A stretch of 64,000 nucleotides of DNA from an uncultured Hormoscilla sp. Lineage in GTDB: Bacteria > Cyanobacteriota > Cyanobacteriia > Cyanobacteriales > Desertifilaceae. The stretch lies in assembly GCA_963921275.4 (NCBI GenBank), contig OZ001293.3, forward strand, positions 5,920,001-5,984,000, written 5' to 3'. Positions 1-64,000 of the stretch are shown here, one piece after another. The translations under genes and the position numbers were made by a program. Positions within the stretch are counted from its first letter, which is position 1. Every line of letters begins with the position of its first letter. The notes beneath the pieces are model-generated. The model did not search any database, had not been told where the DNA came from, and saw only the letters and a list, made by a program, of their open reading frames with translations.

Positions 1-111
1 TACCCAATCACAGGATCTTTGTTGAAGGGGATGGGTCTGATACCAAATTGGTTTGGCTCTAGGAGGGTTCAACCCCTGGCTAATTGTTGTATTTTACGGC
101 GATTATGAATT

Positions 112-546
112 ATGGAACCTTTAACGATGGCGGCTGTAGCTATTGGAACTGTATTAGCTACGAAAGCATTGGAAAAAACAGGAGAAAAAGTTGGAGAAGC
201 AGTATTTGACCAGACTGCAAAGTTTCTAGAATCGCTCAAGCAAGAGTCTCCAGGTACTATGATAGCCATTGAGCAGGCTCCAGAACTACCTTTAGATTAT
301 GGTAAAGCAGTGCTGGAGATAGAAGCAGCAGCAAAAATCAATCCTCAACTTGCCCAAGGGATGCAGGAATTGGTAACAACAGCAGAAGCTGAGGGAAATC
401 CCAAGCTAGATGAAGTTCTCCAAGAAATTAAAGATACGCTGAATGATCGACAAGCATCCATGTCTAAATTGGATAAATTTGCAGATAAAATCGGGCAATT
501 TGTCCAAGCTGGCAGTACGGGTAAAATTGAACATCAGAGCTTTTAA
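112..546 (+). CDS. Small cyanobacterial hypothetical protein preceding a NACHT/HEAT gene
   Basis: 144-aa ORF; clear paralogue at 46203-46637 (shared PELPLDYGKAVLEIE...NPQLAQ.MQEL). Confidence 0.7.
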   Translation: MEPLTMAAVAIGTVLATKALEKTGEKVGEAVFDQTAKFLESLKQESPGTMIAIEQAPELPLDYGKAVLEIEAAAKINPQLAQGMQELVTTAEAEGNPKLDEVLQEIKDTLNDRQASMSKLDKFADKIGQFVQAGSTGKIEHQSF

Positions 547-710
547 TTAAAAGTTGTTTGCGCCAGTTATTGATGCTAGGCCGCCCTCCTGGAAGTTATA
601 GCAAGCCCAAATGATTTGGGAGGGCGGTTATCGCTGAAGGATTTAGGCTAGGGTTATTGAATGTCGAAAATGGGGGGATGTAAGATATATTGGGAAAATT
701 GGTATTAGCT

Positions 711-2048
711 ATGAATAGAGAATATGGTAATTTTGCTGATAAAATAGGTGCTTTCGCTGCTCCAGGCGGTAAAGTTCATATTGAAAACCAAACTATTATT
801 GTTTCCGAGCAGGATGGGAGGAGCGAAGGACGGAGAGACTGGCAATCAATCAATGCTGGAATGCTCAATACGGTAATCACTGGCAATTATCTGTACAAAC
901 CAGTGCAGAAGCAGCAGTGTGAGAAGGAAGATTTCTTGAGGGAAAGAATAGCCCAAGAAAAAACCAAGGGAAAGGAAATTGCTTTGATTGGGGAAATGGG
1001 TGTGGGTAAAACTATGCTGGTCCAGGAGATTACAGAATGTGAGTTGGAGCAAAAGTTAGGCTTGGAGGTCGAAAATTTGATAGCAGAAAGAGTAGAAAAT
1101 ATGGGCAAAAAATATCAGGTGAATATCGCCGAGTTAGTGCAACAGTATGATCGATGGGAATTAACTAGCAGGGAAGCAGCAGAAAGATTAGGGAAAATTG
1201 ACACGGTATCGACGATCGCGGGATTAGTGCAACTGCTCCAGAAGACGAGAAATGAAGAAACCCGCAGAAAAGTAGCAGAAATATTAGGGGAAATAGGGAA
1301 GGGGGATTCAGAGGCGATCGCGGGATTAATGCAACTGCTCCAGGATACTAGAAATGAAAACACGCGCCAGGAAGTAGCACGAAGCTTGGGGAACATTGGC
1401 AATGGTGACTCAGAGGCGATCGCGGGATTAGTGCAACTGCTCCAGAAGACGAGAAATGAAGAAACCCGCAGAAAAGTAGCAGAAATATTAGGGGAAATAG
1501 GGAAGGGGGATTCAGAGGCGATCGCGGGATTAGTGCAACTGCTCCAGGATACGAGAAATGAAAACACGCGCCAGGAAGTAGCACGAAGCTTGGGGAACAT
1601 TGGCAATGGTGACTCAGAGGCGATCGCGGGATTAGTGCAACTGCTCCAGAAGACGAGAAATGAAGAAACCCGCAGAAAAGTAGCAGAAATATTAGGAAAA
1701 ATAGGGAAGGGGGATTCAGAGGCGATCGCGGGATTAGTGCAACTGCTCCAGGATACGAGAAATGAAAACACGCGCCAGGAAGTAGCACGAAGCTTAGGGA
1801 ACATTAGCAATGGTGACTCAGAGGCGATCGCGGGATTAGTGCAACTGCTCCAGGATACGATTAATAAAGAAACTCACAGTCAAGTAGCAGAAATCTTAGG
1901 AAAAATTGGCAATAGTTCCTTAGAAACTATCGCAGCTTTACTGGAACTGTTACAGTCATCTCAAGAAGAAGTAAACAACTGGAAATTAGGAGCAAGTTTG
2001 GGATTTTTTGGCATCGGATCTCGGTCTGCGATCTCGGCTTTAGAATAA
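711..2048 (+). pseudogene. HEAT-repeat protein with only a remnant of a NACHT/P-loop NTPase domain
   Basis: Walker A-like IALIGEMGVGKT with no further NTPase motifs; then 34-aa HEAT-like repeats (102-bp period, 1213-1860, alternating A/B units); stops early at 2046. Confidence 0.65.
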
Positions 2049-2191
2049 CTTATCTCGTCGTATATATTGGAAATAATATTTGCATAATTAGCAGGTATTC
2101 TATAGAGATCCTAAATACTAGTGTAGAAGCTTGCTACGGGCGGCGGAGCCGCGAAAATTGGTTGCTAGTCTGGAGACTAGCAAATTATGCT

Positions 2192-2362
2192 TCAACGAGG
2201 GCTGGTCCCTCGACTTTTATCTCCCAAACGCTGCAAAGACTTACTTTCCGACCTACTCAACCCGAGCAAAAATGGCAATTTTTCCTTGATGGTAGCGATG
2301 GCGGCGAGAACAGCCAGTTTATCTTCAGGGGATAAACTGGCACTAATGCGATTTTCGGTCAT
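2192..2362 (-). pseudogene. 5' fragment of the 160-aa hypothetical gene family (see 26439-26921)
   Basis: MTENRISASLSPEDK...IKEKLPFLLGLS...RLGDKSRG matches the N-terminus of the 26921 ORF, then breaks off. Confidence 0.8.
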
Positions 2363-2396
2363 CTTCTCCAACTCCGAGGGATGAATAAAAATCAAT

Positions 2397-2551
2397 TATA
2401 GCGTTTCTCAAATTGATGTGGTATCGCCTATTTGTCATTGCGATTTTTCGCGCAGCGTGGGGGGGAGACTAGCGAGTAACTTATGCTTGATGAGCTACCC
2501 CCCCGAAGCAATCTCCGAGAGCATATCACACTAAGAAATAGAACTGCTATA
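2397..2551. mobile_element. MITE-like element with TATAGC ends enclosing a GTCATTGCGA...GAAGCAATCTC repeat
   Basis: Imperfect inverted ends tatagcgtttct... / ...agaactgctata. Confidence 0.45.
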
Positions 2552-2822
2552 TAACCTCACGGCCCTAATTTCCCCACCCCCAGGGAAAGCATAGCATGTA
2601 AAAGCCTGATGGTGAAAATTTTCGATTTTTCGCGTAGCGTGGGTTGGAGCCCGAGAAGAGCTGGGAGTACAGTGTCAATTTCGCCCTTGTGAAGTGCTAA
2701 TATTATACAGAAATCATCCCTCTGAGTAATCACAGGTAATGTAGAGTAAAATATCTAGGAAAGATCGGGAATAAGAAAAGAGATATGACAGAAACTTGGA
2801 TATAGTATAGGAGATTTTGCTC

Positions 2823-3539
2823 GTGATTTACCAGATAAAAAACAGCCCGCTAGATAATTCTCTAGGTTGGACCGAAAATCGGAAAACGCCTCCCCTGGAA
2901 AGTGGCGATCGCCTCTCACGTCCAGAATTTGAGCGTCGCTACGCAGCCATGCCCGAAGGTCAAAAAGCAGAACTAATTGAAGGAGTAGTATACTTGGCAT
3001 CACCATTACGCTTTGAGAGTCATGCTGAACCCCACGCATCAATTATTACCATGCTGGGAATTTATCAAATCAGTACCCCTAGAGTCAGGTTAGGAATTGA
3101 GCCGACGGTACTGCTGGATCTAGACAACGAACCTCAGCCTGATGGAGTTTTGCTTTTGGACGAAAGGGTAGGAGGGCGATCGCGTTTGCTGGAGTCAGAT
3201 TACATTGAAGGAGCACCGGAACTGGTAGTAGAAGTAGCAGCTAGCAGTGCTGCTAGGGACTTGCACGACAAGCAGCGGGCTTATCGGCGCAACGGCATTC
3301 AAGAATACATTGTTTGGCAGATTTTTGAGAACCAGCTAGACTGGTGGCAGCTAGTGGATGGGGAATATGTGGCCCTGGAACGAGACTCGGAAGGTATAAT
3401 AAAGAGTCAGGTATTCCCAGGATTGTGGTTGGATGTATTGGCATTGCTGGATGGAAACATGAGTCAGATAATGGGGGTATTGCAGCAAGGATTGAATTCC
3501 CCAGAACATGATAATTTTGTGCGCCGCTTGTCCGAGTAA
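2823..3539 (+). CDS. Uma2 family (DUF820) putative restriction endonuclease
   Basis: AELIEGVVY, EPQPDG, APELVVEVA, D...K...Y.RNGIQEY motifs; GTG start after AGGAG. Confidence 0.9.
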   Translation: MIYQIKNSPLDNSLGWTENRKTPPLESGDRLSRPEFERRYAAMPEGQKAELIEGVVYLASPLRFESHAEPHASIITMLGIYQISTPRVRLGIEPTVLLDLDNEPQPDGVLLLDERVGGRSRLLESDYIEGAPELVVEVAASSAARDLHDKQRAYRRNGIQEYIVWQIFENQLDWWQLVDGEYVALERDSEGIIKSQVFPGLWLDVLALLDGNMSQIMGVLQQGLNSPEHDNFVRRLSE

Positions 3540-3825
3540 GAACGATAAGCAGTAGGTTGGGTTTCGTGCCTCAACCCAACCGATAAATGTTGTTGGCGTT
3601 GAACAGGGAGTGCGATCGAGCCCTCTGAGTAATAACCGGTAATGTAGCGGAAAATGTCTAGCAAAGATCCTGAAAACGTCCACGTTGCCACAGATCGGCA
3701 AAAGTGTCGGGATATGGCACGCAAGTATAGATGGAAACTAAAAGCAATTAGACCAACACGCGATCGCATTCTGAAAGTTGATTGCGTGTTCGATGGAGAA
3801 CAAACTTCATTTTAGGAAGAGAGAT

Positions 3826-4194
3826 ATGACTGAAACTTGGATAATTTACAAAGCGGAAACAATTGAGGATCCAGAATGGGAAAAACGCCAACTGATGCCC
3901 TCTGGCTCTCTGACTGATATACTATGGGAAAACTGGGATTATTCTGGAAGCTTGCCAGCAGTGGGCGATCGCATACGAGAATACTTACAAGATAAAGAAA
4001 CCGGAAAAGTTACCCACGCCCGGGATGGAGATTGGGTAGTAACGCAGATGCATCAGTTTAACTCCATTAACACGGAGATGCGCATCGTCGTTTGTTATTG
4101 CCAGTTCCAAGCGATCGACCGCCAATGGGAACAGTTGCAACGGGGCAAACCTGTAGATGAAATCCTATCTGCTGAAGTTGTAGAAGTTAGGTGA
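3826..4194 (+). CDS. Hypothetical protein
   Basis: ATG after a purine-rich RBS; its 3' end is duplicated at about 49597-49680 and its first codons at about 2785. Confidence 0.6.
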   Translation: MTETWIIYKAETIEDPEWEKRQLMPSGSLTDILWENWDYSGSLPAVGDRIREYLQDKETGKVTHARDGDWVVTQMHQFNSINTEMRIVVCYCQFQAIDRQWEQLQRGKPVDEILSAEVVEVR

Positions 4195-4403
4195 ATTTCA
4201 TATCTTGCACCATTGGAAATAAGCCCTACGGCCCTGGAGTTTTTGTTCGCGATCGCCCTATCGCTTGATAGACATGATATACTATCAACTAATGCCTGTC
4301 AAGTGATACAGCCTGATGGTATTCGTCATAATCAGAATCTCTATGCTATAATCAAGTCAGAGGAGGTCGGAGTAAAATCACGTCATCAACTCCGCATCAG
4401 TAA

Positions 4404-4823
4404 ATGGGAAGAATTACAACAACGCTAGCGGTCACGAATCGTGCTGACCAAATTCTGGCAACAAGAGATATGATAACCCCAGAACAAGTCCGATCGATTA
4501 CCCTAGAGAATGTGCTCGTGGATATAGGTGCGACCACATTGTGCTTGCCCAAAGAGACGATCGCATCTTTAGGACTGGAATTGTTAAAGGAAGTTGATGT
4601 GGAAACGGCAAGTGGCATTGGTAAAGCCAGGATATTTCAAGATGCGAAGATTTCGTTATTATCACGAGAAGGGACATTTGAATGTTTAGAACTACCCGGT
4701 GGAAGTTCTCCATTACTTGGTGTCATCCCCTTGGAAGCATTAGGAATAGAACTGGACTTAAAGAACCAAAGGTTAGAGCCGTTACCCATTAGTCCGACAC
4801 AAACATATCTGACAATCCTCTAA
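4404..4823 (+). CDS. Clan AA (retropepsin-like) aspartic protease family protein
   Basis: VLVDIGAT (D-[T/S]-G variant) and LLGVIPLE motifs. Confidence 0.8.
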   Translation: MGRITTTLAVTNRADQILATRDMITPEQVRSITLENVLVDIGATTLCLPKETIASLGLELLKEVDVETASGIGKARIFQDAKISLLSREGTFECLELPGGSSPLLGVIPLEALGIELDLKNQRLEPLPISPTQTYLTIL

Positions 4824-4987
4824 TATCAAGTCCGGATGATTAACCATAATAAAACAATATCTTCGTAGGTTAGGTAGAGCGGCTACGCGCCAGCGAAACC
4901 CAACAGGGCTTACCAAAGTTGGGTTTCGTGCCTCTACCCAACCTACGGGCGATAAAATTTTTATTATGATTTAATCGGACATGATAT
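4823..4987. repeat. MITE/REP doublet (GTAG-hairpin pair within imperfect inverted ends)
   Basis: gtaggttaggtagag...aaacccaac and gttgggtttcgtgcctctacccaacctac are inverted; same REP family at about 3551, 44332, 48296 and 49799. Confidence 0.55.
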
Positions 4988-5120
4988 AATAAAGCTTAAT
5001 AAACAATGTTTTTAGTCGGTTTTCAACCGACTTTAGCCTCGTTCCCTGGCTCCCGCCTGGGAACGCGGGGGTTTGAACCCCCTGCGGGCTATCGGGTTGA
5101 CTAATATCGCAAATCAGAAG

Positions 5121-6081
5121 CTAATTGAGATTCCACGTAATAATTTCCTGTTCGACAGTTTCAATAGCAGCCATGATACTATTTTCCGGAGCATAGAGAA
5201 TGGACATTTTCACCTCCTGCAAGTAATCAGAAATATTTTCCCGCAACAGGGGGCGAGATGCTGCTACCATGCGATTGTAGTCCCAGAGGTCCCAAATCAC
5301 GATGCCAATACCCAGAAGGGGGTCTAAAACTTGAGCCCCCACCTTACGGCCCCTCCAGCTTTAGCTGCGATTTTCGCAGCAGCTTTACCCGCAAAAGTCA
5401 GAGCAATTTTACCCCCGATCGCGGCGGTAGAAACGATTAGCACCTCATTAGTAAGACTTTCTGGGGAAAGACTAGATTTACTATTTCCCGTATCGTAAAC
5501 CAGAGTAGCCAGGTCATTTAAGTATCTTTCCCAATCCCCATCGGGAATCTGATAGGTAGATTTAACTTGGGCAAACTTCATCCCCAGTGCGGAAGCATAG
5601 TTGCGACCGACTCTAGCTGCCAATTCTCTTAAATATTTCCCTCCCGCTTCTGGGTCGAGAACCAGTTGGTTAAACTTCCGTTCAAAATCAGCAACCAGTT
5701 TTTCTTGATAAGCCCGATCGGGATTTAACTTTTTATCCCGTTCCGACCTGAATCTATTTAAGGCATAATCTCCCGCCAAGAACAGCCAAGTAAAAGGGGC
5801 GCTGAACTCCATTTTTTCTGATGCAAGTAGCTGAAATACCAATTGAGAAATCGATCGTCAACCTTCTGCATCAAATCATCTAGCCAACGGTCTAACTCAT
5901 AAGTAGCAAATTCCTCAGTGCTATCATGGGCAGTCCTGACCGCTTCGATCGGATATCGATCGACTTCAGACCAGTCCCTATCTGAATTCATGGCAGCGGC
6001 CTCCGGCACCAGAGTCCCTAAAGCTATGGCTACAGTTATCATCAGAGAGACAAGCTGCTTGCCCACTCGGTTGTAAAGCAT
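5121..6081 (-). pseudogene. Frameshifted paralogue of the adjacent 397-aa gene
   Basis: Three ORF pieces (5758-6081, 5324-5842, 5121-5342) align in order to 6081-7274 (DDRFL.WYF, YQIP..DW.RYL, LDP..GIGI.IWD.WDY). Confidence 0.8.
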
Positions 6082-7274
6082 TATCTCGCTCCCGCACTTA
6101 TTGATGGTAAAATATTCTTCTCTATTTCCCCGATCTCCTTCATTATCCCATTTTCCGAATTATAGAGCAAAGAATACTTTACTTCCTGCAAGTAATCAGC
6201 AATATTGTCATGTAAAATTGGTCGATCTACTTTAACTGTGTTATGATAGTCCCAGACATCCCAAATGATAATGCCAATGCCGACGATCGGGTCTAAAAGT
6301 TGCGATCCGATTTTGCCTGCCAGAGTAGCGCCTGTTTTGCTCGCAATTTTAGCCCCCGCCTTACCAGAGAGTTTCGCCACCACCTTACTGCCGATTTTAG
6401 CAGCGATCGGGATAACCAAAGGCTTCAGAGCCAAATAACCGCCTCCAGCAGCCAAGAGTTTGAGGGAAAGATTAGAGACATTTCCTTGGGTATCATTAAT
6501 AGCGATCGCAATCTCACTCAGATATCGGTCCCAGTCAGCCTGGGGAATTTTGTAACTACCTTGAATTTGCTGAATATGATCGCTCAAAGCATCCAGGTAA
6601 TGCTTAACAGTTGCTTGGGTTAAGCGTTCCAGCCTCAGTTGAGCAATAGTTGGTCTAAGTACCCGTCTGGCAAATTCTTGCTGGAAATCAGAGGTAATTA
6701 CTTCCGCCACCTTTTCCTCGGGAGTAGGATTATCGGGGTTCAGCAAACGAACTGCACCAGCAGATAATTGCACGAAAAAGCTCTTAAATTCCAATTGCTT
6801 CTGGTTGAAATAGCCGAAATACCAATCTAAAAATCGATCGTCCACCCGGTCGATTAATTCCTCAACCCAGAGATCCAGTTCTCCAGAGGCATAATTTTCG
6901 GCACTGGCACGGGCCTCACTCAGGGCCTCTACCATTGCCCGATCGACTTGACTCCAGTCAGGCTTTTCCACAACAACAACTTCAGTCTTTTCTGGCACAT
7001 CTGTTGCCGTAGAGAATGCTTGGGAAATAAAGAATTGACCCAGCAGGGGAATGAGAACTACCAAAATCACGATCGCCCAGACGATCGGGGTAACAGACTT
7101 AATTAGTTGCACCCAAGAGCGGATCCGGTCCGTTTTCTGGGCATAACTACCTTCTTTTTCTGCCGTCAACTTTTGCTCTTCATTCTTAGAGTCTGTTTTT
7201 TCTATTATTTGCTGTTGTTCTTCATTCACAGTAATATTTCCCCAGACGATCTGCGTAAGGTGGGCAATGCCCAC
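6081..7274 (-). CDS. Hypothetical membrane-anchored protein
   Basis: 397-aa ORF with an N-terminal hydrophobic helix and a Gly/Ala/Lys-rich amphipathic segment; start uncertain. Confidence 0.7.
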   Translation of the reverse strand: MGIAHLTQIVWGNITVNEEQQQIIEKTDSKNEEQKLTAEKEGSYAQKTDRIRSWVQLIKSVTPIVWAIVILVVLIPLLGQFFISQAFSTATDVPEKTEVVVVEKPDWSQVDRAMVEALSEARASAENYASGELDLWVEELIDRVDDRFLDWYFGYFNQKQLEFKSFFVQLSAGAVRLLNPDNPTPEEKVAEVITSDFQQEFARRVLRPTIAQLRLERLTQATVKHYLDALSDHIQQIQGSYKIPQADWDRYLSEIAIAINDTQGNVSNLSLKLLAAGGGYLALKPLVIPIAAKIGSKVVAKLSGKAGAKIASKTGATLAGKIGSQLLDPIVGIGIIIWDVWDYHNTVKVDRPILHDNIADYLQEVKYSLLYNSENGIMKEIGEIEKNILPSISAGAR

Positions 7275-7281
7275 CCTACTT

Positions 7282-9357
7282 TCAATTCTTCATTTTCATA
7301 TCCATCACCCGCATCAGAAAAGCAAACTGATCGGCAATTTCCTTGATCATCTTAGCAGTAGGCTTGCCACCACCATGTCCCGCCTTAGTTTCAATTCTGA
7401 TTAACACGGGATTTTCACCCTCGTGGGCCTCCTGCAAAGCCGCAGCAAACTTAAAACTATGAGCAGGAACCACCCGATCGTCATGATCTGCCGTAGTAAT
7501 CAGAGTTGCTGGGTAAGCCGTGCCAGGTTTAAGATTATGCAAGGGCGAATAAGCATAGAGGGCCTTAAACTCCTCGGGGTCATCAGGAGAACCGTAATCA
7601 GAACACCAAGCCCAGCCAATGGTAAACTTATGGAAGCGCAGCATATCCAGCACCCCCACAGCTGGTAGCACCGCCGCAAACAGATCGGGGCGTTGGGTCA
7701 TGCAAGCACCTACCAATAAACCCCCATTACTGCCGCCAGCAATTGCTAGCTTTGCAGAACTCGTATACTTGCGATCGATCAGCCACTCAGCCGCCGCGAT
7801 AAAATCATCAAATACATTCTGCTTCTGTAGCTTCGTCCCCGCCTGGTGCCATTCCTCACCGTACTCGCCACCGCCACGCAAATTCGGAACCGCATAGACA
7901 CCACCCATCTCCATCCACACCAGATTAGAGATGGAGAAATTGGGCGTCAGCGAGATATTAAAGCCACCATAGCCATAGAGGTAAGTAGGATTATTCCCAT
8001 CTAACTGCAACCCTTTTTTGTGGGTAATAAACATCGGGACTTTGGTCCCATCCTTGCTGCTATAGAAAATCTGCTGCGTCTCGTAATCATCTGGGTTAAA
8101 ATCCACCTGGGGTTGCCGATAGATGGTACTTTCGTCCGTTACCAGATCGTAGCGGTAAATAGTTCCCGGTGTGGTGAAACCGGTAAACATGTAAAAGGTT
8201 TCCCGGTCATGACGCTTACCATCAAATCCCCCAACAGAACCAATTCCCGGCAATTTTACCTCTCGCACAAAAGTCCCGTCCAGGTCAAAAATCTTGACAA
8301 GCGATCGGGCATCTTTCAGGTAATTCACCACAAACTGATTATGCAATATTCCCACATCTTCCAGCACTTCCGATGCTTGGGGGATAACTTCTTGCCAATT
8401 TGCGCGATCGGGCCGTTCTACATCAATAGCAATTATCCGACTCCGGGGCGCATCCAAATCAGTCATTAACCAGAACCGAGAGCCCTCATTATCGATCAAA
8501 CTATAGCTAGCCTCGAACTCGCCAATCAGTTCTACTACCGGTGCTTCTGGTTTGCTTAAATCCCGATAGAAAAGCAAATTTCTGGGATACGTTCCTCGCC
8601 CGACGCTAATAATTAAATAACGTCCATCCTCAGTTACATTACCACTAAACATCCATTCCTTGTGGTCAGGACGTTCGTAAATCAGCACGTCCTCTGATTG
8701 GGGTTGATCCAGCTGATGATAATAAAGCTTCTGGTAATAATTGACATCTTCCAACTTAGTCGCATCATTTGGTTCGTCGTAGCGACTGTAGAAAAAACCC
8801 TTACCATCCTTAGTCCAAGCTGCGCCAGAAAATTTCACCCATTTAATCAAATCTGGTAAATCCTCACCCGTTTCCACATCCTGCACGTGCCATTCTTGCC
8901 AATCAGAACCCGAAGTAGACAGGCCATAAGCTATTAACTTCCCATCTTCAGTAATTGCTGTCCCCGATAGGGCGATCGTACCATCATCCGAGAGAGTATT
9001 CGGGTCCAGCAGCACCCGGGGTTCGCCCTCCAAGTCCGTTAAAGTGTAAAGGACAGATTGATTTTGCAGACCTGTATTGCGGGAATAAAAATAGCGATCG
9101 CCCCGCTGGAAAGGAATCCCATATTTTTCAAAATCCCACAGCTTTCTCAGCCGCTGCTGAAGTCCAGATCGGGCTTTAATTGCACCCAGATAACCAAAAG
9201 TCACCCGATTTTGAGCCTCAACCCAAGCCTTAGTTTCTTCCGAGTCTGGGTCTTCTAGCCATCTATAAGGGTCTGGCACCCGAACACCGTGGTAATCATC
9301 AATTTGGTCAACTTTGCGGCTGACTGGATAGACGATATGTTGCCTTGCATCTGACAT
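7282..9357 (-). CDS. Prolyl oligopeptidase (peptidase S9A)
   Basis: DPYRWLED N-terminus, GGSNGG nucleophile, DHDDRV and AGHG triad motifs. Confidence 0.97.
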   Translation of the reverse strand: MSDARQHIVYPVSRKVDQIDDYHGVRVPDPYRWLEDPDSEETKAWVEAQNRVTFGYLGAIKARSGLQQRLRKLWDFEKYGIPFQRGDRYFYSRNTGLQNQSVLYTLTDLEGEPRVLLDPNTLSDDGTIALSGTAITEDGKLIAYGLSTSGSDWQEWHVQDVETGEDLPDLIKWVKFSGAAWTKDGKGFFYSRYDEPNDATKLEDVNYYQKLYYHQLDQPQSEDVLIYERPDHKEWMFSGNVTEDGRYLIISVGRGTYPRNLLFYRDLSKPEAPVVELIGEFEASYSLIDNEGSRFWLMTDLDAPRSRIIAIDVERPDRANWQEVIPQASEVLEDVGILHNQFVVNYLKDARSLVKIFDLDGTFVREVKLPGIGSVGGFDGKRHDRETFYMFTGFTTPGTIYRYDLVTDESTIYRQPQVDFNPDDYETQQIFYSSKDGTKVPMFITHKKGLQLDGNNPTYLYGYGGFNISLTPNFSISNLVWMEMGGVYAVPNLRGGGEYGEEWHQAGTKLQKQNVFDDFIAAAEWLIDRKYTSSAKLAIAGGSNGGLLVGACMTQRPDLFAAVLPAVGVLDMLRFHKFTIGWAWCSDYGSPDDPEEFKALYAYSPLHNLKPGTAYPATLITTADHDDRVVPAHSFKFAAALQEAHEGENPVLIRIETKAGHGGGKPTAKMIKEIADQFAFLMRVMDMKMKN

Positions 9358-9467
9358 AGTATGGTATTCCTAATCGAGTTTGAAGTTTACGGACTTAAGC
9401 CCGCGCAGGCGGGCTTTGTTTCTGTAGCCCTACCCTTTAGGGGTGGGGGTTAGGGGGAGGGTAACTA

Positions 9468-12400
9468 TCAACTCGTAGCAGCGATCAGGACTTCGCCTTT
9501 AAGCATCCGTTGAGCAGCCTCCAGCAAAGCTTCTTCCAAATAAGGCTTAGTGAAATAGCCCTTGGCACCCGAGTTAGCCGCCCTTTGCCGGTGCTTATCG
9601 GCACCACGAGAAGTCAGCATCGCCATAGGCATATGATTGAGGTGCTCGTCTTTCTGAAGCCGATCGAGAAGTTCCAGACCATCCATTCTGGGCATTTCGA
9701 TGTCACAGAAGATAATATCGCAAGGCAGACCCGATCGCAATTTATCCCAAGCATCCTGACCGTCACGAGCTTGTTCCACCCGGTAACCAGCCTTATTAAA
9801 GGTCATCGACAGCAGTTCCCGCACCGTAATCGAGTCATCGACAATCAGCACAGTCGGCTCAGTTTTGATCTGCGGTACCTCAGGAATAGTTTGCATAGCA
9901 TCGTAATCCCAGGTTCTTTCCCGCCGGGACCGTCCCTTCGAGAGGTCAATCAGTTCCAGCACATCCGCGATCGGCATAATCCGACTATCCCCCAAAACCG
10001 TAGCGCCCGCCACCCCCATGGGCTTAGGTACCGGGCCTTCCAGTTGCTTAATCACAATTTCCTGCTCGCCCAGTACCCGATCGACCTGGAGAGCAATGTA
10101 TTCACCAGCACCGCGCAGGACCATTTCCAGCACGTCAAATTCTTCCTCCGTATAGTGTTGATTATTACTAGGTGCCGTTTCCTTTAACTGAGCACCAGGC
10201 CGATTGCCAGTGCGCGAATTCAGTAGGGCCGCTTCCAGGAGCGATCGCTCATATAGGTCCTGCATCCGCCCGCCCACATCATTCAGTTGTTGCACCTGAT
10301 AGAGCAAATTATCCAAAGTTGTCCGTAGCCGATATTGGTTTTGCTCCAATCTATTGCGGTTCACCACCAATTCCCCGACCAAGTTACTGAGGTTGTCCAG
10401 CTGCTTGATCGGCACCTTCATGTTCTGCTCAGGCTGTCGCGGTCGGCTATGGGTTTGCTGTTGCCGCTGTTTGCTGTGTGGTTTGATCGGAGGTCCACCC
10501 AACTTGTCTGCATCTACCAACATTGCTTCGAGTTCATCAAACTCATCACTGTTTGATGAACCATTACCTGCTTCTGATTGAGTCTCTTCGTTTCCGGTGG
10601 ACTCTGCTTGCAGACCATCTTGCGAGGCATCCAAAAATTCTTCTAGTCGAGCGAATACTGCTTGCTCGGCGTCCCCTAGGCTTGCCTGCTCTTCATGCCC
10701 CAGTAAAGCCTCCAATTCTTCCCATTGGTTATTTTTCGCTGCTGCTGTGTCCCCGGGGAGCGCTATTCGCACAAAAACGGGGACACAGGCTGTCGATGTC
10801 TGTTCCCCTGTCGAACCCTCATCAGGATCCCGATCGCCCAAGAGTTCCATATCTTTTTCCCAATCTATCGGACCCAAGTCAAGGTCATCGGACAGATCCT
10901 CTGTTTGAGAAAAATCGGTAGCATCCAGTTCATCAAGGATCGCTTCAATATCATCTGTACTTTGCCCAGATGCAAACATATTGGAATCCATGTCTAGCAT
11001 ATCTAGCGGCGTCTGGCTAGAACTTGATGCCACATCGGGATCCAACGATGCCGATATATCCCACATCGGATCTAATTTTTCATCTTCTGATGTCTTGACC
11101 TCTTTTGTCCCTTCGGATGACAAGTCCAACAATTCCTTGTCTGACATATCCGGCCAAGAGTCAGTTGCCGTTTGGACTTCTGCCAAACCTTCTGCCAAAG
11201 AAAGTTCCTCTACCTCTCCTGATGGCTGACCGTACTCTGAAAATATATCCAACTCTTCTGGCATCTGATTTTTCGCGCAGCGTGCTTCACCTGCCCCTGC
11301 CTTGCTTACTTCCGATGACAAGTCCAACAGTTCATTTGACATATCTTCAAGAGAGTCTGTGCGATTCGTTCTAGCCTAACGTGGTCAAACACGGAACGCT
11401 AGCCCGGTTTCATTAGCCGGGAACTCTGACCGCATGGGGGTTAAATTCCCCTCCCCCCAGGTACGGGGGTGACACCGGTCCTCGGTGCTACGAAGCGACA
11501 TCATCGTGGTGCTAAGCGAGGACTCAAATGTAGGATAACTGGCAGCCTAAGCCGGTGACGCCGCTAGGAAAGATATCCAAGGTTAGAGCAGGCAAACATG
11601 TGCAAGCCTCGTTATAAGGAACCAGCGAAATAAGGCTATATGCGCTGGCCTAAAAAGGAAATGGTAGCTAGTATTAGTTTTAGACTCTGGCTAATATAGT
11701 ACTCAAATAGCTCCCGGGGTATAGTGTGGACCTAAAGGTATCGCGAAATGTTGTTAGGGAACGAAGTAACCTCTCGTGTGCTGTCCATCAGGACAAGTTA
11801 GATGTTAAGCGCAAGCCACGGGGGGAGGGATGGCCCAAGAAGCGAATGCCCGGGGTAATTCCTGGGATAACATCTACAGTAATGTAGATGATGCTGGGTA
11901 GCCAGCGCTGACGTGGGTCGGTGATACTAGGAAGCTGCTGGAATGAGTAATCCTAAAAAGCCACGGAACTAATCCGAAACGCAAGTGGAGGATAAGGTAT
12001 GGATAACTGGTAAAACTGACTTGAAAATGGTGATACTAACGGTTATCAGAACAACCACTCGCTAAACCAGGAAAGGGAAGAAAAGACAGGCGGCAAGGGC
12101 TAACGGAAGTAATTCCTATTAAGTCTACCTATGAAAAGGGCCTAGTACCCAGTAGCCGGATGCGGTGAAAATCGCAAGTCCGGTTCCTCAAGGGAGGGTC
12201 GGGAAGCGATTCCCGGCTCGACCCCATCCAATGAAATAGACTCTCCCTCGTCCAGAGATTCCGCATACTCCATCTCCAGCTCCAACTCTTGCAGCATCTT
12301 CCGATTTTTCGCGCAGCGATCGCGTAGGACCGGTACCCTGTCGGTGCGCGCAGCGCAATCGCCTGCCGCTTCCGAGTCAGATGCTTCTTTTGTTTCTGTC

Positions 12401-14262
12401 TGGGAGTCTAACAGTTCATTTGACAGCTCCTCAAGAGAGTCTAATGAGAGAGACTCTTCAGACATGTCGGTACCTGTAGCTGACGATGAAAACATATCCA
12501 GTTCTAAGTCAGACAGCATACTTTCTTCCTTGAGGTCGATGTCTAACTCTTCGGTCGCCAACTCTGTCTCTAATCCTGACTCTAGCGGGTCGGAAACATT
12601 GTCAGTCAGCTGGAAATCTTCCCAGGATGCTGCTGCCTCCAGATCCTCTAGATCCAGTTCTCGGTCATCCCTAGAGTTCTGGCTATCAACTTCGGCCGGT
12701 TCCATATCTGTTGTGATGTCAAATAAATCATCATCAGATACTTCGAGCAATTGAGACTCGTAACTTTCCAAGGGTTCTAGGACGTCCCAATTATCCTTGT
12801 GGCCATCGGATGAGGCGATCGCCAGCAGATCGTCAAAATCCTCTAATTCTGCCTGCTGTCCTATACTGTCATGATTTGCCAGTTTCTCATGCTCCGATCC
12901 TGAGACAGTTTTGCCACCCGTCGCCGCCAGTTCCGACTGGCCTCTTTTACTGGACTGCTCTGATGTTTGAGCTTTAATTTTTGGATTATTAGCTTGCGTT
13001 TTTGATGCTGCGGTCATCTCACCAGTATCTGAGTATCCCCCCTCTGCATTATGGCCATTTTCCTCTGCTGACAGCAATTCCAACTCCTCTTCCAACTCTT
13101 CTGAGATTCCTTGTAGAGCGCTAATCCGATCCGAGTCGTCAGGCTTTTGCGGTGTGATTTCTAATAAGTCAGTAAAATCCCTTTCCTCTTGTTCATCTTG
13201 TGCATCTTCCAGATCCAGCAACTTCTCACCAAATAAGCTATTTAAATCATTCTTGCCGCTTTTTGTCCCACCCTCGCTCAGATTTGGTTCCTCTGCCCTA
13301 CCCGCAGAAGCTTCCAGAATATCCGAAAAGTCCCTATCAAAATCGGCCATTTCCAGGTTATCACCCTCTGGTTCCCCCAGAGAATCTGCTGCTTGCCAGG
13401 TTAGATCCAGATCGGGTTCTTTCCCTTTGAACAAGTCCGCCAGGGTGTTAAGTTCTGCCATTCCCACTTCCGGACCCTGGGAATCTTCGGTCTTTACAGG
13501 AGTTGATATCGGATCGGAGGCCCAAGGGATGATTTCCGATATATCTGAGCTGCTAGTCACCGGTGGCACTGGTGGCTGGTCAGTAATTACTACTCGTGCT
13601 AAGCTGTGATAGCTGTTTTCCTGATGGCCGATCACCCTACTTATTGCCTCTACTAACCTCTTCCACCTCACTGTTTCAAATCGATCGCCTGCTTGGGATA
13701 GAGTGCGACAAATTGATGCAAGCTGGGAGCGACTCTCACTATTATCAGCTTGCTTAAACAGCTGTAGCATCTTTTTCAACTGCGCCTGCACTTCCCTACC
13801 AAACACCTGTTGTAGCGCACTATCTTCTGTCTGGTCCTGCTGTATAATCTTTCTACCCAGACGATTGTCTATACTCACCAAAACTGGTTCTATCGCTAAC
13901 ATTATTTCGCTTGCTTTTTCCTCAGTCAGACCCAATGAACCTTGCAGACTATCGAGCAACTCTTGCAAGCTATCAAACACCTGAAACAATAGGTACTCTA
14001 GCTTTTTATCTACCACTTCCTGACAATTTCGCATAATTTCCAGGTAATCTTCCAGCTTATGAGCTATTTTCTGAATACTGTTTATTCCCAGCATTGCTGC
14101 TCCCCCTTTCACCGAGTGAGCAGCGCGGAACACCTCATCGATCATTTCTGGATCCGCGATCTTATTGCTCATATAAATCAAACCTTGTTCAATCGTATTG
14201 AGGTGGTCTTTTGCCTCCTCAATGAATTAACCTATTATTCTCTCTTCTTGTTCCGCTTCCAT
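9468..14262 (-). pseudogene. hmpE: CheA-like hybrid kinase of the hmp/pil cluster, disrupted
   Basis: Hpt (FRAAHSVKGGAAMLG), dimerisation segment (LDNLSNLVGELVVNRNRL), partial CheW and REC; TAA at 14227-14229 in codon 12; antisense intron at 11359-12228; HATPase region missing at about 10121. Confidence 0.88.
11359..12228 (+). mobile_element. ORF-less group II intron (IIB-like), antisense within cheA
   Basis: 5' GTGCG; domain V TAGCCGGATGCGGTGAAAATCGCAAGTCCGGTTC (about 12153-12186); domain VI hairpin with bulged A; EBS1 loop TTAGACTCT complementary to flank AGAGTCT; no RT ORF. Confidence 0.93.
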
Positions 14263-14519
14263 AATTTTTACTTGCTCGTTTATTTTTTCTCTCTCATCTT
14301 TCATTTAGCAATTTCTCTCATCCCACTTTCTTTATTTCTTACCGACATTTACAACTTCGCTACAATTTCCGATCTCCCCTGGCTCTCTTTTCCTCTTATT
14401 TATGTTATATATAGACAAATATCCTTTGCGAGTGTGATCAGTGAGGACGGGAACGACCCAACCGCTTCTCTTTCTATACTAATCGGAGTTGGGGCTAATT
14501 TTTGACGAATATCTAAAGT

Positions 14520-14615
14520 CAGTGGTCCGTGGTCAGTAGTCCGTGGTCCGTGGTCCGTGGTCCGTGGTTAGTGGTCAACTAACCACCCACAACTAACAAC
14601 CCACAACTAACAACT
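14520..14615. repeat. Heptameric short tandem repeats (STRR-like)
   Basis: (GTGGTCC)n followed by ACTAACA-type units; similar TTAGTTG run at about 18197-18238. Confidence 0.75.
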
Positions 14616-14807
14616 CAGTGATAACTGTACTGATTATACCATTTTAAACTAAAGAAGCTACTGATGTCCAACCCGAACATCCTTGCCACCTAGTTTGGCA
14701 ATCTCAAATCCCAATCACCTCAATGACGCGACAATTTTACTATTTATGAATAAAAATGACTATATTATTGCCCATACAAATCTGAGGGCACCTTCGAGAA
14801 TGTCTTA

Positions 14808-17567
14808 TTATTCCTTCGTTTCCACGCGGAAGCGCTCTACTGAAGTCAAGAGATCTCGCGCCACATTCACCAGGTTACCTAAAGCGCCGGATACCCGCTG
14901 AGCCTCTTGGGAAGTTTCTTGGGCTGTCAGTTCTACTGATTGGGTCACGTGAGCCACCGCTCGCGAAGTTTCAATCTGCTCAACCGTGTCAGCAGTAATC
15001 GAGCGGACCAGAACATCAATGCGATTATTAATCTGAATGATCTCTTCGAGAGATGTAGCAGCTTCTTTTGCCAGATTAGTTCCTTTAATCACCTGCTGCG
15101 TACCGTCTTCCATCGCCTGCATGACTCCATTTGTCTCGCTCTGGATCTGCAAGACGATCTGCTCAATTTGCTTCGACGCTTTAGCTGCCCGGTCAGCTAA
15201 TTGGCGCACCTCATCGGCCACGATCGCAAAGCCCCGACCCGCATCACCAGCACGGGCCGCCTCAATACTAGCATTGAGGGCCAGCAGGTTAGTCCGAGAA
15301 GCAATCGAGGAAATCAGGGCCACAATCTTAGAAATTTCTTGGGAAGATTCTGCCAGTCGCTTCACCTTGCGAGTCGTCTCAGCCACAGTTTCTCGGATCG
15401 CCAGGATCCCCTCCATCGTCCGTTCCACTGCTTCACCACCCTTAATAGCCGTAGTAGCAGCCGATCGAGCCACATTTTCTGCCTGACGAGCACTTTCTGC
15501 CACCCGTTGAATCGAATCAGTCATCATCTGGACCGAATTCAGCGTCACCGTCAGATCCTCCGCCTGCCGCAGAGCGTCAGAAGACAAGCTTCTAGCAAAC
15601 TCCGAGCTATCAGTCGCACTCCTATTCACTTGCCGCGCTGCTGCCTTCACCTGTTGGACAATTTCCCGTAGGTTCTGAATTGTCAGGTTAAACGAGTCTG
15701 CCACCGCACCCAAAACATCAGCAGTCACCTCGGCCTGTACCGTCAGGTCTCCACGAGCCGCACCTTCTACATCATCGAGCAATCTAATCACCTGACGCTG
15801 CAAATCCTCCTTCGCCTGCTCCTGCTCCGCCGCCCGACGCTGGGAATCAGTCATAGTAGTCAAAATATTCCGGGCCATCCTGTTAAAGCTATCCGCCAGA
15901 CGCCCCAGTTCATCTTCTCCGTATACCTTTGCCTGAGCTCCTAGCTGACCTGAGGCCACTGCCTCGAATTGAGCTTGCAAGTTATCCGTAGACTGCTTGA
16001 TTTGTTTAGAGGTTACCCAGCCCAGACCATAGGTGATACCAGCCGTTTCTGCTCCTGGCAGCACAATCATTAATAACTTTGACAGGGCTGAGGCTTGTGG
16101 TTTCGTGGTATAGATCACACTGGCACCCAACAGAGCAGATACTACAGCAGCAATCACCGCCGTATACAATTGTTTTTGCATCAGGGAGGCATTTTCAAAA
16201 AAGCCCAACAACCCCTGCTCCCCTGAAACTGCTAGTTCGGACTTTTGCTTGGCCTCCGGAGCGAAACTCGGAACCTGTTCGGTAGAAGTAAACATCTCTC
16301 CTGGTTCTCCCAATATGGTCGAGGGTTTCATCTGAGAACTTTCCATTGATGAGGTGCTCAAGTCGGAAAGGTCCGTAGAGTCGGGAAACTCAGAAAAGTC
16401 GTCTAGCTTATCGTCAAATACATCGAAGTCGTCCAGGAAATCAACCGTGCCATTGTCAGATGACAACGGCTCGCTGATGTCACCGGTTTCTTCTGGTTCT
16501 ATATCTGGCAGTTCATCATCAATGTCAGTTGCGCCCTTATAGAAGATCTCGTCCCTGTCCGGCGGAGAGTATTTCTCCGTATCTGACAGGGTTTTATCGC
16601 TGCTGCCATTGCCCAGCACCACCTCCTCGTCAACATCGGACTCTGGTAGCGGTTCCATCCCAGGCATAAATAGGGTTTTTTCTTCCCCGATCTCTCTAGG
16701 GGGTAAATAGCCCGTTTCATGCAACTGCCCATTACCATTGCTTGCATATTCGGACTCTTCGGGGTCTTTTAAATGCGGCTCTTGATGCCCATTCAGATCC
16801 TTTACCTGCTCTTGGGCGTCCAGCAACTGATCGACTGGGTTTTCCAAGACCGTTTTACCTGGACGATCGTGATAATTTGAGGAGGGTTCTCCCTCTAAAG
16901 TCAGAACATCATCTGCAGCCAACAATGTTTTTTCTTCCAGTTCTGATATTTCCTCAACATCGAAGATGTCTTCGCTCATAGTCATGCTATAAGCTGACTG
17001 GTTTAAACTCTCAGGTAAATCAGCAAAGGGATTGTCATCACCTTGGTCATCCAATTGGGTACCCGAGTCTAAGTCTGTATAATTATCGACATCAAAGGGG
17101 CTAGCAAATGGTCCCGAAATTTCTTGGCCTGATGTCAACTCCGGAGAGCTGTCAGCTATACTATCAAAACCATCTAGGTCAAATTCCGAGTCCTCAAGTA
17201 GTTCTTCCCATTTTTCTGCAAACGACTGCTCGTCAACCTCTGCTGAATCTTGTTCTGCGACTGCCCGTGGCGCCATTGACTCTATCTGGGCTGCTGGTTT
17301 GCTAGTAAATTGACTAGCGTAATCGATCCCATCGTTGGCATAATTAACCAACACTTCCTCAGTTGCGATCGCCAGTACTGACTCGTACTCTTCTATGGCT
17401 GTCTCATACTGCTGTAGCCCATAGCAGTATATGTGACCCCGGAGTAAATGGCCATTGGGCTCCGATGGGAAATCTTCCACTAATGAGTCAACAATTGCCG
17501 CCGCCTCTTCGTATCTACCCTGCATGTAGGCTGTTTCAGCTTTTTGGTATTCTTGTAGATAGTCCAT
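14808..17567 (-). CDS. hmpD: Methyl-accepting chemotaxis protein with N-terminal TPR (PilJ/HmpD type)
   Basis: N-terminal TPR, acidic linker, TM, HAMP ([11 protein letters not shown]), MCP signature [29 protein letters not shown]. Confidence 0.92.
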
Positions 17568-17652
17568 CTACCACGCCCCCCTGCTAAACAATTTATCCAT
17601 CCCGGAACCCCCCTCGAACTTTCACTGTCCCGAATTAGTCTTCCCCTTATTT

Positions 17653-18189
17653 TTATGCTGCCCACCGCGCTGACCACAGCAGTACCACTTGGTTTAGCAA
17701 CCGCAGATATTTACCATTCTCTTTGTCTATCAACCATTCACCCAAGAGGAATGGTTCCATAGTATCCTGTACATTTGTTGGTCTTTGTAGTTCATCTACA
17801 TCCAGCCAGACCAATCCCACTATGTTGTCAACTGCTAATCCCAGCATCGTGTCTTGATCTTCGACTGCAATCACCGGAATGTCTGGTCTATCAGTATTTA
17901 ATGGCTCTTCATCTCCTAAAAACTTACCTAGGTCCGCCACCCAAATCACCCGGCCTCGTATGTTTATGGTACCCAATAGCAAGGGAGAAACGTTAGGTAT
18001 CGCCGTAATCATGTCTGGTGACTGAGACAGCACTTCCCGAATGCCAATCGCATTTAGGGCCAACTCCGATCCCGAAGGTACGTAAAACCTTAAATGTAAC
18101 TCTCCCTCTGGATTTTCCAGTTCCTCGAATGCCAGCGCTTGTCCTTTTTCTGCATCAGCACCCGTTAAAAAGTCAGGATTTCCTATCAT
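17653..18189 (-). CDS. hmpC: CheW adaptor (PilI/HmpC)
   Basis: IPNVSPLLLGTINIRGRVIWVADL, LGLAVD motifs; gene order. Confidence 0.92.
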   Translation of the reverse strand: MIGNPDFLTGADAEKGQALAFEELENPEGELHLRFYVPSGSELALNAIGIREVLSQSPDMITAIPNVSPLLLGTINIRGRVIWVADLGKFLGDEEPLNTDRPDIPVIAVEDQDTMLGLAVDNIVGLVWLDVDELQRPTNVQDTMEPFLLGEWLIDKENGKYLRLLNQVVLLWSARWAA

Positions 18190-18934
18190 TGCCTCCTTAG
18201 TTGTTAGTTTTTAGTTGTTAGTTGTTAGTTTTTAGTTGCTCCCGACAGGCGTCTGGCTGTCTGTCTGTCGCCTAGAGAGTCGGTCCATTAATAAAAATTG
18301 ACAAATTTCGGCACATCCGAAGCGTCTAATTAAAAGGAGCGCATGAAACCCTCACCCAGCAAGGGATATAGCCAGGTGTTGCCTAAATTTCCGCGCATAC
18401 CTACTCTGTAATGGTTTCAGCAGTTTTATTAATCAAACTGAACCAGTGGCCAAATTTCAACTACTGTGCATAGACAGAAAATCGATCTTATTTCGGACTG
18501 TGTATCTTTACATATATTATACTATATTAAATAACCCATGTCAAGATACACAGCGGGAGCATTTCATAAGCCAAGGTATTACAAGCAGCTTTCATGTAAT
18601 ACAAAAGGGAATTGAAAATAACTCCGAACTCCGTTACGAAGTGCTCTCAGCGCTACTCCGAACTCTGAACTCTTACTGTACCGACGCTTTAGGACAGGCG
18701 TCTGGCCTGTCACTCAGTTATTAGTTGTTAGTTACTGGACAACGATGGCGTGAGCACTCTCTTTATAGATGGAACCGACTTTGACCCCAGTTGTCGCCCC
18801 TCACCGGAGCACCCAATGCTGACCCCAATCACCAGTCACCATTCGATGGCGGTCACCGGTCGATGGCGGTCGATGGCGGTCGATGGCGGTTATCATTATT
18901 CTAACCGCTAACCACTAACCACCTACGAGAATCA

Positions 18935-19300
18935 CTACCCTCGTAGTAGTTGTTTCACCGTTCCCACCAGCTCCGTCGGCTGAAACGGTTTAGCAATGTA
19001 GGCATCTGCCCCTTGCTTCATTCCCCAGTAGTGATCGAATTCTTCTCCTTTGGAAGAGCACATTACCACCGGTACATTCTCGGTTTTTGGGTCTGCCTTC
19101 AGACGACGGCAGACTTCATAACCATTCATTCGCGGCATGACAATATCCAATACCACTAAATCCGGGCTCAGGGATTGGATTTTCTCCAATGCTTCTAACC
19201 CATCACTTGCTTTTTCTACATTTAAGCCCCTTCCCTTCAAGAGGTCTGCGATCATCTCCCGTTGGGCTACACTATCTTCAACCACTAGAACAGTACTCAT
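18935..19300 (-). CDS. hmpB: CheY-like response regulator (PilH/HmpB)
   Basis: Single REC domain with DLVVLDIVMP and AYIAKPF. Confidence 0.93.
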   Translation of the reverse strand: MSTVLVVEDSVAQREMIADLLKGRGLNVEKASDGLEALEKIQSLSPDLVVLDIVMPRMNGYEVCRRLKADPKTENVPVVMCSSKGEEFDHYWGMKQGADAYIAKPFQPTELVGTVKQLLRG

Positions 19301-19411
19301 AACTTTCTACCTGCTAACTGCACCGCCTGCCACTACGGGTTCTTACTGATTTTAATTCACCCCTGTTTTGTCTCATCTGTTCAACACTTTCTAATTTAGC
19401 TAAAATATCCA

Positions 19412-20686
19412 CTAGGGCGCTGTCTCAATTGAGCCAATCTCCAGTTCGTCGTCCGACCCTAGGAGGGCATCATCTAGCGGTCTCGAAGCTAACGGACCCG
19501 GCGCGTCCGACGGGCCGCTGCCCAGATATATTTCTAATATTGTCAATAGTTCACCTGTTCCAAAGGGTTTTGTCAGGTAGTCCGTCGCTCCCACCATCCG
19601 GGCTTTTACTCGGTCAATAAATCCATCTAAGCCGGTCAGCATCACGATCGGAGTCTGCCGAAATAGCGTCGAGCGCCGGAGCATTGCACATATTTCGTAG
19701 CCATCTAGTTCGGGCATCGCAATGTCACAAAGGATTAAGTCCGGTTTGAGTTTGAACACCAGACTCAGTGCCTTGATGGGATTGCAAATCGAGGCTACTT
19801 CGTAACCTTGCTGCTTGAGGATGGACTCTACTGCCTTACAAATGGCAAGGCCATCATCAATACAAACAATGCGGGGGATATGAGCTGACTGGTGAGGCCA
19901 TGCATGCTTTCCCTCTGTGGGTTCGCCATCCGAGGGGTAAACCAGTTGTACCGACCCCTCTTTTATATAAGGATAAAGTACCTTGGCCAATGTTAAGACA
20001 TCTCCATTTAAGTAACGGGCTATTTGCCGCATGGAACTTTTGCCGTCTGCCCAAGTCCGGATGATTCTGTAGTTATTTTTGCTCATTTTTGAGCTCAATT
20101 GGGTATGATTGGCAATCACTGGACATTGGTTAGGGGACTGGATGTGGGGATTAAACTGCATCCACTCCTGCATCTGGTGCATAATTTTTGTTACCAGGGA
20201 GCGTATGTCCAGGGTTGTTAGCTATGGGGCCAAAGCTGGTCCTACTTCAAAGATGAAAGAACCTTGGTACAGCGAGAGCAGGTCAAATAGGGTTTCATGC
20301 ACCATATTCCCAATTATGGTCCGCCCTTGAGCTGGCGTTAGGTAGTGATTTTCCAGCATTGCCCACAGGTATCCGTACTCTAGCGCATTGATGGAGGAGA
20401 TAGATGGGGCCTCTATCAGGTCCCCCACGGCATCTTTTTTGTAGTAACGCATGTAGTCCCGTAAACGGAACAAATTGCTATCTTTATCTGCTGCTGCATA
20501 GATGATTTTACCGTTGAGAAAAAATACAAACCATGATTGTTCTGTCAACAAACGGGAACTGCGGTCACTGACTGATACATCTGGTCCCGAGACATACGCC
20601 TCTACAAACAACTCTCCTGTTCGCTGTCCCAACTCTATCAGTTGCAAGATGCTACGGATATCAATTTCGCTCAACTGTCCCTGCAT
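19412..20686 (-). pseudogene. hmpA: PatA-type response regulator (PilG/HmpA) with an in-frame nonsense codon
   Basis: PATAN-like N-terminus and C-terminal REC are in the same frame, separated by TAG at 20222-20224. Confidence 0.85.
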
Positions 20687-21116
20687 GCAGATCCTGATGC
20701 TTTTTTAAACTAGATTTTGTTTCCGCGATGTCTCCGTATCGGTGCTCTGCGTAGTGCGAATAGAGCGCAGAGCACATCGGGAGTAGTGCGAGTACGATGG
20801 AGGTAGTACGAATAGCGCGTCCCCTGGAGGGGGGACATGGAGCGACTCGGAGACATCGAAGCGCGGCCAGCGCTATATTCTAATTCCCGATCGAGATCGT
20901 GGTAATAGTACTTCTGGTGTATTCTTGGCTTATTTGTCCGTCGAACGCCGGTTCAAATCGAAATCCGCCACACAGATATCTACTTTGAGCGGTCAACTGC
21001 TCGGCTGATAGCTATTAGCTTATAGCTGCGAAAGGTTTGAGCTTTTGGCCCAAGTGCAAGTATAGCAGCGACGCTAAACCAGAGCCCGGTCTCGTCCGAA
21101 GCACCCTAGTTGTCCT

Positions 21117-21160
21117 CGATGTCTCCGGAGAGCGCTAAAAGCACTACTCCGGAGACATCG
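21117..21160. repeat. Short palindromic dispersed element CGATGTCTCCGGAG-agcgctaaaagcacta-CTCCGGAGACATCG
   Basis: Identical copy at 21579-21622; related copies at about 20727-20860, 41184-41315 and 58187-58240. Confidence 0.75.
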
Positions 21161-21994
21161 AAGCGGCGCGGCGGTCGCTATGATTGAGGCTCAACTATTT
21201 GCCTATTATACCCGGTTTAGAGTTAACTTGCGATATGATTGTCATCAGTCTCCCTTGTCGGTGGAATTTATCAGTCAGGCTTAACTGGGTGGAACTCATG
21301 AGCGATCGCCCTGTTCGGGGTCATCGTCGCGTCAGGTTAGTATAATTCCATATAGTAGTGAACATGGGCGATAAGCAGGCCAACACAAATAAACGGGAGC
21401 ATGTAGGACTGCGCTGATACCATGCCAGTTGACAATTGTCAATTTTGAATTTTCAGCACTATCCCCGTCCAGAGGTAATTGTCTAAGAGCAAAAATATTT
21501 ATTGACTGCGACATGCTCCCTAAGTCAAATTCACGATGCGGGTTGGCAAACCATAGTAAAAATACTGAAAAAGGAGTTCGATGTCTCCGGAGAGCGCTAA
21601 AAGCACTACTCCGGAGACATCGAGGGATGGTTTGGGATTAGCATAGAGATGAAATTGCCACTAGATGAGAGTGTAAAGTATTGTCAAAGGTGGCCAGGAA
21701 GGAGACAGAGGATGAGGAAAAAGGGATTTACATAAAAGTGGGTAAAAGGGACGGGAATAAACTATTATAGAAATGGGTGTTGCACATAGATGGTATGATG
21801 GATGCGCTAATTGCTAATTGCGTTCCCGTCCCCAGGGTTGACAGAGTTCGGGCACTGGCGAGGCTAATTGCAGCTTGACCATTAGCAATTAGCAATAATT
21901 ATTCGCGCTCAAGTAGTTGAATACCAAAATAGTGAACCCAGTCAAAATGTAAAGTCAGACAAGCGTACAGGGAATTATAAAGAGGAAGAACGGC

Positions 21995-23581
21995 GTGCTG
22001 TATCTAGCAGAAGTACAAAAAAAGGTTGGGACTTTTGGTGTAGGTGCGAAAGCGGAATTGAAACTGCTGGCTAGTCAGCGTGGCGAGCAAAATTGGAAAG
22101 CAGAGAAGGAGGAAGTGGTTGCTACTGAAGAGGCGAAAAATTTTGAAGATGGAGAACTGGTGCTGGTAGAACTATCGGCGAGTAAACAGGTGCAGCGACC
22201 TCCACAAAAGGCAGGGCGTCCTTTGGTGGCAATTCTGCAAAATTTCTCGAAATTGCAGGAAAAGTTTAAGAACCAAGAAGAAGAAATAGAGACTTGGAAA
22301 CAGTCTCTGACTTATCAAGCTCAGGAGTTGAATCGCCGAGAAATGGAAATGCAAGCTCGGCAAGAACAACTGGAGGCGTTGGAGGAAGAGTCGGAAAAGA
22401 TAGAGGAACAAGCGTCCGTGCTGGATGAAGAGCAAAGTGGTAAAATTCAGGAGATATTGGACCGCTTATCGGGGACGATCGCCCCTACGGAGTCGGTGCG
22501 TTCCGAACTAAATCAGGCTTTTGAACTGGTTTCCTCTCAGCAGGGAAATCTAGATCGCCACTGGCAACGGCTGGAGCAACAACGCTCTGAGGGGGACCAA
22601 CTACAAGCAGAAGTTGACAGGATGACCGCAGATCTGGAAAATAGAAGGCAACAGTGGCAAGAAGCTTGCTTAGCTCTAGAACAGGCGAACTCGGAGTTGA
22701 AAACGCAGCAGAAAGCTTTGACTCTGAAGCAAGAATATGCCTCAGCATTGGGACTAAATCTGAAAACTACCGAAGAGTTATATCAACAAATTAATCAGCT
22801 GGCGGAGTCGGCGGGTCAAGTTATTGTCTCTGTAGATATCGAAGCTCTGGAAAAGATGCCGATAGAAGAGCTGCAAGGAAGAGTAGCAGATTTACAACGA
22901 GATCTAGATAAAGCATCAGGCTTTGTCAAAGACCAGGAGGAAGAGCTGCAATACCAATTACAGGCAATTGAGGATCTCAAACAGAAGATCGGGCAAGCTA
23001 GTGAGTACGATCGCCTGACTCTGGAAACGGAAATCTCGGGTGAGGAGGAAAGCTATCGGTACTTGAATGAATTCCTGGTAGGTTCCCGCCGGAATCTCCG
23101 AGAACGAGAAGAGATTTTCAATCAGCATGAAGCGGTGCTGAAACGCCGCCAGAGATATCCGGTGGATCCGGGAAAAGGCGCACAGATTAATCTGGGACCA
23201 GTGCTGGAACAGTTGGAGACTCAGCGACAAGCACAGACGGCGGAATTGCAAAAGTTGGAAAGGGAAATTACTCAGATGCGGGAGGCCATTGGCCAAGCAG
23301 AAAGTTTGATTAACACTCAGATGAGCGAACAAGAGGCCAAAGGCAATGAAATAAAAGAATTGGAGCTTAATTGCCAAGCACAGCGGACCTCGGCGGCAGA
23401 AGTTAGGGCTAAGGTGCATCTATATCAAGAAACTCTACAGCCTATTCAGGACCAGCTCAATGGCCTGCGCTCAAAACTGGAGGCAATTGCTGAGGCCCTC
23501 AACCGGGTGCAGGAAACGGGTGACTATCAACTTCAGGCGATCACGGAAATGCAGCAAACTATTACCAGTCTGACTAATTAG
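21995..23581 (+). CDS. hmpF: Coiled-coil motility protein HmpF
   Basis: MLYLAEVQK...AELKLLA.QR.EQNW N-terminus, WKQSLTYQ.QELNRREMEM; divergent from the hmpA-E cluster. Confidence 0.88.
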   Translation: MLYLAEVQKKVGTFGVGAKAELKLLASQRGEQNWKAEKEEVVATEEAKNFEDGELVLVELSASKQVQRPPQKAGRPLVAILQNFSKLQEKFKNQEEEIETWKQSLTYQAQELNRREMEMQARQEQLEALEEESEKIEEQASVLDEEQSGKIQEILDRLSGTIAPTESVRSELNQAFELVSSQQGNLDRHWQRLEQQRSEGDQLQAEVDRMTADLENRRQQWQEACLALEQANSELKTQQKALTLKQEYASALGLNLKTTEELYQQINQLAESAGQVIVSVDIEALEKMPIEELQGRVADLQRDLDKASGFVKDQEEELQYQLQAIEDLKQKIGQASEYDRLTLETEISGEEESYRYLNEFLVGSRRNLREREEIFNQHEAVLKRRQRYPVDPGKGAQINLGPVLEQLETQRQAQTAELQKLEREITQMREAIGQAESLINTQMSEQEAKGNEIKELELNCQAQRTSAAEVRAKVHLYQETLQPIQDQLNGLRSKLEAIAEALNRVQETGDYQLQAITEMQQTITSLTN

Positions 23582-23589
23582 CGGCCAGA

Positions 23590-24582
23590 TCAATTCAGGT
23601 TCTGGTCTGAGGTTAGCCAGATCCAGGGGTCTTCTACAAGGGCGATCGCCCCCCCGGGAAAAGGATCGGTGTTCGACCGGTTGGGGGCAGATATCAGGGT
23701 GCGAACTTTCTCTATCTGGTCAAAGCGAGGACAGCGGGATAGGGCCATTGTCAAAAATTGTCGCAGTACGCGGCGCTGGAGGGCCACGGGTACTACACGC
23801 AATATCCGACGATTTAAGCCTGGTTGGCTGGGATGTTGAGCTTCCTCTCGGATCTTGGTGGCTGTCTCCTCTAGATACTCTACTTCGGCTTGCAGCAATT
23901 CTGCTGTCTTTGCCAAATTTTCTTCTGCTTTAGGGTTGACATATTGCTGTAAATATGGGATAATTTCCAGGCGCAGGCGATTGCGGGCATATTTCAAATT
24001 TTGGTTGGTGGAGTCTTCCCAGATGGTCAGGTGGAACTGGTGGCAAAATGCGCCAGTTTGAGTGCGGGTGATTTCTAGCAGGGGACGGACTAGCTGGATG
24101 CCAGCATCAAGGGGGCGTTTCCAGGTTAAGGCTTGTAAACCGTCGGCACCGCTACCGCGAATCAGGTTGTATAGCAGGGTTTCGGCCCGATCGCTGGCTG
24201 TGTGTCCGGTGACGATGTACTCCTGGCCCTCTTGACGGGCGATCGCACTCAGGGCCAGATAGCGCCACTGCCTGGCTGCGGCCTCGCTGTTTAATGGCTC
24301 TGTTGCTGTCTGTTGGTAATATGGGATCCCCCAAGTTTGGGCCAGTTGTTCTACGTGCTGGGCGTTGGTCTGGGAGTCGGAACGCCAGCGATGATCGCAG
24401 TGGGCGATCGCCAGTTCCCACCCCCACTTCGACTGTAAGTCTAGCAGTAATTTTATCAAGCACAAAGAGTCTTGTCCGCCAGATACTGCCACGAGGATGG
24501 GCCTGTTTTTGGGCAGGAGTTGGCGCGATCGCAATGTCCGATGTAGCTGGGCGTGGAGTTCTGTCCAATCGTGCTTTACCAT
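23590..24582 (-). CDS. tilS: tRNA(Ile)-lysidine synthetase
   Basis: VAVSGGQDS PP-loop, HCDH, TGHT.SD.AET, RPLL, RNRLR. Confidence 0.95.
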   Translation of the reverse strand: MVKHDWTELHAQLHRTLRSRQLLPKNRPILVAVSGGQDSLCLIKLLLDLQSKWGWELAIAHCDHRWRSDSQTNAQHVEQLAQTWGIPYYQQTATEPLNSEAAARQWRYLALSAIARQEGQEYIVTGHTASDRAETLLYNLIRGSGADGLQALTWKRPLDAGIQLVRPLLEITRTQTGAFCHQFHLTIWEDSTNQNLKYARNRLRLEIIPYLQQYVNPKAEENLAKTAELLQAEVEYLEETATKIREEAQHPSQPGLNRRILRVVPVALQRRVLRQFLTMALSRCPRFDQIEKVRTLISAPNRSNTDPFPGGAIALVEDPWIWLTSDQNLN

Positions 24583-24761
24583 ATTCTACCGTTCGTAGTA
24601 AGCACTTTAGTGCTTCCGTCACTTCGCTGTCAGCCCGCTTTCGCTATCTCGTGGGTAGTGCGAGTAGCGCTCCCACGAGATAGCGAGGGTTCAAACCCCC
24701 TGCTAATAGCTCAAGAGAGAATAATGATTAAACTATTTATAGCATTCTTTTGACAAACTCG

Positions 24762-24992
24762 CTATTCTTCCTCCAGTCCCTCCAAAACCACATCCTCATA
24801 AAGCATCTCGATAGGAAAACTTAAATCGACCGAAGTTAAATTGACCTCATCCCCTTCCCCATAATTATATATTTCCAAAACCCCATTTTTGTTAGGTCGA
24901 AAGCACTCCACCGACATCTCTTCGCCATCTATCAAAACGTATTCTTTGAAAGTAGAAATGCGGCGATAATTTTGAAACTTTTTGCCCCCCAT
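24762..24992 (-). pseudogene. C-terminal fragment of a Uma2 endonuclease
   Basis: KFQNYRRISTFKEYVLID...FPIEMLYEDV with no N-terminal half. Confidence 0.75.
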
Positions 24993-25166
24993 AAAGGAGA
25001 CATCAGTAGGAGTTTACTCAGACGAATTTTAATGCCTGCTGGTATTTCTTAAGATGAATGGGAAAATTTGTAGTTGGAGAACGCGATCGCCCTTGTTGGC
25101 AGTGGCTGCGATCGCCTTTCCTCAAGTTTTAGCATCGGGATCATCCCATTTCTCTCCCCTACTCCC

Positions 25167-25901
25167 CTAGGCCTTCATCTGTGAAATAATCTGCAAACTC
25201 ATTTCGCTAGATAACTCCCATTGCCGATTTTCAAGAGCGACTTTCTGTAAAAATATCAGATAGTTCGGCTTGCAAATACAGGGGTTCGGCTTCGGCGTAT
25301 CGTCCTTGGGACTTGTAGAGTCCTGCCAGGCCGTTGAGACTTTTGGCCACATCGGGATGTGCGGACCCCAGCAGTTGCTTTCTCATCTCCAAGGCTTCTT
25401 TATACAGGGGTTCGGCTTCGGCGTATCGTCCTTGGGACTTGTAGAGTCCTGCCAGGTTGTTGAGAATGGTGGCCACATGAGGATGTGCGGACCCCAGCCG
25501 TTGCTTATACATCTCCAAGGCTTCTTTATACAGGGGTTCGGCTTCGGCGTATCGCCCTTGGTCCGAGTAGAGTCCTGCCAGGTTGTTGAGACTTTGGGCC
25601 ACATGGGGATGTGCGGACCCTAGCAGTTGCTTTTGGATCTCCAAGGCTTCCTTATACAGGGGTTCGGCTATGCGCTGCGCGCACGCTGCGCGGACGGCGT
25701 ATCATCCTTGGGAGTAGTAAAGTAAGCCAGGTTGTTGAGACTGGTGGCCACATGGGGATGTGCGGACCCCAGCAGTTGCTTTCTCATTTCCAAGGCTTCG
25801 GTAAGCAGGGGTTCGGCTTCGGCGTATCGCCCTTGGGAGTAGTAGAGTTCTGCCATGTCGTTGAGACTGGCCGTATAATCATTCGACTGTTCGTTTGTCA
25901 T
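25167..25901 (-). pseudogene. 42-aa TPR repeat protein (TPR_10/12 type), frameshifted
   Basis: HPxVAxSLNNLAxLYxSQGRYAEAEPL units; 1-nt deletion at about 25725; 24-nt net insertion at 25667-25694; broken 3' end. Confidence 0.85.
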
Positions 25902-26190
25902 ATCGTTCCTCTTTTGTAAATTTGTTAAGCATTATATGATTGCGCTTCAACGAGGGCTAGTCCCTCTTCACCTCTGCGAATCCTTCGACGGTTCGTTTGT
26001 CATATCGTTCCTTCTTTGTAGATTTGTTAAGCATTATATGATTACGCTTCAACGAGCGCTGGTTCCTCTTAACTTTGACCTGTCCGATCGGTGACGAGCC
26101 TAAGTCTCTCTTAACACCGGTCTGTCCTCATGGTCTAACTTGAACCCTCGTCATGGGTGGCCGGGGAGAATGAAACAGACATGTTGGCCT

Positions 26191-26375
26191 CTTGAGAGGT
26201 TTAAAACCTCAACTGAGAGGTTTAAAACCTCAACTGAGAGGTTTAAAACCTCAACCGAGAGGTCTAAAACCTCAACCGAGAGGTCTAAAACCTCAACCGA
26301 GAGGTTTAAAACCCCAATTGAGAGGTTTAAACCCCCAACCGAGAGATTTTCAACCCCAACCGAGAGGTCCAAAAC
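26191..26375. repeat. 21-bp tandem repeat array (GAGAGGTTTAAAACCTCAACT consensus, about 9 units)
   Basis: Direct tandem units with no spacers; second array at about 31552-31695. Confidence 0.9.
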
Positions 26376-26438
26376 CAGAACAGTGAGGCATGGGTTTGTA
26401 GATAGGTGCCGGTTGAGGTCAAAGTACCCTCCCCAGAA

Positions 26439-26921
26439 CTAAGACTCAGGCTGTTGTGACGCCCCACTGCTGGACTTGCGGGCGAACCGACGGGCCATAT
26501 CGTCCACAGCCGCTTCTAACCCCGCATTTCCTTTGGTCGCCTTGGCATAGTTATAAACCTCCAAAGCTGCCATATAAGCCTCGCTTCCTACCACTGCCAC
26601 GGTATCGTCCAGAAGTTCCTGAAGTTGACTTACTGCCAAGACAATGGGATAAAGGGCCTCAAACAGTTCCATATCTTTCCGCATCTCCTCGATATCAAAA
26701 GATCGGGGCAAAAAATCCGGGTTTTGGGTCGCCACTTCCAATGCCTTGACCACAAACCCCCGACTTTTATCTCCCAAACGCGGCAAAGATTTGCTTTCCT
26801 CGGGACTCAACCCGAGCAAAAATGGCAATTTTTCCTTGATTTTAGCGATCGCGGCGAGAACTGCCTGTCGATCTTCAGGCGTTAAACTGGTACTAATTCG
26901 ATTTGCAGTCATCTTGTCCAA
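26439..26921 (-). CDS. Hypothetical helical protein
   Basis: 160-aa ORF; truncated paralogues at 2192-2362 and 31740-31970. Confidence 0.75.
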   Translation of the reverse strand: MDKMTANRISTSLTPEDRQAVLAAIAKIKEKLPFLLGLSPEESKSLPRLGDKSRGFVVKALEVATQNPDFLPRSFDIEEMRKDMELFEALYPIVLAVSQLQELLDDTVAVVGSEAYMAALEVYNYAKATKGNAGLEAAVDDMARRFARKSSSGASQQPES

Positions 26922-27011
26922 CTCCGAGGAATGACATCAACTTCTCTATTTTGACCAAGTATATCCTTGGAAAAGGATATACTTGGGTGTAGTCTTGCGC
27001 CCGTTGGTGAC

Positions 27012-27159
27012 GGGTGCATCTGCTATGCACGCAAAGGTACATTAATAATACATGTAATGAGCGCCCGCGAAGGCGGGCTTTGTTTGTGTAGCCGGACCCT
27101 TAGCTGCTGCGCAGCAGTTTCCTATTAGGGTTCGGGCGATGCAAATATGAGATGCACCC
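27012..27159. mobile_element. MITE with GGGTGCATCT...AGATGCACCC inverted ends
   Basis: Inverted copy at 35967-36068 and a half copy at about 37175-37192. Confidence 0.65.
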
Positions 27160-27232
27160 ACCCTCAATACTTCTCGGTTAACAACTTGTCATTGCGATTT
27201 TATGCGCTGCGTGGGGGGTCGGACCTGCCCGA

Positions 27233-27382
27233 AGCACTTTAGTGCTTACTACGAACCGCCCCAAGCACTTTAGTGCTTACTACGAACCGCCCCAAGCACT
27301 TTAGTGCTTACTACGAACCGCCCCAAGCACTTTAGTGCTTACTACGAACCGCCCCCAGTAAAGTGCTTACTACGAACCGCCC
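27233..27382. repeat. Tandem REP-like units AAGCACTTTAGTGCTTACTACGAACCGCCCC (31-bp period, about 5 copies)
   Basis: GTAG plus TAAGCAC-TAAA/TTTA-GTGCTT hairpin; same family at 24591, 51731-51825 and 57141-57237, with a variant at 39250-39330 and 49843-49945. Confidence 0.85.
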
Positions 27383-27476
27383 ATCGCTTATCGATTAACA
27401 AAACTTAACTTGCCGAACCGACCGGTTCCGTGTTAAATTTAAGTCAACAAGAAATGAAAACCAAGAAAAGAAGGAG

Positions 27477-28415
27477 ATGTCGGTGATGGAAAAACCAACT
27501 AAGAAAAAACCTACATTCATCAGTCCCACAGTCGATTATGCGTTCAAAAAAATATTTGGCTCTGACAGAAGTGAAGATATTCTGCTCAGCTTCTTGAATG
27601 CAATAATATATAAAGGGGAAAACGTCATATCTTCCTTAACAATTACAAATCCTTACAACCCGGGTCAAGTAAAGACATTAAAGGACAGTTACTTGGATGT
27701 GAGAGCGGTACTAAGAAGTGGAGAGATAGTCCTGATAGAAATGCTAGTAGCACGGGTGCAGGCATTTCACAAGCGAGTGACCTACAATATGTGTAAGTCC
27801 TATGCGAATCAGTTGGATGAAGGAGAATTTTACCTGGGGATAGCACCAGTGATAGCAGTGACTGTAACAGATTTTATCCTGTTCAAGGAAAGCAAATTAA
27901 TTCATCATTTTGTGTTCCGAGAAAAAGAAGAAAAGGGGACAGAGTATCCGGAGCATGAATTACAGCTCGTATTTGTGGAATTGCCAAGATTAAAAAAAGA
28001 GTTGAAAGACCTGATGACCTTAACAGATAAATGGATTTATTTCATTAAACATGCGTCAGAATTAACGGAAGTTCCTCCGACTTTGGGAGAGATAGCAGAA
28101 ATAGACAAGGCATTAAAGATAGCAAAGCTAGTTAATATGGAGCCGGAAGAAGCAGAAGCAGTAATAAGTCGTGCAATAAGTTTGCAAGATGAGATAGGAA
28201 AGATTAAGTATGCAAATGAAGAAGGGCGCATTACTGAAGCAGGGACTTTGGTAATGCGCCTGCTTAAAAAGCGATTTGGAGAAATGACAGAGGAAATAAA
28301 TAGCGTCATAGAAAGTTTGTCGCTGTCAGATTTAGAAAGGTTAACAGAGGATATTTTGGATTTTAATAGTCGGGAAGATTTGTTGCATTGGTTGTCGTCA
28401 GCCTCTAAGTATTAG
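27477..28415 (+). CDS. Rpn family PD-(D/E)XK nuclease/transposase-like protein with a DUF4351-like tail
   Basis: P.VDYAFKKIFG, YLDV, IEM(L), FVELP, DKWIYF; C-terminal RLLKKRFG...LS..LE.L.E.ILDF.S..DL..WL. Confidence 0.9.
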   Translation: MSVMEKPTKKKPTFISPTVDYAFKKIFGSDRSEDILLSFLNAIIYKGENVISSLTITNPYNPGQVKTLKDSYLDVRAVLRSGEIVLIEMLVARVQAFHKRVTYNMCKSYANQLDEGEFYLGIAPVIAVTVTDFILFKESKLIHHFVFREKEEKGTEYPEHELQLVFVELPRLKKELKDLMTLTDKWIYFIKHASELTEVPPTLGEIAEIDKALKIAKLVNMEPEEAEAVISRAISLQDEIGKIKYANEEGRITEAGTLVMRLLKKRFGEMTEEINSVIESLSLSDLERLTEDILDFNSREDLLHWLSSASKY

Positions 28416-28524
28416 TTTTTGGGCTCTGGCAAGGACTAGAAACCGGGTTTCTCTGTTCAACCTTGGGTAAAGACTTTTGGATATCGCCCCGGTTTCTTGC
28501 CACAATGCCCATGTTGTGAAATCA

Positions 28525-28655
28525 GAATGGGTTCGGCTATGCGCTGCGCGCACGCTGCGCGGACGGCGTATCGCCCTTGAGACCTGTAGAGTTCTGCCAA
28601 ATTGTTGAAACTGGTGGCTACATCTGGATGTGCGGACCTCAGCAGTTGCTTTCTT
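28525..28655 (-). pseudogene. Single TPR-repeat remnant
   Basis: Degenerate copy of the 126-bp TPR unit carrying the same 28-nt insert as 25667. Confidence 0.7.
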
Positions 28656-28754
28656 TCCGCTCGTCGTATCCCTTGCGGGAGCGCAGCGCAATCCCTTTCA
28701 AGGTATATACAGGTGAGCGTCGAGTCTGACAGTGGGCACGGCCCACTCTACTGG

Positions 28755-30343
28755 CTATAGATTAAAACTGCCGAAGCCTTTGTTGTTCTTGCTCTTTTTC
28801 TTTTTCTTCTTAGGAGTCCCGCCGCTGTAGCCCCACTCGTTAGATAACTCCCCTTGCCGATTTTTAAGAGCGACTTGCTGTAAAAACATCAGGTAGTTCT
28901 GCTGAAGTTTCTGAGTAAGGGGATGATCTTGTCCTAGTTGTGAAATCAGAATAGTTACAGCTTCCTTAAACAGGGGTTCGGCTTCGGCGTATCGCCCTTG
29001 GGAGGAGTAGAGTAAAGCCAGGTTGTTGAGACTGCCGGCCATATGGGGATGTGCGGACCCCAGCAGTTGCTTTCTCATCTCCAAGGCTTCCTTATGCAGG
29101 GGTTCGGCTTCTGCGTATCGTCCTTGGGAGTAGTAGAGTTCTGCCAGGCCGTTGAGACTGCTGGCCACATGGGGATGTGCGGACCCCAGTAGTTGCTTAG
29201 ACATCTCCAAGGCTTCCTTAAACAGGGGTTCGGCTTCGGCGTATCGCCCTTGGGAGTCGTAGAGTCCTGCCAGGTTGTTGAGACTGGTGGCCACATTGGG
29301 ATGTGCGGACCCCAGCAGTTGCTTCTGGATCTCCAAGGCTTCCAAATACAGGGGTTCGGCTTCGACGTATCGCCTTTGAGACCTGTAGAGTTCTGCCAGG
29401 TTGTTAAGACTGGCGGCCACATCTGGATGTGCGGACCCCAGCAGTTGCTTTCTCATCTCCAAGGCTTCCAAATACAGGGGTTCGGCTTCGGCGTATCGCC
29501 CTTGGTCCGAGTAGAGTACTGCCAGGTTGTTAAGACTGCCGGCCACATCTGGATGTGCGGACCCCAGCAGTTGCTTTCTCATCTCCAAGGCTTCCTTATA
29601 CAGAGGTTCGGCTTAAACAGGGGTTCGGCTTCGGCGTATCGCCCTTGGGAGTAGTAGAGTCCTGCCAGGTTGTTGAAACTGTTGGCCACATCTGGATGTG
29701 CGGACCCCAGCAGTTGCTTTCTCATCTCCAAGGCTTCCTTATACAGAGGTTCGGCTTCGGCGTATCGCCCTTGGGACTTGTAGAGTAAAGCCAGGTTGTT
29801 GAGACTGGTGGCCACATCGGGATGTTTCGACCCCAGCAGTTGCTTAGACATCTCCAAGGCTTCCTTATACAGGGGTTCGGCTTCGGCATATCGCCCTTGG
29901 AACCTGTAGAATTCTGCCAGGTTGTTGAGACTGGTGGCCACATCGGGATGTTTCGACCCCAGCAGTTGCTTAGACATCTCCAAGGCTTCCTTATACAGAG
30001 GTTCGGCGTCGGCGTATCGTCCTTGGGATTCGTATAGTCCTGCCAGGTTGTTGAGACTGGTGGCTACAGAAGGATGTGCGGACCCCAGCAGTTGCTTTTT
30101 CATCTCCAAGGCTTCCTTAAACAGGGGTTCAGCTTCGGCGTATCGCCCTTGGAACCTGTAGAGTACTGCCAGGTTGTTGAGACTGGTGGCCACATCGGGA
30201 TGTTTCGACCCCAGCAGTTGCTTAGACATCTCCAAGGCTTCGGTAAGCAGGGGTTCGGCTTCGGCGTATCGCCCTTGGGACATGTAGAGTTCTGCCCGGC
30301 TGTTGAGACTGGCCGTATAATCATTCGACGGTTCGTTTGTCAT
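28755..30343 (-). pseudogene. Large 42-aa TPR repeat protein split by a frameshift
   Basis: About 11-12 units of 126 bp; an extra 17 nt (TAAACAGGGGTTCGGCT) at about 29613-29630 shifts the frame; Lys-rich KKKKKKSKNNKGFG tail. Confidence 0.85.
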
Positions 30344-30376
30344 ATCGTTCCTCCTTTGTAGATTTGTTAAGCATTA

Positions 30377-31388
30377 ACTCAAGTTGCGACCTATAAAAAT
30401 TGGATACAAAAAGCTATGATAAAGAGAATTATTTTCAACTCTAATCCCTTAGATGTAACAGCATGAATTGACTTGGGAAACAAATTGGTGATTCGACTAA
30501 AACAGGTTTCAACTTGTTTTCTTGTTACTTTTTGTATATATTCAAAACAAGAATATTCTTTTCTTTTTGAGTTCTTTTTTCGCAAAGGTTTTAACATTAT
30601 ACTTGACGACTCTTTTAGTAAATCCTCTAATTGATAATCATTATAAGCTTTATCTCCATAAACTATTGAATTTGATGGTAAGTCAAAGCCAAAAGATTGC
30701 AAAACTTTAACATCATTATAACTACCAGGATCTAGATAAAATTCTATTGGCTTTCCATTTTTGTTTACCAACATATGAACTCTTAATCCATAAAAATAAC
30801 GTTTTTTACTGGCAATATACCCTCGATATTCTTCCTTGTTATAAATTTGGCATCTATCAATCCTAATATTATCACATACTGGCACCGGGAAACTATCAAG
30901 AATATATTCTTGACCCGGATTGAGCTCTTTAAATGTTTGAGCTATAACTTGGAAGAAAAACATCCAAATTGGTTCGTCAATATTGTGTAATCGACGATTG
31001 AACCTACTTTTACTTAACAGATTTTTTATATACTTGTGTTCGACCATAAATTGACAAGAGCGATCGTGGTGTCCTCCGAAAAAATATGCAGCAACTAATC
31101 CGACTGTCATCACTTCGGCATTGTTCATTTTTACTTGTGGATCTTCTTTTATATTTAACGCTTTTAGTAGCTCGTCACAAAGAACAAAAATTGTTGTAAT
31201 CATATCTTCCATCATCTACATCCCCCAGCAATTAACTATTATTTTAGTACATTATAACCTATAAACAGCCAACCCGCCGTCTAGCACAAAAAAAATATAA
31301 TTTTGTATCAAAAGCTACGAAATATCCCAAATATCTGTAAAGTCTAAGTGGGTAATTCATATTTTTTTTAATAGGTCGCAACTTAGGT
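30377..31388 (-). mobile_element. IS982 family insertion sequence
   Basis: Inverted ends ACTCAAGTTGCGACCTAT / ACCTAAGTTGCGACCTAT; 9-bp TSD TAAGCATTA; AT-rich. Confidence 0.92.
30391..31215 (-). CDS. IS982 family DDE transposase
   Basis: ILDSFPVPVC..IR, GY.ASKKRYFYG..VH, GDKAY, R..VET.FS motifs. Confidence 0.92.
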   Translation of the reverse strand: MMEDMITTIFVLCDELLKALNIKEDPQVKMNNAEVMTVGLVAAYFFGGHHDRSCQFMVEHKYIKNLLSKSRFNRRLHNIDEPIWMFFFQVIAQTFKELNPGQEYILDSFPVPVCDNIRIDRCQIYNKEEYRGYIASKKRYFYGLRVHMLVNKNGKPIEFYLDPGSYNDVKVLQSFGFDLPSNSIVYGDKAYNDYQLEDLLKESSSIMLKPLRKKNSKRKEYSCFEYIQKVTRKQVETCFSRITNLFPKSIHAVTSKGLELKIILFIIAFCIQFL

Positions 31389-31739
31389 TAAGCATTATAT
31401 GATTACGCTTCAACGAGGGCTAGTCCCTCTTCATCTCTGCTGTCCGATCGGCGACAGGCCCGAGTCTCTCTTAACACAGGTCTGTCTTCATGGTCTAACT
31501 TGAACCCTCATCATGGGTGGCCGGGGAGAATGAAACAGACATGCTGGCCTCTTGAGAGGTTTTAAACCCCAACCGAGAGGTCCAAAACCTCAACCGAGAG
31601 GTCCAAAACCTCAACTGAGAGGTCCAAAACCTCAACTGAGAGGTTTAAAACCCCAACCGAGAGGTTTAAACCTCAACCGAGAGGTCCAAAACCAGAACAA
31701 ACGGGTTTGCCGGTTGAGATCAAAGTCCCCTCCCCAGAA

Positions 31740-31970
31740 CTAAGACTCAGGCTGTTGTGACGCCCCACCGCTGGACTTGCGGGCGAACCGACGGGCCATA
31801 TCGTCTACCGCCGCTTCTAACCCCGCATCTCCCTTGATGGCCTTGGCATAGTTATAAACCGCCAACCATATAAGCCTCGCTTCCTGCCAAGGCGACTGTA
31901 TCGTCCAGAAGTTCTTGGAGTTGGCTCGAGGCCAAAGTAATAGGATAAAGGGCCTCGAACAACTCCACAG
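31740..31970 (-). pseudogene. 3' half of the 160-aa hypothetical gene (duplicate)
   Basis: Close match to 26439-26670; 5' part missing, abuts the ccsB stop. Confidence 0.8.
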
Positions 31971-31971
31971 T

Positions 31972-33021
31972 CTAGAAGAACCAACCGTAAGAATGTAAAC
32001 CTTTACCTAAAAGATTGACACCCAAATAGCAAACCCAGACGACCATAAAGCCAGTGGCTGCTAAAATTGCCGGACGCCGTCCTTGCCAACCCTGGGTAAT
32101 GCGTGCGTGGAGATATGCTGCAAATACTAACCAGGTGATTAGCGCCCATGTTTCTTTCGGATCCCAACTCCAATAGGAACCCCAAGCTTCATTTGCCCAC
32201 ACCGCACCCGCTATGATGCCAATTGTTAACAGGGGAAAGCCCAAACCAATGATCCGATAGCTAATGTTATCTAAGGTTTCCGCTAGACTCAGACGCTGGG
32301 GTGAAAGAGGTGCCGCTATTTCCGTTTTGGGTAATGTTTTGGTCGTGACTACACCCAAAACTGCCGTATTCCCACCATTGTTTTCAGATGATAGAGTCAT
32401 AGGTTGCAGCAGTTCTTGCGTAACTTCTGGGTGAATTACTAATTCTTCCCCTTGGCGCCAGCGGTGGTTGGGACTGCGGAAGCCCCCATTCCCAAAAGAA
32501 CTGCCTCGGAGTTCTACTTTCTGGCCCCGCGTGACGATTAAAAAGACGATCGCGATCGTGGCACCGACCATCAAACAGGCGTAGCTGAGTAGCATGACGC
32601 TGACATGCATCATCAACCAATTAGATTTGAGAGCGGGTACTAAAGGTGCAGAAGACTGCATTTCTGGCGGTAAAGATAGGGCGGCAAAAGCCGTAATTAC
32701 CATGGCGACTGGTGCTGTTGCTGCCCCCACTAGGCGACTGCCACTCATATTTTCTGCTATTAAATGAACCGCCGTTACTCCCCAGGCGATGAAAAATAAT
32801 GATTCGTAAAGATTGCTTAAAGGGAAGTATCTCGCTTCGATCCAGCGGGAAGCAAGTAAGGCCGCCATGCAGAGATTGGCGATCGCCATTCCCGCCGTCC
32901 CCAAAGATCCGAGGAAGGGAACTTCCCGAAATGCTGTCCCGGCCCAATAAATCAGCATGGTTGCGAACAGGACAGCGAAGGCAATATTGTCTAGCCAATT
33001 CTGGAGTGTTACCAGATCCAT
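31972..33021 (-). CDS. ccsB: Cytochrome c biogenesis protein CcsB/CcsA (system II)
   Basis: [32 protein letters not shown] (WWD domain), GLHSYG. Confidence 0.96.
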
Positions 33022-33096
33022 AGATTGTTCTCCTGTTGTTTTCACTGCTATTGATTCTAACTGATTCCCTGGGCTTTGTCAATTCTGACATTCCCT

Positions 33097-35711
33097 CTAT
33101 TCGGGAGAAGCGGTAGGATCGGCACTGGGTAAGACTCCTGGTTCGTCCCTCTGTTTGAGACCGACAAAGATATCGTAGCGGGTTGTGCGATCGCTCTTTA
33201 CCGCAGTTGTGACGCCAATGGAACGAATAGCATTTAACACGGTTTTTTGAGCGGGACGATCAGAAAAGTTAAAATGTTAGGAGCAAACACCCGATCGACA
33301 TCGATAAAAAAATGTCCGTTGTGGGGTGCAAGTTCTAAGGGAACGGTTTGCCTAAAGAAGTCGCTAGTAGCTAAGCTGGGTAGTTTAGGAGATGCTGCTT
33401 CAGTTTGGGGTCGGGGGATAATTGCCTCAGCAACTGGCGCTCCCACAGTCAAGAAGGCGATATTATCATCCAACCAGCCGCGCGTGATATTTAGCAAACC
33501 AAAGGGGGGCGTCCAGACGATTACTTCGCGATCGGCCCCCGAAACATCAGTAATTTGGCTCTCTTCTACCTGGTATTTATATTTTTCCTTCATGATTTCA
33601 TCCAGTTCCTTGAGGGTTTCTACCGCCGCCCGGCGATCGGTTGCTCGCACCATCAAGGACAAGGCAAAGGGGACAGTCGTATCAGTGGAGGAAATCGCTG
33701 GAATCATCGCAATAGAGAACTCCGACTCCATCCAGTTGAGCAAATCTGCTTCTAAATCTAAACCAGTAGTCTGGGCGAGGGCCCGACGCACCCACTCAGC
33801 ATCAATAATCTCAATGGGATTGGCCTCTGCAGAACGAGTATATTCCTGCCATAACCGGGCTAAGTTGCCCCCCAAGATCATCAGCATAGTATCTGTAGGC
33901 AACAGTTCTGGCATCATTTGGGCATTATTTTCTACCACCCGCATCTGGTCACTTTCCGGATGCAGCCAGGAAATTCCCCGAAACAGGATGCCATCAGGCT
34001 GAAGCATCACCGTCGCCGCTAGTCCCTGATTTTGCTGCACTTCCCCTAGCTTCTCTGGAGGAATGGGTTTGGCGGCATTGGCCGACGCGATCGCGGCTGC
34101 TTGGGGCAGGTTAACATACATCCTCGCGAAGGGTTGGGAATTTAGAATTTGGCTTAAGGCTTCCCTGTAGCCCGGAGTTGACCCGAGAGAAGGATTGAGC
34201 TGCTGGTAGGTATCAATTACTCGGTTTATCGCTTGGGGATTGTTGGATGGGGTCGAGCCGGGAATCGCTTCCCGACCCTCCCTTGAGGAACCGGACTTGC
34301 GATTTTCACCGCATCCGGCTACTGGGTACTAGGCCCTTTTCATAGGTAGACTTAATAGGAATTACTTCCGTTAGCCCTTGCCGCCTGTCTTTTCTTCCTT
34401 TCCTGGTTTAGCGAGTGGTTGTTCTGATAACCGTTAGTATCACCATTTTCAAGTCAGTTTTACCAGTTATCCATACCTTATCCTCCACTTGCGTTTCGGA
34501 TTAGTTCCGTGGCTTTTTAGGATTACTCATTCCAGCAGCTTCCTAGTATCACCGACCCACGTCAGCGCTGGCTACCCAGCATCATCTACATTACTGTAGA
34601 TGTTATCCCAGGAATTACCCCGGGCATTCGCTTCTTGGGCCATCCCTCCCCCCGTGGCTTGCGCTTAACATCTAACTTGTCCTGATGGACAGCACACGAG
34701 AGGTTACTTCGTTCCCTAACAACATTTCGCGATACCTTTAGGTCCACACTATACCCCGGGAGCTATTTGAGTACTATATTAGCCAGAGTCTAAAACTAAT
34801 ACTAGCTACCATTTCCTTTTTAGGCCAGCGCATATAGCCTTATTTCGCTGGTTCCTTATAACGAGGCTTGCACATGTTTGCCTGCTCTAACCTTGGATAT
34901 CTTTCCTAGCGGCGTCACCGGCTTAGGCTGCCAGTTATCCTACATTTGAGTCCTCGCTTAGCACCACGATGATGTCGCTTCGTAGCACCGAGGACCGGTG
35001 TCACCCCCGTACCTGGGGGGAGGGGAATTTAACCCCTATGCGGTCAGAGTTCCCGGCTAATGAAACCGGGCTAGCGTTCCGTGTTTGACCACGTTAGGCT
35101 AGAACGAATCGCACAGTCACCACTAGGTAACGAGTCGATAGTACCGCAGTTGAATATAGCTCATCGGCAGTTTTTTGGGTTTCTTTGATCTTAATGCCCT
35201 TGTAGCTGCGCTCAACCCATGTCTCTTGGGACTCTTGCTGGTCTAGCAACTGCTTTGCTAGCAACTGCTTTGCTAGCAATGGGTTGGCAACTGGCATCAC
35301 CATGACTAGAGGCTTTTCGGACTGGGTTAAGGTACTACTGCTTGGAGATGGCCCAGCTGACGATAAAAAGGCAACTGTTACCTCGGAACCCACCCAAGGT
35401 TGGATGTCTTTGCTATAGTCGTAGCCATTGGCTATCAGCAAGCGATCGCGCAGTTCCACCAACCGTGCATCGAAGGCTGCTTGGGTTTCGGGGGTGCCAA
35501 ACTGGCGTAGTTTCTGCCACTGCTCCTGATTTGTGGTCATAGAGATACTCATCAGGGCATCTTGGGGAACTACCTCCACCCCCACCGGCATAGTATCTAG
35601 CACTTCTTTTTGCTTTTGAGCCAAGAACCAGTAAGCTGCTGTACCGTTAGCAATTAGTAAGGCGGCTGCGGGAGCAGCCAGTAGCAGAGGTGTTTTTTGA
35701 TTTTTAGTCAT
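33097..35711 (-). pseudogene. DUF3352-type protein interrupted by a sense group II intron, with a frameshift near the 3' end
   Basis: Exons 35711-35116 and 34245 onward join in frame (LVVTNNPQAINRVIDTYQ); likely true C-terminus NAIRSIGVTTAV...RYDIFV is in a shifted frame ending TAG at 33097. Confidence 0.75.
34246..35114 (-). mobile_element. ORF-less group II intron, near-identical copy of 11359-12228
   Basis: Reverse complement of the first copy, with one substitution and one 1-nt indel noticed; same orientation as its host gene. Confidence 0.93.
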
Positions 35712-36314
35712 GGAGTCAAGCCTTTGTCAGTTGTCTGTTGTCAGTTATCAGCACCATCCCTTATAGTAGGTGATTATGTCAGAGAGCCAAAATACTTAGA
35801 AACTGCTCCGGACATGCTTGCGATCTGTCTGGGTGAGACAAACCTCTAGTTTCTGTCCGATCTTAATTTGGGATTCCGACCAATATATCAGAATAAATAA
35901 GTAGTCGGACATCAGTTAAAGCATTATGTATCTATTATGTAAAATTATATCAAACCTATAATTGGTGGGTGCATCCCATATTTGCCTCGCCGCCCGAACC
36001 CTAAAGGGCCCGGCTACACGAACAAAGCCCGCCTGCGCGGGCTACATTACATGCATTGAGATGCACCCTAATTGATGATACTTTTATGCTTTTTTTTGCT
36101 TTTGGTCGCACTACTCAATACTTGACGAAGGAACTACTTATCCCCCGAGATAGAATTGGGTGCAGTCGGGAGCGGTTGGCGATCGCAGTTAAGCGCGAAG
36201 TTGCTACCACATCGAACATCGCACCAGAAGAGAGCTTCAAATAAACACAGAGCAAGGGTTATAGCGTTATTGACGTTCAAATTCAAATCTAAAAATAATT
36301 ACGCCCTACTACTT

Positions 36315-37214
36315 ATGACACGGACCAACAAAACACCTCAAGAGCAACGGAGATTCCTACAGGAAGTTTTGAAGGCCACCTACAGCAGTAAGGGAGAGCC
36401 CAAAGTCCTGTACCCGCTGCTGCAAGAGAAACTGGAGCAGCTGGACGAGAGCTTGGCTCAGCTATTACCTGCTTGGGCCATGCAGAAATTTACTACAGTC
36501 GAACCAGCTACAGCCAAAATTCTCGCAGAAACATTGCTTGACTTTAGCGAACTAGTCGAGGAGTTTCCCTAAGGGAGCAAACTTAGCAATTTGGCAATTG
36601 CTATTGCTAGCTATCAAGCGGCTTTACAGTTTTTTACCGATAAGCATTACTCAAAGGAGTTTACCAAAACTCAGGCAGCCTTGGCAACGGCTAAACAGCG
36701 ACAAATTTTGGCTCTTGACAATAAAAAGTCCCTATCAACTCCAGACGGCTAGCGTTATACCCGCCAGAAGCGGCAGCATAGAGAAGTGTATCTCTCAGAA
36801 AAGGTTGAGGCGCGTTCCAATTCCTTGTGGTCTGCCGCTGGCTATGGGTTATTGCTGTTTGCGGTAATTGAATATGCTAATATCTTAATTCCCTGGTCCT
36901 GGACAGATCCTGTCTGGAAATTTCAGACTCCCCTAGTATCAGCTGTTTGGACTCCTTTATTGGGGCTGATATTGGTATTTTCCCGTCGGCAAGATTATGT
37001 GGCAAGAGCGGAAATGCATCTATTGCGGTTGTTGTCCTGGGTTTCTCTGCTGCTGGGGATGTTCTATCTGTGGATGCTAGTTTTAAAAGTTGGTCATACC
37101 TGGCAGATATATGCAGCTCGCGGGGTGCTTCCTTCTAGGACAATTTCTCAAACAACGGGACAACAGCGGCAACGCAAATATGAGATGCACCCGAATCACC
37201 TGCTATGGTGCTGA
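36315..37214 (+). pseudogene. Helical N-terminal module fused to an HpsJ-like membrane domain; two in-frame stops, truncated
   Basis: Stops at 36570 and 36750 in one continuous frame; GYGLLLF...ILIP...DP.W.FQT...PLLGL.LVF resembles HpsJ; MITE end at about 37175. Confidence 0.6.
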
Positions 37215-37379
37215 CAACCCCCTGACAGGCTTGACAGACTGACCGCCTCCCGACATGCTCCCGCCCCTGTCCTACAGGCTGCGCTACTGGCATGGGATCG
37301 CGCCAGAAATGTTAGACATCCCAGAGAGTCGGGGCATTTGGTTGTGATTTACGGCTCCGAAAAATGGTATGATTTGATT

Positions 37380-39248
37380 ATGATGAAAGCAACAGAGCAG
37401 TTCACCTTCCTATTGGAAGTATTGAAAACCACCTACACTAGCAAGGGCGATCGACAGGTCGTCTACCCCCTGCTGCAAGAGAAACTGGTGCATCTGGACG
37501 AGGGCTTGGCCTCACTATTGCTTCTTTGGGCAAGGGAGAGGTTGACGACAGCTAAGCCAGCTACCGCGAAAACCCTAGCAGAAACAGTTCTTAACTTTAG
37601 CGAACTGATGGCGCAGTTCCCCCAAGGCAGCAAGGAACGTAATCTGTCCATTGCGATCGCTGGCTATCAAGCTGCTTTACGGGTTTTTACGGAGGAGCTT
37701 TGTCCCCAAGAGTTTGCCAAAGCTGAGGCAGCTTTAATAGCAGCCAAAGATGAACGCCAACAAATTCTGGAATTTGAGGCGATATCGGCAGATGTTGTGC
37801 AACTGAGACAACAGCTAGCAGCAACTGAGGCGACTCTCAAAAGGATGGCAGAGGAAGTGACGGCATCAAAGGTAGCCAACCACCAGTGGGACCTGACCCC
37901 TCTGATCGAAACTATTCGGGAGATTCAGCCCCGAGAAAATGTGACACACTCTGGGATTATCCTCCCAGAGGAATAATTTAATACAGCCATATTATACGAT
38001 ATTGAAAACCTTACCAAGGGGTACAACTTCACCCCAAATTTCATCTCTAAATTGTCTCTGCAAAGGATTGTAGAACAAATCCGCTCCCAACATCAATTCG
38101 GGAAACTAGCGATCCAACGGGCCTATGCTAATTGGAGTGTTCCCCAGTTGAAGCAGATTAAGAATGAAATCCTCTCTCTAGGAATAGAACCGATTCAAGT
38201 ATTCGGTTTTGGGTTAAATTCGCAAAAGAATGCCGCCGATATTCAGCTGACGATTGATGCCATAGAGTTCATCCATAACAAACCCTCGATTCAATTATTT
38301 ATTATTGTTTCTGGGGATGGTGCTTTTGCCTCGGTTGCCAATAAACTGCATGAATATGGAAAAACAGTAATTGGCTGCGCCTATGAGAAATCTACTAATT
38401 CTTTCTTAGAAGCAGTTTGTGATGCTTTTGTGCCTATTACCGATCCAGAAACTATAGTAGTTAAAGTTATACAGCCCCAGAATGAAGATGAAATATTAGT
38501 TGAGGCCAGAGCAATTTTGCAGTGGCTCAATCAGCATCCAGAGTACGGACGCCAGCTGTTAACTGAAGGCATGTATCTCAGCGAAGTCTGGAAGGTTTTT
38601 ACTGAAAGAATACCCAACTTTAACTACAAACTGTTTGGCTTTGAAAAATGGAAACCTTGTTTGAATTTTATTTGTGCAGGAACAGAATTTAGCGTTATTG
38701 ACAAAACTCCTACTGAGCCCAGACTGGTTGTCAAAGATGTGAAAGATGCGGTGGTCTCCGAGGTCCCCGATCGCGACACGGTGTCCTCGGCCATAGTCGA
38801 AGTGGAAGTCGAGGCAAATAAGATGCCAACTTCAGTATCGGGCAATATTCATTCTTTGAGCAAGTACCGCAAAATTCTCTCAGCTGGCTATCCCATTTTC
38901 CGACTGCCACCGCCATCGGATTTAAGTCAGGTATTGGCATGTCTTGTCCAAAATCCTTTAACTGGAGAAAAATTAGAAGAGGGAATTGCTAAATTAACTA
39001 GGCTGATGGCACCGTCAGTCAGCCAACAATCGGTGAAAAAATCTCTGTTGGTACTGCTTTCTGCTGAGTGTTTTGTTACGGAACCGAAGGGGGGCAATTT
39101 ACCCGATCTTAGTTTAACTCTAAAGCCAGAGCTTAACTCGCCAGGGGCAGTCTTGCAAGCTGTGGCAGATCCTATGCGTACAAAACTGCTCAAGCATATG
39201 ACTCACATAGATGAAAATATCTGGCGGGAACTTATGCCTTTGTCTTAA
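37380..39248 (+). pseudogene. NYN (LabA/DUF88 PIN-fold) domain protein with N-terminal helical module; in-frame stop
   Basis: TAA at 37974 then AILYDIENL, KNAADIQLTIDAI, IVSGDGAF; FNYKLFGF suggests a LOTUS/OST-HTH domain. Confidence 0.8.
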
Positions 39249-39366
39249 CTTACGAACGGGGAAAGACTAAAGTCTTTACTACGAACGGGGAAAGACTTCG
39301 GGAAAAGACTAAAGTTTTTACTACGAACGGCTTTACCCAGCCACGCGGCCGGGTGTCCTCACAATT

Positions 39367-40569
39367 CTATCCCTTCATTTTCTCGGACCACACCCGAGTT
39401 GGCAATCCCCAAACGTAGATAAATCCTTCCGCTGCTTTGTGATCGAACCGATCTTCTTCTCCATAGGTCGCGAGATCGGAACTGTAAAGGGAATTCTCTG
39501 ACTGGCGTCCCACAATGGTTGCTGTTCCCTTAAACAATTTCACCCGCACGGTCCCCGTGACTTGTTCCTGGGTTTGTTGAATAAAGGCATCTAATGCTGC
39601 TTTCAAGGGACTGTACCAAAGTCCGTTATACACCAGTTTGCTGTAGGTTTCTTCCATGCCCCGCTTGTATTGCGTCACGTCTGCGGTTAAGGTTAAACTT
39701 TCTAAATCCCGGTGGGCTTGGATTAATACTAATAACCCGGGAACTTCGTAAATTTCCCGCGATTTGATCCCGACTAACCGGTTCTCGATCATGTCGATGC
39801 GCCCGAAACCGTGATTCCCGACAATTTCGTTGAGTTTGCTCACTAAGGCTACGGGGGCCAGGGTTTCACTGTTAATTGTGGTGGGAATGCCCTTGACGAA
39901 CCCAATTTCTACATATTCTGGACTGTCGGGGGTGTCGGCGATCGCCTTAGTCATCAGATAAATTTCCTCTGGCGGTTCCGTCATGGGATCTTCCAATGGA
40001 CCTGCTTCAATACTGCGCCCTAACAAGTTGCGATCGATACTGTAGGGAGATTTCTTGGTGACAGGTGCGGGAATGCCGAAGCGTTCGCCATATTCGATGG
40101 TTTGCTCGCGGGAAAATCCCCATTCCCGGGCGGGGGCCAGGATTTTCAACTGGGGGTTGAGGGCGGTAGTGGAGACATCGAAGCGCACCTGATCGTTACC
40201 TTTGCCAGTGCAACCGTGGGCGATCGCATCTGCGCCATATTTTGCCGCTGCTTCTACCAACAGCTTAGCTATCAGGGGACGGGCGAGGGAGGTGGAGAGG
40301 GGATAGCGATTTTCATAGAGGGCATTGGCCTGAATTGCGGGAAAGGCGTAATCTGTGACAAAATCCTCTTTGGCATCAACAACCAGAGATTCGCTAGCAC
40401 CTGCTTTGAGGGCTTTTTGCTGAATTGGTCCTAATTCATCACCCTGTCCCAAATCTGCGGCCAGGGTAATTACTTCTTTGACGCCCCACTCCTGCTTGAG
40501 ATAGGGGATACAGACGGAGGTATCGACTCCGCCAGAATAGGCGAGTATCACCTTAGTAGCGCGACCCAT
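39367..40569 (-). CDS. argG: Argininosuccinate synthase
   Basis: [37 protein letters not shown]. Confidence 0.98.
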
Positions 40570-40836
40570 AGGTAATCATTCTCAAAAACGACTAATCCGC
40601 TATTGTATATGGTCGCGAGCCAATAACTATATCCCTAGAAACCTTTTTTCCCAGTAGTCCCGAGGCCCGAAAGGCTTACAGGGAAAGGCTTACATGATTG
40701 CTCGGGGGGCGATCTGCTCCTGGATCGCCTGGTCAGTGTAAAATATTTGTATACTGCGTTAGTGACGGAACTGCGCTTTTTGGGGCAGTAAATAATATCA
40801 TTGCGAGGGGGGGATAATTGAGATATCCTTGTGCAA

Positions 40837-41032
40837 GTGCGATTCGTTGAGGAGTAAACCGGTGACGGTGAAAGTCTAGTCTGGTTTCATTTGCCAGACA
40901 ACTCTGGTTATCATGGGGGTTAAATTCCCTCTCCCCAGGTGTGGGGGGTCGAGGGTACTACCGGTCCTTAGTGCCACAGAGTCACATCGCTGTGGTGCGG
41001 AGCTAGGACTTAAATGTAGGATAGCTGGCAGC
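40837..41032 (+). mobile_element. 5' fragment of a related group II intron (domain I only)
   Basis: GTGCGATTCG start; shares CATGGGGGTTAAATTCCC and GGACTTAAATGTAGGATAGCTGGCAGC with the complete introns; no domain V. Confidence 0.75.
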
Positions 41033-41449
41033 GCGAAAAATCGCAATGACACCAACAAGACGTTATCCTACTCAGGGCGTGGAGATTGCTAGCTGCTGCG
41101 CAGCCGCTGCGCGAACGGGGGGTCTTGCTGTTGTGCGCACCGGGTGCGGTCAAAAGTAGTTGCATTGGTAGGGTGGGCACCTTCGATATATCCGGAGAGC
41201 TGTCCCCGGGGAGCGCTACATGCGCTGCGCGCACCGGGCTACGCGCGATCGCTGCGCGAAAAATCGCACTACCCCGGGGACAGCTCGCGCTAATCGCACT
41301 ACTCCGGATATATCGACCCACCATTCGCGGGTTTGGGCAACAACAACCAACTGACGCATGACCACACCCCCAGGGGTTGACAAGGTGGCTCGGCTGTGAG
41401 TAGAATAGATTGGGTTAGGGCAGAGCAACTGCGTTCGACACAATGACTT

Positions 41450-41600
41450 GTCGGCGTTGGGTAGTGAAGGGTCGGCGTTGGGTAGTGAAGGGTCGGCGTT
41501 GGGTAGTGAAGGGTCGGCGTTGGGTAGTGAAGGGTCGGCGTTGGGTAGTGAAGGGTCGGCGTTGGGTAGTGAAGGGTCGGCGTTGGGTAGTCAAAAATCG
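41450..41600. repeat. 21-bp tandem repeat GTCGGCGTTGGGTAGTGAAGG (about 7 units, degenerate units to about 41900)
   Basis: Perfect tandem copies. Confidence 0.9.
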
Positions 41601-42017
41601 GCGTTAGCTCTCCACCCCTGCGCGTTGAGGAGCGACCCGTGCCCGTTGTCGCTCCACCCGTGCCCGTTGTCGTTCCACCTGGGTTGGGTTAAGCTTGCAC
41701 CTGGGCGGCGCGTTAAGCTTGCACCTAAGTGCGTTGAGTAGTGACCTATAAACAGACCATAGTGAACCGTGCGCGTTAAGCACAACGAGACCGCGTTAAG
41801 CACAACGAGCACTCGTTCCCCTAAACGTAACCAATATCCCAGGGAACGACATGTGAAGTGCAATGCCCGATCGCGCGGCGCCAGCCGTGTACCAACGGGT
41901 TTTGACCACACCCGTGCGAACCAGAGTTGCTACTTTGAGAACCCCCCACGCTGCGCGAAAAATCGCAATGACACCAACAAGACGTTAAAGTGTAATTTTG
42001 CCAATTGTTTGATTGTT

Positions 42018-42956
42018 GTGTTTTTTAGCGTTGTCATTCCTACGTATAATCGCTTGCCGATTCTGTCCAAGGGCCTGAAAGCCTTAGAACGGCAGCAATT
42101 TACTAATGCTGCTGTTACTGGTTATGAAGTTGTGGTGGTCGATGATGGTTCGACAGATGAGACTTTGGCCTGGTTAGAGTCCCGTGGGGCTGAGTTCCCC
42201 CACGTGCGATCGCTCTGTCAGCGGCACCAAGGACCAGCAGCAGCCCGCAATCTGGGTGTAGAATCGGCCAAAGGCGATACGATCGTCTTTATTGATAGCG
42301 ATCTAGTGGTTACGGAAAATTTCCTGCAAGCTCATGCAGATGCACTGCTGCGGGGACGAGAGAAATTAGGGAGCGATCGCCTGTTCGCCTACGGTCGGGT
42401 GGTGAACACCTGCAACTTCGAGGATCCCACATCGGAACCATACAAGATTACTGATTTTTCTGCTGCCTATTTTGCTACGGGAAATGTAGCTATTGCGCGG
42501 AAATGGCTCGATGAGGCCGGGCTATTCGACCCCAGGTTTCAACTTTATGGCTGGGAAGACTTAGAACTGGGGGTGAGACTGAAACAAATGGGATTAAAAC
42601 TGATCAAATGTCCCGCTGCGGTAGGCTATCACTGGCATCCTCCCTTCGCCCTAGACCAAATTCCGGGGATGATCGATCGGGAAATTCAACGGGGAAGGAT
42701 GGGGGTTTTGTTCTATCAAAAACATCCTACCTGGGAAGTCAGGATGATGATTCAAATGACCTGGTTGCATCTGTTCCTCTGGGGTATGCTATCCTTGGGT
42801 GGGAGGCTGAACGAACGGACGATATGGCCCTGGTTGCAATGGGCGATCGATCGGGGAAAATCGCAATTAGCCTTGGAAGTGGCGAGAATATTTCTGAATT
42901 GGTATAATGTCAAGGCAGTCTATGCAGCCTATAATGAAATGAAGTCGTCAATGTAA
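42018..42956 (+). CDS. Glycosyltransferase family 2
   Basis: SVVIPTYNR, VVDDGSTD, GPAAARN.G, FIDSD, YGWED. Confidence 0.93.
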   Translation: MFFSVVIPTYNRLPILSKGLKALERQQFTNAAVTGYEVVVVDDGSTDETLAWLESRGAEFPHVRSLCQRHQGPAAARNLGVESAKGDTIVFIDSDLVVTENFLQAHADALLRGREKLGSDRLFAYGRVVNTCNFEDPTSEPYKITDFSAAYFATGNVAIARKWLDEAGLFDPRFQLYGWEDLELGVRLKQMGLKLIKCPAAVGYHWHPPFALDQIPGMIDREIQRGRMGVLFYQKHPTWEVRMMIQMTWLHLFLWGMLSLGGRLNERTIWPWLQWAIDRGKSQLALEVARIFLNWYNVKAVYAAYNEMKSSM

Positions 42957-42971
42957 AAGATTCGGGAGATT

Positions 42972-43538
42972 ATGATGTCAGTAGCATTACTCAAGCGGTT
43001 GTTGTTTACGGTAGAAGATTACCACAAAATGATTGCCAGTGGAGTCTTGACAGAGTCCGATAGAGTAGAACTTATCCGAGGAGAAATTGTCGAAATGTCA
43101 CCTATTGGTCCAGTTCATGCTGAGTATGTAGATCGTCTTAACGAATTGTTTATGTCGCGTCTAATAGGAAGGATAAGGATTAGAGTCCAAAATCCTGTAG
43201 AATTAGACGACACATCCGAACCACAACCAGATATAGCATTGCTGCGACGACGCCCAAATTTTTACATAGCAGGACATCCTCAGCCAGAGGATGTATTTTT
43301 GTTAGTAGAAGTAGCAGACTCGACTGTTAGAAAAGACCGGGAGGTGAAAGTTCCACTCTATGCTGAAGATAACATTTCTGAAGTCTGGCTGGTGGATATC
43401 AACGAACAATGTCTGGAAGTTTATCGCGAACCTTCTGTTAACGGATACCAAAATGTGCAGAAGCTAGAGTCTGGGGACACTGTGACTATTCAAGCTTTTC
43501 CGGATGTGGTGTTTGCTGTTGATGAAATATTGGGTTAA
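42972..43538 (+). CDS. Uma2 family endonuclease
   Basis: RVELIRGEI, EPQPDIAL, LLVEVADS, K.PLYA. Confidence 0.9.
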   Translation: MMSVALLKRLLFTVEDYHKMIASGVLTESDRVELIRGEIVEMSPIGPVHAEYVDRLNELFMSRLIGRIRIRVQNPVELDDTSEPQPDIALLRRRPNFYIAGHPQPEDVFLLVEVADSTVRKDREVKVPLYAEDNISEVWLVDINEQCLEVYREPSVNGYQNVQKLESGDTVTIQAFPDVVFAVDEILG

Positions 43539-43682
43539 TATAATTCTTTCACTTCGCTGTTAACCCGCCGGGGGTTAAAACAGACTAATAGATTTTGGAA
43601 AAAGGTTGCGATAAATAAAAGTAACTGTAGGTTGGTCTGTTAAGTTGGTCTTTTAAATGAAAATGCTATTCGGGAGGTAAGT

Positions 43683-44243
43683 ATGTCTGTAGCATTAGTC
43701 AAGCGGTTGTTTACGGTAGAATACTACTACAAAATGATGGCAGCGGGGATCTTGAAAGAGTGCGATCGGGTAGAACTTATCCGTGGCGAAATTGTCCAAA
43801 TGTTGCCTATTAGTCCAGTACATGCTGGTTATGTAAACCATCTTAGTGAATTATTTATTCTGCGTTTAGTTCCAAGGGTAACGGTTAGAGTCCAAAATCC
43901 AGTAGAATTAGACGAGACATCCAAACTTCAACCCGATCTAGCAGTGGCGCAAAGACGAGCAGATTTTTACGAAGCAGGACATCCTCACCCTTCAGATGTA
44001 TTTTTGTTAGTAGAAGTAGCAGATACGACTGTTAGAAAAGACCGGGAGGTGAAAATACCACTCTATGCTGAAGATAACATTCCGGAAGTCTGGCTAGTGA
44101 ATGTCAACGAATAATGTCTGGAAGTTTATCGCGAACCTTCTGTTAATGGCTATCGGAATGTGGTATTGCTAGAGTCGGGGGAAACTGTGACTATTCAAAC
44201 TTTTCCGGATGTGGTGTTTGCTGTCGATGAAATCTTGGGTTGA
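43683..44243 (+). pseudogene. Tandem Uma2 paralogue with a CAA>TAA nonsense codon
   Basis: TAA at 44112 where the paralogue has CAA; homology continues to TGA at 44241. Confidence 0.88.
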
Positions 44244-44384
44244 GAGAATTGGTCTTTATGGCGGGAGATCGCGCTTAGGTTTCCAGTCCAATAGAAAGGG
44301 CGCGATCGCGGATTTGGTGTTTCTACAACTGTAGGTTGGGTTGAGGCACGAAACCCAACAGCCCCGGACATACTTTTGAAGGTC

Positions 44385-45755
44385 CTAGGCGACCATTTCT
44401 TCTATGCGATCGGGCGATGTGGGCAAAGCAGACGTTAACACCTGATTGCCAGATGCCGTGACCAAGACATCATCTTCAATTCTAATTCCCCGGACATCAG
44501 CAAACTTAGCTAGCCGATCCCAATTTACCACATCCTGATATTTGGCCCGGTTATCTGCATCCTGCAAAATTGCTGGGACTTGATAAAATCCTGGCTCAAT
44601 TGTCACTAGCATACCTGGTTTTAACGGGCGATCGAGGCGCAGGAAGCCCAAACCAAAGCGATCGCTTCTCGTGCGACCCTCAGCATAGCCGGCCAAATCC
44701 CCCAAATCTTCCATATCATGGACATCCAGCCCCAGAATATGACCGACTCCGTGGGGGAAGAACAGGGCGTGGGCATCCATTTCTACCAAGTCTGCGGGCT
44801 GACCTTTTAAGATGCCTAAATCTACTAAACCGGAGGCAATTACTGAGGCTGCTAGTAAATGAATATCCCGATACTCGACATCAGGGCGGACCTCGGCAAT
44901 ACAAGCATCATGGGCTGTCAAAACCAGATCGTATAAGTCTCGCTGGGTGGGAGAAAACTTGCCCTTCACGGGCCAGGTGCGCGTTACGTCGGCAACCCAA
45001 CCATTGGCGGTTTCGGCACCCGCATCTACTAATAGTAAATCTTGCGGCTGTAGGGCATGGTGATACTTTACGTTGTGCAAAACTTCCCCATGCACCGTGA
45101 CAATACTGCCATAAGCACAAGTCATATTATGGGTAATAAAAACAGCCTCGATCGCCCCCCTGACTTGGGCTTCCCACTCAGCCTGCATTGTCGCGGCCAT
45201 GCCCGCCTGATGGGCTTTGACAGTCACGGCAACCGCTTGCCGCAACTCCGACAAAGCCGCCGCATCGTGATACAATCGGAGAGAGACAATTGCCTTAGCT
45301 AAGGACAGGTCAATTCCTTCGGGAACCTGTGTTATCGGACGGCTTAAAATCTGGGCTTGCGATCGACAAGTGGTAGCATCCTGTACGGCAATAGTTGCGG
45401 CACCCGAACCATGGGATGCTAATTCTGTCATTGGATATGCAGCATCGGCCCCGATTTTTTGGGCAATGTCTGACCTGGTTGGTATCTCATGCCAGAGGGT
45501 GTCAGCAGGGGTCGGGTCATCCATAAACAGTTCTAACTGACCATTTTCTAGGCGAATGGCAGCATTCTCCAACTGCAACCCAGCAAAATAGAGAAAATGA
45601 CTGCTAGCGCGAAAGGGGAAAATATTTGCGGGAAAATTGCGCGGACTCGGACTCCCTGACCAGAGGATAATGGGGAAATCAATCAGTTGGGCAAGGGCTT
45701 GCCGCCGCTGTTTGAGTGTAGTGGCCAGAGAAGTAGGATTGCTGTTGACTTGCAT
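44385..45755 (-). CDS. pepP: Xaa-Pro aminopeptidase (M24B)
   Basis: DAG, D.TRT, PHG.GH.LG.DVHD, TIEPG.Y, GIRIEDD. Confidence 0.92.
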   Translation of the reverse strand: MQVNSNPTSLATTLKQRRQALAQLIDFPIILWSGSPSPRNFPANIFPFRASSHFLYFAGLQLENAAIRLENGQLELFMDDPTPADTLWHEIPTRSDIAQKIGADAAYPMTELASHGSGAATIAVQDATTCRSQAQILSRPITQVPEGIDLSLAKAIVSLRLYHDAAALSELRQAVAVTVKAHQAGMAATMQAEWEAQVRGAIEAVFITHNMTCAYGSIVTVHGEVLHNVKYHHALQPQDLLLVDAGAETANGWVADVTRTWPVKGKFSPTQRDLYDLVLTAHDACIAEVRPDVEYRDIHLLAASVIASGLVDLGILKGQPADLVEMDAHALFFPHGVGHILGLDVHDMEDLGDLAGYAEGRTRSDRFGLGFLRLDRPLKPGMLVTIEPGFYQVPAILQDADNRAKYQDVVNWDRLAKFADVRGIRIEDDVLVTASGNQVLTSALPTSPDRIEEMVA

Positions 45756-45987
45756 GGCGATCGATGGTAAACTTATACTATTGTATGCCTGATATCTGGC
45801 ATTATTGTCAAGCAGGCCCAGGCCCGCTCCTCGAAAGCAGATGATTTGCCATATTGTAGATGGATAGCTATAATCGGGGAGAAAGAAAAAACGATGCCAT
45901 ACCCAGACACCACCGGCTGGGGCGGAAGCGGCGATCGTCGGATAGCATTATGAATGACTGAGATGCCAGAACAGATCCCAGATGACT

Positions 45988-46148
45988 CAATACTTATCGG
46001 TTAAGGATATAGGTTGTCATTGCGAGGGGGGGACAACCGCGATTAACTTATGCTAAATTGAGGAGACCCCCCCGTTAGCGCAGCGGCCCGACGCAGGAGG
46101 GCTAGCAATCTCCCTGCTCCCTGCTCCCTGCTTAACCGAGAGGTATTG
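45988..46148. mobile_element. MITE with CAATACTT.TCGGTTA inverted ends
   Basis: Same ends as 48419-48632. Confidence 0.65.
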
Positions 46149-46202
46149 CGAGATGACCGGTCCACTTGTTATATTTTGCGGAAATTGCGGAAATAGTGAA
46201 TT

Positions 46203-46637
46203 ATGGAACCTTTAATGACGACGGCTATAGTAGCAACTGGCACTGCGGTTGTGACGAAACTTGTGGAAAATATTGCAGACAATACTGGAGGAAAATTAGG
46301 GAAAGCATTCTGCGACGCGACTGCTAAGGTTATGAAAATCCTCAAGCAAGAGAATCCAGATGCTATGATGGTTATTAAGCCGGCTCCAGAACTACCTTTA
46401 GATTACGGTAAAGCAGTGCTGGAGATAGAGTCAGCAGCGAAAAACAATCCTCAACTGGCCCAAGCGATGCAGGAATTGGCCGCAGCAGCAAAAGCAGAAC
46501 CTCACCCAAAGCTGGATGAAGTTCTCGAAGAAATCAAAGGGGCGCTGAAATCTCAACAGTCAAAGATTGAAAATTATGGAAAGGTAGCTGAGGAGATCAA
46601 AGCAGAAAAAGGGGCAATGGTTGGCCAAAAATTTTAA
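46203..46637 (+). CDS. Paralogue of the 112-546 hypothetical protein
   Basis: Sequence similarity and the same gene context. Confidence 0.7.
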   Translation: MEPLMTTAIVATGTAVVTKLVENIADNTGGKLGKAFCDATAKVMKILKQENPDAMMVIKPAPELPLDYGKAVLEIESAAKNNPQLAQAMQELAAAAKAEPHPKLDEVLEEIKGALKSQQSKIENYGKVAEEIKAEKGAMVGQKF

Positions 46638-46689
46638 ATTGGGGAGATCAAATACTATTGACTGAAGCCGCCCGACGGGGAGGATCGGG

Positions 46690-47782
46690 TAAAGTTAACT
46701 CCCAATTACTGGCGCAATGTTTGCCAGTCAATGCTGGACAAGCAACTTACCAGCAATTTCCTGTTTCACGATCGTGAGGAGGCGAAAAAAGACGACAACA
46801 GATTTATGTCCCTCTGGCGCTGGTAAAACGGAAAAAACCGGATAGGCGAGAGGGTGGGAAAATTGACCCGGGAAATAAGAAGGCGATCACGGCTTTAGTG
46901 CAACTGCTCCAGCCAAGTGAATATGAAGATACCCGCAGGCAAGCAGCAGATAGCTTAGGGAAAATTGGTGCGAGAAATAAGGATGCAATCACGGCTTTAG
47001 TGCAACTGCTCCAGCCAAGTGAATATGAAGATACCCGCAGGCAAGCAGCAGAAAGTTTAGGGAAAATTGACCCGGGAAATAAGAAGGCGATCACGGCTTT
47101 AGTGCAACTGCTCCAGCCAAGTGAATATGAAGATACCCGCAGGCAAGCAGCAGATAGCTTAGGGAAAATTGGTGCGGGAAATCAGAAGGCGATCAAGGCT
47201 TTAGTGCAACTGATCCAGTCAAGTAAAGATGAATCTACCCGCGGGAGAGCAGCAGAAAGTTTAGGGGAAATTGGTGCGGGGAATAAGGATGCGATCACGG
47301 CTTTAGTGCAACTGCTCCAGTCAAGTAAAGATGAATATACCCGCAAGAGAGCAGTATATAGCTTAGAAAAAATTGCTGCGGGAAATAAGGAGGCGATCGC
47401 GGCTTTAGTGCAACTGCTCCAGTCAAGTGAAGATGAAGATAACCGCAGGAGAGCAGTATATAGCTTAGGAAAAATTGGTGCGGGGAATAAGGAGGCGATC
47501 GCGGCTTTAGTGCAACTGCTCCAGTCAAGTAAAGATGAATATACCTGCATGCAAGCAGCAGATAGCTTAGGGGAAATCGTACAAGACAACCAGAAAGCGG
47601 AAGTAGTCACCGAATTGAAAGGCTGCTTATCAGCTAAAGACTACAAAAGTAACCCTTACCTATTCGATAACTGTTACCAACTCATCTGGAACTGGGCCCA
47701 AACTCTACCCTACCCAGAGTTTTATCAAGCTTGGCACAAATCTGGAATGCTTTCCTGCGTCCGTCGGCTATTCCAGAGCTGA
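46690..47782 (+). pseudogene. HEAT-repeat protein; NACHT-type N-terminus joined directly to the HEAT repeats
   Basis: YWRNVCQSML...IYVPLALVKRKKP then GKIDPGNKKAITALVQLL repeats (102-bp period); C-terminal IWNWAQTLPYPEFYQAW. Confidence 0.7.
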
Positions 47783-47967
47783 ATCGCCCGCCCTGTGAAG
47801 TGGGTGAGACGGGCCCTTTTGCTTCTCCCTTCACCCATCCGGATAATGTAATCTAGTCAGCCCTTATATCGATATGGTGCCGATGCTGTGCCCCTGAGAT
47901 AAATTTGTACCTGTTGGTCTTGATGGTGATGTATCATAGGAAAAAGCAGTGTTAGGCAGGAGTTTAT

Positions 47968-48288
47968 ATGCCACCAATTCCAGAAGTAACGAGGAAGCCA
48001 AAAAGATTGTTTCGGCCCTGGGTTTAGAACCTGAGTTGGCCTGGACCTTGACAGAGTGCCCTTATAAAGTAGTTTGGGTGAAACAATTCCTACGGACTGA
48101 TTTACCGGTTCTATGAAATTATGCAGGTCTATGGCATGCCCATGAAAGCGGTCATCCATGAGAAGTTTGGTGACGGGATTATGAGTGCGATCGACTTCTC
48201 TATTAAGGTCCAAAAAGAAGAGGACCCCAAAGGCGATCGGGTGAATATCGTCATGTCTGGAAAGTTCTTACCCTACAAAAAGTGGTAG
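47968..48288 (+). pseudogene. cynS: Cyanase, internally deleted and frameshifted
   Basis: [33 protein letters not shown]...GDRV...[11 protein letters not shown] read directly; not in the ORF track. Confidence 0.9.
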
Positions 48289-48418
48289 GATAACCGTAGG
48301 TTGGGTCTCCGCACGAAACCCAACCCTCCAGATATTGTTGGCGTTGAAGAAGGAGTGCGATCGAGTCAGATGTATGCTCGTTCCCAGTCTCTGGCTGGGA
48401 ACGAACCTTGGGAGGCTC

Positions 48419-48632
48419 CAATACTTCTCGGTTAATAACTTGTCATTGCGAGGGGGGCTCCCAAACTAACATTATCAGGATCCCCGCCTGGATCCCCCCC
48501 GAAGCAATCTCACCGCGCTGTATTCTGGGTAGGCGGGGATTGCTTCGGGGGGGTTAACTCGGTTCCGCATAAGTTAATCGCTATGTACCCCCCCTCGCAA
48601 TGACAAATAAGATGCCTAACCGAGAAGTATTG
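48419..48632. mobile_element. MITE with 16-bp TIR and 5-bp TSD
   Basis: CAATACTTCTCGGTTA...TAACCGAGAAGTATTG flanked by GGCTC on both sides. Confidence 0.85.
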
Positions 48633-48835
48633 GGCTCACCTGGAGGCATCCGCCTCGAAAGGTGTGCGTTCCCAGGGGTCGCCAGGGAACGAGCAAACAT
48701 ATCATTTGTCGATCGCGTGTCAGATGGAAAAAAACTTAATGTTCATTCCGTTAAAGGTGCGATCGCGGCATTTTTGATTCCCTCGAAGTATTGAGGCCAG
48801 ATCGGATCCCACAATAGTATAGGAGATTTTTGCTC

Positions 48836-49552
48836 GTGATTTACCAGGTAAAAGACAGCCCGCCGAACAATTATCTAGCTTTGACCGAAAATCGGAAAAC
48901 GCCTCGCCTGGAAAGTGGCGATCGCCTCTCACGTCCAGAATTTGAGCGTCGCTACGCAGGGATGCCCGAAGGTCAAAAAGCAGAACTAATTGAAGGAATA
49001 GTATACTTAGCATCACGATTACCCTTTGAGAGTCATGCTGAACCTCACGCATCGATTATTACCATGCTGGGAATTTATCAAATCAATACCCCTAGAGTCA
49101 GCCTGGGAATTGAGCCGACGGTACTGCTGGATCTAGACAACGAGCCTCAGCCTGATGGAGTTTTGCTTTTGGACGAAAGGGTTGGAGGGCGATCGCGTTT
49201 GCTGGAGTCAGATTACATTGAGGGAGCACCGGAACTGGTGGTAGAAGTAGCAGCTAGCAGTGCCGCTAGGGACTTGCACGACAAGCAGCGGGCTTATCGG
49301 CGTAACGGCATTCAGGAATACATTGTTTGGCAGATTTTTGAGAACCAGCTAGACTGGTGGCAGCTAGTGGATGGGGAATATGTGGCCCTGGAACGAGACT
49401 CGGAGGGGATAATTAGAAGTCAGGTATTCCCAGGATTGTGGTTGGATGTATTGGCATTGCTGGATGGAAACATGACTCAGGTAATGGCGGTATTGCAGCA
49501 AGGATTGAATTCCCCAGAACATGATGATTTTGTACGCGGCTTGTCCGAGTAA
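48836..49552 (+). CDS. Uma2 family endonuclease, near-identical duplicate of 2823-3539
   Basis: Protein differs at only a handful of residues. Confidence 0.9.
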   Translation: MIYQVKDSPPNNYLALTENRKTPRLESGDRLSRPEFERRYAGMPEGQKAELIEGIVYLASRLPFESHAEPHASIITMLGIYQINTPRVSLGIEPTVLLDLDNEPQPDGVLLLDERVGGRSRLLESDYIEGAPELVVEVAASSAARDLHDKQRAYRRNGIQEYIVWQIFENQLDWWQLVDGEYVALERDSEGIIRSQVFPGLWLDVLALLDGNMTQVMAVLQQGLNSPEHDDFVRGLSE

Positions 49553-49964
49553 GAACGATAAGAAACCCGGTAAGAAACCTGGTTTTTACTCCATAAGCGA
49601 TCGACCGCCAATGGGAACAGTTGCAGGGGGGCAAACCTGTAGATAAAATCCTATCTGCTGAAGTTGTAAAATTTGGGTGAACCTGACATCTTGCACCATT
49701 GGAAATAAGCCCTACGGCCCTGGAGTTTTTGTTCGCGATCGCCTCAAAAAAAGTGCTATCGCCTGCATCAATCAGAATCTCTATGCTATAATAAAATTGT
49801 AGGTTGGGTTGACCCACGAAACCCAACCCTCCAGATGTTGCAGGTAAAGACTAAAGTCTTTACTACAAACCATTAGTTAAGGTAAAGACTTTAGTCTTTA
49901 CTACAAACCATTAGTTAAGGTAAAGACTAAAGTCTTTACTACGAACCATTAGTTATCGACTCAG

Positions 49965-51721
49965 ATGTTTCAATATCTAATGATCCTATTCACTTTAACA
50001 TATCATTTATCCTTCCCAGGAACGGCCTCCCAATTCAAGGCATTGGATATATCTGTCACAAATGACATCCCCCCGGGTTTTACTGCTATTAAAACCGCAC
50101 CAGGGGTGAATTTATATCAGCATACCGATGAAATTGATTATGTTCAAGTTGTCGCTCTAGATGCCGGTGCTTGTATAGATTTATTTGACGATCGCCATGT
50201 CACTGGTTTCGATACTCAAGGCGCTTACGGCACCAATATTAGTGCTATAATTGATTTTCAAACCATTCAAACTCACTGGGATGATTTGGTGCGAGCGCAT
50301 GGAAAGAGAGCATTTTCAGTAACCAATGGTCAGTTTTTCAGTGTCCGTTCTCAGCAGTTAGCATTTCCGGTAAAAGCTGACGGAATTATCTATAGTGAGG
50401 GCTATGCAGGAGACTCTGAATTTGCAGGAGAAAAAATGATGTTGACAGTGAGGCAAAATCATGCTAATATCGTCCCATTTCCTGAGAATGATTATCCGGA
50501 AAATCCGCTGTTCTATTCAGTCCCGAATATGATAGTGGGTTTGGCAGAAGATGCTGATAAGGGATTTGATCGCCAGGTAGGAAGAACATTTATCGGGGTA
50601 AAAGACCGAGACAAAAATGGTACAAATGAAACAGTTTTGATTTTCACTTCTAGCAGGGCGAGTCAATCCCATGCTGGTCGAGTATTAAGAGATTTTGGAG
50701 CTTCTGCAGTGATGATGCTGGATGGCGGGGGTTCGACACAGGCGATCGTGCAGGGGAGAGAGTATGGTAAGGATTCAGGTAGAGGGGTTGACAAAGGGCT
50801 GCCAGTTACTCAGGCTCGGGAATCAGAGACAACTCCTGGGAACGCCCACGCGGGGCCAGAGAAATGGCCCGTCGAAAGAAATCGATGGCCGAGCGACCCT
50901 GAGCGCGACACGATTAAATCACGCTCAACAAAGTCGCCGAACGTCGAAACCCTTCCCAGGAACGAGACCCGCCACAGACTTGGCGTTTCGTTACAGCCAA
51001 ACGTAACGAGCGCTCCGCCAGGTTATTATCCGGTGGAACTTCCGGGTGGTCGAGAAAATACCACCACTGGTGACACTTATTTTCTAAAGACCTCAGCAAC
51101 AAGCTGGCCGCATGACCCGCCTTCGAGCGCCAGGTATCGAGAGATCGAGCGATCCGTTTCTTAAAAGAGGAGGCCCAATTGGCAGAGACCGATGCTTCGC
51201 CGGTCTCTCGCCACTGACGATGTTGAGTAAAGGCTTCGTCAATCAGGTCGAGAAAGGCTTGCCCCAGTTCGGCTTGATGGGGAGACTTGAGTTTGGAAAC
51301 TTGCCGGAAATGTCGTTGCAGATGAGCCAGATATTTTTGTTGAGCCGAGACCCGATAGCCATTGTAGACACTTGTCACGTCGGAACTGAGAACCCCGGGG
51401 GTTTCGACGAGTCGCTGCTGTCTTTGTCTAGCAGTCGTTTGAGGCGTTCGACTTCTCCGGTGAGTTTTTCAACTTCCCCAATGAGTTGTTCTATGGTTTC
51501 GTTTTGCCGCCACACTATCTCTACTAGGGCCGACTTCGGCATCGACTCTAGGTCTTCTCGGCTCTTGGGGATGGTTGGCCTCTCGATCTCCATTCTTCTA
51601 CCCTACCCATCTCCTCTCCCTTGTCAACCCTCTCACCTGAATGCTTACAGAGTATGTTAACTCTAGTGACGAGCCCGATCGAAAAATACCCCATACAATT
51701 GGCGTGATTAGCGGTTTTTAG
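49965..51721 (+). pseudogene. Secreted phosphodiester glycosidase (NAGPA-like) interrupted by an IS66 derivative
   Basis: RTFIG and AVMMLDGGGST motifs; removing the IS restores ...QGREYVNSSDEPDRKIPHTIGVISGF* (TAG 51719-51721). Confidence 0.82.
50767..51648 (-). mobile_element. Internally deleted IS66-family element
   Basis: Ends GTAAGGATTCAGGT / GTAAGCATTCAGGT; 8-bp TSD AGAGTATG; transposase pieces DSSDSSKPP and PPDNNLAERSLR...K. Confidence 0.92.
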
Positions 51722-51822
51722 AAGAACCTTCGTTCGTAGTAAGCACTAAAGTGCTTATCTTCTCCGTTCGTAGTAAGCACTAAAGTGCTTATCTTCCTCG
51801 TTCGTAGTAAGCACTTTAGTGC

Positions 51823-52209
51823 TTATCTTCCCCGCCAGCGGAGTAATACTGCTGCTTGGGCCTTACAAAGCATAAAGCGATAGCACTCAACGCGCAGTGC
51901 CATCAGTTCTAATCGTTCTGCCTCAGTGAGGGTACCATTTTGGTTGCCTGCAAGTAAGATGTTGTAACGTTCCATTTCGGCTGGACTCTTGCGGCTATAG
52001 GCAATCTCCCATAGAGTATTATCGTCTAGTTTGTCCAAGGCGGCAAGGTCAGCCTGAAACTCTTCTGGTACGTCATCCCATTCTGGAGGGCTACCTACAA
52101 GTAATGCATGCAGCATCACTTCTTCGAGCGATCGCGATTGTGCGCGGGCAGTGTTAACCAAGCGGAGATAGAGAGTATCTGGGATTTGCAGGGTAATAGT
52201 TTCAGCCAT
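51823..52209 (-). CDS. Hypothetical protein, possibly antitoxin-like
   Basis: N-terminal ITLQIPD.LY.RL (RHH-like); 128 aa. Confidence 0.55.
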   Translation of the reverse strand: MAETITLQIPDTLYLRLVNTARAQSRSLEEVMLHALLVGSPPEWDDVPEEFQADLAALDKLDDNTLWEIAYSRKSPAEMERYNILLAGNQNGTLTEAERLELMALRVECYRFMLCKAQAAVLLRWRGR

Positions 52210-52286
52210 TATATCCCGTCCATAAGCTGCTAAGCATAGTGATATAATTATTGTAAAGCACTTTGCTTGAATAGAGGAGGTGAGAT

Positions 52287-52430
52287 ATGAGCCAGGAAAT
52301 CGAGGATATGCATCGGTGGCAGCAGGAGATCGAGAAGGGATTGTTGGAAGCAGAGGCGGGAGACTTTGCTAGTGAAGAAGAGGTACTTGCTGTATTTGCC
52401 AAGTTGACCAATTTTGAAGCCCAGCGTTGA
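52287..52430 (+). pseudogene. Fragment resembling a CopG/RHH antitoxin C-terminus
   Basis: WQQEIEKGLLEAEAGDFASEEEV..VF.KL after a GAGGAGG RBS; no toxin gene follows. Confidence 0.45.
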
Positions 52431-52598
52431 CCAATTTTGAAGCCCAGCACAGTACCAGTAGCGAGAAGGTGGGCGGTGCCCACCCTACAACTGAAAAGAG
52501 TTCAGTAGCGGTAAGGTGGGCGGTGCCCACCCTACAACTGAAAAGAGTTCAATTTTAAATATAACCAAAACTGCCCCGAAAAATCAGTGAGATAAGTT

Positions 52599-53078
52599 AT
52601 GAAAATTCGCTGTATTGCCAATACTGGAAATAATCTTCCTGAAAATTATCTCTACCCGCGAGTGGGTTACACAAAAGAACTAAAGTTTCCCTTAACAATT
52701 GGCAAAGAATACGCAGTTTATGCCCTCTACACGTGGCAGGGACAAGTATGGTACTATATCGGCTGCGATGATAATTACATATATTATCCTCAAGAAAATC
52801 CTGCCCCTTTATTTGAAGTTGTTGACAGTCGAGTTTCTCAATATTGGCAGATTAAAATCGCTGAAAATGGCTTGTTGACGATGGCTTTTTCCGAATGGTT
52901 TTCCCAACCATACTTTTACGATAAACTTGCAGATCGAGAACAAGCAGAGATGGAAATTTTTGCCAAGGTAAAAGACCTCATGGATGCCGAATTTAACTCC
53001 CAAGAATCATATCAGAATCTGGAGGAGATCGGGAATCATACAGAAACAGCAGGTTGCAGTTCTGGCAAAGGCAGATAA
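52599..53078 (+). CDS. Hypothetical protein
   Basis: 159-aa aromatic-rich ORF with ATG start. Confidence 0.6.
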
Positions 53079-54184
53079 AGGGTATCCCGCTGCCGATAAG
53101 GACGCCCAAGAGAACGAATTGCCTGCTGTAAAGTTTCCACTTCCATGCAAGTGCCCCCCTGGGCCCCCGCCATAGTAGTAATATGTTCTTCCATCAAGGT
53201 ACCTCCAATATCGTTACATCCCCAACCCAGGGCCTCAGTTGCACCCGCTAAACCCAACTTCACCCAACTGGGTTGATGATTAGAAATCCAATTTCCCAGG
53301 AAAATTCGCGCTACCGCTGTCAGCAACAAAGCATCAGATAAAACGGGTTGATCCCGTCCCACCCGCCGCCGCAAAGGTTTAGGCGCTTCTTGTCCCACAA
53401 AGGGCAAGAGGATAAATTCTGTCAAGGCAGTTTCTCCCTGCTGAAGAGATTTTTGTTGCAAAGTCCGCAACTTTTCCAAATGCCCCATCTGCTGTTCTGG
53501 CGTTTCCACGTGACCGCAAAGCATGGTACTGGTACTGGGCATTCCCAACTTATGGGCAGTGGCGACAATTTCCAACCAAGTTACCGTATCAATTTTTTCC
53601 GGACAAATTACCCGCCGCACATTGTCATCTAAAACTTCTGCTGCGGTTCCCGGCATAGAATCAACTCCCGCCGACTGCAAAGCAGCAATCACTTCAGCAT
53701 AGGAAATGCCATCTTCCCTAGCAATAAATTGCACTTCCTGGGGAGAAAAGGCGTGTAAATGCAGTTGAGGAAACAGATCTTTAATGGTGATCGCCAATTG
53801 TAGGTAATAAGGTAAGGAAGCACCATTAACTTTTGCCCCAAGGTTAAGTCCGCCCTGCATGCAAATTTCCGTTGCCCCTTGGCGGACAGCATCGGTAGTT
53901 TTTTCCATAATTTGCCCCCAGTCTAACCAGTAAGCATCCTTTTCCCCTTCATCCCGGCGAAAGGCACAGAAACTACAGTGCTGTTCGCAGATATTGGTGA
54001 AATTAATATTGCGGTTGATGACGTAGGTGACGATATCGCCCGCTTGCTTGCGGCGCAGTTGGTCCGCAGTTTCTCGGATAGATGCGATCGCGCTTTGATC
54101 TTTTTGCTGTAAAAGCACCACTCCGGCGGCGGCGGAAAGATCATCACCTGCCAAGGCGCGGTTGAGGATAGCATCAACATTCAT
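53036..54184 (-). CDS. cofH: FO synthase subunit 2 (radical SAM)
   Basis: [51 protein letters not shown]. Confidence 0.93.
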
Positions 54185-54331
54185 CACGAGTCTCCCATAC
54201 AGAATCTTCCTTCCATTATGACATAAGTTCTCCAATTATCCTAGGGCAGGTAACATGAAGAGCCTCGATAATCTAGTTCCCTGAGTGGGAACTAGGACTT
54301 GTGCAGAGTTGAATTGCTAGTAATACAGGCC

Positions 54332-54673
54332 CTACTGCTGCAATTTTTGAGTCAGTAACTTGAGAATTTCTACAATTTCACGTTGTCGGTGAGATAGATC
54401 GTCCTGCCGTTGATCCAACTCATCTAGCCTTTCATAGAAACTAGCCTGAGTTTGAGCTAGCTGAGTCTGAGTTTGAGCTAGCTGAGTCTGAGTTTGGGTC
54501 ACCTGAGCCATTGCTTGGTATAAACGAGAGCGGTCACGTTGTGACTCTTGATGCCACTTATTGACGTTATCAGTCAGGGCCTCAAGAGCACGGGCATTGG
54601 AATCGACTCTTTGACCTATTTTTTCTACTAAGGCTTCAATTCGGTCCAGCCGATCGGATTGATAGTCAGTCAT
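54332..54673 (-). CDS. Small coiled-coil hypothetical protein
   Basis: RLDRIEAL start; internal 21-bp QTQLAQT repeat. Confidence 0.65.
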   Translation of the reverse strand: MTDYQSDRLDRIEALVEKIGQRVDSNARALEALTDNVNKWHQESQRDRSRLYQAMAQVTQTQTQLAQTQTQLAQTQASFYERLDELDQRQDDLSHRQREIVEILKLLTQKLQQ

Positions 54674-54929
54674 GCTTACTGTTCTCCAAAGCTAAATTTT
54701 ATTTCCATTATACAACCATTTCTCAAAAATATCCTGCCGACCCCAATTTTTTTTCGCCATTCGCTTCTGTTCGCTTCGGAGACACCATATTTTATGGTGG
54801 GCGGTGCCCACTACTATTTTCATTATACAACCATTTCACAAACTTTCGCTCGCTCGCTTTTTCGCCGGTAACCCAGAAACCCGGTTTTTGGGAAAAACCG
54901 GGTTTCTTAGTTCACAATGAATGGCAATT

Positions 54930-56987
54930 TTATTTGCCATTACTATTGTCATTCATGGCTAACACCCGTTCCGCGAGCTTATCTGGCACCTCTTGTAGGT
55001 GGTCGTACTTCCAGTTAAAGAAGCCTACCCCCAAAGTACCCGATCGCAGTTCAATAATAAAGTCCTGCATTTCGGCCTGGGGCAAGTAAGCCGAAACCTT
55101 ATCCCAGCCCTGCCAATCTGAGACAGCATCATAACCCAAAATCTGTCCCCGACGGGTAGTAACTAGCTGCAACACTTTAGAAGTAAACTCGCTGGGTGCA
55201 GTCACCTCAATAGCCGAGATCGGTTCTAGCAGAGTCGGTTGACACTTCGGCATTCCCTCGGTCATGGCGATGCGGGCAGCTTGCTTAAAAGCTTGTTCGG
55301 AACTATCAACCGAGTGGTGAGAACCATCAGTCAGAGTTACCGCCACATCCACCACCGGGAAACCCAAGGGTCCCCGTGCCAGATACTCCCGCACCCCCGT
55401 TTCCACCCCAGGAATATACTGCTTCGGCACCACGCCACCGACAATTGTTTGGCTGAAACTAAAGCCTTCCCCCCGTGACAGAGGTTGAATATCTAGATAG
55501 ACATCTCCAAACTGGCCGTGACCGCCACTTTGATGCTTGTAGCGCCCGTGTATCCGCGTTGCTGGTTTGCGGATCGTTTCCTTATAAGCAATGTGGGGCA
55601 AGTGGGTATGCATCGGCAAGTTGTACTTGCGCCGCAGCCGTTCTAGACTTACCTTCAGATGAATTTCTCCCTGACCCCAAAGGATAACTTCGTGGGTATC
55701 GCCATGCTGTTCCCAGTAGAGGGATGGGTCTTCTTCCAGCAACTTCGCCAAAGCACCCGATAGCTTCACTTCATCGTTGCGCTTTTCTGGGGCGATCGCC
55801 ATTGCATAAACTGGGGGTAGCGGTTGTGCCCGAGGCAGTTCTTTCACCTTAGCATCAGTAGAGAGGGTATCTCCGGTTTTAGTCTCCTCCATCCGGGCCA
55901 GGGCCACAATTTCACCAATTCCAGCTTTTGCTAGGGACTCCTGTTGTTGTCCGAACAAGCGGTAAATGCCACCCGCACGCACGCCATTGAGCACCATACC
56001 ATCAGTCAACTCGCCCCGCCAAACTCGCACCAAAGAAAACTTGCCTCCTTGGGGAGTATAATAGGTTTTCAATACCTGAGCTAAAGGCGTGTCTAAGGAG
56101 GTATTAACTCCTCGGCGTTCGGAAGTAGCAGCAGGGTCGGGTGCTTCCCGCCGCAGGACATCTAGCAGCGGTCGGACCCCAGCACTTTGTTCTGCCACGC
56201 CCAGGAACACGGGTACAATCAAATCTGCCCTCAGTTCCATCTTCAAATCTTTGACAATTTCCTCTTGGGATGGTTCAATTTCCTCTATCAGTTCTTCCAG
56301 CAGATGGTCGTCAAAGTCCGCCAAAGTTTCTAACATTTGGGTGCGTGCCTTTTTCTCCTCCTCTTGGAGAGACTCTGGCAGCGGCACTGGATCTGCCGGG
56401 GCACCGGGATGGTAATGATAAGCTTGTTCGCTCACCAGATCGATATATCCCACCAGTTCTTGTCCTTTGCCGATGGGATATTGATGAGGGATGACTGGAC
56501 GACTAGAGACAGTCTTCAGCGCCTTGAGTATCTCTGTAAAGCTAGTGGCGCAGCGGATCTCCTCCGTACAAACCCGGTCCATTTTGTTAACAAAGACCAG
56601 GTGCGGAATCTTCCAGTCATCCAGGAACTTAAATAATGGGGCGAGGGCGAGTACCCGATCAGGTTCCGGTTCGCAGACCACCACTGCTGCACCCACGCCC
56701 ATGAGGGCATTATAGGTTTCCTGGGCAAATTCTACCGAACCCGGGCAGTCCAGAAATGTGAAGTGGATCCCTTCACAGTCAGTGCTAGCAAAGTTCACCT
56801 CCACAGTCATCTGGCGCGATCGCGCCTCTGGGGAACCATCCCCCACCGTATTACCTTCTTGCACGCTCCCTTTGCGGGAAGTTGCGCCAGTGACATGCAG
56901 CAAACTTTCTAGTAGAGTGGTTTTACCGCTTAAATACGGGCCTACAATGGCCACATTGCGACTGTCCGATAGGACTTTTTGGTTCAT
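54930..56987 (-). CDS. Elongation factor G-like paralogue
   Basis: Variant G1 GPYLSGKTT, DCPG, NKMD, GQGEIHL, YKHQSGGHGQFG, VDSSEQAF. Confidence 0.92.
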   Translation of the reverse strand: MNQKVLSDSRNVAIVGPYLSGKTTLLESLLHVTGATSRKGSVQEGNTVGDGSPEARSRQMTVEVNFASTDCEGIHFTFLDCPGSVEFAQETYNALMGVGAAVVVCEPEPDRVLALAPLFKFLDDWKIPHLVFVNKMDRVCTEEIRCATSFTEILKALKTVSSRPVIPHQYPIGKGQELVGYIDLVSEQAYHYHPGAPADPVPLPESLQEEEKKARTQMLETLADFDDHLLEELIEEIEPSQEEIVKDLKMELRADLIVPVFLGVAEQSAGVRPLLDVLRREAPDPAATSERRGVNTSLDTPLAQVLKTYYTPQGGKFSLVRVWRGELTDGMVLNGVRAGGIYRLFGQQQESLAKAGIGEIVALARMEETKTGDTLSTDAKVKELPRAQPLPPVYAMAIAPEKRNDEVKLSGALAKLLEEDPSLYWEQHGDTHEVILWGQGEIHLKVSLERLRRKYNLPMHTHLPHIAYKETIRKPATRIHGRYKHQSGGHGQFGDVYLDIQPLSRGEGFSFSQTIVGGVVPKQYIPGVETGVREYLARGPLGFPVVDVAVTLTDGSHHSVDSSEQAFKQAARIAMTEGMPKCQPTLLEPISAIEVTAPSEFTSKVLQLVTTRRGQILGYDAVSDWQGWDKVSAYLPQAEMQDFIIELRSGTLGVGFFNWKYDHLQEVPDKLAERVLAMNDNSNGK

Positions 56988-57448
56988 AACATACTCCTTT
57001 AGCTTTGAGCCAATAACTCTTTTTTTGAGATTATCCTGTTCCTAACCCTCCAGATTAAAATTGCAACTTCTTTTAACATAAACCTCTCTTTTTATTTAAG
57101 TAAAGTTAACTTATGCGTCAATATATTAAGTTTTGTCCGCCGTTCGTAGTAAGCACTTTAGTGCTTCCCAGGTCGTTCGTAGTAAGCACTTTAGTGCTTC
57201 CCAGGCCGTTCGTAGTAAGCACTTTAGTGCTTCCCAGGTTTGGAGTTAAAGTTATGTTAAGGCGAGCGATTTGACCGAGACCGCACGATACATTTCGCCA
57301 ACTAAGGTTAAAATAATGTTAAAAAACAGAGAGTGGAGGGAAAATAATGTTAGCGAGCGATAGTCTCACTTTCACTCTTTTGCCCAGAAACCCGGTTTTT
57401 TAGAAAAACCGGGTTTCTTTATACGCAGTGCAGAGGGTGAAAGCTGAT

Positions 57449-60108
57449 TTAGCGAAAGGGGGCGATCGCAAACAGCAGCTCTTTTCTAAGATTGGCTGAC
57501 ATAGCTTGATTGCTCTGGGCGATCGCGCGGTTTATTTCCTCCATCTGTGCCCGATCGGGTCTGGAAAACTGAGAGTTGTACCGCCGCAGCCATCTTTGCA
57601 GATAATCTTCACCTAAGTGGGCGATCGCCCTATCCTGACTGCCACAGGCCCAAATCAAAAAAGCCAAACTTTCCCACTTACCCAGTTTTGCTAGCAAAAA
57701 CTGGGCATTTTTCCTCACGTGGAAGCGCGGATCTTCCCGAAAAATATTCCCCAGACGCTCAACACCAACCAGTCTTGCTCGACCCAGTAGGGCCTCACGT
57801 CCAGCGCGAGATATACTGGGGCGATCGTCTGTTAGGGCCTTGACAAATAGATCTACCAGAACATCTCCATTCAACTTAGCAGCAGACGGCAGTGGGGCAC
57901 AGCAAACTTTCGGGTTAGGGTGAGAACAGAAGGGAACGACTGCATCAGCATCGATCGCGCCACCGATATCCCCCAGACCCAAAAGTGCCCCGCAAAGTTG
58001 ACTTTCGACATTGCTAGTCAGGCCATGGCGATAGAATGCCGTGAAATCCATTGGGGCAATTTTGTTCAGGTAATAGCGGGCTAACTCGCGGATGGAACTG
58101 TGGCGATCGCATAAACTCAAGTGTAATTGTGGCGGTGCTTGGGCGGGTAACTTTTTTACGTAAGCTTGCAGTGCTTCCCGGCTAGCGATGTCTCCTGTTG
58201 TGCTCTTGTCCCCAGGGGACTCGGCACACAGGAGACATCGGACGGGCATAAACCGGTTCCCGCTCATTTTCAACAAGAAGCTGCGAACCATAGCCCCCTC
58301 GAATTCCGAGCTAATTTTTCTTGCCACCCACAGTCTAACAGTGCTATCTCCATCTGCGATCGCCCGATCGAGCAGCCAAAGCTTTTCTATTCCTGCCGAC
58401 TCTGCTGCTATATGAAAGCAACAGCGCCTGACAACTCGATCTCTTGATTTCAATCCCGTCAGTAATGCATCATTACATTCTGCACTTGAGTAACTCAAAT
58501 ACCGATTCCATCAGCCAGCGGCGATCGCGTGCAGCCGGATCTCGGCGCATCTGTAATCTCGATATGAGGGCAAGATTCCTGTGCGATGAGTTCCAGCCTA
58601 ACGTAGTCATATACGGAACGCTGGCCTAGGAAACTAGGAACTCTGGTAATCATGGGGGTTTAATTCCCCCTCCCCAGGTACAGGGGTAACCGCGTGAGGT
58701 GCTGCGAAGTAACATCATCGTGGTGCCAAGCGAGGACTCAAATGTAGGATAACTGGCAGCCCAAGCCGGTGACTCTGCTAGGAAAGATGTCCATGGCTAG
58801 AACAAGCGAACCTATGTAAACCTCGTTAAACCCAACCAGCGAAATAAGGCTTAATGCGCTGGAACAAAAGTTAATGCAGTTAGTGTTAATTAGGGAATTG
58901 GCTAACATTGTACCCAAATAACTGCCGGGGAAAAGTAGGGGCCTAAAGGCATCGTGAAATGATACCAGGGAACGAAGTAACCTCAGCGAGAGGAACGAAG
59001 TAACCCCCGTGGTGCTGTCCTCATTTGGACAAGTCAGATGTGCGTCCGCGTAGCGTGCGCGCAGCGCATAGCGCATGCCCATGAGGGGAGAGATGGCCCG
59101 AGAAGCTAATGCCTAGGCGGTGTCTGGAGCATGCCTTGGTGTCTGGAGCACACCGAGTCCTTCAGGACAAGAGTGTGCGGAAGACGCCAAAGTCCTTCAG
59201 GACAAGAGCATGCGGAAGACGCCGGTAATGCCTATGGATACGCAGACGCGGGTCGGTGATACTAGTAAACTATTGGTACAAGTAGCTCTAAAATGTCATA
59301 AGCCCATTTACAGCGTTAGCGAAAGCGAGTTGAGGATTGAGGAATGTTTAACTGGTAAAACGGAGTGTTAAATGGTGATACTAAAGGTTATCCGGCAGCT
59401 CCACTCACCAACCAGGAAAGGGGCGGACGTGCAAGTAGTAAGGGACAATGGGAGTAATCCCTAGTAATCCTACCCGTGAAAGGGGCCTAGTACCCAGTAG
59501 CCGTGTGCGGTGAAAGTCGCATGCACGGTTCCGAAAGGGAGGGTTGTCCCGCGAGGGACAGCTCGACCCCGACTGACAATCTCCGGAGCCTATTCTGGAA
59601 TCAATCGTCTTTCCAAGGCTTCTCTTGCTGCCTCGCGCACATTAATTACCCAGTCATACAGGCGAATTAGCAAAAAAGACAATTCTGCACCATTAGTAAA
59701 TTCTGCCAGTTTCTTCACCGCCGCCTCTCGCACGTAGCCACTCCTGTGAAAACTCGCCAATCCTAGAATTGACAGGGACGACGAACCAAAGCTGAGTAGA
59801 TAGTCTATCTTTTCTGGAAGCAACTCTTGCCATTTCCATCGCATAAATTCATCTAGCCAGAGCAACTCAGCAGGAGATATAATTTTAACTAAACTTTGAA
59901 CTGCTTTAGCTGCTGCTGTTGCCAATTATGGTCTTTCCACAAAAATCAAAGGTATAATGTGAGGAATTGCTGCTGGTTCCTGAGCTTGAGCAATCTGTTC
60001 TAACTTCTTGGATAGGTCATCGTATTTCCCAAACAGCCTTTGCAAAAGACCGTTCCGGGGATCCAGGCGATCGAGCAAAGCCAAGGTTTTATCTGAAATG
60101 GTTCTCAT
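57449..60108 (-). pseudogene. HEAT-repeat-like protein with several lesions
   Basis: SGYVREAAVKKL...LLIRL.DWV..VR.AA; stops at 59926 and 59590; antisense intron at 58581-59573; frameshift at about 58490; palindrome insert at about 58187-58240. Confidence 0.75.
58581..59573 (+). mobile_element. ORF-less group II intron, divergent relative of the other two
   Basis: 5' GTGCG; domain V TAGCCGTGTGCGGTGAAAGTCGCATGCACGGTTC; domain VI ending ACCCCGAC; EBS1 loop AGGGAATT against flank GATTCCT. Confidence 0.92.
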
Positions 60109-60147
60109 AACAGGGCTATTTCCTTCAAGAAGCGATTATCAGATATA

Positions 60148-60440
60148 TTAAGCGATATGAAGATCGCAGCGTTCGAGATAACTGCGGGCGGCCCGATCGC
60201 CCTCATAATATTCCAGGCATTCTTGAAATAAACGCGCCGCTTCTTGAAGAATGCCGTTCGGATAATACGACTGCCCTTTCAAACTTCGTATTCGTCGCCA
60301 TTTTGGCCTCTTTGAGTTCTGGGGTATCGGCGGCAAAGACTTCAAATAACTGCTTCAGCTTTTCCGCTCTTCTGTCACTCGGTCAATAAATCTTAACTCA
60401 GATTCTCCGGGATTATTTAAACCTTGCCTTTGATAGGTGA
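60148..60440 (-). pseudogene. 3' remnant resembling a class III adenylate/guanylate cyclase C-terminus
   Basis: Across frameshifts reads LRFIDRV...FEVFAADTPELKEAK...A.RLFQECL....DRAARSYLERC. Confidence 0.55.
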
Positions 60441-60497
60441 TTAAACGTGAAGCCCCAGCCAAACCAATTATTGACCGGGTTCCAAAGAGTTAATGAT

Positions 60498-61958
60498 TCA
60501 ATTGATAACTTTCCAACCCCGAACGAAATTCTTCTTTTCCATTTCCAACCATAATGCTTCGATCTGTTCTTCGGAATTACTCACTCGGATCTCACGGGAA
60601 AGCGGGTCTTTGCGGTTCGGGCTGAAGTCTGTGAAATGCAGAACATATGCGGGATATTCATCGGAAGACTCCTTATTGGTTTTCCACATGACCAGTTTTC
60701 TTACCATTTCAGCGCCTTTCAGGGTTTTGGTTGCAACTCGACGTTTCAACAGCGTACTTTCAGGCAATTTGTATTCTTTTGCCGATATATCCGCCAGCGG
60801 CACTTCAACTAAGTCGGTTATTTGTTCGATCCTTAAATCTTCGGGATTCACGGATTTATCTTCCCGGAATTTCACGAACTGAGGTGAAATCACATTGGCT
60901 AAAGGCATGCGTCTGATGACTTCATAGCATTTTTTGGAAGCATTCCAGTTCAATACCATTTTGTCTATAGTCCCCTGCCTGGTAGTTTCGGCAATCAGGT
61001 CCAAACAGGATAGTTCGATAATGTATTTCGGTTCCACCATGCGATATGCCACACGATCGGAATTGACTTCGGAATATTCACTATCCACGACGATATCTTT
61101 GAGATCCGAAAGCAGGTTCCGGCGCATTTTTTCCGTAAATCCACCGCCTACATGAGTCAGCAATTGAAAGGTTTCATCCTTTCGCATGATTCCCACCAGA
61201 ACGTCATGAAGCATGCGATCGTCCGTACCTTCGGTAAAACCCAGTACGATCGCATCGATATTATGCCGGGGCTTGATTTTGAAAATACCACTGGATTTAC
61301 CTCGAACCACGACACCTTCAGCGCCTTCATTTTCCACCCATTGCTCGAAATATTCCTTAATTTGAGCGGATTTTTCACCGATAACCGTTTCAACCGGATG
61401 GATATTTTTACCGTTGCCAAATATTGCCGCGATCGCATTCCAGGAATCGGCATACACGGGATATGTTTTTTTGTCACATTCCACGATATCGAACACGGCA
61501 AATTTAAGCCGTTTTACCTCCGATTCATTTTCCGGTTTGCGTGCAATGACCATGACGTCACGAACCCTGGGCCGTGTTTTATCTTCATCCGGCTGCACAT
61601 ATAATTCTCCGGCGATCGCGGCTTGTTTGATTCCGGCTTTTTTCAACAAACTGGCGGCTTCTGCCATGAAATCAAGTCCGGTTCTCACCGTACCGCCGGG
61701 ATTGACCGTAATGGCGCTTTCGCCGTCAAACAGGAGTACGGTAAATTCTCCGTCTATTTTGCGGCTGATATGATAGTTATCCGTTGGGATTTTTTGGGAA
61801 ATATCGGATTTGTCCAGCGGTCGCATAGTCGCCGCCATTTTCCGGCGAAACATTTGCACTTTCGGATGTAACATGGGATCTTTCAGAGCATTCGCCGGAC
61901 CTGTGGCATAATTGCCGATTTTATAGACCAATCTCGAGCGATCGATAAGTGTATCCAT
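60498..61958 (-). CDS. ATP-dependent DNA ligase (adenylation + OB) with a C-terminal WGR-like domain
   Basis: Motif I RKIDGE, III AGELY, IIIa FAVFDI, IV EGVVVR, V FKIKP, OB-fold DAIVLGF...VGGGF...PQFVKFREDK; ATG at 61958 after GGAAGGGAAG. Confidence 0.88.
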   Translation of the reverse strand: MDTLIDRSRLVYKIGNYATGPANALKDPMLHPKVQMFRRKMAATMRPLDKSDISQKIPTDNYHISRKIDGEFTVLLFDGESAITVNPGGTVRTGLDFMAEAASLLKKAGIKQAAIAGELYVQPDEDKTRPRVRDVMVIARKPENESEVKRLKFAVFDIVECDKKTYPVYADSWNAIAAIFGNGKNIHPVETVIGEKSAQIKEYFEQWVENEGAEGVVVRGKSSGIFKIKPRHNIDAIVLGFTEGTDDRMLHDVLVGIMRKDETFQLLTHVGGGFTEKMRRNLLSDLKDIVVDSEYSEVNSDRVAYRMVEPKYIIELSCLDLIAETTRQGTIDKMVLNWNASKKCYEVIRRMPLANVISPQFVKFREDKSVNPEDLRIEQITDLVEVPLADISAKEYKLPESTLLKRRVATKTLKGAEMVRKLVMWKTNKESSDEYPAYVLHFTDFSPNRKDPLSREIRVSNSEEQIEALWLEMEKKNFVRGWKVIN

Positions 61959-61975
61959 AATCAATTCTTCCCTTC

Positions 61976-62677
61976 CTAATCACCAGGTTTTTTAAGTTCC
62001 ATCTTGGAAAGATGGAGGATCAATGCATATTTGTCATTTTGAGTCCGGCCTTCCAGGAAGCCCCGGTAGGGCGTAGCGCCTCGACGAAAAATCAAAGGCT
62101 GGTTTCCTTTAGGGCCTCCTCCCAGCAACATCAGGCAGTCTTTGTCTTCCAACTCCTTTGCTATGGCATACAGAAAATCATAAGTTAGTCCGTTGATATG
62201 GGTAATTTGAAGTTTTCCGGAAAAAACGAACTTATTGAATACTTGCGATTTTTCCATCTTTTTCCCGGTCCATTTCAAAGGAATTTCCGTAGCCGTGTTC
62301 GGTTCGGGCATTTGCCTCGGTCGTTTCTCCCGTTCGCTGCCGTCCGGGTTTTTAATTATTTCATTTTGCACGATCCGATGAACGATTTCCCTTTTCGGAT
62401 CGATATATACCCGAGCCGTATTTTTCAAAAAACTGCCGTATGTTTCTATATCGATTTCCGGGTCTTCATTTATCAGCGCTTGCGTAAGGTTCTCCAAATC
62501 GCCGTATTTTTCAAGCAAAGCATCCAAATCCCGATCCATCGTACCTCTTAGAATTTTTTTGGTTTCTGCCTGGCTGCCATGCATATCTATCCAGCGCATT
62601 TTCAAAACCGGTGAAACTGATTCGGTACTTACGGCTGCATCGCGACCCCGGCTGTTACTGATATTTATTGTTCCCAT
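61976..62677 (-). CDS. Hypothetical protein, putative divergent Ku-fold subunit B
   Basis: Intact 233-aa ORF with AAGGA RBS; C-terminal pattern resembles the Ku core by eye only. Confidence 0.6.
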   Translation of the reverse strand: MGTINISNSRGRDAAVSTESVSPVLKMRWIDMHGSQAETKKILRGTMDRDLDALLEKYGDLENLTQALINEDPEIDIETYGSFLKNTARVYIDPKREIVHRIVQNEIIKNPDGSEREKRPRQMPEPNTATEIPLKWTGKKMEKSQVFNKFVFSGKLQITHINGLTYDFLYAIAKELEDKDCLMLLGGGPKGNQPLIFRRGATPYRGFLEGRTQNDKYALILHLSKMELKKPGD

Positions 62678-62698
62678 GATAGTATTCCTTATAATGAT

Positions 62699-63313
62699 TT
62701 ACATCATGCCAAAATCCATATCGTCATCTTCTTCGATTTCCTCCTCCGCCTCTTCGACGGCAGCGGTTTGTTCGTATCCTATAAAATGAATTTCGGTTTC
62801 CTTTCCTACCAGCATCCAAATAGTATCGTCCGTACCTTTCAATAGAAATGCCGTATCCGGTTCCAGTCCGCTACGATAACTGAATGTAAACGCATAAATA
62901 GCGCCGTTTCCGAGTTCATCTAGTAACTTTGTATCTAATTCTGTTTCACAATTGAGCATATAAGAGGAACGAATATTGAAATTCAGGAATTCATCTATGG
63001 TAACTTTTCGTTCCAATGGATTCGGCTGATTGAAACTCGATTGAACGGGTTTTATTTCATTGCCGTCGAAATCCACGGGTTTGAGGTTTGATTTGTCGCA
63101 CCATTCCCCGTTTTGTGAAATATAAGCCAAAGCAGTGCCTCCCTTGCCGATCAATGTTTTTCCATCCCCGGCTAAAACTGCCATTTCACAAAGGTTCCCA
63201 TCCTCATCAAGGGTTTCGATATCGACCGAACCATATAATTTGCTTCGATCCACTTTTGCAAGTGAAAATGGGATGTCCTTCCCGTCATATGTTAAAACCA
63301 GTGGCTTTGCCAT
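62699..63313 (-). CDS. Hypothetical protein, putative divergent Ku-fold subunit A, acidic tail
   Basis: ATG at 63313 after GAGGT; pattern resembles the Ku core by eye only; ends EEAEEEIEEDDDMDFGMM. Confidence 0.6.
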   Translation of the reverse strand: MAKPLVLTYDGKDIPFSLAKVDRSKLYGSVDIETLDEDGNLCEMAVLAGDGKTLIGKGGTALAYISQNGEWCDKSNLKPVDFDGNEIKPVQSSFNQPNPLERKVTIDEFLNFNIRSSYMLNCETELDTKLLDELGNGAIYAFTFSYRSGLEPDTAFLLKGTDDTIWMLVGKETEIHFIGYEQTAAVEEAEEEIEEDDDMDFGMM

Positions 63314-63694
63314 GTGCTGCACCTCATTATTATTTTTTATTGTCCGAGCAATTACAGACGACACTCCCCAAGAGACGGGCGATCGCCCCCCTAGGCCATC
63401 TTTCTCCTCAATGTCTCCTGTGTGCCGACGGAATTAGGGACCCCAGGATATTCCCTGGCGACTCTCTCTCTCAGCCACGCCGGTTAATATACCCATGTTC
63501 ACCGCTCAAGTCAAGCCGTTGTACATTTTCGTCAATCCCTAGATTTTCTAGCGTTTCCAGAATGGTGACCTTGGTGAAGAATAAGCCAAACATAGCGCTA
63601 ATATGACTCCCACAGGCTCCATTACCCATTTCTTTGGCGATTGAGAGCAACCCATATCTATCTTGCCCAGAAATTACTGGATTTTATGCAAGAG

Positions 63695-64000
63695 TTATTT
63701 CCAAGCATCTAAATCCAGGGCCTTGGATCCTCCCCGTTCCAACTGATTTAATATTTGACCTAACTGATACCAAACTAGCAAGCAAATGAAAACCGTCAGT
63801 GGTGCTGATACTCCGTAGGCCAACTTAGCTGAAAAGTAGAAAATCTGTAAACCTGCAGCTAGAAAAACACAAATGCTAGCACTTATCCCGATAAACGGAA
63901 TTAACAGTTTTTGCCCCCGCATATTTCCCAGGGTAATTTGGGAGCGTTTTTTCGACCACTCTTGCACCGATTGCGTCAAGGATGCATAAAATGCCGTTCC
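63695..64000 (-). CDS. Conserved cyanobacterial membrane protein, 3' part (runs off the window)
   Basis: Two hydrophobic helices, C-terminal QL..GGSKALDLD. Confidence 0.6.
   Translation of the reverse strand, partial: GTAFYASLTQSVQEWSKKRSQITLGNMRGQKLLIPFIGISASICVFLAAGLQIFYFSAKLAYGVSAPLTVFICLLVWYQLGQILNQLERGGSKALDLDAWK

Follow-up and report, generated by a model that had tools for sequence, protein, structure and literature searches.

Organization of the locus

The window, i.e. the whole 64,000-nucleotide stretch of DNA from an uncultured Hormoscilla sp. that was analyzed, contains three genes in the same orientation on the minus strand, with no internal stops when read as ORFs. According to the ORF list, gene A (62699–63313, minus strand) encodes a protein of 204 aa with a predicted Ku fold, an acidic core and an acidic tail, and gene B (61976–62677, minus strand) encodes a protein of 233 aa with a predicted Ku fold and a basic core. 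Gene C (60498–61958, minus strand; 486 aa counted from the ATG) encodes an ATP-dependent DNA ligase with adenylation and OB domains, ending in a conserved C-terminal domain of 90 aa (60501–60770, minus strand). The gaps are 21 bp between A and B and 17 bp between B and C. Each gene is preceded by a purine-rich word resembling a ribosome binding site: GAGGTG at 63320–63325 for A, AAGGA at 62686–62690 for B, and GAAGGGAAG at 61967–61975 for C. The ORF coordinates agree with the preliminary description of three co-oriented, lesion-free genes with these gaps, and these words are in keeping with the ribosome binding site that it gave to each of them. A sigma-70-like site (TTGACT-17-TATATT, 63486–63514, minus strand; 10/12 matches) ca. 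170 bp upstream of A is a possible promoter of the operon, but the scan found 4 sites vs. 6.9 expected in shuffles, which is chance level.

A public contig (run X1) spanning 59599–63598 has 0 differences from the window, and may come from the source sample itself. In one metatranscriptome, short contigs match parts of all three genes at ca. 92–95% identity, but their depth of 2–4 is insufficient as transcription evidence. The dN/dS is 0.22–0.36 relative to loci L002 and L003; relative to the closest relative, L001, it is 0.62 for A and 0.94 for B, values based on few changes. Downstream of the triad, a HEAT-repeat gene is interrupted in the window by an in-frame stop and by a multi-copy insertion of 996 bp. 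In locus L012 the HEAT-repeat gene is a single 536-aa ORF, and gene B is frameshifted. The earlier statement that most accessory genes in the window are broken holds for the HEAT-repeat gene, the sole gene checked.

The ligase

Gene C scores above the cut-off for PF04679 (31.7 bits vs. 27.5) and far under the cut-offs of the NCBIfam ligase families (48 vs. 228 bits for TIGR02779, 37 vs. 373 for TIGR02776); a match to the RNA-ligase family PF09414 is sub-threshold (24.5 bits, cut-off 27). Profile searches of the PDB gave 33 matches, to DNA ligases only, the best being 3rr5, 9dfa and 2cfm (E 3e-15 to 5e-14). The ligase motifs first read in this gene by eye are borne out by 65 aligned homologues, among which the catalytic residues are invariant: K67, D69, G70, E71; E118; D157; E214, G215; K227, K229; R365, D367, K368. 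These residues include the KxDG lysine and the nucleotidyltransferase motifs. The 486 aa of C matched ligases only and contain neither a polymerase nor a nuclease domain. Neither polymerase/phosphoesterase domains nor a LigD family score place C with LigD, and no gene with such domains recurs in the flanks.

The C-terminal domain of the ligase has a mean column identity of 67% and no convincing match in the PDB or Pfam. None of 66 such domains has a Pfam match to WGR (PF05406). An hhalign comparison with 26 WGR domains gave a probability of 4.5% (E 0.009) over the last 25 columns, and the last helix is weakly WGR-like. One protein, P0321, joins B to the ligase C-terminal domain.

Predicted structures of A and B

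The AlphaFold models have pLDDT values of 80.6 for A and 71.2 for B, the insert or arm region of B being partly below 50. In Foldseek searches of the PDB the best matches were 9vnq_A for A (E 2e-5, TMq 0.45) and 9cq6_b for B (E 9e-6), and every row among the matches listed for either model was a Ku-containing entry (E ca. 1e-5). TM-scores to Ku are modest, at 0.39–0.49. VIA, which here re-scored matches within Foldseek's own top 1000, aligned A with the bacterial Ku 9i91_B over 155 residues (Z 11.1, rmsd 4.8, residues 2–170) and B over 168 (Z 13.1, rmsd 4.0, residues 4–177). The top structural matches of B are Ku80 chains, with Z tied with bacterial Ku. In a viral library A had just two matches at E<=0.001, both of them phage Ku proteins.

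The Ku/SPOC beta-barrel is present in both predicted models. The order of helix, strand, helix and three strands that had been guessed by eye is found in A (helix 106–110, strand 112–122, helix 128–135, strands 139–144, 153–159 and 165–172) and in B (helix 143–149, strand 150–159, helix 163–178, strands 181–187, 204–213 and 216–228), and the peptide motifs quoted for it are present in the translations of A (P0001) and B (P0002). An arm insert follows the second barrel strand in each model (28–101 in A; 21–133 in B, with low confidence). The insert of B, between barrel strands 2 and 3, is the longer and includes three predicted helices. A Ku barrel plus arm insert is predicted to be common to both proteins. 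Z scores to SPOC-only domains (9.1 for A, 11.8 for B) and of A to INTS13-INTS14 (9.5) are within 1–2 units of the Ku matches, but SPOC-only barrels align over just ca. 100–113 residues.

The post-barrel helices of Ku (ca. 180–230 in M. tuberculosis) are absent: the alignments stop at 170–186 (A) and 177 (B), and in the models B stops at its last strand while A runs into a disordered acidic tail. With these helices missing, the stability of a ring is not assured. Both proteins had been called Ku-core sized, but they fall short of a full core, each aligning with just ca. residues 2–177 of M. tuberculosis Ku. A relaxed pattern for the GLVNIP motif found it in 10 of 12 canonical Ku proteins, but in none of 112 A and none of 148 B homologues.

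Sequence searches for a link to Ku

None of the 112 A homologues, and none of the 91 B homologues, matched PF02735 at E<=1. A PF02735 search of the genome that carries the window gave 0 matches, while the positive control, B. subtilis, gave a match. Profile-profile comparison (hhalign) of A and B with an alignment of 12 Ku sequences gave probabilities of just 0.1–0.4%. Pfam, NCBIfam, PADLOC and PHROGs, and the PDB searched by sequence and by profile, provided no link to Ku for either protein; the ESM Atlas gave one unnamed cluster at 0.75, and none for B. The comparison with Ku that the preliminary description proposed thus succeeds by predicted structure (Foldseek and VIA) for both proteins and fails by PF02735 profile. 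Its remark that A and B share little identity is upheld by hhalign, with a probability of 0.03–1.3% between them.

Charge, conserved residues and covariation

The median core charge is −12 for A, +5 for B and −2 for canonical Ku. The acidic tail of A contains a conserved D-[LM]-M-D-F-x-M motif, with D200 in 131 and F201 in 133 of 137 sequences; its DLMDF-like end resembles the DLMxAL of canonical Ku, a resemblance only, as the profiles are unaligned there. A has conserved basic residues at positions predicted to face DNA: R23 (129/137), R115 (R or K, 112/137) and R147 (131/137). B has a conserved arginine at R199 (130/137). In B. subtilis Ku, R161 is a minor-groove residue located in a hairpin (PMC12784961), and by strand order R147 of A and R199 of B would correspond to it. 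Tails rich in Lys and Ala, resembling the extended tail of bacterial Ku, are found on 25 of 66 ligases, and also on some B homologues.

Pairwise identity in one of the three proteins correlates with that in the others across 60 loci and the window (Spearman 0.62–0.74), much of which is due to shared ancestry; mean pair identity is 57% for B vs. 49% for A. An underpowered analysis of A-B covariation (136 pairs plus the window, Neff 88, 415 columns) gave no clear contact pattern. A few pairs between A161–177 and B212–220 ranked high in it, but they do not count as evidence.

Distribution and gene neighborhoods

B is encoded in at least 549 GTDB stretches, and the GTDB loci with the triad are mostly from Planctomycetota, Verrucomicrobiota and Myxococcota. 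Conservation of the triad had been proposed as a check, and the order A-B-C is kept across bacterial phyla: of the GTDB loci with sufficient flanking sequence, 61 of 73 have it. A immediately precedes B in 67 of 73 loci, and C immediately follows B in 70 of 80. At metagenome loci A is directly upstream of B in 49 of 53 cases and C directly downstream in 44 of 51. The order is also kept in the divergent members L096, L099–L102 and L104–L106. Where a locus is split, the missing gene is elsewhere in the genome (A in 5/5, C in 5/5; 10/10 tested overall). Of 596 B representatives, the best 150 include no A-B fusion. A candidate B-C fusion, P0342, was set aside; it resembles a frameshifted or misassembled B-C join.

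Seven of 251 Planctomycetota, the seed genome included, are B-positive. The triad is absent from the 300 other cyanobacteria searched, and was therefore probably acquired horizontally by the genome of the window. In the ligase tree, grouping largely follows host lineage. Canonical Ku (PF02735) is found in 11 of 50 carrier genomes and not in the other 39. Mutual exclusion between the triad and canonical Ku was considered and is unsupported: 7 of 33 triad-bearing Planctomycetota, as counted from titles, have PF02735 vs. 39 of 251 in the Planctomycetota background. The overlap between the 7 B-positive and 39 Ku-positive genomes among those 251 is 0, with ca. 1 expected.

Clustering of 1049 ORFs from 80 loci found no fourth conserved gene. 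The next cluster after A, B and C, from 19 loci, consists of shadow ORFs antisense to A and B, and each remaining cluster is found in at most 10 loci. No end-processing gene recurs beside the triad at these 80 loci, nor does a glycosylase, PrimPol or nuclease; the flanks contain varied, ordinary genes. PADLOC matched 0 of the 3 proteins A, B and C, and 5 of 133 flanking ORFs, mostly through generic kinase, helicase or specificity domains. Among 21 pattern matches on viral contigs there was 1 triad locus. The triad copy at L096, an IMG/VR contig, adjoins genes named by eye as terminase-like and serine-recombinase-like.

Possible functions of the operon

With a probability of roughly 0.6, the operon encodes a heterodimeric Ku-like ring of A and B that recruits its own ligase to broken DNA ends and rejoins them. 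A and B would intertwine their arms as a heterodimer, a pairing suggested by their always being kept together and by their opposite net charge. B would provide most of the basic DNA-binding surface, with each subunit keeping an arginine in the presumed R161-type hairpin, and the ligase may be tethered by the acidic tail motif of A, by its own C-terminal domain, or by both. Since the GLVNIP loop and the filament helix are missing, bridging of the ends would rely on the ligase and not on Ku oligomers. Since there is no polymerase or nuclease domain, the system would join clean, compatible ends, or would borrow host processing enzymes.

A different role for a Ku-like complex of A, B and ligase would be sealing of nicks and gaps, as in LigC-like excision repair, or capping or circularizing of incoming or excised DNA. 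The lack of a polymerase or nuclease domain in C would suit this role, as would the absence of filament motifs from A and B and, in 11 of 50 genomes, the presence of canonical Ku alongside the triad. The closest solved relatives of C by profile are nick-sealing, replicative-type ligases, and excision repair is described as the main role of LigC (PMC7470946). However, no glycosylase, PrimPol or nuclease gene recurs beside the triad. A Ku ring must thread onto DNA and so needs a free end, a requirement that a ring of A and B would share, and on the whole this role is unlikely.

Quite unlikely is end joining in which basic B alone forms a homodimeric end-binder and acidic A, of the same fold, is a regulator, a DNA mimic or a ligase adaptor. 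The strong charge asymmetry, the better conservation of B, and the single fusion of the ligase C-terminal domain to B and not A fit such an arrangement, but A still has basic residues where it is predicted to face DNA, and its Ku-like arm is complete; A and B were retained together in every split case tested. The preliminary description also offered phage defense or Mu Gam-like protection of mobile-element ends, with the ends of invader DNA shielded or ligated. Neither neighborhoods nor viral contigs lend it support: the PADLOC results, the ordinary flanks, the lone viral-contig locus and a ligase tree that largely tracks host lineage all make it improbable, though the distribution is patchy (7/251 Planctomycetota, 0/300 other cyanobacteria) and the genes beside the L096 copy would be in keeping with it. 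That A and B are ringless SPOC-like barrels serving as protein adaptors, with C possibly acting on RNA, is most improbable: the Z scores to SPOC-only domains and the PF09414 match point that way, but A and B both have a 75–110 residue insert at the position of the Ku arm and align over 50–60 more residues with Ku than with SPOC-only chains, and the OB domain of C scores above cut-off as that of a DNA ligase, while the PDB matches of C are to DNA ligases only.

A further-reaching proposal, which we hold tentatively and at less than even odds, is that the A-B heterodimer is a third form of Ku – minimal, obligate, and independent of both Ku70/80 and Ku3/4 – in which A would recruit the ligase, B would grip DNA, and the ligase C-terminal domain would replace the lost helices, giving a second pathway to hundreds of species scored as NHEJ-negative. 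To our knowledge, the A-B pair would be the smallest Ku ring. A search of open-licence PMC papers and bioRxiv found no description of the family. NHEJ surveys rely on Ku/LigD profile searches, which the A/B family escapes; one such survey, with HMMs seeded from P. aeruginosa, found NHEJ in ca. 22% of genomes (PMC7719229). If the operon joins ends, the census of bacterial NHEJ and the account of its evolution would both have to be revised, and two questions would become testable: by what route a Ku homodimer turns into a heterodimer, and how ends can be bridged when Ku forms no filaments. The compact three-gene kit of 2.9 kb could be tried as an aid to repair in the genome editing of laboratory bacteria.

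Comparison with known systems

Bacterial NHEJ consists of Ku and an operon-linked ATP-dependent ligase (PMC1378119). The triad resembles Ku and LigD in the predicted Ku barrel with arm insert, the ligase in the operon, the Lys/Ala-rich tails of many homologues and the sporadic distribution. Unlike canonical Ku, A and B are two non-identical genes without detectable PF02735 similarity, post-barrel helices or the GLVNIP loop, which serves filament-mediated synapsis by Ku (PMC12784961, PMC12658125), and the basic tail in the triad is often on the ligase. Unlike LigD, C has no polymerase/phosphoesterase domain, has a C-terminal domain of its own, and falls well short of TIGR02779.

C is also like the LigC and WGR ligases, with a minimal adenylation and OB core and an appended small domain, and it is found in the same phyla – a cluster of WGR-bearing ATP-dependent ligases is described from Planctomycetes and deltaproteobacteria (PMC7470946). 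Its C-terminal domain differs in having no Pfam WGR match, and the available text of that paper makes no mention of Ku-like partners.

INTS13-INTS14, which function in Integrator, and SPOC domains have the same barrel fold as A and B (Z 9.0–11.8), but they are eukaryotic, align over the barrel only (ca. 96–113 residues) and have no linked ligase. INTS13-INTS14 is a Ku-like dimer outside end joining (PMC11377751). Eukaryotic Ku70/Ku80, like the A-B pair as we infer it, is a heterodimer of divergent Ku-fold subunits; A and B lack the vWA, SAP and C-terminal arm domains and have ca. 10% identity to it, and descent is not implied.

The preliminary description took bacterial Ku to be a homodimer, but a heterodimer had been proposed before (PMC6379672; PMC1378119). 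In Sinorhizobium meliloti, Ku3, Ku4 and LigD4 are co-encoded, always co-occurring and often in operons, and a Ku3-Ku4 heterodimer has been proposed (PMC6379672). Compared by that description, Ku3 and Ku4 are ordinary Ku orthologues working with LigD, whereas A and B are truncated and invisible to Ku profiles; both systems consist of two co-encoded Ku or Ku-like proteins and a ligase, with the two proteins proposed to form a heterodimer.

The Ku-like operon and its closest relatives

Three co-oriented genes on the minus strand, A (63313-62699, 204 aa), B (62677-61976, 233 aa) and C (61958-60498, 486 aa), are separated by 21 bp (A-B) and 17 bp (B-C), and an RBS-like word precedes each, as the preliminary description had it. 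There were zero differences over 59599-63598 from one public contig, possibly from the source sample. The genome has one copy of this triad. The nearest named relatives are Hormoscilla proteins (93-95% identity), which makes a Hormoscilla-like cyanobacterium the likely host, and three Hormoscilla relatives carry the triad at the identical chromosomal site. Comparison with L002 and L003 gave a dN/dS of 0.22-0.36; the values against the very close relative L001 (A 0.62, B 0.94) are based on few changes. In Hormoscilla GM7CHS1pb (L012), an RRXRR-HNH (IscB-like) gene is inserted directly upstream of A (L012:6016-7287) and B carries a frameshift, a case that may be long-read error.

Most accessory genes in the window had been described as broken, which was borne out for the HEAT-repeat gene downstream of the triad (57449-60108). 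This gene is intact in L012 (536 aa), while the window copy is disrupted twice, by an in-frame stop at 59926-59928 and by an insertion of 996 bp at 58580-59575. The insertion has at least three more near-identical full-length copies in the genome, and the base at 59928 differs in other strains. The window also includes an elongation factor G-like gene (54930-56987, 685 aa), named by eye from the sequence.

Conservation and distribution of the triad

A scan of GTDB found at least 549 stretches encoding B among at least 591 pattern matches; the tallies below cover the best 80 and are therefore weighted toward close relatives. These best 80 of at least 549 loci were from Planctomycetota (56), Verrucomicrobiota (10), Myxococcota (5), Cyanobacteriota (4), Spirochaetota (2) and Pseudomonadota (2), with 1 unassigned. 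Within this set the triad is conserved, as the initial proposal required – A is directly upstream of B in 67 of the 73 loci with more than 900 bp of flank, C is directly downstream in 70 of 80, and both adjoin B in 61 of 73. The order is retained in divergent copies, and in metagenome loci A is upstream in 49 of 53 and C downstream in 44 of 51. Six of the GTDB loci lacked an adjacent A and ten an adjacent C; the missing gene was elsewhere in the genome in all five loci checked for each. In two further loci, C is 2-4 kb downstream of B: L002 (Oscillatoria sp. SIO1A7, ca. 3.7 kb of other DNA, L002:8714-12430) and L061 (2 kb). No recurrent fourth gene was found beside the triad.

The triad is sporadically distributed, found in 7 of 251 Planctomycetota (seed genome included) and in 0 of 300 other cyanobacteria. 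In a tree of C (FastTree, midpoint-rooted, no support test), the cyanobacterial copies are beside those of Verrucomicrobiota and Leptospiraceae, which fits horizontal acquisition and names no donor. Two genomes have two or three triads each, some strongly divergent (G427: L100, L104, L106; G446: L102, L105).

A phage-defense role, raised earlier as an alternative, is a weak explanation – of the 165 flanking ORFs selected, 133 were compared with PADLOC and only 5 matched, the flanking genes were varied and ordinary (82 scanned), and a single locus was found in the viral collection. That locus (L096:1-6939, an IMG/VR contig) has a divergent A-B-C at the contig end, adjoining serine-recombinase-like and terminase-like genes (named by eye), and is a possible vehicle for horizontal spread.

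A and B are predicted to have a Ku-like fold

Neither A nor B matched a family of note in Pfam, NCBIfam, PADLOC or PHROGs, and a PDB profile search with them found nothing. The Pfam Ku family, PF02735, matched 0 of 112 A homologues and 0 of 91 B homologues. Profile-profile comparison linked neither protein to 12 canonical (PF02735) Ku proteins, nor A to B, in keeping with the low identity reported between the two. Both families are nevertheless large: at 90% clustering, family A has 239 proteins and family B 1852 (596 clusters at 50%).

In contrast, the structural models (mean pLDDT 80.6 for A, 71.2 for B) do point to Ku, and the Ku/SPOC beta-barrel on which the initial proposal depended is predicted for both proteins. 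All PDB entries listed by Foldseek contained Ku. The best match of A was B. subtilis Ku (9vnq, E 2e-5). For B, the best were Ku80 (9cq6_b, E 9e-6) and, at TM 0.49, M. tuberculosis Ku. Aligned with VIA to an M. tuberculosis Ku chain (9i91_B), A had Z 11.1 (rmsd 4.8, 155 residues) and B had Z 13.1 (rmsd 4.0, 168 residues). SPOC-only barrels scored Z 9.1 (A) and 11.8 (B) over only ca. 100-113 residues, so the Ku match reaches into the Ku arm. Both significant matches to A in a viral library were phage Ku proteins. Against a Ku fold, all TM-scores are below 0.5, the arm of B is poorly modeled, and the Z lead over SPOC and INTS13-14 is small.

Rather than being Ku-core sized, as had been supposed, A and B both stop where the post-barrel helices of Ku start. 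The filament interface of Ku from B. subtilis and M. tuberculosis consists of these helices plus the GLVNIP loop (PMC12784961, PMC12658125); mutation of the loop, but not of the helix, abolishes filaments (PMC12658125). The loop motif was in 0 of 112 A, 0 of 148 B and 10 of 12 canonical Ku proteins.

Canonical Ku is present in 11 of 50 triad-carrier genomes (50 of the 80 loci) and missing from the other 39, a majority that does not set carriers apart from the background. Among Planctomycetota it is in 7 of 33 carriers versus 39 of 251 in the background, so the triad is not dependent on canonical NHEJ and does not visibly exclude it. Some Planctomycetota have tandem canonical Ku genes, ca. 0.8 kb apart (G367:C252, G393:C223, G412:C2, G483:C68) or 2 kb apart (G473:C94), Ku3/Ku4-like pairs outside the alphaproteobacteria.

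C is an ATP-dependent DNA ligase

The ligase motifs noted in C held up, with the catalytic lysine K67 and the remaining motif residues invariant among 65 homologues. The DNA-ligase OB domain scores above the Pfam cut-off, NCBIfam ligase models match far below theirs, and all 33 PDB sequences matched by the C profile are DNA ligases. C lacks polymerase and nuclease domains. At its C-terminus, a well conserved domain of 90 residues had no family match in PDB or Pfam searches and weakly resembles only the last helix of WGR; 25 of 66 homologues append a Lys/Ala-rich tail. A PF01068 search of its own genome had zero matches and thus showed no ATP-dependent ligase besides C. The single WGR match in that genome (G000:C1:148783-148989, L081) is not linked to the triad and lies within an open frame of 972 aa. 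One B homologue (P0321, 381 aa) is joined to the ligase C-terminal domain by a Pro/Ala-rich linker, a single case.

Proposed mechanism and comparison with known systems

The best-supported reading, with a probability of about 0.6, is that A and B pair into a Ku-like ring, a heterodimer that would work in end-joining with a ligase of its own. Pairing of A with B is suggested by their strict co-retention and by core charges of opposite sign (medians: A −12, B +5; Ku, −2). The complex would be expected to bind DNA ends, given its predicted fold and two conserved arginines (A R147, B R199); judged by strand order, the barrel hairpin that carries them corresponds to the one with R161 in B. subtilis Ku (PMC12784961). 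The ligase may be recruited by the conserved acidic DLMDF-like tail of A, which recalls, in likeness only, the DLMxAL segment of the Ku C-terminus (for the role of this region, see PMC9638933), or alternatively by the ligase C-terminal domain, which was fused to B in one case.

On present evidence, the triad is predicted to work much like bacterial NHEJ (Ku and LigD), although its proteins belong to neither PF02735 nor LigD. Two-Ku operons and a bacterial Ku heterodimer have already been proposed (PMC1378119, PMC6379672), so heterodimerism by itself is not new. Planctomycetes ligases with WGR domains (PMC7470946, in the consulted passages of which Ku partners are not mentioned) also have an appended domain, but that of C resembles WGR only as described. 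No description of the A-B-C family was found in the open-access literature searched. What appears to be new is a truncated Ku-like pair, invisible to profiles, with its own ligase family. The triad is real and conserved, and probably an undescribed variant of Ku-ligase end-joining.
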